From the NCBI GenBank assembly GCA_001179505.1, contig CDMY01000708.1:124001-188000 (forward strand): a stretch of DNA of 64,000 nt, given 5' to 3'. Origin of the DNA: Vitrella brassicaformis CCMP3155. Taxonomy: Eukaryota > Protista > Chromerida. A program made the translations under genes and the position numbers. The notes beneath the pieces were generated by a model. It saw nothing but the letters and a program-made list of their open reading frames with translations, did no database searches and was not told the DNA's origin. Every line of letters starts with the position of its first letter. Position 1 is the stretch's first letter. Below are positions 1-64,000 of this stretch, one piece after another.

Positions 1-553
1 TGGGTGGGTGGGTGGGTGGAACACCCACTCGTAAGTGTGGTACTCCTTGTATGGCGTGATGTAGTCACTCCACTTGAGCGACCCCGAGGTAAGGCCTTTC
101 CACAGCTCGATGTCGGTCACTCTGAATGAGGCAAACGGACGGAGGGAGGGAGGGAGGGAGACGTGTGGGCTGGGCTGGGTTTGGGTTGGGGTGGTTGTGT
201 TGTGTTGTGTTGTTCTTCTCCTCCCTCGCGGCCTCCCTCCGCTGCTTACTTGACTTTTCTGAGCTGAACGGGAAAACAGCAGAAAGGGAGAGAGACCTCA
301 CACGTGCGACACGCATACCCATGTAGACAGAGACATGGACGGACCTGAATGCCGCCGATGACGTACCGGCCCACCTGTGGGACAAAACACAAACCGCCCG
401 ACGTATGTGGTACGTATGGATGTGTGTGTGTGTCAGGGGAGGGGCCCATACGTTTGCGAAGAACCATGAGGGCGACTGCTCAGTCTTGTTCATCTTGGAG
501 TCATACAAACCCACCTTCAGACCGGGGAGAGGCCCGGCCGCTAAACACGCTCA

Positions 554-586
<33 letters not shown>

Positions 587-1717
587 GGGCATACAAGGGG
601 TCATCCATCCGTCTCGCGCATCTCACGGATCTCACGTACGTTGCAGGTTCGTCCTGAGCTCCACGTTGTCGTTGGAAATCTGCCCCTCCTCATTGAAGGT
701 CAGGACGTACTTGAGGGACCTGCTCGAGCCGCTCTTGGGGGGGAAGTAGCCTTGCCACAGGTCCACACAGATGCACGTGGCCCCGCCCACACACACTCCC
801 GCCTTTCTGGCTTCACGCTCGATACCCTGTGTGGCCACACAGACAGACAGACAGACACACAGAGAGAGGAAGGGTTGAGGGCCTGCTTTGGCGGGCTTTG
901 GCCGCCTGCTGGCTGAGTGCCCACCTGCCCTCCTGTGAGAGGGTGATGATTATGTCTCCATCCAGGCCGTTCTTCAGCTTTGTCGGCGATGTGGTGTTGT
1001 CCGTGAGCGAGTGCGGATTCCCCAAACTTCATCGCATCGCATGACAGCGAAAGAAACGCAGAGGAGAGAGAGAGAGAGAGAGACACAGACAAAGAAGCCC
1101 TCTTCTGAATGGCTGCACGGCTGCGTGTGTAGACATACTTTGAGATGGGACAGATGGCGAAAGACGGTGCTTCCAGAGAGCGATACTGCACGAACCGGGT
1201 CTCTAGGTCGAGCCGGCCGCTTTGCAGATAGTAGACGACAAGCGTGATGATACCCCCAAGAATGATGGCCCACCTGAAGAAAGACCACAAACGCAAAAGT
1301 GGTGGTGCCCCCCCGTCTACCCCGATGAGAGGAAGAGTCACTCACAGAAGTACCAGCATCACACGCGCACAAAACTCCGCCTTCTTCGCTCTTCGAGAGG
1401 CCCCAAACGTGCAGCCTGCAGTGCATCGCAATCGCATGCCAAACACACAATCCCCTCCCGCTCTCTCAATGACGAGTCTCGCATTGCAAAGTTGACTCAC
1501 TCTGTACGAGCTGTTCGGCGAGTCTTTGCCAGAAGCCACGGGCAGCAGCAGACGCTCTCTCCCCGATGCCGCTCTGCCTCTGCTCAGACCGGCGGCTCCC
1601 GGCGGGCAGCAGAGGGGCCTCCAGCCCCTCATCAGGGGGCTCACCCGCAGATTGTGCAGCTGCCGCCGCAGGTGTCGCTGTAGGACGCAATCGCACTTCC
1701 TCTTCGTCACCAGACAT
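1..1717 (-). CDS. Multi-exon membrane protein, 3' end outside the window; TM1 followed by a DEG/ENaC-like 'PxFxICP' motif; function unknown
   Basis: ATG at 1717 (MSGDEEEVRLRP). Splicing exons ~1717-1501, ~1415-1345 and ~1274-1139 gives FCARVMLVLLWAIILGGIITLVVYYLQSGRLDLETRFVQYRSLEAPSFAICP. Further coding-like exons read TCICVDLWQGYFPP...LRTNLQ and LKVGLYDSKMNKTEQSPSWFFANV. Downstream exon phases are not fully resolved. Confidence 0.6.
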
Positions 1718-2048
1718 CTTATCCAATGTTTTGCAAGCTCGCGCGACAAAACGGGTCAACTTAGCCGCTTGTCTTCAGGTGGCGGCCTGCCTATTTCGCC
1801 CTGTTGAGTGACGCAACGGGGTAGATCTCTCGCCGGAGAGGGTCGGCTCACACACGTGTGAGGGGCTGTGGGGATCCATTGGCTGCCGAGGAGGCGTCAA
1901 GACTGACAGGTGAGGGCTGGGGGAGGGGCGGGCGGGCGGACGAGATGACGATGTGGGCAGGCAGGTGCGTCATGGGAATCTAATCTGCCTCTGTGTGCGC
2001 CTGCTCTGTACTGGCCATGGTCTCTCTGTGCACTGTGTGCGTGTCAGG

Positions 2049-4321
2049 ATGGCCTGGAAGTCGTCGAGCAGTGTGGTGTCGGGCGGCAAGGGCAAGGGCA
2101 AGGGCAAGAAAGCTGCAGGTGCGTCGTCTTCGGTTTCTGCAAATGACTACGAAGTGAGACAAACAGTCAGACAGGAACACGCACACCACTGCACGCCCCG
2201 TGTCTACCATGCTGCTGTGCATCCGGGGGCCACGAGCAGGCTCTCGCAGGTCATCACATTTCTTGCCTCTCCCTGTGGCGTCTGTGCATCAGGCCGCCTC
2301 CACTGCGGGTGCTTCATCGACCCGGGCGCCGACCGGCAGTGGTGCTGGCGACGATCTCGACAACATGACCCATGTGGTGAGGAGAACACCACACACGCAC
2401 AGACGGCTGCCCATGGATAGACCATCCTCCGGTGTGGTGTGGTGTGATGGTGTGTGTCAGGGTGGAGCGACTCAGGTGTCTGGTTCGACGGACGAACAAA
2501 TGACACTCAGCCGTACGCCATGACACACACGCATGCGCACATGGATGGGGACCAGCACACAAATACTGGGTTGGTGGTGCAGGTCGTCATGGTCAGGGAG
2601 GGGCCGGGAGTGTCGCGTCGGGGTCTGTCAGCGAGAGGATGGCGCTCGACGGTAAGGAGGTCTGCACTCACGCTCACCCACGCCACCAAACGGACCACTG
2701 TTGGTGGTGTTTTCTTTTGCCGCTGCAGACCGTTTCGCCGCTGCCCGCAGCGAGGTGATGCCCCTCAACGGTATGCCGATGCACACATTCACGGCACAAC
2801 GCGATCCACTGCATGGGGATGCTATCCGTGTTTGCGCCTGCAGATCGCCTCGGCCGGAAGCGGCAGGCTCGCAATGGTGCTGCTGGTGGCCGTGTGGGTG
2901 GCGATCCGTCTGACGATGAGGGCGGCTCGAGCGATGACCAGGGCAGCAGCGATGACGACGACGACGAAAACGACGAGGACTACAACCCGCCCGATGGTCA
3001 GCCACACACACACACACACAGAGAGGGAGAAAGAGAGAGAGAGAGAGAGAGAGAGCGTCGAGCACATCTCTGGTGTGCTTTCCTGTTGCAGACAATGATG
3101 ATGACAACGAGGATGAGGACGATGAGCCCGAGAGCTCGGGTACGCATACACACCCACATGCCCACACACATGCCGATGACACGACGCAGATGCTGCTGCT
3201 GTGTGTGCTGGATGTGTGTGTGTGTGTGTGTGTCAGGGAGTGGTGGTGACCATCTGAGCGACTCGACCTTCAAGCAGCCCCAGGCGACCGGCAAGCCGGC
3301 ACGGCCGGCAACCTCCATCCATCAGTCGACCGTCCGAGGCGTGCGCTTCGACGACAAGAACCAGCGGTGGGTTGCCAATCTCAAGGAGGGCGGCAACTGG
3401 ACCAAGAAGCACTTCGCCGTGAGCCTGTTTGGCCACGACGAGGCCAAGGCCGAGGCAGAGGAGTGTCGCCTGCAGAACGAGCACAACAACGAGGAGGCTG
3501 GCCGTCCCATCAAGAGTCCCAACAAGAGCGACGTCCCGGGTGTGTACCGCGACGACAAGCAAGGCCGTTGGGTCGCGGTATGGCGCGAGAACGGCAAGCA
3601 GAAGAAGGATTATTTCTCGGTGGCCAAGTTGGGCGAGGAGGGCGCCAGGCGGGAGGCCATCAAGCGGCGGGAGCTGGTGGAGAAGATCTGGCCGGATCAG
3701 CGCAAGGTACGCAAGTGCACGAAATGCAATGTGTGTGGCTCGTCATGCTCATTGGGTCTGTGTGTTCAGTCCCTCTCTGCTCAGACTGCCTGCACTCTCA
3801 GTCGCGAGCACAAGAAGCTCATCGACCAGCTGCCCGCCAAGGTCAAGGGCGTCTACTTTCACCGGGTCCCCGGCTACAACGCCTGGATAGCACACTGGAG
3901 CGTGGGCGGGAAGCAGCGGTCCAAGAACTTCGCCTTCAGCACACACGACGACATCGAGAAGGCCTACGAGAGGGCCGTCGCGTGCCGCAAGGAGAAGGAG
4001 GCGAGCGGTGCGGCGAGCATCCAGCAGCCAGTCGAGAGGCAGAGCGGCCTAACGGGTGTGAGCTGGCGCAAGAAGAGCAAGGCATGGGTGGCCAGCTGGT
4101 ACAATGTGTCTGGCAAGCAACAGAAGCGCGACTTCCGTGTGTCTGCATATAAGGATGACTGTGAGGCCAAGGCAGCTGCGATTCACTGGCGGGACACGAT
4201 GGTCGAGCAGACAGAGAGAGAGAAGCAGGACAGGATAGCTGAGCGGGCAGACAGGCAGATGTCACGGAAGCGGCCCGTGGATGCATCCGAGGGCCGCCGC
4301 CTGCGACGGAAGAGAGAATAG
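2049..4321 (+). CDS. ApiAP2-type transcription factor with four tandem AP2 domains and an acidic low-complexity N-terminus
   Basis: ATG 2049 (MAWKSSSSVVSGGKGKGK), after a probable 5'UTR intron. Four AP2 motifs in 3330-4200: VRGVRFDDKNQRWVA..KHFAVSLFG, VPGVYRDDKQGRWVAVW..FSVAKLG, VKGVYFHRVPGYNAWIAHW..KNF, LTGVSWRKKSKAWVASW..RDF. TAG at 4319-4321. Probable in-frame intron at 3707-3784. Confidence 0.9.
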
Positions 4322-4539
4322 CCAAGGGGCATCTCAGTCAGTCTGCTGTCGGGCGAAAGGGCTCTGTCGCGTCTGTGCATGTGCGTACATTTTTGGTGGA
4401 CGATCGACTCAGCGGCTGGTCGATGGGTGGGTGGGTGGGTGGTTTAAGTATGTGGGGCAAGTTTTTGTGTATCGCTTGGGGTCCAGTGGATTTGTGTTGT
4501 CATGTGGATGGTGTGGTGTGTGCGTATCGTAGTGCTGAC

Positions 4540-5270
4540 ACACATACATACATACAGGGAGGGAGGGAGGGGATTTGCTGCGTTGTCTTTTTTCTTCATA
4601 TCTTTATGCATGTGACGCTGGCCGTCTGTCCGTCTGACGCACCCCACCCCATCCCACCATGGCAAGCCTGTTTTTGACGCTGCTGGCCTTCCAGTCGACT
4701 GTCCAGTGCTGGTGGTGAGTGTGTGTGTGCCGTGCCAACCCATGGTGCAGCAATCAGAAGTACATGCGTGTGGTGATCGATCATGATGAGAGCGTATCTA
4801 TCTAGCGGCTCATGTGTATGTGTAGGAGGGGGGGCAGACAGAGAGAGGCGGATGCTGTTCTTGTTGCAGCACAGGCAAACACATCACGGGCGACTCACAT
4901 GGCGCCGAACTTTCGACTCACTCGTGTCTGTCTTGTGTTGTGCTTGCTTCGTGGGCTACTTGTCTGTCGGCTGAGTGTCTTCCCCTCCACACGTCACCAC
5001 ACCTTACCCCTTCTCACCTCACCATGTTGCATCGCTGAGCATACATACAAACAGGGAGGGAGGGAGGGAGGAGCATGGTGTGTTGTCTTTCTTCCTTCGA
5101 TCTGTATGCATGTGACGCTGGCCGCCTGTGCCTCTGACGCACCCCACCATGCCCAGCCTGCTTGGGTCCGAGTCGACTGTGCAGTGGTGGTGGTGAGCAT
5201 GTACTTGTCTACCTGCGCGTGGCGTGCCAATCGGCGGCGCATACGATCATAGAGTCGCAATCGATCATGG
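4540..5270. repeat. Diverged direct repeat, two ~240 bp copies (~4540-4790 and ~5040-5270)
   Basis: Both copies share ordered blocks: catacata..cagggagggaggga..gttgtcttt..tatgcatgtgacgctggccg..ctgacgcaccccacc..agcctg..agtcgactgt..tggtggtgag..gtgccaa..tcgatcatg. Confidence 0.75.
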
Positions 5271-6154
5271 CGTGCCTTTCTGCTATCTGTGCGGCGTGCG
5301 TGCGTGCTGCTTGTCTGTCTGTCTGTCTGTCTGCCTGTCTGATCGCGGCACAAGGGACGGAGAGCGAGGCACCGACTACTCTTTCAGTGTGTGTGTACGT
5401 GTGTATGTGTGTGAGTGAGACCCACGTGCACATGTGTCTTTTGCAGTCAGGGCGGGTGGGTGTACGTACGTTCGTACTTTTCATATATACGTCTGTCTGC
5501 TCTCCTGTGTGTGTCAGAGCGCTTCCCTTCGTAGCCATTCATACGCTATATGGTTCTCTCCTCCTTGTCAGTAGGCTATAGAGATATGACGTCGAAATGG
5601 CATGTCTGTTGAGAAGCCGATTACACGTGCTGCATACACACACGTACACACATGAGGGCAATTTTCTGTGTGTGGTGGGCGGCATGGTGGGTTTGTATCA
5701 CGGTGTGTGGTGCGGTGTGGCCATGGTGTTGTGTGGCGAACACAGAGAGACGTCGTGAGCAGCGCGACTTTGTCTGTCTGTCTGTCTGTCTGTCTGCTTG
5801 GCTGTTTGTGTGCATGGTGGCATTTTTCCCGCTTTGCAAGGCATCTACCGAGTGAGTGGCGAATCCACACATTGACACATGAGTGGGGCGGGCTGCAATG
5901 CGTGTGATGCGTGTGTGTGGTTTGGTATGTGCCCGCTTTCACACGCACAATTCAGTCAAAGCCACCGTATGCGTGTTTCGATCTGTGCGCGTACGTGAGA
6001 TGAACGGGTGGACGATGGGTTCATTCAACCGAAAAAGCTGATCAGTCTATGCAGGTCTATCTAGCGCATCAACCACATAAATAAAGGCACACGTGCAGCC
6101 ATCAACCACATGGCAAAATGCACGCCACGCCGCCCACGCCCTCTCTCTACCTGT

Positions 6155-8270
6155 CTACGTCCGCATGGCGGCGTCTGTGGTGACAGTGTGTTCGATGACG
6201 GCCGACTGGCTGTGTGGGATGCACTGGTAGTAAGCCGTGGTCGTGTCACTGTCGAAGGCCACCACGTTGACAAAGGGGATCCGCTCCTTCAGAATGCTCT
6301 TCATCACCTCTTGAGCTGGCACACATGACACACAGCCATGACACATCCATGAGTCCGTTGCCTAAATGACCACCTTGCTTGATGTGTGCACTCACCTACG
6401 AGCCCGCCAACCACTGCGGCCACGCTGATGAGAGGAATGCCAAACGCACGATACACACGCCTGACAGACAACGGGAAACAAGGCACACACACCACACACA
6501 TCCGGGTGATCAAATCACGGGCATCCATCTCTCGTCCCGCGACACTGCATTTGCTCACCGCAGGAGGTCATCGTCAACGTCCTTGCCACCCTCCTGCACT
6601 CACACACAGAAAGAACCGACGGACGCAGTCCAGTGATCGACCAAGCTACGGGGCCTCACCTCCCGCAGCGTCTCTTTCGCAAAGGCCACGAAATTGTCAC
6701 ACTCGGCGACCCTTGTCGACGCGTTGCCAATCTCGCCTCGCTGCATGAACACCACAGAGGGCAACCAGAAGGTGGGTGAACAGATCTTTTGAAAGTGCGT
6801 CTGTTAGTCGAACTAGGCATCCCACGGACCTCTCTGTTGTGTGTGCCGTGGGTGGCTTGCCAACGCGCCAGGACTAGACACACCACGCAAGCAGCACATG
6901 CATAGGATGGAACTCAAAGGGCGGACATACGCAGATAGGCGGGGAAGAGGGACGAGCTTCGACGCTTCAGCGAGCCCTGACGACACACAGAGAGAAGAGG
7001 AGAGAGGCAGGGAGTCCACTCACTACGCTGAGGGTTCGGACCTGACACATGTGCTACCGACGTACTACCGACGTACCAGTTTGCACTTGATGGTGTGGGC
7101 AATGGGTGGGAAGTTGGCTGTGGCCGTGTTGGTCTTGTCGGTCTTCTTGGGTTTCTCTGACTCGTCGAAGGTCGTCACCTTCTCACTGCATCAAGTACAC
7201 ACACGCGCAAGGGTGCGCTCCGCTCTCTAATGGATGTTTGTTGCGTGTGGCGGTGCGTGTGTACATGAAGAGGGTCTTGAGATCGAACACGAAGAAGGCC
7301 AGCTTGCCGCAGCACAGCGTGGCAAAGAAACCCTGACACAAGGCAAGGACACGCACCATCAATGGTCTCTGCCTCGACTGGCCGTGTAGTGTATGCACCT
7401 TGTCGAACTGCCGACATGCCTCATCTAGCGGCACCTGACCACCCAATGACAGAGAGAGCGAATCGATGGTAGCGGCGGATTGTCGACCAGTGAGTGAGGC
7501 TGACTGACCAGCGCCTGCAGTGCAACCAGCTCGTTGGCGACACACACGATGGTGTAGGGCTCGAGGAACTTCTGCCAGTCGACCGCCGGCCCGTCCTCAA
7601 ACAGACACCACGGAGAATCATCGCAGCCTGCACCTGCACGCAAATAAGCCGGCGGAATGCGATGGATACGCGTGTGTGTAGCGAGTGCGTGCGTACCTCG
7701 ATAGAGGGCCACGGTGCTCAGCGGGTTGAGCTCCTGCAGCCGCGGCTGCGATGCCACGTCCAACTGTCAGTCAGAGTACCCGATAGTGAGCGCTTCGTCC
7801 ATCTTGACCACATGCACGTGGTGCCCACCTACCCTTTTCTGCTGGTTGATGTCGTCTTGGCGCAGGAAGTAATTGTAGCCCAGGTCTTCTTCCTGAGCGG
7901 CACGGTTGTCCCACAGAGTCACCTTGACGCCTAAATGCGGCACACGGCAGCAGGCAGCCAGGCAGGCAGGCAGGCAGGCAGGCAAGCACTTAATCGGGTA
8001 TGTGTCGTCACGTGCAATCTGGTCAGTGCGGGTGGTACCTGCGAGTATGAGGTTCTTGCATGCTTCGAGATTGACGGCCGTCAAGCCTATCACCAACAGA
8101 TGGGACTCCTTGATCCTTATATAGACAACACAAACACAGCAGAGCACCGACAGACTGTTAACTGAGTGCCAATCGTGCGGATGAGTGAAGTGGCACCTCT
8201 GCTGGCCTCCAACACCCCATAACCGGAGCTGTCGGTCGTAGATCTTGGTCTCGTGCTCCGACAACGCCAT
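6155..8270 (-). CDS. SAE1: SUMO-activating enzyme E1 subunit 1 (Aos1/SAE1, ThiF family), multi-exon
   Basis: N-terminus MALSEHETKIYDRQLRLWGVGGQQR|IKESHLLVIGLTAVNLEACKNLILAG|VKVTLWD..DLGYNYFL; middle PRLQELNP; C-terminus ISVAAVVGGLV|AQEVMKSILKERIPFVNVVAFD. These match the Aos1 signatures YDRQIRLWG, EIAKNLVLAG and AVVGGILAQE. Confidence 0.88.
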
Positions 8271-8557
8271 TCCGGATGCGTGGAGCGACGAAGAGTTATC
8301 CAACTTGCTTTTTTCCGCTTGGTATCGAGGATGTGCTGAAGCAGCTTCCTCAGAGCCGCTGGGGAGGAGGGAACAGGCCAGTTTCGTCGAGAGGAAGGCG
8401 ATCGACCTCTGATCGACCTTGGTGGCGAAGCAGAAGAAGGGGAAATCACAGCGAGCAAATGCGCTCGCCTTGCTTGGCTGCTTGTCACGATGAAAGAAGA
8501 ACGACTTGGTGCGGCGCCGAGCCCATTTGATTGCTTCTGCTGACGACGGTGTGACGA

Positions 8558-11500
8558 ATGGAGCACATCTTATCACGTTTGATACTCTCTTATGCGTCAC
8601 GGTACCTTCACCGAGACTTCACCACCGACAAAATCTCACTGTAAGCTTCAATCGCACACAATGAGAGACGGACACGGGACCGGTGGGTGTTCTGGCGGCT
8701 GCTGTTTGTGCAGATGGGAGGGCAACATCGTCCTCAATCAGTTGGAGCTGAAGCTCGACGTGCTTGCCGATGCAATCGGTGTGCCGCCCTACCTTGAGTG
8801 AGTCAGCACAGTCACACCCGGTCACTTGATGGTGATTGTCTGGTGATTGTCTGGTGTTTGATTGCTTGATTGGGTCAGGCTGGCTCGGGGAGTCATCAGG
8901 GAGCTGCGGATCAGCATTCCCTGGAACGCCATCCGCGCAGAGAGCGTCAAGATCTCGTTCGACCTCATTGAGATCGTCGTCACACGGCGGAAGGAGCCCC
9001 TGCAGCAAGAGAGGAAAGAACGCAAAGTCGAGAACATCACTCCTGTGAAAGCTCCGCCAGGTAGTCAAGAGGCAGGCGTGACGCCGTCTACTTAACTCCC
9101 TCGTATGTTCGTCATTGCTTGAGTGCAGACACCTCGAGCGCTGCTGCGAAGGAGAAGGGTGTGGGATCTGGCAAGGGCCGCGGCAAAAAAGGCTGGCTGC
9201 GGCCGCTGCTGACGGCTGTGGTAGCTAATGCTGTGGTGGAGGTGAAGAACCTGGTCATCCGCTACGTGCAGGACGAGGTGGTCGCATCACTCACAGTTGG
9301 AGGTGAGTGGAGGTGAGCGAGCGAGATCGAGGACGGAGGGCACTAGAGAAATATCAGGCTGCCTGATGTCGTGTCCGTTGTTTAGAGCTCAAGTGGTATC
9401 CAACGAGCCCTGCCCCGGAGTGGAAGAGGGGCTTCACGTTCCCGCAAGGGCCGCAACAAGTCATGCACAGAGGTACGTACACAGGTGCACGCCGGCCGAC
9501 CAAGCTTGGGAAGCAGTGAGCGTTTGTGAAAGGTTTGCTGTTGCAGTGTTGGAGATAACGGACCTCAGCATCTCTCTCGACCCGCGATCGAAGCCCGAAC
9601 GAGGAGGTGCCAACGAGCCTCCGACACGGCCGCCGCCCTCCCAGTCAGGCGCAGCTTCTCCTCCGTCAGCGGCGTTGCCCTCCTTGTCATCTCAGTCATC
9701 TTTTCTGTCAGTGGTCAGCGCTCCGCCAAAGCCGCTGGCCCCTCCCGCAACTACAGGTTTTCAGCCGCTGCCGGCTCAGCGGATGGTGGGCTTGCCTGGT
9801 GCATCGAGACCCAGAAAGGCGAGAGCGAGGGCTGAGAGACCCATCCTGCACAGGTGGAGATTCAGAGTATCGACGGCATTTCCCTTGACGCCGGTCGACC
9901 CTGAGCTGCAGGACGCCAACGTGCAGGCATCTGTGCAGCCAAGTGAGTGGGAGCCATATGAAGCTGTCACCTGCTCCTGTCGCCATGGTCTGCTTTAGAG
10001 TTCTCGACGGAGCCCTTCAATATTGCGGCGGAGATGGTGAGCGAGTCAACAGAGGGCTCTCCGTCCGTTGCTGGATTGATATGTGTCTGCATTGCAAATA
10101 TGTTTTATGTCAGGCAGAAATGCGGCTGCGGTTGAGCGACACCCAAGTGCGGAGCGTCTTACGGATCCTTAGGCAGCCCACTGTTTTGCCCAAGGCCCTT
10201 AGTGAGCCCCATGGTAAGCACCATATCCCACCACCGGTTGTCTGAATAACATCATCGCGATGGTCTTGCCTGCAGGGGTTCCTGAGAGCCGCCTGTCGGT
10301 CGCTTCGTCTGACCAGGAGTCGCCAGCGACGCCTGCCCTCCCCCGTGTGACCTCAGAACCACTGCCGCAAGCCAGAAGCAGTCTGGGTGTGTCTTCTCGG
10401 CTGAACCCCTTCTCCTGGGGCAAGACAAGACAAGAAGAGGTGACGGTGGCCGTCGAGCGGTCCCCTCCTAGCACGGAGGAGCCAGAGGGCGGCCACGCCG
10501 ATGACTCCTCGAAGGAGAATGAGCAGAAGGCGGCGAGAGGCAGGACCTGGTGGGAGTGGCTGGTTGGGGATGAGAGTGAAGCGGAGAACGAGCCAGATAA
10601 TGACGTTGTGCGCCAAGATGACGTACCGTTGGCAATGAATGACGAGGCCATGTCCAGCGTCGCATCAACTGCAGATACCAGCCAGGCAGCGGCTGACTTG
10701 GATGAGTTCGACGAGACCCACCTGCTTGAGGAGCTGGCGTCACTCAAACGGTCATCATCCGACATCCGCATCTCTTTCACGCTGCCGGAGGTCAGCGTCG
10801 CGGTCGAGCATTACATCATCAGCAAGCGACGCCAGCGGTTCCAGCCAGCGTCGGGTGCCTCTTACTCGCTCATCACCGACGCCATTCCCGAGGGAGGCGA
10901 GCCATCCGAGGGCAGCGCAACAGGACAGGGCGAGGAGCCAACAGCTGCCAACGTCAGCCCCGCCGTCCTCAGCCCTCTATTGACACACCGACAGATCGAC
11001 GACGTGCCCGTGGATGCCGGCGAGGCGTTTCATCGTGCCTCGTCATTGCCCATCATACCACCCCTTACCGCTGAACAAGCCCGAGCCGTGAGCGTGGAGA
11101 GCGTCAGCCGCCCGATGCCCTCTCAGCCCGCGCCGCGATCGCCTGAGGACACAGACAGAAGGCCCAGGCCGACGCACTTGTCGGAGAGGATGGATGTTAG
11201 CGGCCGCTCACTGTCTGCCGAAGGGGGCGCCACGCTGGCCAGTGCGGTATCAGTTGTTTGCGAGGACATTGTCTGCAACGTGCGGATGCCTCCACCATTT
11301 GCAGGTCAGAACGAGTGAACCAAGTGGGGCAGTCGATCGATGAATTGTTCTTTCTGTTTTTGTCTTCTGTGGTCAGGTGTGCATGAGGTGGCGTTGGAGG
11401 TCGGCCGGATGTACGGCACTGAGTTCACCGCTGAGCGGCGGCAAACACTCGTTGTCCCCGTCGCCCAGCGCGCCACCAGTGAAAGGAACAGCGAGAGGGT

Positions 11501-14500
11501 CATTTTCACTGCAGGACTGCCATTCACGAAGCAGCCAACGGAGGGCGCGGCTGACTCTGCAGTAGACAAGCGGAAGGCTCTTCGAATGGGTGAGGGAGAT
11601 TCACACACGCCTCCAACACTGATGGATGATGACTGTGTGCCGGTGGCTCGTTTGTTCATCAGGCGTCTTGATGCTGACCGATGAGAGGCTGAAGATTGCG
11701 CGGGCAAGGAAGACAAGGACGCCCTACAAGGTACGCGAATACGAAAGGAAGCAGCCGTCATGGACAAGTGTTCTGCTTGTGCTTCGCTGCAGCCTTCGAG
11801 GATTCAGTCGGTGGCCGACTCGACGACCCGTCGTCTGAGCATCCAGGTGAGTGCTTAAATACCGCTGCTTGGTTGCTTGATTCATTCATTCGTTCATTAC
11901 ATGATTGATTTATTCGTTGTTGACACTCTCTGGGTGTCTTTGTCCATCAGGTCGGAGCTGTCGGTGCCCATGTGACACAGTCTGTGATCCGCTTCTCGCG
12001 CTACCTCACGTCCCGCGGTGGGTCTGACGTGACGGATAAGCACCATCGGGAGGAGGCCGAGACGTTGCACGAGCATGAGAGCGACAAGAGCCCGCATGGA
12101 GCAGCAATGGGTGACTCCCTGCCCAGGGCAGTGGAGGGCGGCAGGGAAACAGAGGAGGTCGCCAGCACGTGGGACACGTCGATTGACACGAGTGACACTC
12201 GACTGCGGTGGGAGCTGCCTCCGACGGCTGACATTTTTGGCGGTAAAGCGTGAAAGAAACATATGCTGTTCTGCAAGACGCATCGTTGTGGCTTCGGATG
12301 TGAAATCAGGTGTCGATGAAGACACGCACGTTCTCACACTCGACATACAGCCGACACGGTGTGCGAGGGCGTGACCAAATCCGTACAACCATCGTTAGTC
12401 TAGCTGCATCTGTGTGCGCGCATGCAGGTTCTCTATGCAGACTCTGCCCGTTCTGACGGAGACAGGACTGCTTCCAACGCTCTTGACGGACATCTCTGTG
12501 TTCGTGCCAGCCTTGGGTACACCGAGCGCCGTTGCGGTCAATGTGTCAGCCGCGATGAACGGCCAATCCGGTGAAGAAGCGCATGCCCCGTTCCAAGAGG
12601 CGATGGACTCCACGACGGCTGCCACACTTCTGCGGGAGGGGGCATCCGCGGGGCTGAACGTCGGAGTGGCGTGCCAGGAGGTCCGCGTTGGCGCAATGAT
12701 GGGCCAAGTGGCGATCAGGAGAGAGAGGGACGGAGAGGAAAGCGATCGGTCGGGCGTGCTGCACTTGGCACCTTCATTCTCCTACTACAGACAGGCGTGT
12801 AGATAAAAGGGGACTTGGGCTCGCGCTGGCGTCACTCTCTGTCTCTGTTCGTTGCAGTTTGAGGATCGCCTGGCCCAACCGATGGTGACTTCAACGGAGG
12901 ACGTTGAGGAAGAGGGTGTCCCGCCAGTCCGAAGCCGCGAGATTCATGTCGTGGTCCCATCGTGCAAGTCACGGATATCGGCCCGCGAGCTCAAAGAGAT
13001 CCTTGGCCTCGTCGAGAGCGTCAGAAATCCAAGACCCATGCGGCCGCAGGCGATTGTCTCACCAGCCGCTCTGCCGAGGAAGTTCGAGCCGGCTTCGAGG
13101 CGGTTTCGGGAGCTGACCGTATCAACAGCCGGCACCGCCCTGTCAACCCATGCGGAGGTTGACTCTGAGTTGGAGTCGTCTGCAGGCTCTAGCGACCGAC
13201 GGTCGGCTTCTTCGCATGTGGAACTCGTGCTGGAGTCGATTGCACTGCATGGGCAGTCTGTCAGCTATGTGCTCCCCGAGGACATGTGTCGCTTGCCTGA
13301 GGAAGAGCCCGCTGGCAAGGGGCTGCCGTCTCCAGCAGGTGGAAAACTGGGCGATCCATCCGCCGCGACGGAGTCCAACAAGCGGCTGCTGTCCCACGAA
13401 GGGAGGGCCTTCGCATGGCCATTCAGCGAGCTCTTTGTTGACGAGGAAGAGAAAGGCGCAGCACATGGGTCACCACAGCCGGTCGTCTTCAGCAGCTCGT
13501 CGACGGCACCGAAGCCCGAGGTCACGACGGTTGTGCTTGCTCTCGACGTCAGGCACTGTCAAGCTTTTCTGCATCTGTCAAGCGACGCCAGGATACCTGT
13601 CTTCGAGGCCCGCGAGGAGCGGCCGATGTTCACCAGTTTGTTGCAACTTGCCTTTCGCAGTTGTGAGGGTCAGCCGGTGGACGATGCATCGATCGAGGAC
13701 TCCGTCTGCCCATCACGGGGCCCTTCACTATCCCAATCCCTGCCTTACCTGTCGGGCCTGACGCTTCTGCATCTGCCGCCCAAGCTACGGCTGCCGGCCG
13801 ACGTCCAGCGCAGCCTGCCTGGGATCTTGACGAAGCGAGTCGCCTTCTGGCGGTCCTTTCGCTACCCACTTGCACACCTGGCTCTGGCCCCAACCTCGCT
13901 TCACCTGACCCCGCAAGTCTTCAGCTCTGGTGTTGCCATGGTGTCGGCGTGGAAGTCCCCCAACAGGTCTCTGTCTGCAACTGGGGGAGCACGCCATGAT
14001 CATCATCTTTTCCGGCATTCGATGCCCGTGCATCGCGGTGTTCCTTCCGATCCTGGTCAACGCGATGAAAGAGCTGTACTCAGCCCATCTCGATCGAAGG
14101 CACATCACTCCTTGGGCGGCTCGCCGGCGCTGGATGCTCATTCAGATGACGAGAGGCGGTCAGCACTGTCAGAAGACACTGGCTCTGAGGAAGATGAAGT
14201 GGGCTTGCCATCTGGAGGTGGAAGATTCGACCTCCGAGGACAGCAGTGTGATTCAGCCGGGCAAAGTGCGCCTTCGCCCGTGACGTACGTCCTGCCGCGG
14301 GCAATGCTGGACCAGCCGTGGGATGTGCAGATCGACCCGATGCTCGTGTACATATCAGAGCCTGACAAGACGGTGGAGTACCGGCAGCTCGCTGAGGCAG
14401 CCATGCCCTCCATTGATTGGAAGGGAGAGGCAGCCGCGCTCAAGGGATTCGATGTCACCATCGTCGAGTCGGATGCGGCTCAAGACGTCTTCAAGCGGCA

Positions 14501-17500
14501 TACTTGCCTGTCTGTCTGCGAGGTCTCGATCGTCAGCAACGTCATCGGCATCGGCGAGAGTGTTTCGAACCCGTTGGTGGCCCGGACGCCCTCTCGACAC
14601 ACCTCGAGGCCGACGCCGCCTCCGTCCGTCCGCATTGAGGTCGATGCAGCGCCAGTGACCGCACGAGTCCACGCCAGCGACTACGCGAGGCTCTGCAGCT
14701 GGACCAGGGCGGTATCAGGGGCCGTTGCGGCAGCGACGAAAGGTCACGATGCTTTGCAGCCTGCGAGGCCAGATGCTGTCATTCCCAGGAGTCCCCTGGT
14801 GCACGTGCAGCATGGCAGTCAGCATCCTCCCCTACTTCCCGAGGGCGTGTTACGCCATTGGGACGGCGAGAGCGGGCAGCAGACCACTGTGGACAGCACG
14901 ACAAGAGTCTTGCCTGGCAAGGCCCACGTGACACCAGGTCTCCACAACTACGCCTGGGACAAGAAGCGTCAGGCCTCCCCCACGCCCCCACTCATCTCTG
15001 GCATCGCGCTGCACTTCGGCCTCAGCTTTGACGCAGAGTTCTTCTCCCCCACCAGCGCACCAGACACCCACGCAGAGGGAGCAACGACTGGTTACACACT
15101 GAGTGCCAAGGTCCCCGCCTTCTTCGGTGCATATCGGTGGACATCCGGTGCAACGGGTCGGAAGCCGACTTGGCAGCGCAGGGGTGGTCGTGCTTGGCAG
15201 CAGAAGAATATGCAGCTCAGGGTTGGGAAGCCCGCTGTCACCATCACATCCGTGGACATTCCCCGCAGCCGCGAGCCCGTCATGCGATCGAGTGCCGTGG
15301 ACGTCGTGGAGTGGGCGGAAGAGGAGGTGCTTGGCGAGCTCGCGACCCCGGGAACCACGCCCACCCAGGCAGACAGAACCCCCGACCACCCAGCTTCGGA
15401 CGAGCCTCAGCGGTGGTGGCTTGCTCTCAATGGGACCGGTCGTGTGGTGCCAGCGGGCGACAAGAGTACTCAGCCAGATGAAGGGGAGGTGCCGGGCACC
15501 GTGAAGTGGTCGTGGTCGCTGCAGACACTTCCCTTGGGCGTGTGCTTCTGTGCGCTGGAGCTCTGCACGTGGCTCGCAGCCTTTCTGTCGGCCCACGGTC
15601 ATGGCCAGGGGAGCAAGGAGTCCAAGTCCACCCTGCAAAGCGCCGTGGACCAGAGCAACGACACGTCATCTACTGTGTCAGTCAGCTGCGGAGCGGTCAC
15701 CCTTCGCATCCCCTTTCGCTACATGCAGACCTCTCATCCGTCCTTTAGCGACTTCCTCAAGCAGCAGGGCAGCTCCGACGTGGCGCATCTGTCGGTCAGC
15801 TTCTCGAACGCAATGTGGCAGACTGTCCCACAGCTGTCCGGCACAGATGAGTCTTGTGCCAAGGGAGGGCTGTGTCTGTCGGCGTCCCTGTTCGGCACAG
15901 GGGGATGCAGAGAGGCTGAAGATCTCATCCCCCCGACGGCTGTGGATGCGTCACAAGACGCATCTGGGACCGTCGTCACGGTGGGACAGATAGCTGTGGA
16001 CCTGCGGGACGAGATCCACATCTATCATGTTCTCAGCTGCATCCACGAGATCCTCTCGTGCCTCGCCATCCTCCCAAGCAGCAGCGGCAGCCGGTCGGGA
16101 CACTCTGCAGGAGAAGTGGACGCTGCGTCATCTTTGTCTCTGGTGTTCGAGTCACTGACACTTCTGCTACCCAGCCCCACACACTTGTCACCTACCTCGG
16201 CAGCGCTGCCGGAACGCCACACGAGCGTCCATGGGACCCGCATGTGCTTTCGAAAGGAGTCGCGGCCGTCCAGGAGAGATCTGCTGTCAGTGTCGGCAGC
16301 TCAGCTCGATGCAAAGCTGGGAGATACGCAGGTCTTCAGCGTCATGCAGCGGCAAACACAGAGCGACGCCGAAGGGGAGCTGGCAGCCGCCCTTCTAGTC
16401 GAGGCAGATGGAGAGAAAGGTGGCGTGTGTGTTCGCGTTGACCGCGTGAGGGGTACGAGCATCTGGGGTCGGCTCTTCGATGATATCTTTTCCTTCCTCT
16501 TCCCTGATGTTTGGAAGGCTCTATCCCCTTCCAAACGGAGACCACTGGATGAAGGTGTTGAGATAGCAGCAGCAGTCGTCACGGAGCCGATGGAGGGCGA
16601 GGCTGCTCCAACGGTGATCACCGTCACGTTCAACTCAGCCGAGCTCACTCTTGCGCCCTCGAAAGACGACCCGCGGCGGCTCATCGGATGGGCTGAGGAT
16701 CTATCGGCGCACTACTCTACGTATGAAGTGACGCCGCCAACCCACTGCTTCAGAGGGCTCCTGGGTGCCCTGGAATTATACAGCTGCTCGACTGACAGCA
16801 GCGGCTTCCGGTTCAGAGTCGACCAGTCGCCACCAGCAGGACTGATCCTTGATGACGTGATCGTGCCCCTGAGACGCTCGAACATCAACCTGTCAGCTGG
16901 TGCTGTTGCCGTCGCCTGTCTAGAGCCCCATTCTGAGCCGTCCTCATTGCTGTCCCCATGCGAAGCGCAGCTTCGGGTTGCCATTCTGTCTGGTGCATCA
17001 CGTCCACTGCCTGGCACCGGTGGCTGCCACACCCCGGCTCTGTCGGTCACAGAGGTCCATGTGTCCTTGTCCGAAGTCCACAGCGTCGCCAACCTGTCCA
17101 AGCTGAGGCTAGTCATGGACGTCTTTGCGGCGAAAGAGAACGAGAACGCCACTGCTCCGACCTGCATCGCCACTTCACGTGCAAGCACGGGTGGTCTGGC
17201 CGAGACTCAGCAACGACAGGAGGGCCATCATTTGTCTGATGAGGGCTGGTCCTGTCAGGACATCTATGCTGTTGTGGTCCCTTACAGCCTCTCGGTGCCT
17301 GGCCAGTCTGCGCGGAACGGGAGCCGGCGGGGGACCTCGGCGACGGCCGACCTGCAGCGGTCCATCCGCCTCACCCCGATCGGAGCAGCGTTCGACCCTC
17401 AGCAGAGTGAGTTCACCATCGGCCTTGAGCCCCTGCAGACAACTTACCCCTGCTTTCGGCCGGACCCTGAAGCGTCGGAGGAGTCGAAGTCGCCGGGCTA

Positions 17501-20500
17501 CTGGAGCTGCGTCGTCTGCCTTGATCGCTTCGTCCACCTCGCCAGACTTGGTGTGACGGTCACGTCTGCCTCCACGCCCTCCATTGAAACGCCATCCCGA
17601 TACGACGCTGTCAGCCCGACCCCTTGGAGCCCTGGGCCTGACACCGACTCATCGGAGCCGCCATCGGCTGGCGTTTCTCCCGTCCCGCATCAGCTTGATG
17701 CATGGAACGACACTTCGTTCAAGATGCAGACGGCTGGGACGGCACCAGCAACGGAGAAGATGGCCGACGAGGGCGCGGCAACCGCGTCTGAGAAGTCGCG
17801 GGACAGCGCACGGCGGCGTTCATCCCGTCCAAGCTTCCACCCGAGTGTGCTTGCGATTCCGGAGAGAGCGGTGTCGGTGCGCGCGCTTGATGAGGCCACA
17901 GGGACTTTTGTGGACGTCCCCCCCGGCCTCCCTCGGCGTTCCGTTTCGTCGTTGCCCGTTTATCGGACATTCTTGCTTCATGTCCGCATTGATAACAGCA
18001 ATGAGGCTCTCCCGCTTCTTCGTGGCCTGACGGGCTCGCGGCCAACGGTGCAGCTCATCATTTTGGCGGCCCTTCCCCTCTATCGCAGCGTGATGCCCAC
18101 GACAAAGGACATCGCACGTCAGATCATCGTGAGGATGACATCGCAATCGCTCTCTTGCACGGCTCCCCAACCGCGGCAGCTGTGCCCGACCGCCTTCCCC
18201 GTTATCGATGAGGACCCCCTCACGCACACGAGTGTCGACGGAATGCGGCTGTCTGTGTTTCTTGGCGCTCCCGGGATGACGGTCAGCCTTCAGGCGGAGT
18301 CGGTGCAGCTGGATGTGTTCGACACGTCCACACTGCAGCTCGTGCCGATACTTCAACCTTCGGCGAGTACCCTCGTTTATCGCACCGTCAAGACGGCTGC
18401 TGCCGGCTCTCCCGCTCAGCCCATACCTCTTTGGGGTGGCACTGCTGGCTGCAGCCTCGTCAAGGTTTCGTTTCCCAAGGAGACCCATGTCAGTCTGGAT
18501 CCGTCGCGAGTGGCGAGGACGCTGCAGGCGTGTCGAGCCTACGCCAACATCTTGTCTTTCGACCCGCTGATGCAGCCCGATTTCGGCTCCATGGCACGTC
18601 CCTACCTACCAGTGACAGTCAGGAATGGGCTCCCTGTAGGTGTCTTCTTCCGGCAATCGGGCACTGACGATGTAGCCTTCGTCTCGTCAGGATCTGAAGC
18701 CATTCACATCTGGCGCCTGTGGCTTCCTGAGGGACAGCAGACAGCGTCGCCATCGCCGTCATTCTTCGTCGAGGGCTTCTCTCTGGTCTTCGCTCTCGAT
18801 GCGGCCGGGCCGTGGTCACAAGCTGTGTTTGTGGAGAAGGTCGGGGCATCAGACCAAGAGCAGGGCAGCAGCGAAAGCCAGTGGATGGGTATGCAGCTAC
18901 CTGTGATGACCCAACAGGATGTTCTCTCCAGTCTTGCAGCCCCAACCGCGTCGCCCACGCCACATGACGACGAGAGGTTTTCCCCTCCCCATCCTGGCTT
19001 CGCCGTGTGTCTGCACATCAAGCGCGTGTCGGCCTTCACTGTCGAGTGCTGCCTCTACCCTCCTGTCATACTCGTCAATCGCCTGATGGGTGTCAGCCTC
19101 CGCTTCATGCTGCAAACGTCGGCGGCCGACAGGCAGCAGAGTCGCCAGTCGACCAAGGCACCCCCGTACTCTTCTCAGCTCCCAAGAGCGGCAGGTGGGC
19201 GACTGGCGACGCGGGCGCCGGAGGAGGGGGATCCCGGGGCCGGCGAATGCGGCACCAACACAGTCGTTCAGGAGTTGCTTGGGGTATGCTTCGAAATGGC
19301 AACAAAAGGCACGGCGCGCGGGACCGAGAACAGTCTGTGCAACGGGGAGCTGTATGAGGGCATTCCTGTCGGCATCTTGCTGCCAGACAACACGACGACA
19401 TCGGCCACCTTCAATGCAGTCAAGGCCTCATCTTCTGGGCAGCGATCTCGGGCGTCATCCGTGGTACCATCTGATGCGGCAAACGTCCTGCCCTCGGGCT
19501 CTCTCACTTCGATGGAAGCATGGTCCGAACGAGTCGTCGTCTCGCGTGGCACTACCATGCAGGCTTCGAGTGAGCTTCTCGTCCCCTTCTCCAGAGCCGT
19601 CTCGCCGACCTCCCACCCGCCGATCTTCGCAGTGACAAGAGCATGCCGGTACCGGAGTGCCGAGGTCGGTGCTGCTGGTGCTGCTGGCAGTGAGAAGGAG
19701 GAGGCCCGTGACGTCCCGACCATCGTGAGCGTCGAGCCAGCGTTGCGGGTCGAGAATCGGAGCCCTCTGCCGGTGTGCATCGACGTCAGTGGATTCAGGA
19801 CGATAACCATGCCACCATGGAGCCTCACACAGGTAACTACGGGACACCTTAGGGAGAAGGAATACTGCAGGCGCTATAGTTGTCGGCGATGGTGCCGATC
19901 TCTGTCTGCTTGCTGTATGTTCCAGATTGGTGATCTTGACCCGCGAGCAGAGTCGAGTGTCTCCCTACGGCTGTATGCCTTTGCCCCCCTCTGGCCACAC
20001 GACATCAGAGCACCCATTCCGTCTGTCTTTTACAAGCCAACGTGTCCTGTGCCCACTGGCGGCGTGGTGGATGCAGGCCAGGAGCGAGCTGAGATGGACA
20101 TCGCAGACACAGTGCTGCTGGCGAGCGACCAGCCGCTGACAGTGGGGCTTGATCAGCACCTAACAAGGCAGGGTCAAGAGGGCGCAACCATGGCAGACGC
20201 AAGCGTCGTTCATCTGGCGCCGCTACGCATGTCGGAAACCTCCAAGGATGACAAGGGCAACGATACTGATGTGGCAGAGGCCACTTTGGTCCCAACCATC
20301 GAGCTGGCTCGTCACCCAATTTCCGGGCACATCTCGACCAGCGTGAGCTTCCACTGCCTGTGGCAAGTCGAGAACCTCACTGGCCTGGCCATCCATCTAT
20401 GCGGAATCAACGGGAGGTGTTGTGTCATCCCGCCGTCACAGCAGCCACTCGACAGCCCATTCCTGGGACTTTTCCACGACCAGGCGACATCGTCGTTGAG

Positions 20501-23500
20501 GGCTTTCTTCGGCGTTGAGATCGGGGACTCACCGGATCGACAAGTGTGGACGCACTCCATCCAAACGTGCCCCGCGAATGCGACAATGCGAGTGTACATC
20601 CCTGTGGAGGCTGCCAATCTGGCGTCCCAGACCAGGGATGAAGGCAGGGCCTCCATACCCGCCGTGGACGCACCTGCACTCTGCATCGTCCTCATCGTCA
20701 CCGTCAGCCGCTCTTTGGATCGCATCAGGGTCTCGTTGCGGGCTCCCCTCTACTTCCGGAACACAACGAGCTCATCCCTCGCGTGCTACCCATGCGCTTC
20801 TGAAGCAGACCCGGCGGCTGATCCGATGCTTCACCTGCTACACGAGGGCCCTGGGGGAGAGGGCTTGCAGGAATCGCTGTTTCTGCCCTCCCTGTTGCCC
20901 TTCCGAAGCCTTTCGGTCAGCACAGGCGGCCTGGAGCTGCCCTTTTGTGTTGCTGGGTCAGATCAGAAAGACAGCGATGCCTCTCTTCCCTGGTGCCTGA
21001 TGACCGGCTGTCTGGCGGCTGTGCTGCACTATCTCTGTGTGACGATGTGCCACCATCACGGCAAGCTGCCGACAGAGGAGGAACTGCGCGGTGTGTCGGG
21101 GGCAGAGCAGAGGGGCATCATCGACGGTGACGAAGAGGAAAGGGAGGCTAGCAGCAGCCTGCCGAGGGACCTCGCGAGGATGATTGGGCTGTGCGTGGCT
21201 GACGTCGCCGTCGTCCCCCAGGGTGAAGGCCACCTGCTGTGTGGAGGGTGGGCCGACCCACTGGATCTGCAATTGAGGAAGGACTCGGTGTTTGGGGGAG
21301 CAGTGGAGGCCTCGCGACGTGGCGACTGGATCGCCGGCGGCATCAAGCGGGATGTCCTGCTCGGATGCGGACCTGTCATGCATGAATCTGCGTCCAGTGG
21401 CTGTGGTCTTTTGTCGCCTTTCCTTCTCAACGTCGCCTACGGCCTTCAAGCGGCGACAGGCAGCCTGTACATCGACCTCCTGCCCTCAACTCGACCGCCC
21501 ATCATGGCTGTGAACCGCACGCCATTCCATCTGGCCCTGTCCCTGCCACTCTCGTGCCACCCGTCGTCACGATTCGCTGCCCCTCCCCGCGGGTGTGCTG
21601 TGTCACCCCTCACACCAGCAGTGCCAATGACCCCCTTTCTGCTCGCGCCGAGCGCCACGGGGCACTTCCCCTGCCCCGCACTGCGTAGCTTCCAGGTGTT
21701 CACTTCCCAGTCGTCTCTCGGCTGGCAGGCGCCCTCCCATTCATCAGTGCCCGGCAGACGGCAGACCAGAGACAACACCATGGCGGAGCGGGATGAGTCC
21801 CCGACCGACCATGACGTGTCGGCGGATTTGCCGTCCCCTCGGGATGGGGCGGCAAGCGGGTTTGCGGACGAGCGGCAGTCAGCAGGAGCGTATGGTGAGG
21901 GCCTGCGTGTCAACCCAACCGTCCGATCGCACCTGGGCATCCGCATCTGTGCGCTGGGGCTCCCGCCGCATGGGTCAGGCCGCTTCCGCAGCGGCACCAC
22001 GAGCTCGGAGGTGGTCGGCAACTGGTCCCCATACATCTACCTGCGATCCACACAGCTTCCATCCGCCGCTGACCCAGCAGGTGCCAGCAGCCGCATTCTG
22101 GTGGCCAATTCCCATGCAGCCGCCGATGACGAGCCCAGCGCCGGCTGCATCAACGTGACTGTGGTGTACCAGGCCGCCACTTGCCTGCTCGTGTGCGAGT
22201 ATGTCCCCCTGCCGCCCAAGCTGGTATGGGACGTGGCGGCCTTTGCAGCGGGGCAAACGCGGCAGAACAGTCAGAGGACACTGTCGCGGGCGTCGAGTGT
22301 GTCGTCTCAGCGGTCGGACAGCTACGAGGAGCTGCCAGACTTTGACGAGACGATTTCTCCTGAGGAGCGGCTCTCACTCTTCGTGAAGGAGAAGAGAAGA
22401 CACAAGGTTGCGGAGAGGGCTGACAGCCTTCTTGACCCATTGTCGCCCACTCATCATCCAACTGAGGATGCTGCTGCTGGTGGTGGTGTTGAAGAGGGTC
22501 TGGGGAGCATGGAGAGGACATTCCAGCTGCGTCTCGATGCCGCTGACCTGGTCCTGCACCTGCTGCGCGAGAACCAGAGGGAAGAAGGTCACCTTACAGT
22601 CCACGCGACGGTACGTGTGCACGTGTGTAGGGAAGCAGCAGCAGCAGCAACGCAGATGTCGTTCGTGCCTGTTTTCAGGACCTGTGTTACATTCTGTCGA
22701 GCGAGAGGAGTTCACATGCTTTCGACGGCCTCAGCGGAACAAGAGGCCTTGATGGGACGCAGCGAGGGCAGAAGCTGCAGCGAGCGATGCATCACGTCGA
22801 ATGCGGCAGACTAGGGGTAGTGCACACAAACCCACGCCCGTGGCTCATCCATTTTGATAAACAACTGTGGTTGGTGCGTGCAGGTCATGAACATGAGTGT
22901 GCAGCCAGCCCCTCCCCGTGACTTCGGCCTGGTGCTGTCGACTCCCCGCATAGCCCTCCGGCTCTCTGTCATCAGCGCCCCACTGCCCATATCGTCCTAC
23001 ATCGAGAGCTGCCGCGTGGAGATCACGGGCCTGCAGCGAGCCATCCTGTGGACCCCGTGGGCAGCCAACACACCAACTACGCTAGCCACTGGCGACTCAA
23101 CGGGGGAAGAAAAGAGCCCGACCAACAAGGGCGGCAAGAGGGCTGCTGGTGGTGGTGGTGGGGTGACGCCATCAAACACGCCGTCGATCATCATCCGCAT
23201 CGAGCAATCATTCGTCCATGCCATCGTCAGATTTGTCCACGACTGCCAGAGGTACGTCTCTGCGGAGGTTTTGGCGGCGCCATCGGCTGTGAGCCCCCAG
23301 GACGGCGATGAGGCCTCCCACCTGCGGCACCCTGTATCTTTGGAGTCCGTGGCGCGTGTGTTCCAGTACATGACGGTGAAGCACCTGTCGGTGTGCCAGC
23401 TGCCGGTGAGGATCTCGCTGCGCCTCGCCCACCCTGTGTTCGTCTCCGTGTCGGACCTGTCCCTCGTCTACCCCCGTTTCGAGCTCTTCGACGTCGTCAC

Positions 23501-24816
23501 GCCACCAGCAGTCTTCGCCAAGGAGCTGCTCGCACACTTCCTGGCCTTCTCCATCCTCGAGTCGCCCGCTGTGCTGGGCTCGTTGGACTTCCTGGGCAAC
23601 CCCAAACAGGCCTACTTGCACGTGCAGAGGGGCGTGGTTGACCTGCTGGCCAATCCGCTGGGGTACTCTGGCCTCCGGTCCTTTGTGTCCCACGTGTCGT
23701 CCGCCTCTCTCTCAGCCGTCGCGGCCGTGGCCGAGTCAGTGCGGATGAACCTGCCGATGACCACACAGGCGCAGGAGGAGGCCGAGAAACAGAGGCTCGC
23801 ACACATGAGCACGCTCATGCGGGACCTGCTTGATGCGGACACTGAAGCTGGGAACGGGTCGCAATCGTCGACATCGACGGAAGGCATCTTTTCACTAGTC
23901 GGCCGCAAGCTGGTGGAAGCCGTCACGAGACCCATCAGCGGCGCTCTGGACGTCGTGTCATCCGTTTCCCGCAGCTACGCAACGCCGCTTGAGGGAGACC
24001 TGGACGAGAGGCAGCACCCTCTTACCTGTGCACTTTGTCGAGGCCCGGAGGGGCTCCGGAGCCCCTCGCCGTGGAGCCCCCCTCCCTTCAGCCCCGCCCT
24101 GCTCCAGCTGGTGCTCAACAGACATGCCGACGCCTTGCAGCAGACACCGCCGCAGCCCTTCCAGGAGTGCTTTGCCTTCGGCGGCCTCACGTCGCCGTCT
24201 GCCTCGCAGCTCGACTGGAGGGCAGGGTGTCTGGTGAGGTGGACAGCTGAGGCGCTGCTGCTGTCTGTCAGCACGGTGCCAGCTGCTGGCGTGGCGGCGA
24301 CGCCCCGCATTCCGGTCCCGTCGCCTTCAGAGAGTCCCTCCCGTCCTGTGCGGGTGGTGCTGGCGCTAACTTCCACACACGTGAGGAACAAAGAAGAGGA
24401 GTGCACTCGGTCACAGCCACCGTGCATGTCTTGCCTGTGTGCAGGTCCACATTCTTCATCCGCCAGCGGAGCCCTCCCTCCCCCCCGCCACCCCTTCCCC
24501 GCCCGTCGTCCCATCCGCCTCTGCGCAGCCACCACCAATGCCGCCCAAGAGGCGTCGGCTGGTGCCTCCACGCATCACCTCCCTGCCGCTCGCCACGACG
24601 GCCATAGTGGAGGGCGGCGAGAGGGCCGCGCATATGACACAGGTGGTGCGGCCGTCCCCTGCCTTGAGGCACCTGCTGGTGCTGCACGAGGAGACATCCA
24701 GCACGCGATTCCACCTACACTTGAGGCGGCGAGATCAGCTGGCCGGCGACATTGACAGGGTCAGGAGGATCGCTGCCAGCACGCGGAAGGGCGACTGGTC
24801 CAGTCGTTGTGAATGA
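8558..24816 (+). CDS. VPS13B: VPS13-family bridge-like lipid transfer protein, VPS13B/COH1-like
   Basis: Chorein-N assembled from exons: MEHILSRLILSYASRYLHRDFTTDKISL|RWEGNIVLNQLELKLDVLA..|GVIRELRISIPWNAI..|LLTAVVANAVVEVKNLVIRYVQDEVV. LELKLDVL and the NLI/V-x-YV-x-D motif are VPS13B-like. Long ORF at 12852-22814. C-terminal VPS13 motif LGSLDFLGNP..GVVDLLANP. Probable stop at 24814-24816. Confidence 0.85.
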
Positions 24817-25332
24817 GGAAAGGAGCACCTGTCTGTGTGTTAGGCGTCATGTCGGTGTTTTCTGGCTGTTTTATGAGGCCGGTAATTCGCAGACAGACAT
24901 TTATTTGTGTCTGGGTCTCTTTGTCAGTCGGCCTCTTGGGGCGTATGTGCTGACTGAATGGACGTTTTGTTCTTTTGCAAAAGCCCGGTCGCGAACTTCA
25001 CCACTGAGTGGTGAAGTTCGGTCGCAATGTGACGTTGAGCGAGTGAGGCGAGGCGACAGATGAATGAGATGTGGTGTTGTGTACAGTGCTTGTCTGTCTA
25101 TGCAGTCAGTGTCAATATTCAATCAGCTATATCGCAGATAATTACAGTAATGTCAGACACACGTGCCACACGCACCTCTCTGTCACTGCACTCCTGCCTG
25201 ATCGGGTCATCCAAAAAACAATGGCCCCTGCTGCTGTACAAGCCCTCCTACCAAGCCTCCCTCCCGTCACCCCTCGCTCATTCATCTCGGCATTTCCTGT
25301 CTGTCACTCATCATATCCCCTCATTGATTCAT

Positions 25333-26013
25333 TCAGTCGTTGTCTTGTGTGAGGAAGACGCCGTCGATCATCCAGCAGCCGCGGTGCAGGCTCAGCCGAA
25401 AGTCCACCTCCTTACGGAAGAACTCACGGTCGCTCCACGACTGGAAGTTCGGATGGTGGCCCTCCAGCACCACTCGCTGCACGCAGTGCTCCTTGTTGCT
25501 GTCGTACTGAGGCGGACCCACAAACTCAAACGTGTCGCGGTTCAGCAGCACTCGGTACTCAGAGTTGCGCAGATAGCTGCCGTACTGCGCTGGGTTGAAG
25601 TTGCTGATGATGTTGTCACGGGAGGCGTGCTTGATCGTCACTGCGGCACCGTGGTCAAGCTGCGGGTCGTCGTTGGTCTGCAGGGCGTCCAGCACCTTCT
25701 CAATCACCACCCGGGCGTCCTCGCCAGGCTGCGGCAGGTCCCCCCGCCTCTCCAGAACAACCCACTGACCAAACCACTGCTCGGGGTGCTTCTCTGGCGG
25801 CGGGAGCTGCTCCTGACCACGGCCGCCCGACGCCTCGCCTTCTCCCTCAATGGATGCTCCAAGCCTCGACGTCTGCAGGTCGCCGTCCCTCGGATCTCGC
25901 CTGCTCGGCTGGCGCAATGAATGGGACGACGGCGACAGAGATCCAGATGGCACAAACACGGGATGCCAAGCCCATGCAACGGGCAGAATAAGGGCACTGA
26001 TGACACCTTTCAT
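25333..26013 (-). CDS. Single-exon, probably plastid-targeted protein with a DUF4864-like (algal/cyanobacterial) domain
   Basis: Signal-peptide-like MKGVISALILPVAWAW, then a Ser/Pro/Arg-rich transit-like segment. Core VVIEKVLDALQTNDDPQLDHGAAVTIKHAS..YRVLLN..VQRVVL..GCWMIDGV. Family assignment is from remembered pattern only. Confidence 0.65.
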   Translation of the reverse strand: MKGVISALILPVAWAWHPVFVPSGSLSPSSHSLRQPSRRDPRDGDLQTSRLGASIEGEGEASGGRGQEQLPPPEKHPEQWFGQWVVLERRGDLPQPGEDARVVIEKVLDALQTNDDPQLDHGAAVTIKHASRDNIISNFNPAQYGSYLRNSEYRVLLNRDTFEFVGPPQYDSNKEHCVQRVVLEGHHPNFQSWSDREFFRKEVDFRLSLHRGCWMIDGVFLTQDND

Positions 26014-26321
26014 CTTCCGCGGACACATCGAGAGACACACAGACACAGGGAGGAAGAGAGGCAACTGCGAGCTCAGCTGGCGATCGGAAAATGAGGCGCT
26101 TTCCCCGACGGACGCAGATTGGACACACCATCTGCCCTCAGGAGCCGGGGCCTCGGTGCCCGTTTCAACGAGCAGGAGTTTTGGCTGGCGGAGAACACGA
26201 GATCTACCACGAGCCGGATTCAGCGCCAATGGGTGGTCAGCAGACATGCAAGGTGCCTAAGTGTGAGAAGTCGGTCAGCTCTGCCAGCAGTTTGTGCATC
26301 AACGGCTCAAATCTATTGGCA

Positions 26322-29156
26322 ATGAGTACCAGCCTGTACGTCAGCCTGTCGCTTCTCAGCGTCGTCACGGCGGCTTCCTTCAGCAACGGCAATCACGGAC
26401 TCCCCTCCTTCGCGCAGCTGCCAAACGTTCGGCATGATCCATCGAGAATCATCAGGCGTCGCTTTCGGCATCTCCCGCTGCCTCACGTCCAGACAATCAC
26501 TGCCCCAGTTTCGGCTGATGAATCAGCCACAAAGGATGCTGCTGCAGTAGATTTCGGGCGAGTCGCAGCACTACAGCAGGCGATTGCTGATGGCACTGTG
26601 ACGGCGGTGCGGACGACGCTGTCTGACTCCATCAAGAACCACTGTCGGCTTGGGGCGAGAGGCCGACGGACGCGGATCTTTGTGGGAACAGACATTCTGG
26701 AGAGGGGAGCCATTGATGAGCTGTGGGAGAGTGTGCACGTTGCCTTTCCTATCTTGAGGAAGATGGACATCCCCTCCCACCTCTATGCGGCCTATGGCGG
26801 CGGGGAGGCTGCGGTCGAAGGTGACGCTGATGTGGTTGACTCTGCTCATGCCCTCAAGTCTGTATGGTCGAAAGCACACTCACGTGGTGAGAAGCTGGGA
26901 CTGCTGGTCAGGCCTGACGACAGCAAGTGGCCGCCCCCTCTCCCCGAGTGGCTCGTCGACTGCCCTGATCCGACCGAGAGTCCCACCATGACGCTCGTCT
27001 CCTTCTATCGTTTCACGCCGATAGAGGACCCGCAGTTGATGGCCGAGAGTTTCAGGAAGCTGTGGGAGCCGCTCAAGGCGCTGGGGAGGGTATATGTGGC
27101 GTCTGAGGGAGTGAATGCCCAGATGGCTGTGCCGACAAACGTCCTCTCGGCCTTTGCACGAGCCTGCAACAGCACCTCTGTCCTCGACGGCGTCCCACTA
27201 AACTGTGATGTGGCCATTCCAATGCTCGAGTATTGGGGCGACCAAGGTTCTTTCGAGAGATGGAAGGAGGAGAACCCGTCAGATGTTCACATGCAGCACG
27301 TCCCCCGCGCATTTGCACATAGCGATGACCAAAGTGACGAGAGCAGCGGGGAAGACCCGTCCCTCTCGCCGCGACGAGCGGTGCCTGGCAGGACGCGGGC
27401 GCCCTTCGAGAGGCTGCACATCCGTGTCCGCAAGCAGATTGTGGCTGACGGGTTGATGAGGCCGCTGGACTGGGGGAGGGAGACTGGGAGGGAAGTGTCC
27501 CCCGAGGAGTGGCATGAGAATGTCAATCGTTCGGATGTCCTGGTTCTCGACTGCAGGAACACGGTGAGTGAGCGGCAAGACAGCCGTGAGCATTATGGTA
27601 TGGATTGTTCGGTGTTGGTGCGTAGTATGAGACGGACGTCGGCCGATTCGACACAGCCGTGCCACTCAATACGACCTACTTCCGCGAGAGCTGGGATGCG
27701 CTAAACGAGACGCTCAAGGACGTCGACAAAGAGGCGCCTATCATGATGTACTGTACTGGTGAGCGAGTCAAGAACACCAAACACATCAACCGCCTGGCAC
27801 TAAGCGTCGCTCTCGCCCCCCTGCGTGTCTGTAGGTGGAATCCGCTGCGTCAAGACCGGCGCGTACCTCGTCCAAGAGCTCGGCTTCCGCAATGTGGGAC
27901 GGCTTGAAGGCGGCATCATCAACTACGCCAAATACGTCAAGGGAAAAGGCCAGCCCTCACTATTCAAGGGCCGCAACTACGTGTTCGACAACCGCATGGG
28001 CGAGAACATCACCCCTGACGTGCTGGCCCAGTGCGTGCAGTGCGGGAAGCCCTGGTCGCTGCACACCAACTGTCGATATGAGCGGTGCCACGTGCGGTTC
28101 CTGCAGTGCGACGAATGTGCCGAGAAATACGGGGGATGCTGCTCACGGTAGGTGGGGGCCCGACACATGCTGATGCAGCACTCCGTTCCATCTTTATGGT
28201 GCATTCTTGTCTTGTCAGGGGCTGTCAGCGGCAGCATGAGCGGTCTCTTGTCGAGACAGACACACATGCATCATCCGACGGAGGATGGCTGGAACCGCCC
28301 TTCCAAAACGCGCAGCTCAATCGTATGTTCGATGATGCACTCGAGGCCTACGCAGAGCAGCACTCGACGAGCGAGCCCCCCCTGCTGGCCGACCTGCGGC
28401 AGCGTACAGCGGCGGAGATGCCTCATGCCCTCCGCATGCTCAGCGGGCCATTGGTTGGGCGCCTCTTGGCCACATTGTCGCGCCTTTTGCGACCGGAAAG
28501 GATACTTGAGATAGGTGAGAGAGGACCGATACACGGTTGCATGTTCCTGTTCACTTTCTTGCTCTGTGGGGTGTGCAGGGACGTTCACTGGGTACAGCGC
28601 TGTGTGTTTCGCTGAGGGCTTGGCTGATGGAGGGCAGCTGGTGACGATTGAGAGGGACGAGCGTGCCGCAGCCATCGCACGAGAGTTCTTCGACAGGTCG
28701 CCGTTTGGCCCGTCTATCGACCTGCGTGTGGGCATGGCCGCCGACGTGCTGCCTCATCTCCGGGGCCAGACATTCGACCTCGTGTTCATCGACGGCGACA
28801 AGAAGAAGTACAAGGAATATTATGACTACATCCTGGAGGAGGGAATGCTGTCGGCCAGGGGCCTGATGCTTGTGGACAATGTGCTCTGGAAAGGCGGCGT
28901 TTTGCTTTCTGATGGTGAGACGAGCGATCGGTACAATGAGTGGCTGGCCAATGAAGAAACGAGGAGAGGTCTATCGGGCGATGACAGTAGAGATGGCGAG
29001 AGAAGGGAGGCTGATTTAGTGAAGCTTAGGAAGCGTCATGAGTCGTTGTGGCGTGCCATGGATGAGTTCAATCGTCATGTGAGGGATGACCCCAGGACAG
29101 AGCAGGTCATCTTGCCTATTCGGGACGGACTCTCGGCAATAAGATTAAAGGGTTGA
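26322..29156 (+). CDS. trhO: Fusion protein: bipartite leader + unknown domain + TrhO (YceA/UPF0176) tRNA U34 hydroxylase rhodanese + Methyltransf_3 (CCoAOMT/TrmR-like) O-methyltransferase
   Basis: Leader MSTSLYVSLSLLSVVTAASF. TrhO motifs: SFYRF..LGRVYVASEGVNAQ, RLHIRVRKQIVADG, VLDCRNTYE..GRF, YCTGGIRC, LEGGIINY, FKGRNYVFDNR, CVQCG..NC..C..QC..C..GCCS..C. OMT motifs: LEIGTFTGYS, FDLVFIDGDKKKY, VDNVLWKG, LPIRDGL. Introns at 27564-27625, 27759-27834, 28148-28218 and 28515-28578 all restore frame with GT-AG ends. Confidence 0.9.
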
Positions 29157-29219
29157 GTGCCACCCTCGCACCTGATTTGGTTTAGGGCACGACGTGGCCT
29201 GAAACCGCTGACGCTGAGC

Positions 29220-32200
29220 ATGAACACAAGAAATGCACTAACTACGGCCACGAGTGCTGTCCAAGGCGAGTCAGAAGCTCCAATGGCTCGCTCAGAACCT
29301 CCCCGCAACCCATCCACAGCCACAACCATGCCGACTCCTCCCCCTCCCGAACAGCCAGCATCATCCTTCCTCACATCCAGCTTCAGCACCGCTCGCGACA
29401 CTGCTACAGCCGTGCTCAACGCCCGTCGAGCCATCGGCGTCCCCCGACTCATCCGCATGTGCTATGGCGCAGACAGAAAGCCGGGCAACTTCGACGGCCT
29501 GCAGCCGCTCCCTCGCAGAGGCAGCGGCGCTCCCGGCCTGCCCACCATCCCCGAGAGCCGCGATCAGGCCGCCATCACTCAGAATGGCCTGCCACATGGC
29601 GTGAGTGAGCCGCCCTCCTTCCCAAGCGCGCCTGGGAGGGCAGGCATGCCGTCGATGCAGCAGCGAAGGCGGCCGTTTCGCGATGCGTTTAGGCAGCGTC
29701 TGTTGTGTATGGGTCCGCGGCCTGGCAAGGAGGGCGGTTTGCTGGGAGTGGACAGAGAGGGGTCGTCGGAGGCATCGACCCACAGGGTGGAAGGGGCATA
29801 CTCAGGTGGGCGGTGGGAGGGAGGGAGCGAGGGAGGGAGGGAGCGAGGGAGCGAGGGAGGGAGCGAGGGAGGGAGGCACCTGTGTCTGTGTCTGTCGCAT
29901 TCCACCTCTGTGTGTGTGTGTGTGTGTGTGTGTGCAGCGTTGACGGACGAGGCGCTGCTTGAGCGAGAGGAGGATTACGGCTATGACGACGAGGGCGACT
30001 TCGATGACGCCCGATCGGACTTCTACAGCCAAGGTGACTTACCTGCCCTCACTCATCAACGTCTTGTCATACGCTGTTGTGCCGCCCTTGTCGGCCGTGC
30101 AGTTGACCGTTTGTCCAACTACGACCCGACCGAGATAGCGGGCATCTTGTCGGTGTCGGCGTCGGGCTACCAGACGCCCCTCTCGGACCTCCTGCAGTTC
30201 GTGCTGGGCAACTTCGAGGAACGCAGAATGAGATTCAACACCATACAGGTGCGCCCTCGCGTGGGCAGCATGGCACGGCATTCGTTTGTGCACATCTGTC
30301 TGTGTGTTGACGTGTATGTTGTGGTCAGGGTAAGATCCGCACCGGCAATGGTGTGGCGGAGGTGCCTGCGGACTGGGACAGGACGTCTGAGATGAGGGCG
30401 CTGGCGGAGCTGCTCGTCGACACGTCACGGGCGTGCATGGTCAGTCCAGTGGCCGCACACACACGCAGACTAGTGTCGGTTGGTATGTACCTGTACTGCA
30501 TGTGTGTGGATGGATGGATGGATGGACAGAATGAGGATCCCAATGTGGATTGTGCGCTGGCGTACAACCACCATGGCGTCAAGGTGTGGAAGAAGGAATT
30601 CGGTGTCGGCAGACTCCTGCTCAGAGGTACAGACAGAACGACAGACAGACAGACCCTCCTGTGTGTTTGGTGTTGATGCAGCTGAGTGGGTGGTGCCGGT
30701 GGCCCCAAAGCAGTACTGTGAGTATGCGTCGGACGTACGGTGAGGCAGTCAGTCAGTCAGTCAGTGAGCCCCAAGAGAGAGGTCCGGCCACCTCTGTGTA
30801 TGTGTGTGTGTTGGTGTCGGTTCCATGATTCAGTTATCGCAAGATATGGGACAGCAACTGTGCTGAGGTGCAGCGGCTCGAGACCCTCGGCGACGGCATC
30901 GACCTCTGCTACGTCGCCACCAAACGAGTCGCAACAGTGAGCACCTGATTATACCACCCACACACACACAGACTGACAGACAGACAGACAGACGCCATCT
31001 CTTTTGGGTCCAGATTTTCCCGCGCGACACGGTGAATCTGCGCATCGTTCGTCCGCTGGACCCGTCGTCGCCCCTGGACTGCGCCTACTCGTCGTGCAGC
31101 TGCTCAATCGAACACCCTGAGATTGGCGACAGGTGCGTCACTTCACGTCAGTCAGCCCCCTGTCCCCCTCCCTGGTGTCATGCATGATATGTTCGACTGA
31201 CTGACTGAGTGACAGGCCTGGCAAGGTACGTGCCGACCTTCGCATCGCTTCGTACGTCGCAAACCCACTCCCGACGCCATTCGGATGTGAGGAATGACAA
31301 ACAGGCAGACAGGCAGACAGACAGACAGGGATAGGCAGCGGGGCCCAGAGCACCCCTATTTGAGCGCATCCGTTTGTCTCTCTGCGTTTGGTGTGTGGCG
31401 TCTGGCCTGTCAGTGTGGTCTCGCATATGTCTCTTCAACGAGGGCGATCCCCGTGGGTGGATCCCCGCTGCCGTCACAAAACTCCTGGCCGTCAAGGTAT
31501 GGCCCCCTGGCCAGCTCACACACAGCGGCCATCTGTATATGTGTGTGTGTGTGTGTGTGTGCGTGAAGGTGGTGCCGAGTTCGGTTGAGAAGGTGACCAA
31601 GGCCATCATGGAGAAGCACACCATCGCATGGGACGGCGAAAAGGCCAGCGGGTGGGCCGCCACACAGCTCGACCAAGCAGGATTCGTCATCCCACCGTAA
31701 GCACACACCCCCCACCCCCCATCCCCACCACCAGCACCACCAACCACACACATATGCACACCACACTGGGTGCTTGTTGGTTGGTTGATGCGATGCGTGC
31801 AGTCGCCCAAAACTGCCCATTGCGGACGCGCAGCTTTTGCTGTACGAGCAGTCCCTCAGCCTCAACGCGTCACAGCAGCAGATGGACGAGGACGGCCCCA
31901 CCACACCCATAGTCACCCTCGGCAAACGCCGCACGTCGTCATTCGTGTCGGCCGACGACTCACCCATACCCACCACCAACCACCCGCACACACACCCCTT
32001 CCACGCCTCTCTCCCCCACACCAGCTCACCCACGGCAGCAGCAGCGGCATCGCATGACTTTGGCTATGGGCGCATCCCCATGGCCAAGCAGATAGGGCCC
32101 ATGACATGGGTGGCGGAGGCGCCGCCATCCCCCACCTCACCCACCACAGGCATGTTTGAGTATCCAGCATCATCGCCACTGACGTTGCCTGAGAAGGGCA

Positions 32201-32804
32201 GCAGCAGTCCAGAGGCCAGCCCGACGGCCGCTGCTGCCGCAGGCAGGGTGGCCAACTTGGCGGGGCTGAGGGCCGCCGTGTCTGCCGCACTCGGTGCGGC
32301 CGCGTCTATGTCTGCCTCTGCCTCTGCTTCTGCCTCTTCGGAACCACAGCCATCGACATCTGCCGTGGAGCTGACCCCGTCGTGGCGTCGGGTGCGGCGA
32401 CAGCAGCAGGAGCCTCAGGCGGCCCAGTCGCCGTTCTTCCCTCCCCGTCCCCCCACCCCACCCGCGACACCGTTCCCCGCACCTGCACCACCTGGTGGCG
32501 ATGAAGCACCGCCGGCACAGCAGCCATCGGTGCAGGTGCATCTCTCGCCGTCCAAGCGGGGCGACCTGCCGTCGATCCCACACGCTGCGTCGTCGCCCAA
32601 CGTGGTGGTGCCCAAGCAGAAGCCGAAGCTCTTGCCGACCGATGGTGCTGCTGCTGCTGGTGGTCATGGTCATTGTGCGTCGTCGCCATCAAGCCCCACA
32701 TTGCCGCAAGGAGGAGAGGGAGAGGCGTGGACCACCGCCACCAGCACCACCATTCGCAGCGGGTACCAGTGGCTGGTGGAGAAGGTGGGAGGCCTTCCCG
32801 CTGG

Positions 32805-32835
<31 letters not shown>

Positions 32836-32961
32836 GAGGCGCCCGCCAATGGCCCCTCTCTGCTTGTGTTCCCCCAGGCCCCGAGCCCCAATGAGCCTGG
32901 GCAGCAGAGAGGGGGCGGGGCGGCCGATGCTGCTGCTGCTGCAGAGGCAAAGGCAGAGTAG
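29220..32961 (+). CDS. START-domain lipid-binding protein with long disordered N- and C-terminal regions, multi-exon
   Basis: Exons give LAYNHHGVKVWKKEFG, IFPRDTVNLRIVR, AYSSCSCSIEHP, GKVRADL and NEGDPRGWIPAAVTKLLAVKVVPSSVEKV, matching the START pattern (PRD.V; D.KGWIP..VN). A Pro/Ser/Ala-rich final exon ends at TAG 32961. Start codon uncertain (29220 or later). Confidence 0.75.
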
Positions 32962-32994
32962 GGCGTCCTTTCCTGCCGACCATCGAATCGATGT

Positions 32995-34480
32995 AGGACA
33001 TACCATTTTTGACTGACTGACTAAGTGACTGAGTGAGTGATGCATAGCAGAGTGGTGGGTGCATGGTGGGCTGCATGGGCTGGTTTAAGGGTGGGTGGGT
33101 GGGGAAGACCGACCGAGTGGGCAGATTTTTCCCATTGTTTGCTGGTGGTGGGTTATGTGGTGGGTGTGCAGCATCTCTTGGGTCCGGTGTCGATAGGCTG
33201 GATGCTGTCTTTCTTCTTCTTCTCTCTCTCTCTCTCTCTTTTGCTCTCTTGCTCTACTTCTTCGAGCGGAGCAGAAGATGACCGACCAGCGAGCTCCGCT
33301 TCAGACAGAAAGAAAGACATTTTGCCCTCGACTGACTGACTGACTGACTGACTGAGACAGACGATACGGTCGCTGATGATTTGATTTGTTGTGGATAGAC
33401 GCTTAATTTGCAAAGGTGGCCACCACACATCATTCAGTCATTCAGTCATTTATTTATTTATTTACTTATTCAGTCAGTCAGTCAGCACACCCACTCACGC
33501 GTCCGTCCGTTTCTACGTACGAAGGAGGAGGTTCTTCCACAGTCAATCACTCCACCCATCCGGCCATCCATCCATCCATCCATCCATTTTTGCTTCCTTG
33601 ATGCGATCCATCCATCCATCCATCCCACGACAACCAACAAACACACCACACCACACACACCGACCCGACAAAAGGAGACACAGGGGGCGGGGCGAGGCCA
33701 AGACAGGACAAGAAAGATGAGATGAGATGAGAGATGAGATGATATTAGACGAGGCAGGCACGACAAATGCGTCAGGCAGTCGGTCAGTCAGTCGTAAGGG
33801 CAGCCACTCTCACACACACTCTCACTCTCACTCACAGACAAACGACACGCGGACAAAAGTAGCCGCAACCCGGCAGGCACGTGGGAGGGGGGAGAGGGGA
33901 GAGGGGAGAGAAGGGGGAAAGGGCAAAAACAAAACCAACCAGGCCAACCAACCAGCCGTCACACACTAGCAGCCCAGCCAGCCGCATTTATCTGTTTGTT
34001 TGTGTACCGTCCCCCCCCCACACATCTCCCACCTACCCACCTGGCCCCCTCTCTCTCTCCTTACACAGCCAGGCAGGCAGGCAGGCAGGGGCTCGGTCGG
34101 TCCACACCACACACCTTTAGCCATACCATACCATATCGTTAGTTATCATCGTATCAGTCAGCCAGCAGATATATATATGTCCGCTCCTCTGTACACGCCA
34201 TCGCTCGCTCGCTCGCCCGCTCACCCACTCCCCCGGCCGCAACGCCCCCACCTCTCACCTCATCTCACCTCCCAGCCAGTCGGTCAGACTTCACACACAC
34301 CACGATTAACGACAAACGACAGACAAGACAACAAACGAACGACAAACAACTGCACACATCACTCACACACGTGTCACTCACTGCGACGTGCAGGCGGCCA
34401 TGCTGCTGCTCTGCTCTGATCTGATCTGCAATGCTATATATGGTATGGTATGGTATGCTATGGTGTGCCATGTGCTATGG
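32995..34480. repeat. Microsatellite-rich convergent intergenic region: (GACT)n, (TC)n, (ATCC)n, (AGATG)n, (ATGGT)n, (GCAG)n
   Basis: Directly visible short tandem arrays between the START and SPT 3' ends. Confidence 0.8.
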
Positions 34481-34491
34481 TGTGGTGTGCT

Positions 34492-37400
34492 TTAGAAGAG
34501 GTCCTTGGGGACGTACTGAGGCATCTCTACTATCGTCTGCACACACACACACACATACGCACACACAAGGAAGAGGCAGTTAGTTCACGTGTGCCGCGCT
34601 GTACATATTGCGTGCGACACACATACCTCGACCATCACCCTGACGAAGTCGTCCACCACCTCCTTGGTCAGCGCGTAATTCGCTGTGATGCGGAAACGTG
34701 GCCTGGCCGGCCACGCCATACACACACACACACACACACACACATTCCTCATGTGTTGGTCACCGGCATATATCGCGTCCGTCAATCCATCCATCCATCA
34801 CACACATAGATACCTCCTGAGGGGGCAGGCAGGCGCGCACACGGCCGAGACCATGTAGCCCTTGCGCCGCAGCTTGTCAGCGCTCAGCAGCATCCTGTCG
34901 GGGTCGTCGGGGAACACCACCGGGATCACCACCGAGTCCTCGTCGCCCTCCAACTCCCACTGCACACACACACACACACACACACCGTCTGTGTGTGTGT
35001 GGTACGTCTGTCTGTCCGTCAGTCAGTCACCTTGAGTTCGTCGGGGTATTCGGCAGGCCAGAGCCCGTTGCCAGTCTCGAGCGCGTTGCGGAGGTACTTG
35101 GCCATCTCCTGCGTCTCGGTAATCCGCCACGGCTCCGCATCGATCAACTCCAGCGCCTTCATCGCTGTCATTCATGTCATTCATTCAGCGGGAGGGACAG
35201 CACACCATCCATCCATACCATCCACATGGCATGGGTGTGTCGTGTCGGCGGTAACACATACCGGCGCCTGCGTGGTATGCGGAGCATGGCGCCGAGAAGA
35301 CGTTGCCGGGGCTGTGGAAATCCAGAAACTCTATCAGGTCGCTGCACACACACACATACACACACATGGATGGATGGATGGATGAATGTTTTGTGTTGTG
35401 GTGCTGTGCTGTGCTGTGGGGGGTGTGTGTGTGTGTGTGTGGCGTACTGGCTGCCGACGATGTATCCTCCAACAGAGGCGAGGGACTGCACGGGGGATGG
35501 TTGGATGCACCACACAATCGCTCAATCACGTCTCTCTCCCTCCCGCTCTCTGTGTGTGAGTGTGTGTGTGTGTGTGTCTGTGACCGGCCCAGTGACCTTG
35601 CTGAATGTCCCACAGATGAGCGTGGCGATACCAGGCAGGCCGTAATACTCCTCCAAACCACGACCTTCACACACACACACACACAAGTCATGAGGGAGGG
35701 AGGGAGGGAGCCGCCGTGACCCACCCCACCCAGCTGTGCTGTCAGAGCTGGCTCATACCTACCGGTCTTGCCGAGGACGCCTAGTCCGTGTGCCTCATCG
35801 ATGATGAGCTTCATGTCGTACTTCTGACACAGCCCCCACACCGACGGCAAATGAGCTATGTCGCCGTCCATGCTGTCAACACACACACACACACACACAC
35901 ACAGACAACACACAAATGCACTCATCGCGAGGGAGAGAGAGAGGGAAGNNNNNNNNNNNNNNNNNNNNNNNNNNNNNNNNNNNNNNNNNNNNNNNNNNNN
36001 NNNNNNNNNNNNNNNNNNNNNNNNNNNNNNNNNNNNNNNNNNNNNNNNNNNNNNNNNNNNNNNNNNNNNNNNNNNNNNNNNNNNNNNNNNNNNNNNNNNN
36101 NNNNNNNNNNNNNNNNNNNNNNNNNNNNNNNNNNNNNNNNNNNNNNNNNNNNNNNNNNNNNNNNNNNNNNNNNNNNNNNNNNNNNNNNNNNNNNNNNNNN
36201 NNNNNNNNNNNNNNNNNNNNNNNNNNNNNNNNNNNNNNNNNNNNNNNNGGGGGAGGGGGGGGGGGGGGGGGGTGGGAGGACACCTGGCTGGCGCTTGGTG
36301 CCGTGTACCTACCTGTAGATGGACTCGACGACCATCCAGACGACCCTCTTGCCCCTGTACCGCGGCAGGTGTTTCTTGATCATCCTCTCGGCGTCCTTGT
36401 AGTCGTGATGCTTGAAGTACACCACCTTGCCGCCGCACAACTTCAACCCCGTCCGCAGACTCGCGTGCGCTCGGCTGTCCACAAACAACAGCTGCAGAGA
36501 CAGAAGAGACGCGCAGAGAGACGACCGTACCGTCCGTGTGTGGCCATCCATCCATCCATCCATCAGTGGTGTGATTGGATGTGTGTGATGTGCGTGTGTG
36601 TGGTCACGCACGTCGCCTTTGCGGGCCACTCCGATGATGCAGCTCATGCAGGCGAGAAAACCCGCCGACACAACCAGACAGCCCTCCCTGGGACCACACA
36701 CACACACACACACACTGATATCACCATCCATCGCCGGCCGCCTCATGTGTCCGTCCGTCATGGGGGCTGTGCTGTCTGTCCTCATGTTTACCTTCCGAAG
36801 AATGCCGCGAGTTTCGATTCCAGCTGGCGCAAGATGTGCGTGTTGCCGCCCAGCATACGGGGACCTGCGGGAACAGAGCCGGCCACTCAGTCCAGCCATC
36901 CATCCATCCATCCTGCCGGTGTGTATTCACACGAATGGACAGCCAGCGTACCTACCGTGGTTGCCCGTGGCGTATTGCCTGGCGGCCGCGATGGCGGCCT
37001 CCTGCACGCGCTCGTCTCGGAGGAAATCCAGATAGCTGCATTGCAGCCACGAAAGTGTGGGTGGGTGCACCGCACACCCATACATGACACACAAAGAGGT
37101 GAATCCCTCCCTCAGTGGCTCCATCCTGACTGACCTGTAGGACGACATGATGTGAGCCTTTGTGCCGCTGACCGAGACGGTCTCGTCCTTGACGTCCCTC
37201 ATCTCCCACATGAAGGGCCACGAGTCGCCGAAGTTGCGCTTCAGATCCAGGTAGCTCTCCACCTCCGTCTCGCCCGGCCGAATCGGCATGTTGAGCGAGT
37301 TCTTGACCATCAGCACCGTCATGTGGTTGAGCGAGCGGGCGATCTTCCGGAAACGCCTCACCAACAGCAGCAGTCGGACCTTCTTGGGCGTTGTCCCCAC

Positions 37401-37835
37401 CAGCCGAGAGGCGGATGTGACGATGGCGGCGATCTTGGCGGGGATACTGAGGAGCTGACGGAGGAGGTCCTGTATGGCTGAGGTGGTGTACCCCCTGAGC
37501 GTGGCGAGGACGCTCTCGACCTCCTGGTACTTGCCGTGGGGGATGGGCAGCAGCTCACACAGCACCCAATACTGCGGGAACACCTCATCCGACAAAAGGG
37601 CGCAGGCCGTGCCTAGGCAGGAAACAAAAACAAAGGCAGAGACAGACAGACAGACAGACGAACGCACCTTTGATGCTTCCACATCCACTCGTCGTGCATG
37701 CCAATCCCATCTCTCTTTCTTTCTATGTCCCCTGTGTGTTCTGTGTCTGTTGTTTCGATCACCGAGTAGCGCCACCAGGCCGACGAACACGTCAAACAGC
37801 TCGCAGTTGGGCATCAACTCAAGCAGCATCGTCAT
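34492..37835 (-). CDS. SPT1: Serine palmitoyltransferase, apicomplexan/bacterial-like type (PLP class II alpha-oxoamine synthase) with an N-terminal hydrophobic extension
   Basis: Motifs: SSY|[66 protein letters not shown]|[27 protein letters not shown] (PLP Lys), RPRFRITA. Last exon [17 protein letters not shown] ends at 34492. SPT versus another AOS-family member rests on the N-terminal extension and overall pattern. Confidence 0.8.
35949..36248. other. Assembly gap (300 N) inside an SPT intron, flanked by (GA)n and poly-G
   Basis: Run of N bases. The flanking exons (VESIY / SMDGDIAH) are contiguous in the protein, so the gap is probably entirely intronic. Confidence 0.95.
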
Positions 37836-38108
37836 GATGAATGGTCACCAGGGGGCCCTGAGACCCCGGACAGCGTCCCGGAGGACGAAACAAACGCGAT
37901 TATGTGACAGCGACAGGCCGCGCTCTGAGTTCGTTCTACATAGCACGGCGAACAGGGGGAAAAGGCTGAACGAATCCTTCCAACTTTTTTGCGAGCTCAA
38001 AATCTCTCAGTGCTTGGGCCCTCCTCCTTCCCGCAAAGGAGGCATCTTACAGTCTTACTCCATCGTTGATCGATATCTGGCAGCGCATCTATCAGATCTG
38101 GCGTCAGC

Positions 38109-38976
38109 ATGCTCTCGCGTCTTCGCCGGAGGCCGCCAGGCGGAGTGGCAGCCGCGCATTCATCGGAGGCGCCAGCCGTGTCATGGTCAACGCAACGCAC
38201 CCCTACAAGGCACTTGTGCGGCCCGGCTGTGAGTCGAACTGCACCCGTGGGGCTGAGTTCTGTATATCACGGGAGACTGTTGTGGGTGGGTGGCGGAGGC
38301 GGGCGGTGGATCAGCACGACGGCACGCATGACGGAGATGCAACGGGCGGGGCAAGGCGTGGCTGCCGCATCCAGGTGACAGCTTGTCCGGCCGTGAATGG
38401 ATGGATAGAGATGGAATGGAGCGTCTGTGTGTTGTCATGTCCGTGTGTCTGTCTGTGTGTGTGTGACTGGTGTCAATCAGTGTGAGTCCCATAGCGGGCA
38501 TTGACGTGACCGGCGTGCCTGACGTGGCAGTGCCCGACCTGGAGGCCGAGCTGCCCATCGACTCACAGGCATACCTCCTGCTCGACAGATGCAGAGAACA
38601 GGTCTGCCCTACCAGCCAGACAACCTGTCAGAGACAATGCCGCTCTCTCTCTCTCTGTGCGTGTGTGTGTGTCCGTATTGTGCGTTGGATGGGCCGATCA
38701 TCAGGCTGAGTTGGCTGGTGTGGACCCCGGTGCGCCCTACGAGCCGCTGCTGGCCTTTGACATGATCCAGAGCTACATCTATCTCATCAAGGAGAGCGTC
38801 GGCTGCCCATGGTAGCTAGCCCACAGACAATACGTACGCAGACAATGGTAGGTCCATTCTTGGTGTGTGTCACACAGGTGGATGGCCATCGTCGGCTCGA
38901 CCGTGCTGCTGCGCCTGCTGCTGCTTCCCATCCATCTCGCTGTGGTCGGACACCACACGGCCGGCACATCCACCTG

Positions 38977-39022
<46 letters not shown>

Positions 39023-41016
39023 GGTATCATGTGTGTGTGTGTGTGTGTGCGTATGGTCCATCCATCCACCAGTTGCGGGACCAGCGTCGAAAGGCCCTGT
39101 TCGGTCCGAAGCTGCGTATGCTGGAGAAGGCCGCCCAGGACCCTGACCTGGATGACGACGTACGCAGGCACACCAACAGACAGACAGACAGACAGACGTC
39201 TGCGTTCGTTCGTTCGTTGGCTGATGTCTGTCTGTCTGCCTGTCTGTCTGTGTGCACTGATCTGATCGCATCGCATCGCATTGATTGCATTTGTTTGCAG
39301 GAGTCAGGACGGAAGCAGAAAGTGCAAAAGAAACTCATGGTGAGTAGTAGACAAACAGGTCGGTCGATGGCTGACTGCGTTGCCTGCCTGCCTGCCTGCC
39401 TGCCTGCCCTGCATATAGGATTTCCGTCAGAAGCACAAGCTGTCGATCATCCCCACTCGGTTCCTGTCCTCCCTCGCGGTGCAGTTCCCCCTCTTCTACT
39501 GCTTCTACCAAACCATGAGGTACGTAGGTGGGTGGGCTGCTGGGGGGCGGGGCGTGGCGTGGCCCACCGCACAACACAACACAACACCACACACCCTTTT
39601 GGAGCCACATGCCGTCCGTCCGTGTGGTGTGTGCATCAGGGGGTTCGCAATGCACCCAGACTCATTTCGGAGCTTTGCAATGGGTGGGCGGGGCGGGGCG
39701 TGCACACAACACACAGACAGACAGACTGCCGCGTATTCCTCACTGCACCGCTGCTGCTTGGTTGTGTTGTTGGTCTGTCTGTCTGTCTGTGTGTGTGTGT
39801 GTGTCAGAGAATCCGTTTTGGCTGGACAGCCTGTCTCTGTCCGACCCTTATGGGTTCATGCCTCTGCTGCTGGTGGCCACGATGCTCACCAACACGGAGC
39901 TCAACAACGCTTCCGAGAAACAGATGGCCAACCAGATGATAGACGACGCCGATCCCACCTCTCAGAAACGTATGTATGGCGTTCGTTCAGTTGCGATCCT
40001 CTCTGCATTGTCTGTCTGTCTGTGCGGTGTGATGGGTCTGTCGCGTCGATGGGCTGTCTTGCTGGCTGATTTGGTTCATTCTTTCAGTGACGGATCGCAT
40101 CAACTGGATGACGTGGATTCTGCGGGGCGGCCAGCTGGTCTTCCTGTGGTTCATGTGGAACAAACCGGCGGTAGGTGTGTGTGTGTGTGTGTGTGGACGC
40201 ATCGCATGGAGCACTATCTCTCTCGGCCTTTGTGTGTGTCTGTTTGTTGCTGTCTGTGTATGTGTTTGTCATCCATCCCCCCTGTCATCCATCCATCAGG
40301 GATTGTTCTTCTACTCGTTGACCAACTCCACCTGCAGTCTCCTCCTCTCCGTCTCGGCACGACATCCCTTCTTCGAAGAACTCTTCAGTGAGCAAGAGAC
40401 AGACCTACACAGCACACCACAGCACAGCACACCCATTGACTGACACACCCTCCCTCCCCCGGGGCATGGCATGTTGGTTTGTGTCTTGGATCCATTAGAC
40501 CTGCCCCCCCTGAAGGCCCGCCTGCGTGCCGAGAGAGACCAGATCAAGCAAATGGTCGACCCCTTCAAAGCCCAATACATGGACGAGCTGCTCGAGGCAT
40601 CCTCGTCGCATAAGGATAGCGGAGCAGCAGACAAGAAGACGCCATCGCTGCCGCTCAACGGCTCAGCCAAGGGCGGCAGCGGCCAGGCCGTCTTGCAGGG
40701 GGGCTCAGGCAACATCCGAGCCCTCCCTCTGTCGGTGGCGGCAGCAGCGGCGAGCAAAGGCGGGTTCGTATACGACGGTGGGTGGGGCGAGAGGGAGGGT
40801 GAGGGCGTCGGGGGGCTCACCAGCGGCACTGTGACAGCCACCAGACAAAGGGGGACGCCTGTGGTCACCAAGACACACACCGACAACGGCAGTGGCAGTG
40901 GCCAGGTCGCCCGGCGGTACTCGTACGTCACCAAAGGCACCACAGGTAGCGGCGGCACCACGAGTGAGGGAGAGGAGAAGGGCTATGCGATGAAGAGAAG
41001 AAAGATCAAGGTGTAA
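38109..41016 (+). CDS. OXA1: Mitochondrial Oxa1/YidC-family membrane insertase, multi-exon
   Basis: Arg/Ser/Thr-rich presequence MLSRLRRRPP..RWISTTARM. Core motifs: GCPW|WMAIVGSTVLLRLLLLPIHL, ALFGPKLRML, LAVQFPLFYCFYQTMR, FWLDSLSLSDPYGFMPLLLVATMLTNTEL, GLFFYSLTNSTCSL. Basic C-tail MKRRKIKV, TAA at 41016. Confidence 0.85.
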
Positions 41017-41291
41017 AAACAGGTAGGGAGGGAGGGAGCGATGGCAGGGGGATGGTGGCCTGTGGAGGCGTGCATGTGAGAGCGTGCCGCATGGGAGGGA
41101 GGGTGTGCACTCGCTGATTTTCCTAGTCAAGTCGCCAGCCAAACAGCATGATTCGATTCATGTGCACACACACAACACACGGCTCTGTCACATCTCAATT
41201 TTGGTTTCAACTGGAGGGAGGGAGGGAGCTGCACACATGAATCTTTTATTAAGAGAGAAGGATTTCGGCGCAAGGACCGATTCAATCATCG

Positions 41292-42418
41292 TCACACATG
41301 CACAGTCCTCCCGTCATTGCACGCACCGTGACCATCGTCACCATCGTCAGCTGTCCCCCCCGCCCGCCACACCCGAATCACCCGCATGACCGTCCCCTCC
41401 CTCGCGTAAAGACTATCCACACCAAACACCTCATCGTCAAACCCAACAACCTCCCACCGCAGCCCACTCGCAGCAAATGCCCGCCACAGCGCACTGTCCG
41501 TCTTGTCGCTGCGTCGCTGATGGGCCAGCCACAGCTCGGTGTCTGGGTGGCCGAACCGATCCATTAGGGCCGCGACCGCACTGGCGAATGGCTGCACGAG
41601 AGGCTCCACCCACACCACGTCAGCACCGAGGAGCAAGTCGACACCACCGGACCATTCAGGCTGTGTTGCCAGGATGCGGGCAGCGTCACTCTCCAGTGGG
41701 TCACGCCAGTCGAGAGAAGAGACACTAACGTTGACATGGGCTGCTTCTGCTTCTGCTTGCTGGCCCAGCCATCTGTCCATCGTCGCATCTCGGTTGCGTG
41801 TGAGTGTCGATAAGCAGTAGGGCAGGTCCGTCAGCAGCACTTGAGAGGCCCCGAGAGCAGCAGCGGCCAACCCAGTAAGACCCAAACCAGCACCGAACTC
41901 CAGGACAGTCGCCCCTTTGACACGGGATGCCATCCTCAGCTCTAGGAACTTTGCGAGCACAACCGCGCCGTCCCAGATTGTGCGACCTGCACACATGGAG
42001 GCACCGCACATCGCACAGAGAGGCAGAGTTGATTAAGACTGATACTGATGCTCTGCAGGCATGTGTCTGCCAGCCTACCTGTGTCGCCGTGTTCCTGTTG
42101 ATCCGGCCGCCTCTCGTCTTCCTCGCGCGTCGGACGGATAACCAGCGGCAGGCCGTTCACCGCAAAGGCACCGCTGGCGAAGTCATAGTCGAATGCCCGC
42201 CAGGGAAGGGCCAGCTGAGGCTGTCGAGCGGTACTGGCTCCAGCATCATCTGCTTGACTTGCTGAGGGCACTGGCGTCCATCTGCCCGTCGCTGCGTCGA
42301 CAGCAAAGGCCGTCCCGTCCTTGGCTTTGTAGTGGCGCTTGCTGCAGCGGGTCATGCGCAACACAAGAGATAAAGCCAGGAACAGGGCTGCACGTGCCAG
42401 GCGCCTTCTCGGGCGCAT
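41292..42418 (-). CDS. METTL21/Methyltransf_16-family seven-beta-strand protein-lysine methyltransferase with an N-terminal hydrophobic leader, 2 exons
   Basis: GDTG|RTIWDGAVVLAKFLE, VLEFGAGLGLTGLAAAALGA..LLTDL, LDW, DLLLGADVVW. N-terminus MRPRRRLARAALFLALSLVLR. Confidence 0.85.
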
Positions 42419-42651
42419 TTCCTCTCTCCCCGCCTGCGAGCTGAAGCTGTAGCTAAGCTCGCAGACGGCCCAAACCGTTCCGAGTCCACCAGCCCTCACC
42501 AAACACCCCTGCAGGGTCCTGCACCAAGACTATTTGTGTCGCAGATCTGATATTTGGTTGTCGGCGTCTTGATGATCCAACAACGGCCCTCGACCACCCG
42601 AACGGCTTCCTTCTCTGAGCTGATCTATCTATCGTGACTGAGAAGTGAGTG

Positions 42652-42990
42652 ATGGCGGCCCGCAACCCTGGCCCTCGTCTGAACCAGGTGCCGGTGGGCT
42701 TCCCCTCGTTCCACCGCAAGAACCTCGTGGACAGCTACGCGCGCAAGGCCCTGTTCCAGTCGGAGGTCAACACTCGAGTGTACAAGAACGTGTTTGCCAA
42801 CCTGGGCTACCAGGGGCCCATCGACATCAACCACATCATCGGCAAGAACCGGGTCCGCATGCGGTGCATCGACGGCGGGAGGGCGCGGGGCGTCTTCCGG
42901 TGGACACGGATGTGGCGGATGCAGTTCAGGCAGGCAGAGAGGGAGGGGTGGCTGAGGCCTTACGGACTGTCAAGGAGATTCTGGAGATAG
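42652..42990 (+). CDS. MRPS14: Mitochondrial ribosomal protein uS14 (divergent, alveolate type), single exon
   Basis: C-terminal RVRMRCIDGGRARGVFRWTRMWRMQFRQAEREGWL..W matches the uS14 pattern R.RC..TGR.RGV....SR..FR..A..G.L. Confidence 0.75.
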   Translation: MAARNPGPRLNQVPVGFPSFHRKNLVDSYARKALFQSEVNTRVYKNVFANLGYQGPIDINHIIGKNRVRMRCIDGGRARGVFRWTRMWRMQFRQAEREGWLRPYGLSRRFWR

Positions 42991-43543
42991 TAATGAATGA
43001 ATGAACAGAGAGATCAGCGACGTGAAGGTGTCCTGTGCAGCGAGTGGGTCGGGTTCGTGAGCTGACTGACAGTGGTGAACCAGTCAGCCGATCAAGTGGG
43101 TGTGCAGACAAGACAGCTGTGTACGTGTTTTGTCCCACTCAATTGGTGGGGGCATGGCATGGCCGGACTGACTGATTAATATAGTTTGAGTACTTGCCTG
43201 CCTGCGATGTGTTTAATGACTGAAAGAGGCGATGAGACAAGACACACTGTGGCTCAGCTGTGATTGAAGGAATGTCTTACACGCAACAAGCACCACCACC
43301 CCATATGCAGTGCACAAAACCGACCCAAATGAATGCACTCCATGGTGTGCACAAGTCAGTCAAGTCCACAAGGGATACTGAGGTGTGTGCCTGAGGCACA
43401 CTCCTTCACTCAGCCAGGCAGCCAGCCGCGGCAGAGAACAGGGACGGAGGGAGGGCAGAAGAAGCAAGCACCTAGCTACTCGACGACACACAGCCACACA
43501 AGGCCAGCAATGGAGAAACCCACACACTCCATTGACTAACTGA

Positions 43544-46500
43544 TCAGCTCGTATGAGCGAGAAAGTCCGCGAGTTGCGTCTTGGACGGCAAGATGACGTC
43601 CGAGAATTTGCCCGCCGAGCAGACAGAGTACAGTTCCTTGCCCCTTGGGTCAGGCTGGCCGTTCTTGGCGTGATTGCCTATATCGAACACCACCCATGTG
43701 CCCTCCCCATAGTACCTCTCCCGGCAGTAGGGCCCCAGGCTGCGCGCCCCGCTGTGCACGTCCAGCCTCTTCCAGCAGTTGGTCGGGTCGCAGCAGCCCG
43801 GCCCCCACACCCTGTAGCGAGAGTCCTTGGCGCCGTCCATTCCGTAATAGTCCTTCTTGATTTGCCGCCACATGGGGCTGTTGAGTGGCCCGTTGTACAC
43901 CCGGGCCGTCTTGAGCTCTTGCGGCCGATAGAGCAGGCCGAATGGCCGCCCCCTGCCGTAGTCGAATGAGGCCAGGGGCAGGTTACACGGCGGCTGCTGT
44001 GTATGCAGGAAACAGAGCTTCTCCATGTCCCTTATAACAGTCTGGCAGCAGTATCGACCTCCAGGTCGGCGATTGCAGCCCGGTCCGCCGCACGTGCCGC
44101 AGCTCTTGGGGCAGCAGGTGTTCCAGGACGGCGCCAGCACGCCGCCGATCTTGGCGCACAACTCACGACATTGCTTTTGGCGAGCGCTGTTGCGGCGGCA
44201 GTCGGCAGGCACGCGGTTGCCGGAGCTTGCCTTGATGGTCACTCCGGGGAATCCCGGCTGCCCTATACCAATAAAGCTCTGGTTGTTGTGGTGCTGGCCG
44301 TGGTGGTGCTTGTGGCCATGCTGGTGGGCTGTCATGTTGGTGGGGTCGTTGGCAGAGGTGGGCGACGCGTCTTCCAGGAAGGCAGGAGGACGCTCGTCGT
44401 CTTCAAATTCGTCTTGGTCTTCGTGTTGTGGGAGGTATAGCGCCGCGCCATTGAGGCCCTCTGCGTCCGGCAACATGTGCTGCTCAGCCTCTCCCATCTA
44501 AAGGAAGCTCGACTCGCCCCCGCTGATGACTTTGTGCACCATGGTGCCGATCCTGCCGACGTCATAAGCACCCTTACAGCCCTCTGGCGAGTGACAAAAA
44601 GAGAACAGCCAGCCAGCCACCCACCGCAAAATCACAAAGAAGAGGAGACATGGACCTTTTGCTCACTTTTTCATCGGAAGGGCGGGTCGGTCCACCGTCC
44701 GTTGACACACTCGAGCAGCCCCGCCATGTGTGTGGGGATGTCGGTCCGCAAGGGCGTGGCCGTGTCGATCATGTCGTTGAACACCGGCGCGTACCCCCGC
44801 CGCTCGTTGCATATCACCAGGTGGGAGTCGCCAGGCTGAACACACACACACACACGGACGCGCGCGCACACACACAGAGCAGCTGTGGCCGTGTCTCGCT
44901 CTCCATCTGCTCATGGCCCGCCGACCTTTCTCATGAAGAGCGGAAATGTCTCAGGCTTCTCGGGGTTTGACTTGCCGACGAGCTTTTCGGTGGCCTCGTC
45001 GGGTTGTGAGAATGACCGGAGGATTCTGTATGCAGACTCGGCGGAGAGCATGTCTCGGCAGAGTCCCGCCACACAGTCGGTGAGGGCCTTGCCGGTCTTC
45101 CCGATGCAATGCCCAAGCTCCTTCTGCTCGTTGCGGCCCAGACTCATGTAGAAATCCTCACAAAGCTCACGCATCTTGTGCGTTATGGTCGGGCACATTT
45201 CTGAGAGAGAATGGAATAAGGCCATCCATCCGTGTGGCTGCTGAATCCTTCTACCAGAATCCAATTACTTTGGCAGTCGAGTGTCATGGTATCGAATTCG
45301 CCGTCTCGGCACTGAAGCACCTCATATTTCTCGCTCGTCGTGTTGAGGTCGAGTGCCAGCACGCCGCCATAAAGCACATCCTGCTGGCTCCAGTAGCCAG
45401 CGCGGTGGTTCTTCTTGACGCCGTCCTTGTGCCTGCATGGCACAGCCACAGCTGTGGCACACCCGCCTCGCTGGCTGCCCTGCTGCTGATATGTGTAGGT
45501 GCTCCCAGAACAAAAAGACCTACCTCTTGGGGTTGCATTGCACTTTCCGTCTGGTGCCGTGGTCGACGGTCTTGTGTTTGCCGTATGGCGGGTCGAGTTC
45601 CGTCTGATAGGGGAACACCTGATACTTTTCTGGCTCGGGATTGGTCCACTCGGGACACTTCCCTGCATGACAAGAGAGAGGAAACAACATACATGTGAGA
45701 TCTCATGTGGGCCATGCACGTCCGATTTTCGGGTGTGCAGCTGACTGCAGCAGTAGAGGTCTCTGTCGGTCCACTCGCCGTCGTTGCACTCGAGCACGTC
45801 GATTGGGCCGTGTGTTCGCAGCTGCTCCTCGTCCCCGACGTCTCCCTCCCACTTATCGGAGGTCTTGTCGCCAGGCGTCTGCTTGATCTCGGCCGAGTGT
45901 GACTCTGTCATGCACGCGATCTGGCGGACGGACTGGTGGTACATGACTTCCTTGTCGTTGGTCCCCTCCTCGCCCACCAACTTATACCCGTTCTCGGCCG
46001 TCATGTCGAACGTCTCCTCGGGTGTGCGCAGGCACGCCCCTGCACGTTGCCAGCCAGCCACACACACGTGGATTGTGTGTGCCTCCTTCTTTGGCTCATG
46101 TATGGCTCACGTTTGCAGTTCAGTGGGAGTGAGACTGCGAGCGAAGGGTCTGGCCGTGTGTACTTTCCGTTGAAGCAGGTGAGGTCGAAGAATGCGGCAG
46201 GGTCTTTGTTGTGGTAGTAGTGCTCATCCGTGTTGCACACCTGACGAACCAGCGTGGCGTGGATGACCTGATCGTTGTTTGCACCAGCTCGAACTGCATG
46301 AGGACCCATCGACCGACCGAACAACACGACATACGCACGACAGATGAATGCTGTCTAGTCAGCACCGGGCATTCATGTCGCGTACCGACGCTCTCGTACG
46401 TCCATTTGATCCTCTTCTCATCCACGGGGATCAGCGAACCAAACTCGGGACAGTTCTCTGCCCAAAACAATCACGAGACACGGCGGACACACACATTTGC

Positions 46501-49500
46501 TGACCCTCTCTCGGTGTCTCCTCCATCTATCTCACTGTAGCAGATGATTCGGTTGGCGGTCCAGCGTCCGTCGTGGCAGTGGATTGTCGCCGACTCCGCC
46601 GTGCCCTGGATGCCCGGCGAGTACCCTTCTGCACACTCGATGTGCCGAATCGCACCGGGGGCCGTCACCCGTCACAACATACGCCTCGGGCGGAGACACA
46701 GGCAACGGATTGCCGCAATTGGCTACCAGCCGTAGAACGAGAAACACCGCCTCACGCCATTCGTGCTGTTTGTCGCCTGTTCTGGTTGTTCGTACCTTTG
46801 CAGTCGAGTGTGACCTGTGACCAGACGCCGTCTTCGCAGATGAGTTCCTGCACGCCGGGTGTCGACTGGGTACCCAAGCTGCTGCCCTCCGTGACGATGG
46901 CGCTGCCGGCTGCAGGGGCATAGCCGTCCTTGCACTCCAGCTTGACAGGGACGTCCGGCGGCGTCGTGGTGCCTGGCTCAAGGCCGTTATGCATCGTGGC
47001 CACATAGCGCTCAGACGACACCGGCAGCTCCCCACACTCAGCCTTGCAGATGAGGTTGAGTGCGGTCATCTTGCCGCCTGCGCAGTAGATAATGGTGGGC
47101 GATCTGGTCTTCTGGATGGGGAGGGTGGGCACTCCCTTCTTGCTTTTGCCGCACATGACACTCACGCAGCCTCCACTGGGCAGCATGTTGCCGTCAGCCA
47201 CCACGGGATCCATCAGCGTCTCCACAAGATAGCCGTCGGAGTCCTCTATGTGACTCCGCAATGGCTTCAGATCACACTTCTCTGTGTGGAAGGGTGGGTG
47301 GACAAACAAGGAAACAAGGCAGTCAGGCGTTGAGACATGCAAGTACTTGAGGCGTACTTGGGCAGAACAGGGTGGTCGGAGTGAAGGTGCCGTTGGTGCA
47401 TGTGACCACATCGATCGCCTTCTTGGCCATGGAGGAGGATGCGGCACCACTCTCGGTCTTATTCTGCATGCCCTTCTTCTTCTCTGCTTTTTCTCTTCCT
47501 TCCTCCTCCTCCATCTCGGCAGCGATCTCAGCCTCCTGCGGCACACCCTGCACCTTGCCCTCGAACTCCACCCCGTCCACCAGCTTGCACGTGTGCACCG
47601 GGGAGGCGTCGGTATCACATGACATTGACATGACGCTCCCGTGGTCGAATGACTCGGGCATCAACGCGTCCCAGAAGTCGCCTGGAGGCGCCAGAGCCTC
47701 AGAGGCAGACAGGTTGCCCTGAGCTGCCCACGCGTTGGCCGGCATGATCTCGAGAAAATCTGTCTTGGAGCACTCCTCTACACAGTACAAATGACACAGA
47801 GACAGACAGCTGTCTCACATCCATCAGTCGCTTACTTGCGCACAGGAGTGTGATTGCCGACCACTCTCCATCGACGCACTTGATCTGGCCGAACTCCTCC
47901 CCCGCGCCCTCCCCCTCCAGCCCGGCCACAGCGTGCCAGTTCTCACCTGGCGTGTCGGAGGTGCGGCACTTGAGGCTCACCTGCGTGCCGTGCGATGGCT
48001 GTGGCTGTTTGGGGTCACTGCCCTTGACGTGCCGCATGTCCTTCTCGGGCTCCTTCAGCTCGTATTGGAAAGGGATGTAGGCCGTGCCGGGCTCCCCAGG
48101 GTCCGTCTCGCTCGCCGCAAGATGCAGGAACGGGCATTCCTCTGGACAATAAGACAGACAGACAGACAGAAGGACGGACAGACAGACAGACAGACGGCCC
48201 AAGAAGCAAGCGGGAGTAAGGTCGGTGTATGTATGTTCTTGGCGTATCTCATTACTCACTTCTGCAGACAAGTGGCAGGAAAGTCCATTGGCCGTCGATG
48301 CACGTGATCTGGGCTTCCGGGTCCATTCCCTTGTACGGCCGGTAGCCGGCCGACTGCCAGCACTGCACATTGCGGATGGTGCCGTCAGGGATCAAGGGGC
48401 CAGAATCGTGCGACGCGAGTTCGTAGTTGGAGCGGAAGCCGCCCGCCTCTGTGACGACGTGGGGCGGCGGCGGTGTTTCCTCATACCCTTCTGCCTGAAT
48501 GAGGCAGGGCGGCGCTTTCGTGTCCACGCCACATATCTTGGCAGCTTTGGTGACACTCCCCACACAGCAGTTGGCGTTTCCGCCCGGTCGGCGAGAGCAG
48601 CCCGATCCGCCGCACTTGCCGCACCTCTCCGGGCAGCAGGCGTTGGGCCAGTTGGCGAAGGGAGACAGGATGCCGCCGATCTCCCGGCACGCCTCCTCGC
48701 AGTCCTGCTGACGATGGCCGCTGCGCTGACAGTCGGCCGGGAGAATCTCCTCGTGACCCTCGGGTTTCGTTGTCGTCCTGGGCTCCTCGTCACTCTTTCC
48801 TCCGGCGGGGGAGGGGGCCTCGTCGGCGCCCTCTTTTTCGTTTGCCTGTAGCTCGGCCAGCCTCTCTCCCAGCTTTTCTTCCTCCGCGTCTCCTGCAGCC
48901 GGATCGGCTTGCAGGAAGGACATCGGGGGAGGGCTGGCTGCCGTTTGGTTAGCCACCTCGTGTACCCCTGCATACGCGGTCAAGTTAGCCAGGGCGCGGC
49001 GCACCCGTCGTTGTTTCACTTACGTGTGCAGACGGAGGGCTGGTCGACGCCGTGAGGGTTTGTGCAGACCCAACCCGGCTCTACTTTGCACTCGACTGAG
49101 CAGCCATCGCCCGTGCTGTTGTTGTAGTCGTCACACTCCTCAAAAGCAACGGGTGCAAGATAGCCGTCACCGCACGGACCTGCACACATCAATCATCACG
49201 ACCGTCAACCGCAGACCGATGTTGGTCGTCCTAGTCACTGACCGTATACTTCCACTTCGCATACATCGAGACGGCCGTCGTTCATCTCATTGCCCGTCTG
49301 CCCCTTGCCGCCCACCAGGAATACATACTGGCCCTGCAGCGCGCACTGCACGTCATACCATCGCGGCGCATCGCTGCTGTTAGACATCGGATTGGGAAGC
49401 GACCCACACAGCTGGTTCTCCCGCCATGTTGGAGAGAAGCCCACGCGCACCTGGACGCCCCAAAGTCTGCACAAACACAACAAGTGATTGCCAAAGAAAG

Positions 49501-52500
49501 ATGAAAAGTCTCTTTCCATCTTCCCATTGACCTGTCGTTCCACTTGTCTGTGGGGTTCCTTGTGAAGACGCGGACGACAGCGACGGTGCGGTTGTCCCCC
49601 AGATCGACTGCCCACCAAGGCTCGGGTGACGGGTGTATGTCCGACGTGTGTACACACTCTCCACCCTCGTCGATGGCGGTGTAGTCGCCATCGACGGCGT
49701 GGTGGGCTGACCACCGCTGGCCCGTGTCGGTCTCTGGGTCCTGAAACGCAGTCTTTCCACTTACATAGTCTGCGACACGACAAAGGGACAAGCAGACAAG
49801 CAGCACGGTGCTTGCTAATGCTTCGTTGTATATCACCGACACCACTTACTTTGCCGGCCGGCTACCAATGGAGGTCGCAAATAGAACAAAGATGGGCGCA
49901 ATGGCACACGACAAGCTGTTTTTCTCTTTGCTTACCTCCATAGGCTTCGACCTCACAAAGAATGAGACCCTTTCGTGATGTTTCATTCAAGCCGCTGGCA
50001 ATCCACACATAGCGCCCCGAGGCTGCCGCCTCGCACGTGACATTGACCACAGCCTGTTGTCCTCCGACCAGGTCGTCCTCGGGCACCGTGCCGCAGAGAG
50101 TGTTGTTGCTGTAGTGCACTGACGACATGCCCACGTACACTCTCGCACCAGACAGACTGACCATAGGCAGACAGTCAGACAGACAGACAGACATCACCGT
50201 GTTGGTGCCCACAAGCAAGCAAACGAACTATTGGCTTTCTGTTAAAACAGTACTCGCGGCGTTTATCTGCGTATACGACGACGTCGTTGATCTCATAACT
50301 CTCGCCGAGGTCGACAAACCACCTGAATAGATTACACGCACAAACCCGCAATACAACGATTGCTTCACACACATGTGCAAGACACCAGCGGGATTGATTG
50401 CATGGGGCTTACCATGGACTGGCCTCAGTGCCATTCGGATCCGTCTCGGCGCTACAAACACACACAGGATCCCATCCAAGCAGGCGGGCAGGCAGGCAGG
50501 CAGCCATGGCAAACAGGCTGGGGAGCACTGACCAAGATTCTCCTCTGAAGTCCATCCTTCGATCGCCGTCCACAGCCCGACCGGCTGTGTGATTCACGAG
50601 TGTGCTGCTTTGATTAGCAGGCCTCCCTCTGGCAACATTCTTCCCTGCACACAAGAGACAAAAACAGACACTCATAAGCAGAAACACACACGCCCGTCCA
50701 CGTGATCGACACATACTTACATCGTTGGTGTCGCGTGAGGTCCATCAGCTGCCTGCGCGTGTCGCCCATCTCCAGGAAGCTGGCATGGGCAACGACGGGC
50801 TCATCCAGCCATATAATGCGCAGACTCCGCCGTCGTGGCGGGAATGCCGGAAAGGCATTCACACTAGTGCCAATGGAGCACTCTTCGGCCTCGTGTGCGT
50901 CGTCGGTGCTGGGGTGCGGCGCTCCTTGTGCTGTCGACGGTGACGGCGCTACACACTGCTGCTGCTGCTGCTGCTGTTGTTCTACGAAGCTTGGCTCGAA
51001 GATGGCGTGTCTGGCCTTTTGCGCTTCTGCGAGGAAGCCTATCGGTGGCGTCTCGCGCTCCTCCCATGGCGGCTGGCGGTAATAGTAGGGCATGTGGCCG
51101 GGGGGCGCTTTGAAGATGTAGCCTTGACGGTAGGGAAACTCAGCATCACAGTCCCCTGAATGGATGGACAGTCAGAAAGAAAACAAGCAAGACAGAAAGA
51201 ACTGTGGTCCGCGATCGACGTGGCAGGCTCATCTCATTCAAGTTACTTACTACCGCATCTTAGTGTCTTTGGCACGTATCCTCCGTCGATGCATTTGATG
51301 ACCTCCCATCCCTCCTTCGGACCCTCCACCCGATCGAAGGTTGCAGCACAGGAGATGTGGAACCGACCGTTGTGGCGGTACACCGGGGACTTGCCTGTGG
51401 GCGCTTCCATGGGAACCACATTGTAGCGGAAGCCGTACTCAGGGGGCACTTTGCAGTTCTCTGCAACATGCAGGGAAGGTTTGGTTTAAAAATGAGATTG
51501 CAGTGATGCGTCCGTCCGCCCCACTGTCTTGTCTTCTGACCCATGCAGACGAGGAGGAAGGGCGTCCACTTGCCGTCGTTGCATGTGAAGGTGGATGGGT
51601 CCTCTCCCGTCGCCACAAAGTACCTCTCGGTGCACGTCACTTCGTAGGTCGCGCCGTGCCCCCGCATCCTCAGCGCCTCAGTCTTGCCCATCCCCGGATG
51701 CAGTAGCGTCGTGTTGTAACGCACCACATCCAGCAGTGGAACCTCCGGACATTGATCTGAAAGGAGAAAGCCGTGCCATTGATTGATATGCCCGTCCGAA
51801 AAGGTTGCGGTTCGTTTATTTACTTTTGCAGACGATGTTCTTGGCCGTCCAGAAGCCGTTGAGACATACCACCTCGTCCTCTTCCAGCTCTGTCATGGAT
51901 GACGCCACCTCGGAGTCGCACCGGAGGACCCTCCTCGCCCCGTGGAAAGTGGCCCCGGCGTGGGGAAAGGAGTCGACTTTATATTGTGAAGGCAGCTCGG
52001 GGTAGTCGGGGCACGACTTGGCACACTCAAGCGTCCTGTCAGTCCAGTTGCCGAAGAGACACTCGAGGCGGTTCTTGTTGATAGAAGGGTAGCCAGTGTC
52101 GTTGAGCAACCGGGCAGAATAGCCCTCCTGGCACGTCAGGCGCACCACGGCGTTGTGGTAGACCCTTGCCGGAATGACGCCTGTACCGATCTCCTCAGGG
52201 CTGTACAGTCTGGCGTTCTCCTTCCTTTCTCTTCAGCGGAAGGACCACATCATCTGATAGTTGGGCAGACGGCCCAGCGTGGTCAGGGGGGTCGTGTCGC
52301 AGGGAGCTGCACATTCCATGCTCAGTTTGGAGAACGCCATCATGGGATCCGGGTTGCCCAGACAGATGACCCTCAGGGGCTCGCGGCTTTCTATCGCCTC
52401 ATTACTCGACGTTGGCGTCAGGTCAGACGGAGAGTAGCCCTTCTCAGCGTCGCATCTGCAGTGAGGAGAGAAAACCGGCACTGATGAGGAGAGAGATGGA

Positions 52501-55500
52501 TGTGGTATGCCTTACTTGACAGCGATCTCGGTGTTCGGGATGAAGAAGGCCGGAGTAGTATTGGCACTCAGGACCTTTATGTCGTACTTGGCCAGGTCGA
52601 TATCGTTGTGGCCGAGGGCGCTGTCGTTGGCGACGGGAGACATGATATTGGCAGGATGGCCCCAGAACGCCCCGACAGCGTGCGACGCGTTGTGTGATGC
52701 GTTGACCGGCTTTGGAATCAGCTGCGCCAGGCGATAGCCGCTGACGAGAAGAGACAAGAGGTAATCCTTCGGGCAACTCTCTGCACAACCAGAGACACGA
52801 CACACACGAGGGTGTGCTGGTGCACGGATGTGAGGTGAGATGGGTGGGGCTTGCTTACTCCTGCACTGAATGGTTCGTGCGGTGTAGGCGCCGTCGATAC
52901 ATGTGAGATTCTCGACTGGCGACCCGCTGATGCTCGAGAAGCCCTCTTTCTCGTCGCACACGATCTGCCGCTGCGTGTTGTGCCGCACATCCTGCCCGAT
53001 CAAATTGTAACCCGTCGGAGGCAGCGCAGGCAACTCGCTGCAGTCAGCTGTGAGCCATACACACGACAGAGACATCAGACACATTGAATGATCACACGCG
53101 GACACCTTTATGTATGTACCTCTGCATTCGAGCTCAATGGGGTCGTAAGTGCCGTTGTGGCAGAGGACGTTCTGGAACTCCATCCCTGGTGTGGCCGAGC
53201 TGTAGCCGTTGCTGCAGGATATCTGCGTGACGTCGCCGTGCCGCTGACCGCCAAAGTTGATGGCATAGCGGGGCGGCAGGTCGTTGTATCCGCTATGGGC
53301 CTTGGAATTCCGCAGAGGGAACTCCTTATACGGCGCACAATTGTCTGCACGGCAGGCACAGGCACACAGCATGCTCATGGCATGCATACATGCCATGCAG
53401 CGCACACACACTGATCGCTGGTTCCTTACAGACGCATTCGAGGTCCATGTTGGTCCACTCTCCGCCCAGGCAGAAGATCCGTGTGGGGTCGTCGGTGCAG
53501 TTGAGTCCCTGCTTCCTGCACGAGGCGGCCGCCTCGTCAGGCAGACACCCAACATCGATCCAGTCGCCGTGGAAGGTCACAGAGGCCAGCTGGTGCTTGG
53601 GGGGCACCGTGCTGAAGTCGCTCCGTGACGTCTTGACGATCCGGTAGGGAGGGGCGGGCTGCGGATACCGTGCGCAGCGCACTGACAGACACGGACCAGG
53701 AGACGTACATACATGGACTGTCCCACAAGGTCGCTTTCCTTCCTGTGGGTCGGATTACTTTCGCAGCTGAATTCTCTGGGTTGCCATCTGCCATGGAGGC
53801 AGTAGATGATCGCGAACGATTTTTCGCCCGACGGAATGGCCGGTGGGATGCAGGTGATGTTTCTAAAGGAGCCGTGCCGCAGCGGCCCGACGGCCCGGGC
53901 AGGCTCCACCCTGTACATGAGCTGACCGAGGTCGGGGTACTCGGGACAGTCCTCTAATGGGCAGAACACACAACACACGAGGAATGAATGGACAGATGAT
54001 CACCCTCTCGTGTGTCTCGGTGTCACTGACTGTAGCAGTGAAGCCCTGGTCGTGTCCATTTGCCGTTGATGCACTTGACGACACGAGGCTCCTCCGGCAC
54101 GCCCTCGGCCGGGGTGGTCTGCTGCTTGCACACCACCTTCAGAGTTGTGCCGTGCTTCTTGGTCTGGGAGGGACCCGCCACCAAGTACTGCTGGTTGCTC
54201 GGATCGGCGTCCATGAAGAGCGTCTCGCAGTCCTCTATTCAAGGGAGGAAAAAGCAGCGGAAGCAGCGCAGATGGAGCCCAGCCATGCTATATGTGCTTT
54301 ATTTACTTTGGCAAGTGAGTTGTGGGTGCGCCCAATTGCCGCCCTCCTCGCACGTGATGATCTCTTTGTGCAGGAAGCGGAAGGCCGAGGTGAACCCCTG
54401 CTGGCACTCGATGTAGCGGTAGTCGCCCACCTCGCGCCCCATGGAGCCCTCGCCCACCACCAGCTTGAGGCGATTCTCCTGAAATCTGTGGTAGCCCTCG
54501 TACTTGGGCCACGCCGGACACATCTCTGCACGCGTCGAAGCAGGCACGATAAAGTGAGGGTGAGACAGCCGCGTGTGGGTGTGACGTACTTTGGCAGTTG
54601 CATGAGCAGTCGTCTTCGCCGTCACATTCCTCCATGCCGGTCTTGACGCCATCGCCACACACATCCTTGCGCACTGTGGCGGTCAGCAACAAGCATACCA
54701 TCCATCCAAGCATCCATCCATCCATCCAACCATCCTCAATTGCTGTCATCCATTTCTGCCTACCGAGGATGTTCTGTTCGATCTCATCTACAGCCTGAAA
54801 GAGCGAGGTCTCGTCGAAGCCCCTGAAGCGCACAGCCAGCAGCTGGATGTCGCCATTGTAGCACTGCCGCTGTCGGACGTCGCAGCCGACGTGCAGCCGC
54901 CCGGCCTCGGTGAAGTCCGCGTCGGTCTCCCTCAGGTTGATGAGCGTCCCCACGCCATTCAGGGGATCCTTCTCGCGATAAAGGGTCAGCTGGACAGAAC
55001 GAGACACACACGAGTATTGCCGTGAGATGAGCAGGCGTCAGTGGCTTCATACGTAGGGAAGTGTACCTGGATGGTCCCCGGGGAGTGTGGTCTTACTGAG
55101 ACGACGTAGAGGGCGGGGCGGCCCCAGCACGCCTCCACCTGCACGTGCTTCTGCTGGGGGCCGGCTGTCTTGCCGATCAGCACACCAAACAGCATGTGTC
55201 CGATGCGCTTCTTCGGATCGGGAGCCACATACACCTTAAAGCCTGGACAAGACGTCAGACACATGCCACCCATGCCACCGCCAGCCCAGTCTGCAGTGGA
55301 GTGATGTGCATGCCATGCCTGTCTCGCTGTCGAGCAGGATGCTCTGTCGGGTTGTGGTCTCCCGTGATAGGTCGATGTACATGAAGACAGTGAAGCCGGG
55401 CTCCAAGATCTCCAGATTCATACCGACGTGAAACGTGGACAAATTGCTGACAAGGAACGGACCATCACGGCCGCCATTGCCACCAGAAAAACGCACGCCG

Positions 55501-56352
55501 AAGCTGACAGATAAAAGGGAAAAGGGAGCAGACAGCAGAGGTGCCAAGGACTGAGTCGTGTTCAGCTTACCCTTCTGAGAAGATGGGGGCCTCCTGCCCT
55601 TCCTCTGGGATCATCGTCGCGGCCAGCCTCTTGGGGTTGCCTGCATCCTTCCACCTGAACACCTGCCCCGACGTGGGGTTGACCTTGACATACTCCCGGG
55701 CGGCAATCATCGTTAGCCCCTGGAGCGTCAGCACTTTGAACGTCTCGTCGATGCCCTCAACGTCGATCGGCAGCACAGGATCGGCTTGCCTCTCGTGGTG
55801 GGTCTGCGCAGAGCGGCCTCTACGCCCCTGTGTGTTGGTGTGGTGTTGGTGTAGGAAGGAGCTCTGGGCGGCTGGCCGCGTCTCGTTGAGTGCGATAAAG
55901 GACGGATAGAACGGTCGGAAGTGCGGTGGTGGATGCGATGATGCATGCGATGTTGTCGGCCTTGTTTCGATAAAGGACAGATCGTTACGGTCTCTTCTTT
56001 CTGAAGGCATCCGTACCGACAGCCGGTGGTTGACGCTGAGTGCGCCAAAGGGACACACAACCGCGACGAGACCCGCAGCCACTGCAGTGAGCATCACCAT
56101 GCGCTGCACACAACACATACGCACATTCTTGATGGCAGTAGCTAGTACATGAGCAGAGCGCCATACCATGTACGGCAGCCCTCGCGCCGCGAGAAGCCGC
56201 CTTCTTCTCTTGATCTTCGGAGGCGGCATCTGCTCATTCCCGCAGTGCGTTGGGGGGGCTGAGGGCTCACCGCATTCAGCTGACGTGGGCTGTGTTCTGA
56301 CCATCGAAGGGCCAGAACTGGCCGGAGGAGGATCATTGCAGTGTGTTTCCAT
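43544..56352 (-). CDS. Giant mosaic extracellular protein: N-terminal hydrophobic anchor/signal, LamG-like region, Myxococcus-type CGDG-EECD repeats, ~20 sushi/CCP-like modules, two fucolectin/F5-8C-like domains, two CCxxxCGxCGGxGC modules; two in-frame stops near the 3' end
   Basis: Phase-compatible exons from ~56352 down to 43544. Sushi-like C..(HG)..C..C..G.W..L.C units (e.g. EDCPEYP..HGSFRNITC..YCLHGRWQPREFSC). FTP-like NVARGRPANQSST..AVDG..PWWFVDLG..LCEVEAYG and HAVDG..PWWAVDLG..VCEVEVYG. CGDGVKTGMEECD and CGDGYLAPVAFEECDDYNNSTGDGCS. Start codon uncertain. Confidence 0.75.
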
Positions 56353-56570
56353 CGTAGCGGTTGCAGCCTTGCAATGGCTGCAGCCAGGATAGAACGAGGA
56401 GGGAACAAACCCGAACAAACGCCTCTACCGGCTCATCTCTGCGTCCTGGGGGGGAGGGAAGGGAGAGTTCAGAGGATGCAAGCTCGGGGTCGTGTAATTT
56501 TTTGAGCTCGCGCTGCCTTCAAACCGCTCACTCTGCCGAGAGTAGCGACGCGCCTCCAGATGAAGAGATA

Positions 56571-57290
56571 ATGGCATTCTCTCGAAGTGGTACCTCCGAG
56601 CTGAAGAAGGTGCCTCCGCCTCCTTCCAAGTACGATGCGGTGCCTGCCAAGGTCGACTCTCACAATCCCAAAGCCAAGGTGCCTGTCGTCCCCAATGCCG
56701 TCCTCGCCAAGCGGCGAAACGAGCTCTTCTCGCGCATCCAGCCGTCCGCTGTCCATCGGCTGATCAGCTCACAGGACCAGCGAGCCACCCCCGAGAGCAT
56801 CTATGCGCAGGTCCAAGGCGTCGCTCGCGCCTCATCGACCGCCACGGCAGCCACGGAGGCCACCACGGTCACATCAACAGTAGACCGGACCGACAGCGGC
56901 ATGCAGGCGCGGCACGAGTCGACTCTCATCCTGGATATGCGCGGCTCAGAGGAGCACGCTAAGGGGCATATCATCGGCGCCGTGTCGTTCCCGAGCACGC
57001 GCATCTCTCAGGACAAGTTCACGGCGGATTTGATTCGCTTCAAAGGGGCGCCTGAGGGCAAGAGGATCATATGCTACCATTCTGACGACAAGAGCTCGGC
57101 GCCGCACGCCACTCTGCTGGTGGAGAAGGGATGGAGCAACGTCAGCATCATCTCGGGCGGCATAGAAGAAGTGGCGCGGCTGTTTCCGTCGTGCATCGAG
57201 GGGATCGTCGACGTGCCGTCGAGACCTCCCACCGCAGCGTCGACCGTCAGTGGAGCAACGAGGGCCTCCAAGGCCACCAAGCTGAGATGA
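56571..57290 (+). CDS. CEP41: CEP41-like centrosomal/ciliary protein (rhodanese-like domain), single exon
   Basis: N-terminal LKKVP..SKYDAVPAKVDS motif. Domain LILDMRGSEEHAKGHIIGAVSFP..KRIICYHSDD..ATLLVEKGWSNVSIISGGI..FP parallels CEP41 (LLLDVR..CHIVGA..KIIILYDDDE..GFENLFMLSGGL). Confidence 0.8.
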   Translation: MAFSRSGTSELKKVPPPPSKYDAVPAKVDSHNPKAKVPVVPNAVLAKRRNELFSRIQPSAVHRLISSQDQRATPESIYAQVQGVARASSTATAATEATTVTSTVDRTDSGMQARHESTLILDMRGSEEHAKGHIIGAVSFPSTRISQDKFTADLIRFKGAPEGKRIICYHSDDKSSAPHATLLVEKGWSNVSIISGGIEEVARLFPSCIEGIVDVPSRPPTAASTVSGATRASKATKLR

Positions 57291-57840
57291 GATGGGTGGG
57301 TGGACGGGCGATGGGAGACAAACTGGCTAGCTGCGGCTCGGGTTGTCGAGTGAGTGAGTAGGTGTGCGGTGCGTGGGCGTGTCGACGTCGGACGCCTCTG
57401 TGTGTTGACCGCCTGTGTGGATTGATTGCGTTCCAGCTGACTGACTGCGGCATCAATCGATGGGTGCCATACATACTACCAAACACATCACGTGTGTTTG
57501 TACATACATACGCAGCAAGAATGAATGCTAGGCTTTACCTGACTGACCATTTTCAGTCTGTCGGATGGATGGATGAATGGATGAGTGACTGGCTGGTTGT
57601 CGTCACTCACTCAGACAGACAGACAGACAGACAGGGGAGACGGCGAGGACAGGCGAGACGTTTTCGAGCGACGCGTGTCATCGGCTGGCTGATGGCTGAA
57701 TGTGTTCACCAATCACGAACTGCATCGGCTCATCAAGGAACCGCTGGCACGCGGCACTTGTAGACGTGTGTGTGCGTGCGTATACAGACCGACTTCCATG
57801 AGTGGCTAAACGCGTACACGACACGTGACAAATGTATGTA

Positions 57841-60140
57841 TCAGAGGATAGAATTGTTGTCGACAGTCGGCACAAACACGGCCACCAGGCCATCTGCCTC
57901 ACTCCCCCCACTCTGCAACTGAACATTCGATAGCCGCCGGCCGATGAAAGACTCCACAAACACCTCACCTGTCATCTCTGCTCCCGCCACGTTGCTCTGG
58001 GTATACACAAACGTGGCATTGTACGGGATGCTCTCAGAGAGGAAATCTAGGGGGATCTCGGACAGGGCGGCCTCCTGGTCAGCCTGGCTTGTAACACCGA
58101 CAATGGCCGCAAGGAACCATGTGTTGTCTTTTGTCCGTCTGGTCATGATAGTCAGGTATCCGACTTTGCTGGCGGGCAGTACCACCGTCTCCTCCCACGT
58201 GGTGGGGATGGACTGCAGCAGAGAGAGGTGGCTGAATGAGTTGAGGAGCACGAATGGGTCCTCGGGGATGATCCACATGTAAGCGTCGAAGCAGATAGCA
58301 GACGCCAGCTGGAACACCTGCACCCATCAATTTATCCATCCATCCAGACAGACAGACAGACAGACAGAGACACATGCAATGGAGAGGAGAGAGAGAGAGA
58401 GAGAGAGACATGGCCCCTGCAGACGTACTGTGGTGGTGTTTCCCTTGTAGAGCGTGTTTTGGATGAAGGGGGTGAATTGAGTCGAGCCGAGCACCATCCG
58501 AGTGTAGGGCAGCGCCAAATAGTGTGGGGGCAGCAGATCGGGAAACCCAGACCTCTTGTTGAACTCCAAGCTCCTCACTGCCTGCAAACACGACCTGCCA
58601 TATCTGCTGTGTCTCCCTTGTTCCTTCCTCCCTGCCTGCCTGCCTCTGACCTCTCGTGTGATCTCATTTGGGTACGTACGCTCCGCCCCGGTGGCGAAGG
58701 GCAGGTTCTGCTGAGTGACCACAAGCGACCTCAGCGCACACTCATACATCATCCTCTCAGACAACAGCACCGAGGCATAGCTAGCACTGCAGTCAGAGAC
58801 ACGCGTGTGAGGTCTCCACCTGATCGTTGTGTCTCCCCATCTGACCTTTTCAGCCCGCTGAATCTGACCCCCGCCACACCAGTGGAGGCGACCTGGTCCA
58901 ACCACTGGCGCAGCAGCAGATAATCGCTGCTGGTGTCGTCCACTTCGTCCGTCCGCTTCTGCACAATCACCTTGACACCGCGACTGTCCGCAAACGCCAC
59001 GAGCGTCGTCAGCTCGGTGTAAGGGTCCGCCCACTGGTCCCACCCACGGATGGTGGTGTACTCGAAGCCCAGCTGTGAGGCCAGGTCGATGTAGTCGCCC
59101 TCCTCGGTGGTGTTGCCCTTGCCGAACAGGTAGTCGCGCCACACCGACCGGCCCGGCTGGATGTAGGCGGGATAAGACGGTGGGGTCGTAGAGGTGTCGA
59201 ACACAAAGAGGCCTGGGTTCCGCTGCTCGGGGGATGGGTTGAGGCTGCTGATCATGTCCGTGTTGACGAGCTGGTCCAGGCTCTTAGCCAACACGACTGT
59301 CCGCCATGGGGTGCGAAATCCGCCGTCTTTCGTCGTGTTGACGGCGAAGGATGTGTCAGCCAAGTCAGCCTGGAAGCCCTGGGGGTCGGCGAGGGCTTTC
59401 AGCCGCAGCCCGCTGAAGTCGTAGAGAGCGCTCTCAGTGAGGAAGATGAAGGGAAAGGGTCTTGTGTAGGTGGTGTCTTCTATCAGAATGATAGCGCCGT
59501 ATGTGTTGTTGTAATATCTTGGAGTACGAGTGGGCAGCGTCGACGCCGGGGCGGTCTTCCAAATCCCGCCATAGTCATACAGCTCCCAGACGGGTTCCAC
59601 GTCCCGCTCCGTGAACCATGCGTAGTCGTCGGCAGTGAATGCAAAGTTGAAGTGAGAGCCGTCGGCTGTCACGTTCCGGGTCGGGAAGCCCCCAGAGGCA
59701 GGAACCCAATAGCGGAAAGCGAACCCGTCATAGAAGAGGCGGAAGACGACATTGAACTCTATCGCCGACGCGTTGTGTCTGAGTGTGAAGACGGTCTCCC
59801 TGTGGTGGTCCGCTCCCACGCTGTGCTTGCCTCTCGTGCGATAGGTCTCATGCACCTCCGGGCCCTCCACGGGGCTGCCGACAATCTCCACCCCCTCGCC
59901 CAGCGTCCAGCCATCGACCGTGAGCGACAGGGAAGACTCCACCAGCACACTCGTGGCGCCGCCACTGGTCTCAACGGAGTACTTGAGTGAGTTGGATTCA
60001 TTAATGAAGACTGACACTTGGTAGGGGGCGGACGCTGGTGGCGAGAGGACGGTGCGAAAGACATCGGCGGCGATGCATTGCTGGATGTGGTACGCAAGGC
60101 AGATGAGGGAGAGCAGTATGAGAAGAGCATGCAGCCCCAT
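57841..60140 (-). CDS. Secreted glycoside hydrolase family 97 (SusB-like) protein, multi-exon
   Basis: Signal peptide MGLHALLILLSLICLA..AA. GH97-N: LSP..V.V..L.YSV..S.L.L, FNVVFRLFYDGFAFRY, FRTPWRTVVL..LVNTDMISSLNP. Catalytic region: PGRSVW..YIDLASQLGFEY, RTYPNEITRE|AVRSLEF, LPYTRMVLGSTQFTP. C-terminus: QLA..SIPTTWEETVVL..TRR..TWFLA. Confidence 0.85.
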
Positions 60141-60469
60141 TGGATGTGCGGATTAGAGATCACAACGTTCCATACGTGGGAGACTGCAAGCTCGATGGGG
60201 GGTTCTGGGGGTTGCATGCATGCACTTTCTCCTTGATGCTCCTGGAGCGCCTCTGCTATATCCTCAGCGTGACAGGGAGGCGCATGCTCCCAAGCCCCCA
60301 GACGCAGCCAGCAGTCGGCGGGGAAGCCTTGAAGCAGCCCCAGTGAAGGTGCAATGGTGATGAGAGGGCTTTGTCTCATCCTTTGTCTCTGTCTTCGTGT
60401 GAATGCGCGACGCACGCGGGCAGGTACGCAGCCTCTGCATCTGCTGCAGATGCCAGCATTGAGCTGCAC

Positions 60470-63400
60470 ATGCAGTCAGCCAACAACACAAGTATCCAGA
60501 AGGCGGCTGTGGGTGGGGACGCTCCTCCGGTGACCTATGGGCTCAGTCTGGGTGACTTGCTGGCGCAGGGAGGGCTGAACGACGTCATAACCACAGACAA
60601 GGTGCACACATACACACATACGTCAGGTCTGTCTGTGTCTCCTTCTCCGTATGTCTGTGTGTGTGTGTGTGCGTGTCTCTCCCTTTCCCTCGTTGGGTTG
60701 CAGGGCAGCATGAAGGCCGGCTGGGTGATCATTTATCTCCTCAGTCAGCTTGGCAAGGCCATCAAGTCTCAGCAGCCCGTGTTGGACATATGTAACATCA
60801 CAGGTAGGTGAGCCAGAACCCTTCATTTGATGCGGCTGTGTCTGTCTCACGTGCACGTCTGGCCCGCAGAAAGCACCATTCTGTTCAACTTGCCCCCGCC
60901 GACGGGCGACCAGCATCCAACGTGGAACAAAAACGACGTAAGCAGATGGATCACACGTGTCTCCACGTGTGTATAATGTTAGAATGCACCAATCCTCTGT
61001 CTGCAGCTGCTGCCACGGTCGCTGGACATCGACACACTGACAGTGCGGCTGCACCCCCAGAACTCATTCCACGAGAGACCCGACACTTACCCGGCTGATG
61101 AGCCAAGACGCTTCCCCTGCTGGGACATCATCAGGCAGCGAGACCCCACACTCTCGACCATAGAAGACGCGCCTGCACTTGCCATGTAACTAACCAAAGC
61201 CACACCCACACACAGACACAGATGACCAACGTGATTCGAGTCTCTGATGATTGTCTACAGGCTGATGTACAGGATAGCCAGTCGATGGGAGACTACGGAG
61301 ATCGACCCACCCGGCGAGCTCCGGGATCTGGCTAACATGTTCAGGCCGTCCACCGTGCTGCAGTGCCACCCATACATGGGAGTGCTGCGGGAGCAGAACG
61401 TCACATGTTTCCGGTACGTCATGATGAATCTCCACGACCCGAGATACCTATTCCACAAGACGTGCTCGCCGGAGGCGCAGATCGAGGTGTTCGACGTGGC
61501 GGCAGATATCGCACTGAATGCCACTGACAAATGTCTACCCGCCAATGAGACACACACACATACACACACACACATGAGTGGGGTGCTGTGTTGTGTTGTG
61601 TTGTTGTGTTGTGTGTGCATCTTGTGCAGTGGAGAGCAGCAAGCAGGTGGAGTGGGTGCTGAGCTACAAGGAGATGATGACGCCGCTCAGGGCCATATGT
61701 GCAGCGCCACACGTGTACTGCCTCGCCGAACCTTATGGTACCCTGCCGAACACAGACACAGACACAGACACAGACACACACACACAGAGAGAGAGAGAGA
61801 GACCCCTCTCGTGAGTGCCTTTGCCTGTCCACCCATCCACAGGCGGTGACCTGCATGGGCTGTCGTCGCTGTGGAATGAGACAGGCCTCAAGACAAGCAT
61901 CGACTCAGCCATCCAGATGCAATACGAGGCCTTCCATGTCCGCGACAAGGACGGCACCCCCCATCGGCTGCAGATAATGCACGGAGTTAATGAGTTTGCC
62001 GTCGCAGTGCTGCTCGGCAGCGGTGCTGCCGCGACAGGCGATGTGACAGTGGTAGAGGGCGGCTCGGGGAGACGCATCACGCTAGACGGTGAGTAGGGAC
62101 GGAGGAGCCTCCCATCCCCTGCACAAATCCACGTGTCTGTGCCTCTGTCTCCGCCCGTCAGGCAGGGCGGCCCCTCTGCAGGTTGTCATCAAGGGTCCGT
62201 TAAGACGCAGTCTAGAGCCATCCCGCTATGGCCCAGCTCTGCTGCCGGATGACCGACAGCAGCAGGTTGTCAATGAAGAGCTGTTTTTGAACGAGACACA
62301 AGGTGAGCAAGTGCAGGCACCGACAACCCATGTGTGGGTCGATCTCCATCCATCCATGTGTGTGTATGCAGCGTATGAGGCGTTGTGGAGCAGCCGGAAG
62401 ATAGGTGGCCTGGCTGACGATAAGGGAAATCTCCGCGAGACTTGGCCGAGGGTGCCTCGCTTCTACAAAATGACGGGCGACAGAAGGACTCCTGTCCTCG
62501 ACGGTCAGGCGAACAAACGCCCATATTCCAAAGGCACCATCTCCGTGCGCTTGCAGATTTCCTTGTAATTCCCGTCTTTGACGGCACGAGCATCTATGAC
62601 ATTCAGCGGCACACGGACCTAAATGAGAGGATGCAGCAGCCACCGCGGGAAGGACAGGCAGAGGGAGTGTCCCTTACCGTGGGCGTCTACCTGTTGCTGC
62701 TGCTGACTCAGGTGGCCATAACACTGAAAGCCGATCCCGCAAACACGTGGCACCACTGCCAACTGTAAGCTAGCTTTGTAAGCTTTGTAAGTGCACTGTC
62801 CGGAGGGTTGGGACAAACGTCCTTGTGCGTGTGGTTGGCTTGGCTGCTGCAGGCATCCAGACAATGTGCTGCTGCCGCGGCTGTCGGCACAAGAGCTTGA
62901 AGAGAGACAACGGTCGAACCAGCCCACCTTTTACGCCAAGACCAGAAAGCACGATAACATCCCACAGGTGAGGGAAGAGACAGAGACACAGAGAGCGAGA
63001 GAGAAAGGGGCACCCACCCAACCAGTGTGTCTCGATCCCCTTGTACTGTAGGCGTTTTCTGGCTCTCTGTCCGTCAAAGAGACCATGCGGCTCGGTCTGT
63101 CCACCATATTCAAAGACGACCCCACCGAGAGCTACACCGCCTTCCCCTGCATCGAGCACCGGGGCGTCCATCCCAATGTGTTCATAGGCGACGACGCCGC
63201 GCACGTGTGCGCTTCCATTCTCAAGATGACGGACACCATGTGGCACCAACACCCTGCAAACATCGACGCCGCGCGGCAGCTGTGTGTGGACAGGGAGAAG
63301 TCGTGTCTCGCTGTGGCGGTTGACGTCTTCAATGGGACGCGGCCAGACGTGTTGCCGGCTGAGCAGGTGCAGACGGCTATCGAGGCGTATGGGAAGAAAC

Positions 63401-63495
63401 ATGCACAGCGGCAGGAGGGGCCTCTGCCCTGTTCCCGCGCTGGACAGCTGGCGCTGCTGCAGAGCATAAGGGACGCATTGTCCCTCATGCTCTGA
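60470..63495 (+). CDS. Lineage-specific multi-exon hypothetical protein
   Basis: ATG 60470 (MQSANNTSIQKAAVGGD), then about ten GT-AG-bounded coding-like exons. Last exon ORF ends TGA at 63495. No domain recognised. Confidence 0.7.
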
Positions 63496-64000
63496 CCGAG
63501 CACATGAATTGACGTCAGATGTCTTGATTTGATTCCATCGTGTGTGCGCGCCTCTGTGTCTTGTGTCAACCTGTGTGTGGGGATGGATGAGCACGGCAGT
63601 GGCAGCAGTGTGAAGTGAACGCATCGCAGTCAAATGGAAGGACGGACCGAGGAGAGAGACGGAGACAGGGATGGTTGTGACTGCCCTGACGATTGTGTGT
63701 GCAGTGCAGGTGTGGCACCTGGTGACATGTCGGTTAGAGATTCTTACAGGGAGTGATAAGTAGACACTAGGACTTACCTCGGACTACGACTTAGGCCGAT
63801 GGATGGATGGATGCCCGGGGTATGAGCGTGGGGTATGTGTGTGGCAGACGGATGGACAGATTTGCGTGTGTCCTGTCCTGCAGTCAGTCAGTGTCGCATC
63901 AGCCCATTGCATTGGCATCGCATAGCATCCAGGGTCCATCCGTCCGTCAATCCGTCCATATCAATCAAGGGTAGGTCTAAGCAGGCAGGCCCTGCACCCA

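What the first reader, a model, noticed from the sequence alone, without database searches (positions are those of the whole stretch)
26322..29156. TrhO-TrmR-type fusion: candidate single-polypeptide pathway for 5-methoxyuridine (mo5U34) tRNA modification in a complex plastid
Seen: after removing the GT-AG intron 28148-28218, the TrhO C-terminal Cys cluster (GCCS-R-GC) runs in frame, with no stop, into a complete Methyltransf_3 O-methyltransferase; the protein starts with a signal peptide plus transit-like leader. Established: bacterial TrhO (YceA) hydroxylates wobble U34 to ho5U using O2, and Bacillus subtilis TrmR (YrrM), a CCoAOMT/Methyltransf_3-family enzyme, methylates ho5U to mo5U. Inference: this is a Rosetta-stone fusion of the two consecutive steps, acting on plastid tRNAs. 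I do not know of a described eukaryotic or organellar mo5U pathway or of this fusion being functionally assigned. An automatic annotation would probably read only 'rhodanese + O-methyltransferase'.
Basis: partly seen in the sequence, partly recalled or inferred. Interest (0 to 1): 0.88.

Follow-up and report, generated by a model that had tools for sequence, protein, structure and literature searches.

The report
TrhO–O-methyltransferase fusion gene in Vitrella
This is a real, expressed five-exon gene of the alga Vitrella brassicaformis that joins a tRNA wobble-uridine hydroxylase (TrhO) to an O-methyltransferase; it probably makes 5-methoxyuridine in organellar tRNA, but the same fusion in other protists was already published in 2019 as the clue that identified TrhO.

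Summary
A five-exon gene (26322-29156, +) encodes about 853 aa. Single transcript contigs from two runs carry all four GT..AG splices, including 28147/28219, so TrhO and the methyltransferase are one reading frame.

The organism is Vitrella brassicaformis. The public model already has one protein with all domains, but it lacks the first 147 aa.

The TrhO part passes NCBI's curated TrhO threshold and keeps the CTGGIR loop. The methyltransferase is a complete Mg-type Methyltransf_3 domain, but it is not TrmR-like. It sits closer to the Coxiella, Synechocystis, Legionella and Bacteroidota enzymes and to plant CCoAOMTs. It lacks the conserved TrmR arginine signature.

The fusion is widespread: diatoms, a chrysophyte, a red alga and Paulinella. 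Sakai et al. 2019 used the same fusion in Phytophthora and Phaeodactylum to pick out TrhO.

Plastid targeting is plausible (hydrophobic start, Phe after an AAS cut site, basic tail). It is unproven: the start codon is ambiguous, homologues' leaders vary, and plastid-less oomycetes have the fusion.

Verdict: a new member of a known, untested kind. Moderate interest.

The parts
26322..27563 (+). Exon 1 (aa 1-414): leader, beta-grasp N-domain, UPF0176_N and the start of the rhodanese domain. The alternative in-frame start at 26229 would add 31 aa.
   Evidence: Open frame and GT donor. Covered without a break by transcript contigs X6 rec13 and X7 rec17. ATG 26229 is the first AUG in those contigs, read directly from the sequence.
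26322..26579 (+). N-terminal leader (aa 1-86). It has a hydrophobic segment at aa 5-18, then AAS followed by Phe20, then a basic Ser/Pro/Arg/His-rich stretch. It resembles a bipartite plastid-targeting signal.
   Evidence: Kyte-Doolittle maximum of 2.19 at residue 5, and leader pI 10.7. Phe after the cleavage site is typical of chromerid plastid proteins, though less strict in Vitrella (PMC6668581). No dedicated predictor was available.
26598..26915 (+). Conserved N-terminal domain (aa ~93-198) with a ubiquitin-like/PB1-like beta-grasp fold. It is shared by fusion homologues and has no Pfam family.
   Evidence: Alignment with 30 homologues. AlphaFold pLDDT 86.5, pTM 0.75. Foldseek best matches are PB1, UBL and SAP18 domains at weak E-values of 0.014 or more. 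The public model P0001 starts inside this domain.
26991..27440 (+). UPF0176_N (TrhO N-terminal, acylphosphatase-like) domain, aa 224-373, with a lineage-specific insertion of about 60 aa.
   Evidence: Pfam PF17773, 5.9e-21.
27564..27625 (+). Intron 1 (62 nt, GT..AG).
   Evidence: Joint 27562/27625 in X6, X7 and X1, absent from the genomic contig X4.
27498..27926 (+). Rhodanese domain (aa 393-489), spread over exons 1-3. The active-site loop C-T-G-G-I-R-C (aa 457-463; 27752-27848) is split by intron 2.
   Evidence: Pfam PF00581 on P0001. C200, T201, G203 and R205 of this loop are essential in E. coli TrhO (PMC6599085). Coordinates.
27759..27834 (+). Intron 2 (76 nt, GT..AG).
   Evidence: Joint in X6, X7 and X1.
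27966..28228 (+). Rhodanese_C Cys-rich domain (aa 503-566), crossing intron 3.
   Evidence: Pfam PF12368, 1e-19.
28148..28218 (+). Intron 3 (71 nt, GT..AG). This is the junction that creates the fusion. If retained, the frame stops at TAG 28149-28151.
   Evidence: Joint 'skips 71' in single contigs of X6 and X7, with 255 nt on the shorter side, and in X1. No joint in X4.
28286..28333 (+). Conserved linker motif W-L-x-P-P-F-Q-x-x-x-L-N-x-x-F-D between TrhO and the methyltransferase (aa 586-601).
   Evidence: Present in the fusion homologues and also in brown-algal orthologues whose methyltransferase module has decayed.
28358..29144 (+). Methyltransf_3 O-methyltransferase domain (aa 610-850), on exons 4-5. 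The SAM motif LEIGTFTGYS is split by intron 4. The metal/catalytic residues D733, K736, D761 and N762 are present. A lineage-specific 42-aa helical insertion lies at aa 771-812 (28905-29030).
   Evidence: Pfam PF01596, 3.1e-39. Invariant D, K, D, N columns in alignment A2. Model pLDDT 91.3, insertion predicted helical. The insertion is absent from most homologues.
28515..28578 (+). Intron 4 (64 nt, GT..AG).
   Evidence: Joint in X6, X7 and X1.
29154..29156 (+). Stop codon TGA.
   Evidence: The transcript contigs end at 29162-29164.

Best explanation
The locus is a nuclear gene of Vitrella brassicaformis for one polypeptide of about 853 aa. It consists of an N-terminal targeting leader, a small beta-grasp domain, a complete TrhO module (UPF0176_N, rhodanese with the CTGGIR loop, Cys-rich Rhodanese_C), a conserved linker and a complete Mg-dependent class-I O-methyltransferase.

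The most likely mechanism has two steps. The TrhO module binds tRNAs that carry U34 and read four-codon boxes, and uses O2 to make 5-hydroxyuridine. The tethered methyltransferase then uses SAM, with the 5-OH/4-oxo pair held on Mg2+ as in catechol-type enzymes, to cap it as 5-methoxyuridine. The ionisable ho5U intermediate is therefore never released.

The methyltransferase does not descend from Firmicute TrmR. It belongs to the clade of the SynOMT, Coxiella, Legionella and Bacteroidota enzymes. The most likely site of action is the plastid, which encodes its own bacterial-type tRNAs.

Shown: gene structure, splicing, domain content, intact catalytic motifs and the wide conservation of the fusion. 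Inferred: both enzyme activities, the substrate of the methyltransferase and the compartment.
For: One spliced transcript contig spans both halves in two runs.

TrhO module: NCBIfam equivalog NF001133 scores 202 bits against a cut-off of 170. The solved tRNA U34 hydroxylase 9j5o matches at 3.8e-36. The CTGGIR loop is intact, and its C, T, G and R are essential in E. coli.

Methyltransferase module: Pfam 3.1e-39 over the full length. The metal triad and Lys are invariant across 52 relatives. The fold is confident.

The fusion is kept in many eukaryote lineages: diatoms, Mallomonas, Pyropia, Paulinella, and Phytophthora and Phaeodactylum from the literature. The fusion methyltransferase domains cluster together in a tree.

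The only known product of TrhO is ho5U34, which needs alkylation.

The bacteria whose enzymes are the nearest solved relatives (Coxiella, Legionella, Synechocystis), and aerobic Bacteroidota, are listed by Sakai et al. as TrhO-positive, CmoA/CmoB-negative and PF01596-positive. That is the pattern expected if this clade does the capping step.

Leader: hydrophobic start, AAS followed by Phe, basic tail. Several diatom homologues also have signal-peptide plus AF-type leaders. Myzozoan mitochondrial genomes carry only three protein genes, which leaves the plastid as the organelle with its own tRNAs.
Against: No activity, modification or localisation data exist for any eukaryotic member.

The methyltransferase is more similar to enzymes that methylate small catechols in vitro than to TrmR. 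The TrmR tRNA-binding arginines are not conserved. The Arg-86 position is Arg in only 24 of 54 fusions, and the Arg-90 position is Ala. The core of the domain is not basic: pI 6.0 in Vitrella, median 6.8 in fusions.

Anaerobic Bacteroides and Porphyromonas have PF01596 without TrhO. Three Bacteroidota loci show no trhO-methyltransferase adjacency.

Brown-algal and xanthophyte orthologues have lost the SAM and metal motifs, so the second step is dispensable in some lineages.

Targeting: ATG 26229 is the first AUG in the transcript contigs and would bury the hydrophobic segment 35 aa in. Homologues' N-termini are a mix of signal-peptide-like, presequence-like and none. Oomycetes have the fusion without a plastid.
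Confidence: 0.6

Rival explanations
1. Same bifunctional tRNA enzyme, but it works in the mitochondrion or cytosol (or is dually targeted) on nuclear-encoded tRNAs rather than in the plastid.
For: Plastid-less Phytophthora has the fusion. Many homologues have Arg/Ser-rich presequence-like N-termini or none at all. The first AUG of the assembled transcript (26229) gives a non-canonical N-terminus. Translation-related proteins in chromerids are often dually targeted.
Against: Starting from ATG 26322, the leader has the form of a signal peptide, then Phe at +1, then a transit-like region. xo5U34 is a bacterial-type modification, and the plastid is the compartment with bacterial-type tRNA genes. 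The myzozoan mitochondrial genome encodes three proteins only.
Confidence: 0.22
2. The methyltransferase domain methylates a small catechol-like metabolite, or another non-tRNA substrate. The fusion with TrhO would then reflect co-regulation or a shared compartment, not consecutive steps.
For: The nearest solved and reviewed relatives are small-molecule enzymes: PaMTH1, SafC, SynOMT, LiOMT, MdmC and CCoAOMT. The TrmR arginine signature is absent. The domain is acidic to neutral. PF01596 occurs without TrhO in anaerobic Bacteroidales.
Against: The fusion, with a conserved linker motif, is maintained across very distant eukaryotes. The physiological substrates of the Coxiella, Legionella, Synechocystis and Bacteroidota enzymes are unknown, and those genomes have TrhO but no CmoA/CmoB. 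A tethered TrhO can supply the tRNA binding.
Confidence: 0.12
3. The TrhO-like module has a function other than U34 hydroxylation (for example sulfur transfer, or hydroxylation of another RNA position), and the methyltransferase acts on that other product.
For: Rhodanese-fold proteins are functionally diverse. No eukaryotic TrhO homologue has been tested. The extra beta-grasp domain and the insertion in UPF0176_N are not found in bacterial TrhO.
Against: The module scores above the curated TrhO equivalog cut-off. All loop residues shown to be essential are present, as is the basic R-x-R-K strand preceding the rhodanese domain.
Confidence: 0.05
4. The main products are two separate proteins (TrhO ending at TAG 28149-28151, and a separately expressed methyltransferase), and the joined form is a minor isoform.
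For: Contigs drop rare variants, so intron retention cannot be excluded.
Against: All contigs that cross the site in X6, X7 and X1 are spliced, and only the genomic run keeps the intron. No ATG-initiated, stand-alone methyltransferase ORF exists, since the SAM motif is itself split by intron 4. Orthologues elsewhere are fused as well.
Confidence: 0.02

Closest known systems
yceA(trhO)-'trmR' fusion genes of Phytophthora sojae, P. ramorum and Phaeodactylum tricornutum (Sakai et al. 2019, Nat Commun 10:2858, Fig. 3b)
   Same: Same architecture (TrhO followed by Methyltransf_3 in one gene) and the same Rosetta-stone reading. Diatom homologues align along the whole length, including the N-terminal beta-grasp domain and the linker.
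   Different: Different lineage (a chromerid alveolate). It has a signal-peptide-like leader and a 42-aa insertion in the methyltransferase. None of these fusions has been tested experimentally, and the paper calls the species 'bacterial'.
Escherichia coli TrhO (YceA), oxygen-dependent tRNA U34 hydroxylase; solved homologues 9j5o and 4f67
   Same: UPF0176_N + Rhodanese + Rhodanese_C. CTGGIR loop. Above the NCBIfam equivalog cut-off.
   Different: Extra leader and beta-grasp domain upstream, an insertion of about 60 aa in UPF0176_N, and a methyltransferase fused downstream.
Bacillus subtilis TrmR (YrrM), tRNA ho5U34 O-methyltransferase (5zw3/5zw4; Ryu et al. 2018)
   Same: Same Pfam family and fold. 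Same SAM-binding and Asp/Asp/Asn metal residues. The same reaction is predicted.
   Different: Not the nearest subfamily: 139.5 bits against 215 for Coxiella 3tr6. Arg-90 is absent and Arg-86 is not conserved in the clade. Ryu et al. found TrmR orthologues only in Firmicutes.
Cation-dependent bacterial O-methyltransferases: Coxiella 3tr6, Synechocystis SynOMT 3cbg, Legionella 3r3h, Leptospira LiOMT 2hnk, and the ~213-aa Bacteroidota enzymes
   Same: Closest in sequence and structure: 40-50% identity to the Bacteroidota proteins, and the top PDB profile hits. The same catalytic residues.
   Different: These are stand-alone proteins with no helical insertion. They are known only from in-vitro methylation of catechol-type small molecules or from structural genomics, and their cellular substrates are unknown.

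Membership tests
TrhO (oxygen-dependent tRNA uridine(34) hydroxylase) | Domain order UPF0176_N - Rhodanese - Rhodanese_C | tested here: met
   Pfam on P0001: PF17773 at 77-226, PF00581 at 246-342, PF12368 at 356-419.
TrhO (oxygen-dependent tRNA uridine(34) hydroxylase) | Score above the curated NCBIfam equivalog cut-off (NF001133, 170 bits) | tested here: met
   202.2 bits, E 8e-60.
TrhO (oxygen-dependent tRNA uridine(34) hydroxylase) | CXGGXR active-site loop with the Cys, Thr, second Gly and Arg shown to be essential in E. coli | tested here: met
   Y-C-T-G-G-I-R-C at aa 456-463 of the spliced model. Mutational data from PMC6599085.
TrhO (oxygen-dependent tRNA uridine(34) hydroxylase) | Forms ho5U34 on tRNA with O2 | not testable with these tools
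   Needs biochemistry or RNA mass spectrometry.
TrmR (Firmicute-type tRNA ho5U34 methyltransferase) | Methyltransf_3 fold with SAM site and Asp/Asp/Asn Mg site | tested here: met
   PF01596, 3.1e-39. Invariant D, K, D, N columns. Model pLDDT 91.3.
TrmR (Firmicute-type tRNA ho5U34 methyltransferase) | [quoted passage not shown] 2018) | tested here: not met
   Positions were counted from the invariant Glu-85 equivalent (aa 686). The Arg-86 position is Arg in Vitrella, but in only 24 of 54 fusions and 16 of 210 stand-alone relatives. The Arg-90 position is Ala (38 of 54). Arg-178 could not be mapped, because no TrmR sequence was available for alignment.
TrmR (Firmicute-type tRNA ho5U34 methyltransferase) | TrmR is the nearest characterised relative | tested here: not met
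   5zw3 is the 37th distinct PDB sequence and 8k1f the 43rd in the profile search. Neither is in the Foldseek top 50 of PDB chains, and no TrmR is in the Swiss-Prot top 30.
TrhO-methyltransferase fusion (Sakai et al. 2019) | Both modules in one reading frame on one transcript | tested here: met
   Spliced contigs X6 rec13 and X7 rec17. The public protein P0001 carries all the domains.
Bipartite plastid-targeting signal of red-lineage complex plastids | N-terminal ER signal peptide | tested here: inconclusive
   Hydrophobic segment at aa 5-18 (Kyte-Doolittle 2.19) with small residues at -3 and -1. No SignalP or ASAFind was available. The start codon is ambiguous (26229 or 26322).
Bipartite plastid-targeting signal of red-lineage complex plastids | Phe at +1 after the cleavage site, followed by a basic, hydroxylated transit-like region | tested here: met
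   AAS then F20, followed by an Arg/His/Ser/Pro-rich stretch. Leader pI 10.7. The motif is described in PMC6668581. This rests on an assumed cleavage site.
Bipartite plastid-targeting signal of red-lineage complex plastids | Protein located in the plastid | not testable with these tools
   Needs a tagged leader or organelle proteomics.

The most novel reading that the evidence does not exclude
The methyltransferase domains of these eukaryotic fusions may form a second lineage of tRNA ho5U34 methyltransferases, independent of Firmicute TrmR. This lineage would also include the stand-alone SynOMT, Coxiella, Legionella and Bacteroidota-type enzymes found in genomes that are TrhO-positive and CmoA/CmoB-negative. 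If so, mo5U34 exists in the plastids (and perhaps mitochondria) of red-lineage algae and in many Gram-negative bacteria where it has never been reported. Several 'catechol O-methyltransferases' of unknown physiological role would then really be tRNA enzymes.
Probability: 0.4. Interest if true: 0.6.

Novelty: new member of a known kind. Interest (0 to 1): 0.38.

Why it matters
xo5U34 modifications let one tRNA read three or four codons of a box. That is exactly what a plastid with a small tRNA set needs, yet they are documented only in bacteria. A single nuclear gene that carries both steps gives a clean handle to test whether mo5U exists in a eukaryotic organelle. It would also show how the reactive ho5U intermediate is channelled, and whether a non-TrmR branch of Methyltransf_3 was recruited for the job. 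The practical gain here is smaller: a corrected gene model (147 aa longer, with a leader and an unrecognised beta-grasp domain), and the warning that 'TrmR' in comparative tables means only 'PF01596 present'.

Tried and rejected
1. ESM Atlas search with the N-terminal domain gave glycoside-hydrolase 85 clusters at low recognition (1743, below 2300). I treated these as chance.

2. Gene neighbourhoods of three Bacteroidota methyltransferases and one Bacteroidota trhO showed no trhO-methyltransferase adjacency. The only RNA-related neighbours were rlmN next to one methyltransferase and queG next to trhO. This is not informative.

3. The charge and pI of the methyltransferase core showed only a modest shift in fusions (median pI 6.8 against 5.6), and Vitrella's own is 6.0. 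This is not evidence for an RNA-binding surface.

4. The 42-aa insertion was considered as a possible tRNA-binding element. I rejected it as a conserved feature because it is absent from most fusions.

5. A residue-level alignment to B. subtilis TrmR could not be made. No TrmR sequence was retrievable through the tools, and I did not type one from memory. Only the positions adjacent to invariant anchors were mapped.

6. Literature searches for mo5U or ho5U in plastids, apicoplasts, diatoms or Bacteroidetes, and for any study of a eukaryotic TrhO fusion since 2019, found nothing relevant.

7. Earlier findings of this scan: nothing at this place or for these words.

8. The upstream ATG 26091 as start lies outside both transcript contigs. 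It is not excluded, because the contigs break at a dispersed repeat.
Full report
Observation.

The region 26322-29156 (+) contains five exons: 26322-27563, 27626-27758, 27835-28147, 28219-28514 and 28579-29156. Each intron is GT..AG. Joined, the exons give an uninterrupted 853-codon frame ending in TGA. With intron 28148-28218 retained, the frame would end at TAG 28149-28151, directly after ...GGCCSR. With it removed, the frame runs on through a linker into the methyltransferase.

Laying public assemblies on 25900-29500 shows the spliced form directly. One 2682-nt contig of run X6 (26210-29164) and one 2777-nt contig of run X7 (26117-29162) each carry all four joints (62, 76, 71 and 64 nt skipped). 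Run X1 shows the same joints in shorter contigs. Run X4 has a 21.9-kb contig colinear with the window and no joints, so it is the genomic form.

Two caveats apply. The library kinds of X6 and X7 are not recorded. Contigs also cannot exclude a minor unspliced isoform.

Identity and public annotation.

A protein search returns a 100%-identical 706-aa protein of Vitrella brassicaformis CCMP3155. It is named only 'unnamed protein product / Rhodanese domain-containing protein', and it already carries PF17773, PF00581, PF12368 and PF01596. It starts at an internal Met, aa 148 of my model.

That model is truncated at the N-terminus. The 147 aa upstream are in frame and inside the transcript contigs, and they align with a domain conserved in 30 fusion homologues.

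Anatomy.

From the N-terminus the protein has:
- A leader (aa 1-86).
- A conserved domain (aa ~93-198) that AlphaFold models confidently (pLDDT 86.5) as a beta-grasp. Its weak structural matches are PB1, ubiquitin-like and SAP18 domains. No Pfam family matches.
- UPF0176_N (aa 224-373).
- Rhodanese (aa 393-489).
- Rhodanese_C (aa 503-566).
- A conserved linker motif, WLxPPFQxxxLNxxFD.
- Methyltransf_3 (aa 610-850).

Both catalytic signatures are split by introns: CTG|GIR by intron 2 and LEIG|TFTGYS by intron 4. The transcript evidence is therefore also evidence that both modules are made intact.

The TrhO module.

It scores 202 bits on NCBI's TrhO equivalog model, against a cut-off of 170. It matches the solved tRNA U34 hydroxylase 9j5o at 3.8e-36. 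It keeps the C, T, G and R of the CTGGIR loop, which Sakai et al. showed to be essential in E. coli. I file this half as a TrhO family member. Its activity is inferred.

The methyltransferase module.

It is complete. The Asp/Asp/Asn metal ligands and the Lys are invariant in an alignment of 52 relatives, and the fold is confident (pLDDT 91.3). It is not 'TrmR-type' in any sense narrower than the Pfam family.

- By single sequence, the best solved relatives are Coxiella 3tr6, Podospora PaMTH1 and Synechocystis SynOMT. TrmR 5zw3 reaches only 4e-15.
- A profile of the clade gives 3tr6 215 bits, 3cbg 204, Legionella 3r3h 200, LiOMT 197, human COMTD1 167, CCoAOMT about 160, TrmR 139.5 and 8k1f 122.
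- Foldseek against the PDB and against Swiss-Prot models puts catechol-type enzymes first and no TrmR in the top 30 to 50.
- The closest stand-alone proteins are ~213-aa Bacteroidota enzymes at 40-47% identity.
[quoted passage not shown] Counting from the invariant Glu-85 equivalent, the Arg-86 position is Arg in Vitrella but in only 24 of 54 fusions. The Arg-90 position is Ala. Arg-178 could not be mapped.
- The 42-aa insertion (aa 771-812) is predicted helical but is lineage-specific.

Distribution and precedent.

TrhO plus Methyltransf_3 in one protein is common in the databases. It occurs in diatoms (Cylindrotheca, Nitzschia, Cyclotella), Mallomonas, Pyropia, Paulinella micropora and many metagenomic sequences. 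JGI's pipeline already labels some of them 'predicted sulfurtransferase/predicted O-methyltransferase YrrM'. In a tree, the fusion methyltransferase domains group together, apart from the bacterial stand-alone ones (supports 91 and 93; quick method, midpoint root).

Most important, Sakai et al. [quoted passage not shown] They used that, together with proximity to cmoA in cyanobacteria, to select yceA as the second hydroxylase. So the Rosetta-stone reading is published. Their 'TrmR' column is simply presence of PF01596: Arabidopsis, Danio and Dictyostelium all score 1. I found no later study of any eukaryotic member, and no report of mo5U in a plastid or a eukaryote.

Does the methyltransferase act on ho5U?

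The direct evidence is the fusion itself, conserved with its linker across distant eukaryotes, and the fact that ho5U34 is the only known TrhO product.

One further piece is circumstantial but pointed. In Sakai's table, Coxiella burnetii, Legionella pneumophila, Synechocystis, Acaryochloris, Cytophaga and several flavobacteria are TrhO-positive, CmoA/CmoB-negative and PF01596-positive. These are the very organisms whose enzymes are the nearest relatives of this domain.

Against this:
- Anaerobic Bacteroides and Porphyromonas have PF01596 without TrhO.
- There is no operon linkage in three Bacteroidota loci.
- The domain is not basic.
- In brown algae and Tribonema, the C-terminal module keeps the linker but has lost the SAM and metal motifs.

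I put the two-step mo5U reading at about 0.6.

Compartment.

Starting from ATG 26322, the N-terminus has a hydrophobic segment (aa 5-18), small residues at -3 and -1, Phe at +1 and a basic Ser/Pro/Arg/His-rich stretch. This is the form described for chromerid plastid proteins, although Phe is less strict in Vitrella. Several diatom homologues have a comparable signal peptide plus AF-type leader.

There are three reasons for caution. The first AUG in both transcript contigs is the in-frame ATG 26229, which adds 31 aa ahead of the hydrophobic segment. About 9 of 47 full-length homologues look signal-peptide-like, while the others look presequence-like or have no leader. Oomycetes have the fusion but no plastid.

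Because myzozoan mitochondrial genomes hold only three protein genes, the plastid is the compartment with its own bacterial-type tRNAs. That makes it the more natural site. I rate plastid localisation at a little over one half.

Verdict.

This is a new member of a known but experimentally untouched kind of gene. The value added here is the corrected gene model, the unrecognised beta-grasp domain, the reassignment of the methyltransferase to the SynOMT/Bacteroidota-type clade, and a sharpened hypothesis that this clade, rather than TrmR proper, caps ho5U wherever TrhO occurs without CmoA/CmoB.

Noticed in passing
window 26117-26164: A 48-nt stretch in the 5' region of the gene also occurs, with 1-2 mismatches and different flanks (one followed by (AACG)n), in other contigs of the genomic run. 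It has about ten-fold higher summed depth in the RNA-like runs. It occurs once in this window. It looks like a short dispersed repeat, and both transcript contigs break at or near it, so the true 5' end is uncertain.
   Followed up: partly
window 27250-27297: A 48-nt piece of exon 1, inside the insertion of the UPF0176_N domain, matches with one mismatch other, longer contigs (3.8-9.4 kb) in three runs whose flanks are unrelated. A second locus therefore shares this short segment. X6 and X7 carry the spliced gene, so that locus is probably expressed.
   Followed up: no
window 25336-26247 (-): A divergently oriented upstream ORF with a weak DUF4864 match (E 0.008) and an internal Met followed by a signal-peptide-like stretch. 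Transcript contigs from the upstream side reach about 26035-26060. The two genes therefore share an intergenic region of roughly 60-200 nt.
   Followed up: partly
P0001 (public Vitrella protein) versus window 26322-26762: The public gene model starts at an internal Met (MDIPSH..., aa 148). It cuts off the leader and half of a conserved beta-grasp domain, so any targeting prediction made on it would be wrong.
   Followed up: yes
P0023 (Scytosiphon), P0034 (Ectocarpus), P0035 (Tribonema), P0046, P0015: Orthologues in brown algae and a xanthophyte keep the TrhO module and the WLxPxPFQ...LN..FD linker. Their C-terminal module is a decayed methyltransferase: LEIGTFTGYS is replaced by LAVGLGSGG-like sequence, and the DxDK and DN metal motifs are lost. 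Only weak profile matches remain (E 6.6e-8 to 0.6).
   Followed up: partly
P0241, P0242, P0244, P0246, P0250, P0254, P0256, P0257: Among the closest relatives of the methyltransferase domain are proteins of 475-553 aa with two Methyltransf_3 matched stretches each (probably two tandem domains). They nest within the eukaryotic fusion clade in the tree. Their source organisms are unknown.
   Followed up: partly
P0121 (Euglena gracilis transcript), P0249: The best-scoring stand-alone relatives are eukaryotic ~350-aa proteins with an N-terminal extension of about 120 aa ahead of the methyltransferase domain. They may be organelle-targeted unfused versions.
   Followed up: no
L005 5001-5642 and L002 3938-5008: In a Flavobacterium MAG, the related methyltransferase lies divergently next to rlmN. 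In Sanyastnella, trhO lies just downstream of queG. Both neighbours are RNA-modification genes, but there is no conserved linkage.
   Followed up: no
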